Positions 1 through 16,673 of a DNA stretch of 16,673 nucleotides are shown piece by piece; the stretch's first letter is position 1, and every line of letters begins with the position of its first letter. Source of the DNA: Candidatus Eiseniibacteriota bacterium (GTDB lineage Bacteria; Eisenbacteria; RBG-16-71-46); NCBI GenBank assembly GCA_044222065.1, contig JBGAOA010000082.1, forward strand, positions 1 through 16,673, written 5' to 3'. Both the position numbers and the translations under genes were made by a program. The notes under the pieces are model-generated. The model saw only the letters and a program-made list of their open reading frames with translations, was not told the DNA's origin and made no database searches.

Positions 1-1
1 A

Positions 2-802
2 CGCCTTCGCGAAGCCGCGCGCGACGCGCGCGAGGTCCGCGCCCGCGCGCCGCAGTTCCTCGGCCTCGCTCGCGGGCGCCGACTCCTTCGCGCCCGGCCG
101 CACGTCGCGCGGCGCGCCGAGCGGGGCGTCCGAGACGCGCGCACGAGGCAGCGGACCCGTGACGCGCTCGACGAGTTCGATCGCCGGACCCTTGTTGAAG
201 CGGACGCCGTCCGCTTCGCCGACGTTCTGCACCTCTTCGCGCTGCGCGAGCGCGGAACCGACCTGTTCGCGCGTCACGAGGTGCGTCGTGAGGTCGGTCG
301 TGCCGAGGCTGGCCATCGGCGTCCAGCGCGTGATGCCGCCCGGGATCTGCGACGGGTCCACGCCGCCGCCGATCAGCGGCGACCAGCCGATGTACGGGCC
401 CGCCATCTCCCAGCTTACCCACGACGGCGCCCACTCGAGTCCGGGCAGCCACACCCAGCCCTGGAACGCGTCGTACAACCAGCGGCCGTAGTGGAACGTC
501 GCCCAACCGAACGGTTCGGTCGAGACCCACACCCAGCCGTACACGTCGCTCGGCACCCAGAAGCCCTGCTCGTACGGCTGCCACGCGACGAAGTTCACGT
601 CCGGGCGGAACACGTAGCCGTAGGGCTCGATCAGTATCCAGTCGCCGTCTTCGCGGAGCGCGTCGTAGAACAGCCGGTACTCGGGCGCGAGTCCCGCGCG
701 CTCGGGCGACATCGTGGGCGTCATCGGCTGAAGGCCCATCGTGGCGCACGAGGGCAGCAGCGCGAGGACGAGCAGCAGGGCGAGGGCGCGAGGGCGCGTC
801 AT
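2..802 (-). CDS. DUF6600-like Trp/Gly-rich lipoprotein, 3' end runs off the window
   Basis: Not in the ORF track because there is no stop codon inside the window. Hand translation from ATG at 802 gives MTRPRALALLLVLALLPSC (lipobox-like), then FYDALREDGDWILIEPYGYVFRPDVNFVAWQPYEQGFWVPSDVYGWVWVSTEPFGWATFHYGRWLYDAFQGWVWLPGLEWAPSWVSW, the W/Y/G pattern of DUF6600 proteins. The frame stays open to the window edge. Confidence 0.85.
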   Translation of the reverse strand, partial: MTRPRALALLLVLALLPSCATMGLQPMTPTMSPERAGLAPEYRLFYDALREDGDWILIEPYGYVFRPDVNFVAWQPYEQGFWVPSDVYGWVWVSTEPFGWATFHYGRWLYDAFQGWVWLPGLEWAPSWVSWEMAGPYIGWSPLIGGGVDPSQIPGGITRWTPMASLGTTDLTTHLVTREQVGSALAQREEVQNVGEADGVRFNKGPAIELVERVTGPLPRARVSDAPLGAPRDVRPGAKESAPASEAEELRRAGADLARVARGFAKA

Positions 803-879
803 GGCGCGGCCATGATGGCACCGACGATTGGTGGCCTCAAACCCGTCCGCCGGGAGCGCCGTGTCGGAAATCTTTTCAG

Positions 880-909
880 TTGTGCGGTTCGATTCCGGCT
901 CTCTACCGT
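880..909 (+). promoter_or_regulatory. Candidate sigma70-type promoter for the 1087-2662 unit
   Basis: TTGTGC (880-885), 18-bp spacer, TACCGT (904-909), preceded by an AT-rich patch (gaaatcttttcag) in otherwise very GC-rich DNA. Confidence 0.3.
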
Positions 910-1086
910 GGCGTCCGGCGGCTTCCCCCGTCACGGACCGTGCCGCAACGGTTCGCCGTCGGTCCCCGGCACGATCCTTCACGATAGAGGTCAGTGAGTT
1001 CCGTTCTCATCGAACGAGTCCGCCGCGCACGCCGCGGCCGGCTTCGCTCGAACTCGCTTCCCCCACTCCACGTGAAGGAGATGCGC

Positions 1087-1665
1087 ATGTTCGCTCGCAT
1101 CGCCACCCGAATCGCGTTCGCGCTCGCCGTCGTCGCCGCTTCTGCGGCCGCGGCGAACGCCACGACGCTCGTGCGCGAAGGCCTCGACAAGCTGACGCGC
1201 GGCAACGAGCAGGCGCTGCTCGGCAAGGTCGTCGCGCTCCACAGCTACTGGAACGCGGATCACAACTTCATCTACACCGACGTGCAGGTGCGGCCGAGCC
1301 AGTCGCTCAAGGGCAAGGTCACGGCCAGCGACGACGTGACGTTCACGCTCATGGGCGGCACGGTCGGTGAGACGACGGTGTTGATCGTCGGCGGCCCCGA
1401 ACTCGTGCCCGGCTCCGAGTACGTGCTGTTCCTGAGCCACTCGGACCTCGCGGGCGGTCGCAGGGCCGCGCTCACGCTGTCGAGCCTGATGCAGGGCGTG
1501 TTTGATGTCGTCGAGAAGAACGGCGTGCGCCGCGCCGTGAGCCAGGCGTGGGATCACCCGCTCGTGCCCGACGACAGCGGCGAGGGCGTCGCCCCCGGCG
1601 GCGAAGACGGCCTCGAACTCGACACGATGCTCGCGCAGGTCCGGCAGCTCGCCGGCGAGCGCTGA
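1087..1665 (+). CDS. Exported protein with a putative TIMP/NTR-like OB-fold, of the kind often found N-terminal to bacterial matrixins
   Basis: RBS GAAGGAG at 1074-1080. ATG at 1087 gives proper spacing (alternative ATG at 1081). Sec signal ends at ANA|TT. The pattern TTL...L..L......LLGKV....SYW....IYTDV.V......LKG....VTFTLMGGTVG....IVGGPELVPGSEYVLFL matches that widespread domain. The fold assignment is inference. Confidence 0.7.
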   Translation: MFARIATRIAFALAVVAASAAAANATTLVREGLDKLTRGNEQALLGKVVALHSYWNADHNFIYTDVQVRPSQSLKGKVTASDDVTFTLMGGTVGETTVLIVGGPELVPGSEYVLFLSHSDLAGGRRAALTLSSLMQGVFDVVEKNGVRRAVSQAWDHPLVPDDSGEGVAPGGEDGLELDTMLAQVRQLAGER

Positions 1666-1696
1666 TCGCGAACCCCAACCGACGGAGGATCACGTC

Positions 1697-2662
1697 ATGA
1701 AGCGAATCCTGACGTTGACGCTCGTGGTGGCGGCGCTCGCGACGCTCGCGGGGAACGCGCTCGCCTTTCGCATGATCCAGAACACCGGCGTGGGCCGCTT
1801 CTCGGCCGGCGCCGCGGTCGCCTGCAACAACTCGGGCGGCTTCACGCACTGGAACACCTGCAACATCAGTTGGCGGCTCAACACCGCGAATCAGGGCGCG
1901 GGCAAGACGACCGCGGTCCAGAACGCGATGGCGTCGTGGACGAACGTCGGCAGCGCGTGCCACGTGCTCAGCTACGCGGGCACGTCGAACGCCGGCTTCG
2001 TCACCGACGGCATCAACGTGCTGCGCTGGGCGACGGGCGAAGGCTGCTCGGGCAGCTGCCTCGCGCTCACCGCACTCGTGCTGCAGAGCGGGCAGCGCAT
2101 TGTCGAGACCGACGTCACGTTCAACAACGCGGTGACGTGGACGACGAACGGCAACAACTACGACACCGAGGCGGTCGCGGCGCACGAGCTGGGCCACACG
2201 CTCGGACTGCACCACACGAACGTCGCGGGGTCGGGCACGTCCACGCGGCCGACGATGTACGCGATCTACTTCGGCTCGGCCGGTCGCAGCCTGCAGAGCG
2301 ACGACCAGCAGGGCCTGCAGTGCTCGCAGAGCCGCTACAACCCGGTCGCCGCGCAGTTCGCGGCCGAGCCGGTCGCGACCGAGACGCCGGCGGCCACCGC
2401 GGGTCGCGCGGCGCTCGCGCTGTCGTCGCGTCCGCGCGCGGGCGGTGCACTCGTGCGCTTCACACTGCCCGCAGGGGCGGACGTGAAGCTCGACGTCTAC
2501 GACGTCGCGGGCCGTCACGTCGCGAACCTCGTCAACGCCTACCAGGGCGCGGGCGATCACGAAGTCGCGTGGGACGGCGGGCACGCCGCCTCGGGCGTCT
2601 ACTTCGCGCGGCTCGTGAGCGCGTCGGGGACGGCGCGCGCGACGGTGCTGCTGTCCGAGTGA
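1697..2662 (+). CDS. Secreted matrixin (M10-like metzincin) metalloprotease with C-terminal FlgD-Ig/T9SS-like domain
   Basis: RBS GGAGG, Sec signal, zinc motif HELGHTLGLHH (HExxHxxGxxH, about 2183-2215), Met-turn PTMY, and preceding ETDVTFNN...W...YDTEAVAA. C-terminal FTLP...VKLDVYDVAGRHVANLV...AGDHEVAWDG...SGVYFARL. Confidence 0.9.
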   Translation: MKRILTLTLVVAALATLAGNALAFRMIQNTGVGRFSAGAAVACNNSGGFTHWNTCNISWRLNTANQGAGKTTAVQNAMASWTNVGSACHVLSYAGTSNAGFVTDGINVLRWATGEGCSGSCLALTALVLQSGQRIVETDVTFNNAVTWTTNGNNYDTEAVAAHELGHTLGLHHTNVAGSGTSTRPTMYAIYFGSAGRSLQSDDQQGLQCSQSRYNPVAAQFAAEPVATETPAATAGRAALALSSRPRAGGALVRFTLPAGADVKLDVYDVAGRHVANLVNAYQGAGDHEVAWDGGHAASGVYFARLVSASGTARATVLLSE

Positions 2663-2747
2663 AGTGACGGCCGCCCGCGCCGGATCGCGGGCGACTTCGG
2701 AGGCGGGAGCGAAGGGACCGCGCTCCCGTGTGACCGAAGGGAATCGG

Positions 2748-2777
2748 AACGGGCGGGCTCGCAAGGGCCCGCCCGTT
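2748..2777 (+). terminator. Stem-loop after the protease gene (13-bp stem, GCAA tetraloop)
   Basis: aacgggcgggctc-gcaa-gggcccgcccgtt with one G-U pair and only a weak U tail. Confidence 0.6.
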
Positions 2778-2868
2778 GAGTTGCGCCCGACCGGTTCGCC
2801 TCGCTTTGCGGCGCGCGCCCTCGGCGCCTAGCCTTCGCGGCGCTCGCTCGAACCGGAGGACTCTCCCC

Positions 2869-3573
2869 ATGACATCCGCGCGCATTCACGCGCTCGCCGC
2901 GGTCGCGCTCGCCACGCTCGTCGTCGCGCTCGCACCCGCACGCGCCGACGTTCGCCCCCGACCCGCCCTGTGGCTCTCGCTCGGCGCCGGCGCCGCCGAG
3001 CCCGTCGGCGACTTCGCCGATCACTCGGCGACCCAGTTCCTCGTGGACGTGAGCGCCGTGTACTTCTTCCGTCAGGCCGATCGGGTCGGCCTCGGACTGC
3101 GCTACTCGGACGAGAACTACGATCAGATCCACGGTCGCTACGACCTGCCCGGCATCGCGCTCGACCTGACCACGCATCACGCCCTGCGCTCGTTGACGGC
3201 CGGACCGCTCTGGCGCGTCGGCCGCGGGCAGGCCGAGCTGTGGCTGGAGGGCCGCGCCGGCATCGCGATCGCCGCGACCGAGACGGTCGTGGATCAGAGC
3301 TTCACCTACGCGCTCGCGACCAATCACTCGGACACGCGTTTCGCCGCCGCCACCGCGGCCTCGGCCGCGTGGCGCGTGCACGAGGGGCTGCCGGACGTGT
3401 ATCTCGCCGCGGGCGTCGACGCGCTGTTCGCGCCCGGGCTTCGCTACGTGCCGGCCGGCGGCGCGCAGGTGAACGGAAACGCGCTCGAACTCACAACGGT
3501 GAAGAGCGATGTCGTCACGCTTGGCTGGCGCGCGGCCGTGACCCTCGCGCTCCGCACGCCGCTGCGGAAGTAG
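2869..3573 (+). CDS. Probable small outer-membrane beta-barrel protein
   Basis: RBS GGAGGA at 2855-2860 and ATG at 2869 (in frame with the track ORF 2776..3573). Signal peptide ends ARA|D. Contains G...PVGDF and amphipathic strands (VGLGLRYS, LWLEGRAGIA, VYLAAGVD, LGWRAAVTLAL). Confidence 0.65.
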   Translation: MTSARIHALAAVALATLVVALAPARADVRPRPALWLSLGAGAAEPVGDFADHSATQFLVDVSAVYFFRQADRVGLGLRYSDENYDQIHGRYDLPGIALDLTTHHALRSLTAGPLWRVGRGQAELWLEGRAGIAIAATETVVDQSFTYALATNHSDTRFAAATAASAAWRVHEGLPDVYLAAGVDALFAPGLRYVPAGGAQVNGNALELTTVKSDVVTLGWRAAVTLALRTPLRK

Positions 3574-3602
3574 CGGCGCTCAGCGGCCGACGGGCCGAGC
3601 GC

Positions 3603-3661
3603 GCGGTGCGCCGGGTCGCGCGCGACGTCTTCGCCCCGGCGGGGACGTCGCGCCGCACCGC
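3603..3661. terminator. Long nested hairpin between convergent genes
   Basis: 15-bp inner stem (3620-3634/3639-3653, two G-U pairs on the + strand) plus an 8-bp outer stem gcggtgcg/cgcaccgc (3603-3610/3654-3661). No U tract. Confidence 0.5.
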
Positions 3662-5358
3662 TACAGGTTCTTGTAGTCCGGCCCGCCGCCGCCCTCGGGC
3701 GTGACCCACGTGATGATCTGGTACGGGTCGGCGATGTCGCACGTCTTGCAGTGGACGCAGTTCGACGCGTTGATGTGCAGCTTCACGGCCCCCGCGCCCG
3801 CCGCTTCGTCCGGCACCATCTCGTACACGTGCGCCGGGCAGAAGTGCTGGCAGGGATTCCCGTACTCCTCGCGGCAGCGCTTCGCGCACACGCTCACGTC
3901 GGCCACGACGAGATGCGCGGGCTGGTCCTCCTCGTGCGTCGTGCCCGACAGGTACACGTCGGCGAGCTTGTCGAACGTCAGCTTGCCGTCGGGCTTGAGC
4001 GGAGCGGGTCTGCCATTGGGATACGCGTCGTCGAACTTGCGCATGCGCTGGTGCCCGGGATGGCTCGGCACGCGGTCGCGCAGCATGAGGTCGCGCCCGC
4101 CCGTCACCATGCCGACGCCGACGTTGAACATGCCGGCGAACAGTCCGCCGTCGAATCCCTGGTGGAAGTTGCGCACGGCCTTGAGTTCGTCGGCGACCCA
4201 CGATGCGCCGACGCGCGTCTCGTAGCCCGCGAGCCGGTCGCCCGAGAAGTCGCCCGCGATCAGGCACTCGAAGATCGTCTCGGCGGCGAGCATGCCCGAC
4301 TTCATCGCGAGGTGGATGCCCTTCAAGCGCGCGCCGTTCAGGAACCCGCCCGAGTCGCCCGCGAGCAGCACACCGTCGGCCGAGAGCTTCGGCATCGCCC
4401 ACCAGCCGCCTTCGGGAATCGCCTTCGCGCCGTAAGCGACGGGCTTTCCTCCGGCGAGCAGTTCGCGCACGAACGGATGCGTCTTGAAGCGCTGCAGGTT
4501 GCCGTGCGGGTCGTTCGCGGGATCGGGGCTGTCGAGGCCGGTGACGAAGCCGACGGCCCAGTGGTGGTCGTCGAGGCCGTAGATGAACGAGCCGCCGAAC
4601 GTGTCGGGCGGAAGCGGCCAGTTCATCGTGTGGATCACGCGGCCCTTCTGAACGCGGCCCGCCGGCATCTCCCACAGCTCCTTCACGCCGGTCGCGTACA
4701 CCTGCGGGTTCTTGCCCGCCGAGAGTCCGAGCACGCGGTCCACTTCCTTCGCGAGCGTGCCGCGCGGGCCCTCGCACAGCACGGTCACGGGCGCGTGGCA
4801 GAGCGCGCCGGGCTGGAAGTTCGCCTTCTTCTCGCGCGTCTTCGAGATGCCGCGATCGGCGATCTTCACGCCCGTCACGCGGCCATTCTCGATGAGCGGG
4901 GCGGCGGCCGGCATCTCGGTCGCGATCAGCACGCCCTTCTCCTCGGCCTTCTCGGCGAGCCACGCGACGAGCTTGCCGAGCGAGACGATGTGGTTGCCGT
5001 GGTTCACGAACGGCGGCGGCGTCACCGGCAGGCGGAACTGGCCGCCCGCGGTGAGGAACAGCACGTCGTCGCCCGTGACTTCGGCGCCGAGCGGGCAGCC
5101 CTGCTTCGCGTAGTCCGGCATCAGCTCCTTGAGCGCGATCGGATCGAGGATCGCGCCCGAAAAGCCGTGCGCGCCGACGGTCGCGCCCTTCTCGAGCACG
5201 GCGATGTTCAGGTCGCCGAGCGCCTTGCCCGGAACGCCCGCGGCAATCGCCGCGTTGTGCTTCTCGACCAGGTGGGCGAGGTGGATCGCGCCGGCGAGCC
5301 CTGCGGGGCCGGCGCCGACGAACAGCGCGTCGAATTCGAGGACTTCGGGTTCGTCCAT
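3661..5358 (-). CDS. Electron transfer flavoprotein:quinone oxidoreductase (ETF-QO)
   Basis: FAD motif VGAGPAGLAG, EKGATVGAHGFSGA, EGPRG, GVKELW, YGAKAIPEGG, GDSGGFLN...KGIHLAMKSG, and C-terminal HEEDQPAHL, FCPAHVYE, NCVHCKTCDIADP, WVTPEGGGGPDY. Confidence 0.95.
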   Translation of the reverse strand: MDEPEVLEFDALFVGAGPAGLAGAIHLAHLVEKHNAAIAAGVPGKALGDLNIAVLEKGATVGAHGFSGAILDPIALKELMPDYAKQGCPLGAEVTGDDVLFLTAGGQFRLPVTPPPFVNHGNHIVSLGKLVAWLAEKAEEKGVLIATEMPAAAPLIENGRVTGVKIADRGISKTREKKANFQPGALCHAPVTVLCEGPRGTLAKEVDRVLGLSAGKNPQVYATGVKELWEMPAGRVQKGRVIHTMNWPLPPDTFGGSFIYGLDDHHWAVGFVTGLDSPDPANDPHGNLQRFKTHPFVRELLAGGKPVAYGAKAIPEGGWWAMPKLSADGVLLAGDSGGFLNGARLKGIHLAMKSGMLAAETIFECLIAGDFSGDRLAGYETRVGASWVADELKAVRNFHQGFDGGLFAGMFNVGVGMVTGGRDLMLRDRVPSHPGHQRMRKFDDAYPNGRPAPLKPDGKLTFDKLADVYLSGTTHEEDQPAHLVVADVSVCAKRCREEYGNPCQHFCPAHVYEMVPDEAAGAGAVKLHINASNCVHCKTCDIADPYQIITWVTPEGGGGPDYKNL

Positions 5359-5480
5359 GATGATCCCGCGTGTGGAGGCCTCGTGAACGGCGGACGCGGC
5401 AGATTACCCCGAGCGCTCGGGCGGGGGCGAGTCGGACGGGGCGGCTCGTCGCGCGCCTTCGGGCCGCCGGAACGCGCCAC

Positions 5481-5510
5481 GGGCCCGGAGCCAGACGGCG
5501 CTCCGGGCCC
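5481..5510 (-). terminator. Hairpin downstream of the large secreted protein gene
   Basis: Perfect 11-bp stem gggcccggagc/gctccgggccc with an 8-nt loop, 35 bp after the stop codon. No U tract. Confidence 0.4.
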
Positions 5511-5545
5511 GCGGGGGATCGCGCGCGTGGCGCGCGCCGGGGCAA

Positions 5546-8500
5546 TCAGCGCAACCGGACCACGCTCGCCTTCCGCACCTCGATGCGCGAGCCGTCGTCC
5601 ACGCGCGCACGCACGAAGTAGAGGCCCGCGCCCGGCAGGTCGCGCGACAGCGGCAGGCGATGCGCGCCCGCGCCGAGCGCGCCGTCGGCGAGTACGGCCA
5701 CTTCGCGGCCCGTCACGTCGTACACGCGCACCGACACGTTCGCCGCGACCGGCAGGTCGAGCGCGAGCACGGGGGAGGCGCCCGGCGAGCCGAGCGGCGC
5801 GAAGCGCAGCGCGGTGAAGGTGGAGGGCGCAGGCGTGTGGTCCTCGACGCCAAGAATCGGCAGCAGCACGACGACGACCACGCTGTTCCCGTTGTAGACC
5901 ACGCCGAAGCGGCCGTTCAGCGGCTCGCCCTGTACGGTCACGTTGGCGAACGTGCCGCTCACGATGCCGGTGCACTGGATCACCGTGAAGCTGTCGCCGG
6001 GCACGCCGTTGAAGCTCGGCAGCAGTTTCAGCTCGAGCGTGCCGCCGAGGAACGCGTGAGTGGACTTGAGCGTGTCGTACTCCGAAGTCGCGTGATTGCC
6101 GAGCTCGACTTCGAGCGTGCCGTTCGACATCGATAGGGACGCCGACGTCGAGATCTTGCGAGCGCCCGTCCCGGGCGCGACGCGGCCCTTGACGACGAGG
6201 TTCTGGGTCAGGCTGCCGGCGCCGCTCAAGCGACCCGAAGTCTCGACGTTGAACGCGAAGCCCGAACCGCCGGTGAGGGTCGTGTTGTCCAGGACGACCT
6301 CCCCGTACAACGAGGTGTTCGAGGCTTGCTGGAGGGCGAGCACGCGCGACCGCGGCCCCTCGATCCGGCCGCGCAGGGTGAGGTCGTTCGGGCTCCAGAG
6401 TCGGCCGAGTACCAGCTGGTCGGTCGCGTGCACGACCGCGCCCGAATCCACCGTGACCGCGCAGTCCATAGCGCCCGCGCCATCGAAGCGCGCCCCGGCG
6501 AGGAACTGGACCAGCGTGCCGCTCGTGCTCGCGCCGGTGCCGTACATCGTGCCGGCGATCTTGAGGCCGGCCCCGCTCGTGATCACGTCGCCGCGCGGGG
6601 TGAACGGGCCGAAGATCGTGCCGTCGCCGACGAGGCGCTTGCCGGACTCGAGCACGCCGCCGCCCGCGGGCAGGTGCAGCTCTCCGCCCGACAGCTCGAC
6701 GACGCCGACGATCGCCGAGTCGGGGTCGTGGATCGTCACGACGTTCGGGCCCACGTCGAGCAGGCCGCGGATCAGCACGTCGCCGTTGCCGGTGTCGCGC
6801 CCCAGGTCGAGCGCTCCGCCCGCGAGGATCATCACGGTCGTGTCGGTGCCGGCGAGGATGGACGAGCTCACGGTGCCGCCGCCGACGATGATCCCGGTGT
6901 CGCGAAGCAGCAGCGAGCCGCCGCTCCACGTGCCGCTGTCCAGTTCGATGTTGCCTCGCACGGTCATCGCGCCCTGCACGTTCACCGTGGCGTTCGTCAG
7001 CACGCCGATCGTGCCCGGCGTGCCCGGCCCCTTCCAGATCGTGCCCGCGACGACGGGGGCGAGCAGGTTGAGCGTCGCGCCGTCGTTCACGACGACCGTG
7101 CCGTAGTTGCCCTGCGCGAGCGTCGAGCCCGCGACGTTGAACGCGCCGGTGCTGTTGAGCATCGAGCCCGCGCCCGTCAGGAGCAGCGTGCCGCTCCCGG
7201 TCGCGGTCTCGCCGACGTTCACGCCGCTCGTCGAGACGATTCCGCCCGCGTCCACGGCCACGTACGCCTGCCCGGCCGAACCGACCACGAACGTGCGGTT
7301 GGTCGAGAGCGTGCTGCCCGCGCCGTAGACGTCCACCTGTGCGACCGAGCCCGCGTTCTGCGCGGCGATCACGTTGCCGCCGTTCGCGACCACGTCCGCG
7401 CCGCCGAGCACGTCGAACACCGCGCCGCCCGTCGAGGCGACGATGAGGGGCGGCGTCGCGGTCGCGCCCGTGAACGTCGCGGCAGCGCCGTTCATGAGCT
7501 GGAGCTTCGGCGTGTCGTTGCCGTCGGTCGCGCCTCCCGGGATCGTGAGCCGGTTCGTGAACGTCGAGAACGTTCCGCCGTCCACCTGCAGCAGCCCACC
7601 CTGCAGGTCCACGGTCGAGCCGGCGGGCTGCTGCAGAATGAGGTGCTTCGTGCGCATGCGGCTGTCGGGCTGGATCGTGATCGTGCCCGAGCTGCCGTCC
7701 GGATCGCCGACGATCGTCGAGTCGTCCACGACGAGCACGCCGAGCGAATCGAGCGTGATCGTTCCCGTGCCGCCCGCAGCACCGCTCGCGGGGTCGTAGG
7801 CGAGCTTGAGGCTGCCTTTCACCTTCACGGTCGAGCTGTCGATGACGTTCTTGCCCGTGATCGTGACGTCGCCGATGTCGGACGCGCCCTCGGCCACGAC
7901 GAGATTGCGCCCGATGCGGAAGAGCCCGCCGTCCTGCACCTCGAGGATGCCGTGCCCGCCGCTGCGCCCGAGCCGGCAGTCGGCAGTCGCGCTGTCGGCG
8001 AGGAACTGCGCGCGCCGGGTGCCGCTGCCCGTCGCGCCCGCGCCGCGCACGCGCAGCGTGCCGAGGCTTCCCGCGTTCCGGCCGACGTTGACGTGGAAGG
8101 CGGGCGTGAACGAGGCGCCGTTGATCACGACGAGTTCGCCGGTGCCGGCGCTCGTCGTGCCCGAGCCCGCGATGTTCACGACCGGCCCCTCGCCCGAGGC
8201 GCCGAACGTGTTCTGCGTGACGTTCACGGTGCCGCCCGAGAGTCGCAGCGTTCCGGTCGCGCCGGTGCCCGCGCCGACGCTCGTGGACCAGCCGAAGCGC
8301 ATGTCGCCCGACAGGAGTCGCGCGGTCGCGACGAGTCCCGCGGTCGAGGCGACGTGGAAGCCGGTGCCGACGTTGTGCAGCACGGACGGCGACAGCGTGA
8401 CGTCGCCGCCGAAGATCTGGTGCGTCTGCACCGAGTCCACCGTGCCGTTGAGCGTCACGGTGTAGGTGTTCGCGAGGTCGAAGCGCAGGAGGTCGGCCAC

Positions 8501-8671
8501 GGTCGGCACCTGCGCGGGATTCCAGTTCGCGGCGTTGGACGCGGCGCCGCCGGCGGCGTTCTGCCACACGAGCGTGACCGCGTGCGCGGCGAGCGGAGCG
8601 GCGAGCGCGCCCGCGAGGGCGAGCGGAAGGGCGAAGCGGCGCGGGTGGGCCGCGCGGATCGGAAACGGCAT
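5546..8671 (-). CDS. Large exported beta-helical (autotransporter passenger-like) protein with T5SS/PEP-CTERM-associated-type repeats and C-terminal FlgD-Ig/T9SS-like domain, 1041 aa
   Basis: RBS GAGGAG and ATG at 8671 (MPFPIRAAH...AHA|VT). N-terminal W...GG...NAANWNP...VP...D cap, Gly/Thr/Val-rich repeats (VGETATGSGTLLLTGAGS), autochaperone-like VAPG...GTLEVELG...YDTL...LGGTL...GDSFTVI...SGTFANV, then VYDVTGREVAVL...GAGAH...GLYFVRA. Confidence 0.85.
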   Translation of the reverse strand: MPFPIRAAHPRRFALPLALAGALAAPLAAHAVTLVWQNAAGGAASNAANWNPAQVPTVADLLRFDLANTYTVTLNGTVDSVQTHQIFGGDVTLSPSVLHNVGTGFHVASTAGLVATARLLSGDMRFGWSTSVGAGTGATGTLRLSGGTVNVTQNTFGASGEGPVVNIAGSGTTSAGTGELVVINGASFTPAFHVNVGRNAGSLGTLRVRGAGATGSGTRRAQFLADSATADCRLGRSGGHGILEVQDGGLFRIGRNLVVAEGASDIGDVTITGKNVIDSSTVKVKGSLKLAYDPASGAAGGTGTITLDSLGVLVVDDSTIVGDPDGSSGTITIQPDSRMRTKHLILQQPAGSTVDLQGGLLQVDGGTFSTFTNRLTIPGGATDGNDTPKLQLMNGAAATFTGATATPPLIVASTGGAVFDVLGGADVVANGGNVIAAQNAGSVAQVDVYGAGSTLSTNRTFVVGSAGQAYVAVDAGGIVSTSGVNVGETATGSGTLLLTGAGSMLNSTGAFNVAGSTLAQGNYGTVVVNDGATLNLLAPVVAGTIWKGPGTPGTIGVLTNATVNVQGAMTVRGNIELDSGTWSGGSLLLRDTGIIVGGGTVSSSILAGTDTTVMILAGGALDLGRDTGNGDVLIRGLLDVGPNVVTIHDPDSAIVGVVELSGGELHLPAGGGVLESGKRLVGDGTIFGPFTPRGDVITSGAGLKIAGTMYGTGASTSGTLVQFLAGARFDGAGAMDCAVTVDSGAVVHATDQLVLGRLWSPNDLTLRGRIEGPRSRVLALQQASNTSLYGEVVLDNTTLTGGSGFAFNVETSGRLSGAGSLTQNLVVKGRVAPGTGARKISTSASLSMSNGTLEVELGNHATSEYDTLKSTHAFLGGTLELKLLPSFNGVPGDSFTVIQCTGIVSGTFANVTVQGEPLNGRFGVVYNGNSVVVVVLLPILGVEDHTPAPSTFTALRFAPLGSPGASPVLALDLPVAANVSVRVYDVTGREVAVLADGALGAGAHRLPLSRDLPGAGLYFVRARVDDGSRIEVRKASVVRLR

Positions 8672-8776
8672 GGCAAGGACTCCTCGATGGTGTCGGGGAC
8701 GCCGAATTCCGCCTCGGGGAGGGAGTGAGGCCGGAAGGAGTGGTGCGGGGGATGGCGTCGAATGCGGCCCGAAACG

Positions 8777-8812
8777 GACACGCCCCGCCGGAGCGTTCCG
8801 GCGGGGCGTGTC
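8777..8812 (-). terminator. Intrinsic terminator after trxB
   Basis: Perfect 16-bp stem gacacgccccgccgga/tccggcggggcgtgtc with a 4-nt loop, followed by CGTTTC on the minus strand, 11 bp after the trxB stop. Confidence 0.75.
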
Positions 8813-8823
8813 GGGGGGGCCGC

Positions 8824-9789
8824 TCAGCGCTTCTCGGCCGCCGGCTCCTCGGCGTGGACGTGCGCCTCGAGCCAGCGCTCGGCCTCGATCGCCGCCATGC
8901 AGCCCGTGCCCGCCGCGGTCACCGCCTGACGGTAGGTCTTGTCCGCGACGTCGCCGGCGGCGAACACGCCGTCGATGTTCGTGCGCGGCGTGCCGGGCTC
9001 GACGAGCACATAGCCCGCCTCGTCGAGATTCACGGCGCCGTTCAGGAACAGCGTGTTCGGCTGGTGGCCGATCGCGATGAACAGTCCGTCGATCGGCATT
9101 TCCGTGACCTGGCCGTCCACGAGGTTGCGAATGCGCACGGCCTTGAGCTTGCCGCTCTCCACGCCGAGGCACTCGGCGACTTCGCTGTTCCACATCACGC
9201 GGATCTTCGGGTTCGAGAGCACGCGCTCCTGCATGATCTTCGACGCACGGAACGCGTCGCGCCGGTGCACCACGATGACTTCGCTCGCGAGGCGGGCGAG
9301 ATAGCTCGCCTCCTCCATCGCGGTGTCGCCGCCGCCGACCACGACGACGCGCCGGTTGCGGAAGAACGGCCCGTCGCACGTCGCGCACGCCGAGACGCCG
9401 AAGCCCATCAGCGCGTGCTCGCTCGGCAGCCCGAGCAGCTTCGCCGACGCGCCGGTCGCGACGATCACCGTGCGACCGCGGTACTCCTTGCCCTCGTCGG
9501 TCCAGATCGTGAACGGCTGCTTCGAGAAGTCCACGCGTTCGACCGCGCCTCCGACGATCTCGGTGCCGAAGCGCTCGGCCTGGCGGCGCATGACCTCCAT
9601 GAGGTCCGGCCCCAGGATGCCGTGCTCGAAGCCCGGGTAGTTCTCGACCTCGGTCGTGATCGTGAGCTGGCCGCCGGGCTGCCATCCGGAGACGAGCAGC
9701 GGCTTCAGGCCGGCGCGCGCCGCGTAGAGCGCCGCGGTGTAGCCCGCGGGGCCGGCGCCGAGGATGAGCACGTCACGCACGTCGTTCAC
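8824..9789 (-). CDS. trxB: Thioredoxin-disulfide reductase
   Basis: GAGPAGYTAALYAARA, GGQLTITTEVENYPGF, redox motif GVSACATCDG, NADPH motif GGGDTAMEEA, HRRDAFRAS, GDVAD..YRQAVTAAGTGC. GTG start with GGAG RBS. Confidence 0.97.
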   Translation of the reverse strand: MNDVRDVLILGAGPAGYTAALYAARAGLKPLLVSGWQPGGQLTITTEVENYPGFEHGILGPDLMEVMRRQAERFGTEIVGGAVERVDFSKQPFTIWTDEGKEYRGRTVIVATGASAKLLGLPSEHALMGFGVSACATCDGPFFRNRRVVVVGGGDTAMEEASYLARLASEVIVVHRRDAFRASKIMQERVLSNPKIRVMWNSEVAECLGVESGKLKAVRIRNLVDGQVTEMPIDGLFIAIGHQPNTLFLNGAVNLDEAGYVLVEPGTPRTNIDGVFAAGDVADKTYRQAVTAAGTGCMAAIEAERWLEAHVHAEEPAAEKR

Positions 9790-9827
9790 GTCGGACTCCA
9801 GGGTCGAAGGCTGCGAAAGAGGGCGGG

Positions 9828-9856
9828 ATTCTAGACCAATCCCTGACGCGGGCGAA
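9828..9856 (-). promoter_or_regulatory. Candidate sigma70 promoter of trxB
   Basis: -10 TAGAAT (9833-9828), 17-bp spacer, weak -35 TTCGCC (9856-9851), in the nnrS-trxB intergenic region. Confidence 0.45.
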
Positions 9857-9920
9857 GCCGTCGCGCCCTATTGGAAGGCGCGCGCGCGAAAAGGATTCGA
9901 GGGCGCCCGAGCGCCGCGCA

Positions 9921-11213
9921 TCAGGAAACGCGCACGAACGACGGCCCCTCTGCGGGGTGCGTGCGCCGCAGTCGCGGGAACGCCGCCGCGAGCCACGTCG
10001 CGACGGCGGCGATCCACGCGGCCGCTGCGGCGGCATAGGCCCCGGGGAGCCAGTCCGGAGGCATCGCCGCGGCGGCGAGGCGCAGCGCGAGCGCCGCGGC
10101 AACGCACGCGACGACCGGCGCGCCGTAGAGGCGCGACTCGTCGCGTTGCGGATGGCGGCCGTGCGAGATCGTGACGCGCGTCGCGATCCCGAGCGTCAGG
10201 AGCCCGAAGCCGCCGACGAACGTGACGTGCAGCGCCGCGATCTCGTGGGCGCGCGCGATCGCGGCGATCAGCAGGCCGAGTCCGGTCATCGACCCCGTCG
10301 CCCACAGCGCCCAGCCGTAGAGGTCGCGCCGCATCGGCGTGCGCCACACCTTCCACACCCCGAGCACCTGGGTCCCACCCGCGAGCGCGCGCAGCAACGC
10401 GCCGGCGCTCGCGCGCCCGGCGGCTTCGAGCGCGAACGCGCCCGCGAACGCGAGCGCGAGCGCGGCGTACAGCGCGCGCCGGCCGCGGCGCTCGTGCGGC
10501 TTCGCGAGCCCCGGGATCGCGAGGGGCTCGCGGATGCCGGCGAAAGGCGGCACGAGCAGCGCGCCGACGCCGAGCACGAGCGACAGCACCATGCCGAGCG
10601 ACACGAGCCGCGCGGCGAAGTTCGGCGCGGGATCGGCGAAGCGCCCGAGTGTCGCGAGCGCCTGGAGCACGCCGCCCGCGAGTCCGCACGCGAGGCCGAG
10701 GCCGACGAACGCGAACTCTTCCGGCGGTTTCGCGTGCGCGCCGAGGATGCGCCGCAGCAGCGTGAGTCCGATGTGCAGGACGGCGAGCGCGAACGCCGCG
10801 TGGGCGAGGAGCGCGGCGCCCGCGAGCGCGCCACCGAGTCCCGCGAGCACGAGCGCGAGCCCGGTCGCGAGCTCCCACGGGCGGCAGCGCTCGCCGCGGG
10901 TGAACGCGGGCATCGCCGTGAACAGGAAACCCATGACGAAGCACAGCTCGAAGCCTTGCACCATGAGCGTGCGGTGCAGCGCCGCGGGGTAGGCGAGCAC
11001 GCCGAGCGGCCACAGGAGCCACGGCGCCGTGCCCGCGATGGCCGCGAGCGCGCCGAGCGGGAACAGCAGCCGGTAGGGATCGGGCGCGCCGCTCGCGAGC
11101 TTCAGCGGCGAGGCGTCGGCGCGCGTCGGCGCCGCGACGTCGCGAATCGGGATCGCGCGCGGCGGCGTGGCCGCGGGCGGAGCCGCGGGCGCCCCGGGCC
11201 CGTTCGAGTTCAC
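9921..11213 (-). CDS. nnrS: NnrS-family membrane protein (nitrosative stress response)
   Basis: GTG start overlaps the nosY stop (GTGA). PYRLLFPLG...HRTLMVQGFELCFVMGFLFTAMPAFT and ALHVTFVGGFG...ATRVTISHG match NnrS motifs. Many hydrophobic helices. Confidence 0.8.
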   Translation of the reverse strand: MNSNGPGAPAAPPAATPPRAIPIRDVAAPTRADASPLKLASGAPDPYRLLFPLGALAAIAGTAPWLLWPLGVLAYPAALHRTLMVQGFELCFVMGFLFTAMPAFTRGERCRPWELATGLALVLAGLGGALAGAALLAHAAFALAVLHIGLTLLRRILGAHAKPPEEFAFVGLGLACGLAGGVLQALATLGRFADPAPNFAARLVSLGMVLSLVLGVGALLVPPFAGIREPLAIPGLAKPHERRGRRALYAALALAFAGAFALEAAGRASAGALLRALAGGTQVLGVWKVWRTPMRRDLYGWALWATGSMTGLGLLIAAIARAHEIAALHVTFVGGFGLLTLGIATRVTISHGRHPQRDESRLYGAPVVACVAAALALRLAAAAMPPDWLPGAYAAAAAAWIAAVATWLAAAFPRLRRTHPAEGPSFVRVS

Positions 11214-12058
11214 CAGTCGCGCTTCCGGAACACGCGCGCCGCGATCGCGAGCGGCACCGCGGTCTCGATCGCGAGCACGGCGAGGCCGAGCGCGACGCCG
11301 CCCGTCGTGCCGAAGAGCTTCACGAGCACGGCGGAGGTGGGCCCGAACAGCGCGCCCGAGCCGACCGCGAGCGTGACGAGCACGCGCGCGAGGTCCACGG
11401 GGTTCGCGAGCAGCGCCGGGAACAGCACGCGCTCGAGCGGCAGCCCGCTCAGCATCGTCGTCGCGCCGACCACGGCGAGATCGTAGGCGACGACCATCGT
11501 GAGCCACAGCAGCAGGGCGAGCGACATCGCCTTGAGCCGGTCGGGCCACAGCGCGGCGATCGCGAGCGCCGCGGCGAGGCACAGCGCCCCGAGCACGAAC
11601 GACAGCGCGGTGAGCGCGAGGTAGCCCGGCAGCTGCTCGGCGCCGGCGTTGAACGCGACAACGAGCCCTCCGCCGCCGAACCCGAGCGCCTGCGCGACGC
11701 CGAGCGCCGCGGCGAGACCGAGGAACTTGCCCGCGAGCACTTCGCCGCGCGTCACGGGCTGCGCGAGCAGCAGCGGCAGCGTCTCGCCGCCGCCTGCGAT
11801 GCTCGTCACGCCGAGCAGCAGCGCCGCAAGCGGCACGATGAGCAGCACGAGGTTCATGAGCGACAGCGTCACGCGCGCGAAGCCCTGGAAGCCCACTTCG
11901 CGGCTCTGCGCGAGCCCGAAGTACGAAAGCCCGAGCACGAGCAGCGCGAACGCGGTCGTGAAGCCGAACAGCCAGCGCGTCTCGAGCGCGCGACGGTATT
12001 CCTCGCGCGCGACGATGCCGACGCGCCGGAGCGATGCGGCGAGGGGTGTGGCGCTCAT
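11210..12058 (-). CDS. nosY: NosY ABC transporter permease
   Basis: ATG at 12058 overlaps the upstream stop. AREEYR..L..RW, SLMNL...IVPL.AL, TLPLLLAQPVTRGEVLAGKFLG, LLLW...YD, ANPVDLAR. Located in the nos cluster. Confidence 0.9.
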   Translation of the reverse strand: MSATPLAASLRRVGIVAREEYRRALETRWLFGFTTAFALLVLGLSYFGLAQSREVGFQGFARVTLSLMNLVLLIVPLAALLLGVTSIAGGGETLPLLLAQPVTRGEVLAGKFLGLAAALGVAQALGFGGGGLVVAFNAGAEQLPGYLALTALSFVLGALCLAAALAIAALWPDRLKAMSLALLLWLTMVVAYDLAVVGATTMLSGLPLERVLFPALLANPVDLARVLVTLAVGSGALFGPTSAVLVKLFGTTGGVALGLAVLAIETAVPLAIAARVFRKRDW

Positions 12059-12471
12059 CGGTGTCCCTCCACGAGGTGCGAGCCCGTCACGGCGAGGCGG
12101 CCGACGGGTTCGTTGCCGACGAGCCATGCGAACCCTTCGCCCGGCAGGTCGGCGTCGAACGTGACGCTCCAGCGCGCGCCGGGCGCGAGCGCCGCGACGT
12201 TCACGCGGTCTTCGTAGCCGGCGAGACGAACCGAGAGCGGCGCGGCGTCGCGATTGACGAGCGTGACGGTGACGCGCGCGCCCTTCGGCACCATGGCTTC
12301 GGCCGGCTCGATCGCGGCGTGCGACACCTCGAAGTCGAGGGCGGCCACGGGCGCGGGCGCCGGAGCCGCCGCGATCGCGCGCGGCGCGCGGTACGGCAGG
12401 CGCGCGAGCACGGCGAGCAGCGCGGCCGCGACCACGACGCCGAGCACGAGCAGGCGGTAGGCGCGGCTCAT
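12055..12471 (-). CDS. Membrane-anchored cupredoxin-like protein lacking canonical Cu ligands (138 aa)
   Basis: ATGA overlaps on both sides. N-terminal hydrophobic anchor, Pro/Ala linker, then IEPAEAMVPKGARVTVTLVNRD...LAPGARWSVTFDADLPG...GRLAV, the cupredoxin strand pattern. No Cys in the protein. Confidence 0.7.
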   Translation of the reverse strand: MSRAYRLLVLGVVVAAALLAVLARLPYRAPRAIAAAPAPAPVAALDFEVSHAAIEPAEAMVPKGARVTVTLVNRDAAPLSVRLAGYEDRVNVAALAPGARWSVTFDADLPGEGFAWLVGNEPVGRLAVTGSHLVEGHR

Positions 12472-12899
12472 CGCGCGGCTCCTGCGGCGAACGCGGCGAG
12501 CCGGTCGACGCGGCCCGCGGTGCGCGCGGCGATCGTGTCGGCGGTCGCGCGGTCCGCGAACGCCGCGAATCCGCCGCCCATCGGCGAGGGGAACGAGCCC
12601 TTCACGACCCACAGCGACTCGGCGGCGTGCAGCGACTTCGTGTCGTAGTCGGCGAGCCACGCGCGGTCCGCGCCGTCGCGGATCAGGCACTCGATCGAGT
12701 CGTACACGCGCCAGCCCTGCGCGGTCTCGCGCTCGCACGCGAAGCGGCGGTCGCCCGCCGTCATGCCGCACGCGGCGCACGTCGCGCCGTCGGCGATCGG
12801 CGGCGGCCCCGTGCGCCGGGCGCAGCCGGGCGAGGCGAGGGCGCCGCCGAGCAGCGCGATCACGGCCACGAGGGCCCGCGTGCGAACGCGCGCGCTCAC
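12468..12899 (-). CDS. nosL: NosL copper chaperone lipoprotein
   Basis: GTG start overlaps the nosF stop. Lipobox-like SPGC, CAACGM, YDSIEC and SPMGGG..AF motifs. Confidence 0.9.
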   Translation of the reverse strand: MSARVRTRALVAVIALLGGALASPGCARRTGPPPIADGATCAACGMTAGDRRFACERETAQGWRVYDSIECLIRDGADRAWLADYDTKSLHAAESLWVVKGSFPSPMGGGFAAFADRATADTIAARTAGRVDRLAAFAAGAAR

Positions 12900-13801
12900 G
12901 GCCGGCCTCCGCGCACGACCTCGAGGAACACGTCCTCGAGCGTGGGACGCTGCATCTCGAACGCGCGCACGCCGACGCCCGCGACGCGCAGCGCCTCGAG
13001 CGCTTCGTGCGCGCGGCCGTCCGCGCCTTCGACCGCGAGGACGCGTTCGCCCGCGGTCACGCGGTCGAAGCCGCGCGCCTCCAGCGCCGTGTGGGCGCGC
13101 GCTTCGTCGCCGGCGAGCTGCACGACGAGCCGCGTCGCGCGCAGCTGGCGCTCCCGCAGGTCCGTGAGCCGTTCGAGCGCCGCGCGGCGTCCGCCGACGA
13201 GGATCAGCACGCGGTCGGCGACGCGCTCGACCTCGGACAGCAGGTGGGAGCAGAGCAGGATCGTGCGGCCCTCGCGCCGCAGCGTTTCGACGAGCGTGCG
13301 GAACTCCCACGTCGCCTCGGGATCGAGGCTCGCCGTCGGCTCGTCGAGCACGAGCAGGTCGGGTTCACCGAGCAGCGCCTGCGCGAGCGAGAGCCGCTGC
13401 GAGTAGCCGCCCGACAGTTCGGTCGCGCGGCGGCTCGCGAGCGGCGCGAGGCCGACGCGCTCGAGCGCGCGGTCCACGGCCGCGTCGGGCAGCGCGCGCA
13501 GTTCGGCGTAGAAGCGCAGCACGTCGCGCACCGTGCGGCCGGCGGGGAACTCGACGCGCTGCGGGACGTAGCCGAGCGAGGCGCGCGCGCGCGCGTCGGA
13601 TGGCGGCAGCCCGGCCTCGCCGAGCGCGATCGTGCCCGAGTCCGGGCGCGCGAGGCCGAGCAGCATCTTGAGCGTCGTCGTCTTGCCCGCGCCGTTCGGG
13701 CCGATGAGCGCGAACGTCTCGCCGCGTTCGACCGCGAACGACAGGCCGTCGACGGCGACGACGGCGCCGTACGATTTGCGCAGATCCGAGACGTGGATCA
13801 C
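12896..13801 (-). CDS. nosF: NosF ABC transporter ATPase
   Basis: RBS GGAGG, GTG start overlapping the nosD stop. Walker A GPNGAGKTT, Q-loop YVPQ, signature LSGGYSQR, Walker B LLVLDEP, H-loop SH. Confidence 0.9.
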   Translation of the reverse strand: MIHVSDLRKSYGAVVAVDGLSFAVERGETFALIGPNGAGKTTTLKMLLGLARPDSGTIALGEAGLPPSDARARASLGYVPQRVEFPAGRTVRDVLRFYAELRALPDAAVDRALERVGLAPLASRRATELSGGYSQRLSLAQALLGEPDLLVLDEPTASLDPEATWEFRTLVETLRREGRTILLCSHLLSEVERVADRVLILVGGRRAALERLTDLRERQLRATRLVVQLAGDEARAHTALEARGFDRVTAGERVLAVEGADGRAHEALEALRVAGVGVRAFEMQRPTLEDVFLEVVRGGRP

Positions 13802-15174
13802 GCGGACCTCCGGCGCCGAACGAAGCCGGCGAGCCCGCCCGTGAAGAGCGCCGCGAACGCGAAGCGCGCGCCCCACGACGCGCGCGCGCCGTACGGGCGC
13901 TCGAGCGCGTGGCCGGTGCCGGTCACGGCGACGGGCGTCACGCGCGGATGGCGGTCCACCGCCTCGCTCGGCCGCAGCGCGGGCACGACGCGCTCGGCCA
14001 CGCCGAGCGCCGCGACCGCCGGGCTCTTCGCGAGCACCGAGAGGTCGGGGTACTGCTTCGAGACGAACGCGAACGCCGTGACGGGCGAGTACGGCACGTC
14101 GCCGCGGCGGTCGCCGTCGAGGTCGTAGGGCGCGTGTTCGCTCCAGTAGTTGCCCTGCTCGCCGTCGTCGAAGCGGTTCGTCGTGTACTTCATGTCGAGC
14201 GCGACGGGGTAGTCGTTGTTGACGAAGTCGTTCCCGGCGACCTCGTTCTGCGCGCACGAGGCGAAGATCAGCAGTCCCCAGCCGTTGTCCTGGACGAGGT
14301 TCCCGCGGAAGCGATTGCGGTTCGAGTTGTCGAGGAACGCCGCGATGGTGTTGTCCACCATCCGGTTGTTCGTGAACTCCCCGTCCGAGCAGTCGCGCAA
14401 GAGCAGCCCGTACGTGCGCGGGCCGCGGTTGCGCCAGAAGTCGTTGCGCTCGACCCGCAGGTGGTTCGAGAACATGATCGCGCAGCCCGCGACGTTCGTG
14501 AGGAAGCGGTTCGCGACGAGGTCGTTGCGCTGGCAGTACATCGTGTGCAGGCCGTAGCGCCCGCAGTCGTGCAGCACGTTCGCCTCGACGTGCGCGCGGT
14601 CCACGAACGACAGGTAGATGCCGTCGGTGAAGCGCTGGACGTCGTTCGCGACGAGCCGCGGGTCGGCGCAGTACCAGAGGTGGATGCCGTTGCCCTCGCC
14701 GTCTTCCTTCATCGGGGGCACGCGGCCGACGAACGTGCAGCGCTCGATCGCGAGATCCGCGGCGCGCTCGGCGTACACGCCGTAGAGCACGTCTTCGAAG
14801 CGCACGCGACGGATCGCGACGTTCGCGGCGCGGATCACGCGAATGCCGCTGTCCACGGTCAGGACGCGCGCGCCGCTGCCGCGCACGTCGACGTCCTCGA
14901 CGACCGAGCCGTTCGCGGCGATCGCGATCACGGTGCCCGCGCGCGGCCCTTCGATGACCGCGCCGGCCTCGCCGCGAAGCGTCAGGCGCCGCTCGATGCG
15001 CACGGGCCCTCGGTGCACTCCGGCGGCGAGCACGAGCGTGTCGCCCTCCGAGGTGGCGGAGAGTGCGCGCGCGAGCGCCCCCGGCGTCGCCGGCACGCGC
15101 ACGGCGGCCCGTGCGTCGAGCGAGCCGAGCGCGAACGCGAACGCGGCGAGGGCGAGGGTGGGGCGCAGGCGCAC
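13798..15174 (-). CDS. nosD: NosD periplasmic beta-helix maturation protein
   Basis: Probable GTG start at 15174 (uncertain). Signal peptide, GDTLVL..G, GNGIHLWY, DGIY, RYGLHTMY, AIMFS (His/Met/Met Cu site) and GNYWS....YDLDGD..GD.PY. Confidence 0.92.
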   Translation of the reverse strand: MRLRPTLALAAFAFALGSLDARAAVRVPATPGALARALSATSEGDTLVLAAGVHRGPVRIERRLTLRGEAGAVIEGPRAGTVIAIAANGSVVEDVDVRGSGARVLTVDSGIRVIRAANVAIRRVRFEDVLYGVYAERAADLAIERCTFVGRVPPMKEDGEGNGIHLWYCADPRLVANDVQRFTDGIYLSFVDRAHVEANVLHDCGRYGLHTMYCQRNDLVANRFLTNVAGCAIMFSNHLRVERNDFWRNRGPRTYGLLLRDCSDGEFTNNRMVDNTIAAFLDNSNRNRFRGNLVQDNGWGLLIFASCAQNEVAGNDFVNNDYPVALDMKYTTNRFDDGEQGNYWSEHAPYDLDGDRRGDVPYSPVTAFAFVSKQYPDLSVLAKSPAVAALGVAERVVPALRPSEAVDRHPRVTPVAVTGTGHALERPYGARASWGARFAFAALFTGGLAGFVRRRRSA

Positions 15175-15185
15175 CGTGACCGCCG

Positions 15186-15779
15186 TCAGGCCGAGCGCCG
15201 CGCGCGCCGTTCGAGCCAGAAGATCGCGGGGCCGAGCAGCCACGCGATGCCGAGCAGCACCGTACCGAGGCCGGGAATGCTCAGCACCTTGAAGTTCGCC
15301 ATCTGCTTGAAGCCGATGAGCGGCGGCGTGAACGCCGGCAGCGTGATGGCCGCGCGCGGATCGAGTTCGTGGCCGTACGCGTAAAGCCACTTCGCGAAGT
15401 CCACGAACATGACCCCCGCGAACACCGTGAACGCCACCCAGCCGAGCACCGCGAGCCAGCGCCGGCGCGTGATCGCGGCCAGCAGCGCGAACACACCGAA
15501 CACCGACAGCGCCTGCGGCATGAAGCGGAACTCGCGGAAGTCGGCGTCGCGGATCGGCTTCATGCCCACGTAGTGGTTCAGCGTGTTCACCTTGTCGACG
15601 TCGCCCTTGATGGTGTTCGTGTAGATGCGCAGCTCGAGCCCTTCGGGGTACTGGGGCGCGCGCATCTTCATGTGCCAGATCGGGAGCACGGGCAGGAAGA
15701 ACACCGGCAGCAGCACGAGCGCCACCAGCGCCACCAGCAAGCGTTCGCGGCCGCTCAGCAAACCCATCAGGTAACTCAT
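15186..15779 (-). CDS. nosB: NosB membrane protein of clade II nos clusters
   Basis: ATG at 15779. PIW....APQYPEGL.L.I, INTLNHYVGM-like VNTLNHYVGMKPI, WLY.YGH.LDP.A.I, FTPPLIG.KQMANF and four hydrophobic segments, directly after nosZ. Confidence 0.88.
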   Translation of the reverse strand: MSYLMGLLSGRERLLVALVALVLLPVFFLPVLPIWHMKMRAPQYPEGLELRIYTNTIKGDVDKVNTLNHYVGMKPIRDADFREFRFMPQALSVFGVFALLAAITRRRWLAVLGWVAFTVFAGVMFVDFAKWLYAYGHELDPRAAITLPAFTPPLIGFKQMANFKVLSIPGLGTVLLGIAWLLGPAIFWLERRARRSA

Positions 15780-15792
15780 CGGGAGCCTTTCG

Positions 15793-15821
15793 GGGAGGGC
15801 GGACGACGCGTCCGCCCTCCC
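15793..15821 (-). other. Intercistronic hairpin between nosZ and nosB
   Basis: Perfect 13-bp stem gggagggcggacg/cgtccgccctccc with a 3-nt loop and no U tract, followed on the minus strand by GAAAGG and the nosB ATG. Confidence 0.65.
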
Positions 15822-15832
15822 GAGGGGAGTGC

Positions 15833-16672
15833 TCAGCGCTGCGCGATCGCCGCGTTGATCTCGGCGATCTTCTTCGCGTCGGGCCGCTGCACGGCCGCGA
15901 CGGGGGAACCCTTCGGCCGCACCTCGATCAGGCCCTGCATCTCCTGGTGCAGCGCGCTGCAGAAGTTCGAGCAGTAGAACGGCGTGATGCCGGCCTTCTC
16001 GGCCTTCCAGTGCATCGTCTTCGTCTCGCCGGGCTCGATCTGCATGTTGCAGTTCGACCACAGGATGCCGAAGCCGTGCGCGATGTCGTCGTCCTGCTCC
16101 AGGTTCGTGACGTGGAAGTACACGTCGTCGCCCTCGTTCACGCGCACCACGTCGGGCGTGAAGTGCGTGCGCACCGCGAGCATGTACACGTCCACGCGCG
16201 TGCCCTTGCGCTCGATGCGGGCGTCCTCGGCCTTCTTGATCGCACCGGGCTTGGCGTTCTGCTCGAGCGGATACACCGTGAAGGGCTTCAACTTCTCGGC
16301 GCGAATCATCTGCGCGTAGTGCGGCTCGAGGTACGTGGGGAAGTCCATCAGCAGTTCCATCTTCGGCCCGCGCAGGTCCACGAGCTGCGCCGCCTCGGGG
16401 TGCGTGGGGCCCACGTTCAGGTAGCGGTCCTTCGACAGCTTGTCGAGCGCCACCACGTAGTCGCCGGTCGGGTGCCGCGTGTCGCCCTCGGACGCCATGA
16501 GGTGGCCGATCGAGTAGTAGACGTCGATCTTGTCCACCACGTTCCACGGCGGACCCACCTTCCACTTCGCGATCTGCGAGTCCAGGAACAGCGACGTGTA
16601 GGCGAAGCCCTTGTCGTCGAACTGCGTGTGCAGCGGGCCCAGGCCCACCGGCACCTTCGCCTCGATGACGTC
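15833..16672 (-). CDS. nosZ: Nitrous oxide reductase, clade II type, C-terminal part (5' end outside the window)
   Basis: GLGPLHTQFD, AYTSLFLDSQIAKW, SIGH, LSKDRYL.VGP, EPH and the CuA domain TNLEQ..DIAHGF...YCSNFCSALHQEM. FCSALH is the clade II-type pattern. The frame is open to the window end. Confidence 0.97.
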   Translation of the reverse strand, partial: DVIEAKVPVGLGPLHTQFDDKGFAYTSLFLDSQIAKWKVGPPWNVVDKIDVYYSIGHLMASEGDTRHPTGDYVVALDKLSKDRYLNVGPTHPEAAQLVDLRGPKMELLMDFPTYLEPHYAQMIRAEKLKPFTVYPLEQNAKPGAIKKAEDARIERKGTRVDVYMLAVRTHFTPDVVRVNEGDDVYFHVTNLEQDDDIAHGFGILWSNCNMQIEPGETKTMHWKAEKAGITPFYCSNFCSALHQEMQGLIEVRPKGSPVAAVQRPDAKKIAEINAAIAQR

Positions 16673-16673
16673 G

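What the first reader, a model, noticed from the sequence alone, without database searches (positions are those of the whole stretch)
12055..12471. Ligand-less cupredoxin-like gene built into the nos maturation operon between nosL and nosY
Seen: a 138-aa ORF coupled by ATGA overlaps to both nosL and nosY, with an N-terminal membrane anchor, a Pro/Ala stalk and a cupredoxin-like strand pattern. Where type-1/CuA sites carry His and a Cys-x-His-x-Met loop it reads NRDAAPLSV and GFAWLVGNEPVG, and the protein has no Cys. It ends in a His pair, GSHLVEGHR. Known: the named nos accessory genes (nosRDFYLX, and nosBGHC in clade II) do not include such a protein. Inference: an unnamed NosZ maturation factor, for example a CuA-domain mimic or adaptor, or a Cu relay using the C-terminal His pair.
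Basis: partly seen in the sequence, partly recalled or inferred. Interest (0 to 1): 0.8.

Follow-up and report, generated by a model that had tools for sequence, protein, structure and literature searches.

The report
Unnamed cupredoxin-fold N2O-reductase maturation factor
This small gene has a predicted copper-protein fold but lacks the usual copper site, sits directly before nosY in one lineage of gene clusters that build the N2O-destroying enzyme, and is fused to the copper chaperone NosL in other bacteria, so it is likely an unnamed helper that would pass copper along through one invariant histidine.

Summary
Observation confirmed and extended. The 138-aa ORF (X) models as a membrane anchor plus a cupredoxin barrel whose type-1/CuA ligand loop is cut to a hairpin. 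Among 206 genomes of its phylum (Ca. Eisenbacteria by homologue names), 70 carry it; nosY follows directly in 69, and the last ends at a contig end. nosL is missing from 28 of 66 readable operons, yet X stays. New: the same domain is the C-terminal half of NosL-X fusion lipoproteins (named Acidobacteriota and Ca. Kryptoniota records). In 36 of 45 metagenome loci the fusion lies directly before nosY. Only His132 is invariant (70 of 70; 27 of 27 fusion-type sequences). His137 is not (61 of 70; 0 of 27), and the tail doubles as nosY's ribosome-binding site, so the 'His pair' reading fails. A tree sets X apart from NosZ CuA domains, which weakens the 'CuA mimic' idea. Best reading (0.5): a periplasmic Cu(I) hand-over adaptor at NosDFY. 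Copper binding and partners are untested. Nine literature searches found no description, and the scan's index held no look-alike.

The parts
12055..12471 (-). Gene X, 138 aa: anchored cupredoxin-fold protein without type-1/CuA ligands
12403..12465 (-). N-terminal hydrophobic helix, residues 3-23. Y5, L8, R24 and P26 are conserved in 135-142 of 148-150 aligned homologues
12349..12402 (-). Pro/Ala stalk, residues 24-41
12085..12348 (-). Cupredoxin barrel, residues 42-129. G85, Y86, F105, P110 and G111 are in 151 of 151 sequences; the ligand loop is reduced to the turn V118-P122
12076..12078 (-). His132 codon, the invariant His of the family (GxH)
   Evidence: 70 of 70 genomes; 61 of 61 full-length representatives and 27 of 27 fusion-type sequences
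12061..12063 (-). His137 codon, variable; lies in the spacer between nosY's Shine-Dalgarno and start codon
   Evidence: 61 of 70; 0 of 27 fusion-type sequences
12066..12070 (-). GGAGG Shine-Dalgarno-like motif for nosY inside codons 134-136 of X, 7 nt before the ATG
   Evidence: an SD-like word at 59 of 70 junctions
12468..12899 (-). nosL lipoprotein; keeps CxxCxM, D-x3-C and the PM methionine
   Evidence: ligands compared with PMC8457098
11210..12058 (-). nosY, translationally coupled to X
12896..13801 (-). nosF ATPase
13798..15210 (-). nosD (start codon chosen by me); H222/M224/M246 align with P. stutzeri H207/M209/M231
   Evidence: that these three form the Cu site is recalled, not read
15186..15782 (-). 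nosB-type membrane protein (carries LNHYVGM and YGH)
   Evidence: motifs as given in PMC9697520
15833..16673 (-). 3' part of a clade II-type nosZ with intact CuA motif, cut by the contig end
   Evidence: best family TIGR04246; a full-length relative from L032 passes its cut-off
9921..11213 (-). nnrS, overlapping the nosY stop (GTGA)

Best explanation
X is a nos-operon protein with a predicted cupredoxin fold and no type-1 or CuA site, and it likely works outside the cytoplasm as a membrane-tethered hand-over adaptor that would take part in moving Cu(I) to the NosDFY insertion machine through its one invariant histidine. Shown: nos-only occurrence, coupling to nosY, fusion to NosL in other phyla, one invariant His. 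Inferred steps: (1) the domain faces the periplasm, because the fused form is C-terminal to a lipoprotein NosL. (2) By cupredoxin topology its invariant residues (G85-Y86, D108-x-P110-G111, G130-x-H132) gather at the pole opposite the lost copper site; that pole is next to the stalk in X and next to the NosL domain in fusions. (3) His132 acts as the outside ligand that lifts Cu(I) off NosL's Cys/Met/Met site, or completes NosD's His/Met/Met site. (4) Where nosL is lost, X still serves NosDFY with copper from another source or as a docking subunit.
For: Nos-only: all 52 GTDB loci found by pattern and all 70 phylum genomes with a strong match are nos clusters. All 28 X-positive genomes of 61 relatives have nosZ. 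Stop/start overlap pattern at 70 of 70 junctions. Fusion: Pfam NosL at the N-terminus in 7 of 10 fusion-type candidates scanned. Profile-profile match of X to the fused domain 99.4%, E 3.3e-21. A profile of the fused domain ranks 49 X-family proteins above the first type-1 cupredoxin. Tree support 100/98. Fusion loci keep the order nosF-[nosL::X]-nosY, with nosY directly 3' in 36 of 45. 23 of 27 fusion-type sequences keep CxxCxM; the other 4 are N-terminally short. PMC8457098 saw an outside His as fourth Cu ligand on NosL and proposes that a partner's exposed His mobilises Cu(I). CupA is a precedent for an anchored cupredoxin-fold chaperone.
Against: No metal binding was measured, and one His with no Cys or conserved Met is a weak Cu(I) site on its own. 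No coordinates were available, so the surface cluster is inferred from topology; the tail has pLDDT 57. His132 stays invariant in 28 operons without nosL, and NosL was not found in 10 of 28 X-positive genomes, so NosL cannot be its only partner. Seven nos clusters of another lineage show no X in the stretches fetched, so it is not needed for NosZ assembly in general. Charges around the anchor do not fix orientation: mean 1.9 K/R before, 3.1 after.
Confidence: 0.5

Rival explanations
1. Metal-free structural subunit: X (or the fused domain) docks on NosY/NosD, positions NosL or stabilises NosDFY, and His132 is an interface residue.
For: Tighter tie to nosY than nosL (69 of 70 versus 38 of 66). 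Strict translational coupling. Conserved anchor residues Y5, L8, R24, P26, unusual for a plain anchor. Most invariant residues are Gly, Pro or aromatic.
Against: The only invariant ionisable residue across X and fusions is a His just past the barrel, and the fusion partner is a copper chaperone.
Confidence: 0.27
2. Redox or other-metal site, FtrB/EfeO-like: His plus carboxylates (E87/D88, D108, E135) bind Cu(II) or another metal, for example to change copper's oxidation state before insertion.
For: Top fold matches include FtrB and the EfeO domain. FtrB binds Cu(II) through a non-canonical Asp118 (His121 predicted) and oxidises Fe(II) (PMC11966278). D108 is in 148 of 151 and D88 in 137 of 151 sequences.
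Against: The fold Z-scores are tied with nitrosocyanin and CupA (10.8-12.3), so they do not single out FtrB. The acidic residues vary in the fusions. FtrB's RKEKV motif is not in the X consensus.
Confidence: 0.1
3. Apo-CuA-domain mimic: a degenerate copy of the NosZ CuA domain that occupies NosZ's site on NosD.
For: Same fold (Z 10.6 to NosZ) and weak profile hits to NosZ CuA domains.
Against: The tree places NosZ CuA domains among ordinary cupredoxins, away from X (bootstrap not fully settled). The window's NosZ scores 6.9 bits on the fused-domain profile against 39.4 for X. Conservation lies at the pole opposite the CuA site (inferred).
Confidence: 0.07
4. Cytoplasmic CupA-like chaperone feeding copper from inside.
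For: More K/R after the anchor than before in 116 of 146 homologues; CupA is a fold match.
Against: The fused form follows a lipoprotein NosL domain. The net charge difference is near zero, and this window's own NosL also has RR after its lipobox Cys. CupA's Cys/Met ligands are absent.
Confidence: 0.04

Closest known systems
NosL copper chaperone / NosDFYL machinery (PMC8457098; PMC13685413; PDB 7ZNQ)
   Same: Same operon and pathway; X's domain is fused to NosL elsewhere; the window's NosL and NosD keep their known or recalled Cu ligands.
   Different: X has a cupredoxin fold, not the NosL fold, and no Cys/Met site. It is not among the components named in the passages read, and it is kept where nosL is lost.
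Streptococcus pneumoniae CupA (4F2E; PMC7558416)
   Same: Single membrane anchor plus cupredoxin barrel (Z 11.2); CupA is a copper chaperone that hands metal to a transporter.
   Different: CupA acts on the cytoplasmic side with a Cys/Met binuclear site and serves CopA. X has no Cys and is probably periplasmic.
FtrB / EfeO N-terminal cupredoxin domains and B. anthracis 4HCF (Pfam Cupredoxin_1)
   Same: Closest folds (Z 10.8-12.3); FtrB and EfeO are transporter-associated, and FtrB lacks the type-1 site.
   Different: FtrB and EfeO serve iron uptake, with other motifs; X scores under the Pfam cut-off and has its own GY / DxPG / GxH signature.
NosP/NosQ (bioRxiv 10.64898/2025.12.16.694761)
   Same: Recently found small extra nos genes that aid maturation in one lineage.
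   Different: Found only with clade I nosZ, mainly in Proteobacteria, without signal peptides, binding NosZ; the word cupredoxin does not occur in the main text. Sequences were not compared.
NosB-NosL fusion of Dyadobacter and flavobacteria (PMC9697520)
   Same: Precedent for NosL fused to another nos accessory protein.
   Different: There the partner is the polytopic NosB, N-terminal; here it is a cupredoxin domain, C-terminal.

Membership tests
Cupredoxin superfamily (fold) | Greek-key beta-barrel | tested here: met
   (predicted model; Z 12.3, rmsd 1.6, 84 residues)
Type-1 blue copper proteins | His plus Cys-x-His-x-Met ligand loop | tested here: not met
   No Cys in X; no alignment column has Cys in 8 or more of 151 sequences; loop reduced to a turn
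CuA domain (NosZ/CoxB) | H...CxxxCxxxHxxM binuclear site | tested here: not met
   separate from NosZ CuA domains in the tree
Pfam Cupredoxin_1 / EfeO-type | Score above the 27-bit gathering cut-off | tested here: not met
   24 bits, E 3.9e-5; some homologues do carry the precomputed label
FtrB (Cup-II) | D118/H121 site, EXE and RKEKV motifs, ftrABCD context | tested here: not met
   RKEKV not in the consensus; context is nos; motifs
CupA | Cys/Met binuclear Cu(I) site and CopA partner | tested here: not met
   No Cys; context is nos
NosL | Lipobox, CxxCxM, NosL fold | tested here: not met
   X has none of these; the N-terminal half of the fusions does
Nos maturation factor | Encoded only in nos operons | tested here: met
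Nos maturation factor | Needed for CuA/CuZ assembly or N2O reduction | not testable with these tools
   needs genetics or reconstitution
Copper chaperone | Binds and transfers Cu | not testable with these tools
   only the invariant His and the fusion are seen
NosP/NosQ | Clade I only, no signal peptide | tested here: not met
   X lies with clade II-type nosZ and has a hydrophobic N-terminus; NosPQ traits

The most novel reading that the evidence does not exclude
A NosL-independent route of copper supply to N2O reductase: a cupredoxin that lost its own redox site was re-tooled into a one-histidine copper relay on NosDFY, is welded onto NosL in some phyla, and stands in for NosL in the many Eisenbacteria operons that have lost it.
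Probability: 0.3. Interest if true: 0.8.

Novelty: new variant of a known kind. Interest (0 to 1): 0.62.

Why it matters
N2O reductase is the main biological sink for N2O, and copper loading limits it. The NosL to NosD to NosZ route was worked out in clade I Proteobacteria. PMC8457098 leaves open which partner histidine lifts Cu(I) off NosL and notes that clade II NosL must differ. This family gives a concrete candidate with one residue to mutate, a natural NosL fusion that could be crystallised as a ready-made donor-acceptor pair, and 28 operons that lost nosL but kept X. The limits are that it is lineage-restricted, seen here only in metagenome-derived records, and its function is unproven.

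Tried and rejected
Complex prediction of X with two NosY (5-282) and NosD (170-428): no answer, score 0.12 against a mark of 0.32, controls not folded. This is no evidence either way, and X with NosL or NosZ was not folded.

Expression: 11 RNA-library runs hold a small share of the stretch (0.06-0.21). Of 4 laid, one has a 317-base contig across nosL/X. No silent-stretch control was laid and these are contigs, so this is inconclusive.

Pfam NosL (PF05573) missed most NosL of this lineage (9 of 34), so I used the window's NosL as query (20 of 34). The single-protein scan of GTDB contigs found nothing; the alignment found 52. The PDB sequence search gave only weak cupredoxin hits and two designed proteins. 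Atlas hits for the fusion scored 0.82, leads only. The constrained tree test for X plus NosZ CuA did not finish.

Rejected: the His pair; tail conservation as purely protein-level, since G136 is GGA in 30 of 66 Gly codons against 17 of 285 in eight window genes and R138 is CGA in 37 of 53 Arg codons against 2 of 209; P0255 as a fusion (it reads like a frameshifted run through nosF-nosL-X). The nosZ-positive genomes G022, G025 and G044 are not true losses: their contigs end before X's place and nosY was not found either.

Full report
OBSERVATION. Window 12055-12471 (-) encodes 138 aa with no Cys, ending GSHLVEGHR. It overlaps nosL's stop and nosY's start by ATGA. The operon reads nosZ (cut by the contig end), nosB, nosD, nosF, nosL, X, nosY, nnrS. 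NosZ is closest to the Sec-dependent family TIGR04246, and a full-length relative passes that cut-off. Homologue names and record titles point to Ca. Eisenbacteria. X is single-copy in the genome as assembled.

FOLD. AlphaFold2 on 57 sequences gives pLDDT 92.6 and pTM 0.69: helix 3-23, a stalk, nine strands at 42-129 and a low-confidence tail. All top structural matches are cupredoxins: 4HCF Z 12.3, nitrosocyanin 11.5, CupA 11.2, EfeO 11.2, FtrB 10.8, NosZ 10.6 (Foldseek agrees). These scores lie close together and do not pick a function. The Cys-His-Met loop is reduced to the turn V118-P122, and Leu79 stands about where the upstream His would be (mapping from my knowledge of cupredoxin topology).

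DISTRIBUTION. 28 of 61 related genomes carry X and all 28 have nosZ. Of the 6 with nosZ but no X, 3 are assembly gaps and 3 hold a distant nos lineage (NosZ about 50% identical). Across the phylum 74 of 206 genomes match the profile: 70 are X, and 4 weak ones are NosZ CuA domains. nosY follows directly in 69 of 70; the last ends at its contig end. A profile of this nosY hits 75 of 206: the same 70, one cut at a contig end, two partial fragments and two of the distant lineage. Seven clusters of the distant lineage show no X in the stretches fetched. So X travels with one nos operon lineage. Kin are not independent, so these counts describe linkage and are not a statistical test.

nosL IS DISPENSABLE, X IS KEPT. 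nosL lies upstream in 38 operons, nosF abuts X directly in 28, and 4 are unreadable. The window's NosL as query found nothing in 10 of the 28 X-positive genomes among the 61, including ones 97-100% complete (single query, so 'not found with this query'). Losses fall in several genera and families.

WHAT IS CONSERVED. In 151 close homologues G85, Y86, F105, P110 and G111 are invariant, and G130, S131 and H132 are in 150 of 150. In the 70 genomes His132 is 70 of 70 but His137 61 of 70 (7 Arg, 1 Thr, 1 Ser). All 70 stops carry an overlapping start pattern (61 RTGA, 9 TGATG), 59 have an SD-like word within the tail codons, and G136 and R138 use otherwise rare GGA and CGA codons. The tail is therefore constrained partly as RNA, and the family's functional His is His132.

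THE FUSION (new). The exhaustive profile search gave 59 representatives at E<=1e-30, then ordinary cupredoxins mixed with 240-260-aa lipoproteins. These have NosL at the N-terminus (Pfam NosL in 7 of 10 candidates scanned) and an X-like domain at the C-terminus. A further search found 18 at E<=1e-10. Of 27 fusion-type sequences examined (two share a 90% cluster), 27 have GxH, 27 PGxxF, 25 GY/GF, none the second His, and 23 CxxCxM; the other 4 are N-terminally short. Homology to X: hhalign 99.4%, E 3.3e-21. A profile of the fused domain alone ranks 3 held-out fusion-type sequences, then 49 X proteins (35-55 bits), before the first type-1 cupredoxin (34.6); X scores 39.4 and the window's NosZ 6.9 (the targets came from the X-profile search, which favours X). 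A tree of 54 hand-picked domains (17 X, 15 fusion, 16 other cupredoxins, 6 NosZ CuA) splits X plus fusion from the rest at 100/98, with the bootstrap not fully settled. It does not tell fusion from fission. The fusion model (pLDDT 84.2, pTM 0.76) matches NosL structures 7OG7 and 7ZNQ_L and cupredoxins. Named records are Thermoanaerobaculales, Acidobacteriota and Ca. Kryptoniota. In 45 metagenome loci of the Acidobacteriota type (many are close relatives) nosY follows directly in 36, 6 are too short and 3 lack it (two truncated copies, and a 1-kb contig); nosF precedes directly in 33. The order nosF-[nosL::X]-nosY mirrors the window. The context of Kryptoniota-type fusions was not seen.

MECHANISM. 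Shown: nos-only occurrence, coupling to nosY, fusion to a NosL with intact ligands, one invariant His, and NosD keeping H222/M224/M246 (their role as the Cu site is recalled from Muller 2022, not read). Inferred: periplasmic location from the fusion, since anchor charges are ambiguous; and clustering of GY, DxPG and GxH at the pole opposite the lost site, which is where the stalk or the NosL domain attaches. PMC8457098 found an outside His as fourth ligand on Cu-NosL and proposed that a partner's exposed His mobilises the ion. The review PMC13685413 describes NosDFY as a Cu(I) transfer system from NosL to the enzyme. X fits as a tethered adaptor supplying such a His. Because His132 persists without nosL, its standing partner is more likely NosD/NosY. 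I give this 0.5, a metal-free docking subunit 0.27, an FtrB-like redox site 0.10, a CuA mimic 0.07 and a cytoplasmic CupA-like role 0.04. That X is a dedicated nos accessory protein I put at about 0.9.

LITERATURE. Nine searches found no description of X or of a NosL-cupredoxin fusion; the library lacks most subscription papers. Seen: PMC8457098, parts 1-2 of 3; bioRxiv 10.64898/2025.12.16.694761, part 1 of 8, passages and section 9; PMC11966278, abstract and section 7; passages of PMC13685413, PMC11828985, PMC7558416 and PMC9697520. Figures showing cluster maps and all supplements were not seen and could show the gene unlabelled. The scan's index had no look-alike by sequence; two word matches concern other features.

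VERDICT. A real, previously unlabelled component of a clade II-type nos maturation operon, with strong genomic and fusion evidence for a role beside NosL and NosDFY and an untested mechanism. New variant of a known kind; interest 0.62.

Noticed in passing
window 13798-13890 (-), NosD C-terminus: NosD ends in a hydrophobic, Gly-rich segment followed by Arg residues, like a C-terminal membrane anchor or sorting signal. Seen in most of 28 relatives and in the fusion loci, but also in some clusters without X. It lies past the part that aligns with P. stutzeri NosD.
   Followed up: partly
G000:C8:11979-12776 (L089): A second nosZ, 88% identical to the window's, ends at the end of contig C8, while the window's nosZ lacks its 5' part. 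It may be a paralogue or a strain-mixed assembly.
   Followed up: partly
G020:C9 (L090): NosZ 98% and NosB 92% identical to the window's, but NosD only 59%, which suggests recent exchange of the nosZ-nosB block. G020 also has two nosY copies.
   Followed up: no
window 9921-11213: nnrS is coupled to nosY and follows it in many related operons.
   Followed up: partly
L032:1378-4401: Upstream of nosZ lie a lipoprotein monohaem cytochrome c and a possible hemerythrin-like gene (my reading by eye); NosZ itself has a lipobox-like signal.
   Followed up: no
L139:4875-5381, L150:5068-5574, L136:5022-5579: Fusion-type operons carry another unannotated lipoprotein of about 168 aa between nosB and nosD.
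   Followed up: no
proteins P0257, P0267, P0272: Another Cys-less cupredoxin group (HLHGYD motif), once apparently fused to a CopC-like domain (by eye), branches nearest to the X family among the outgroup rows.
   Followed up: no
L081, L082/L093, L033: Frameshifts in X and several neighbouring genes at once, in very long contigs; more likely sequencing error than decay.
   Followed up: partly
G038:C182 (L182), G047:C284 (L183): Lone 3' fragments of nosY with no other nos gene in the stretch, in genomes where nosZ was not found.
   Followed up: partly
window 1697-2662 (+) and about 5546-8665 (-): A secreted zinc-metalloprotease-like protein (HELGH motif) and a large secreted repeat protein share a similar C-terminal domain (V.VYDV.GR.VA.L), read by eye.
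   Followed up: no
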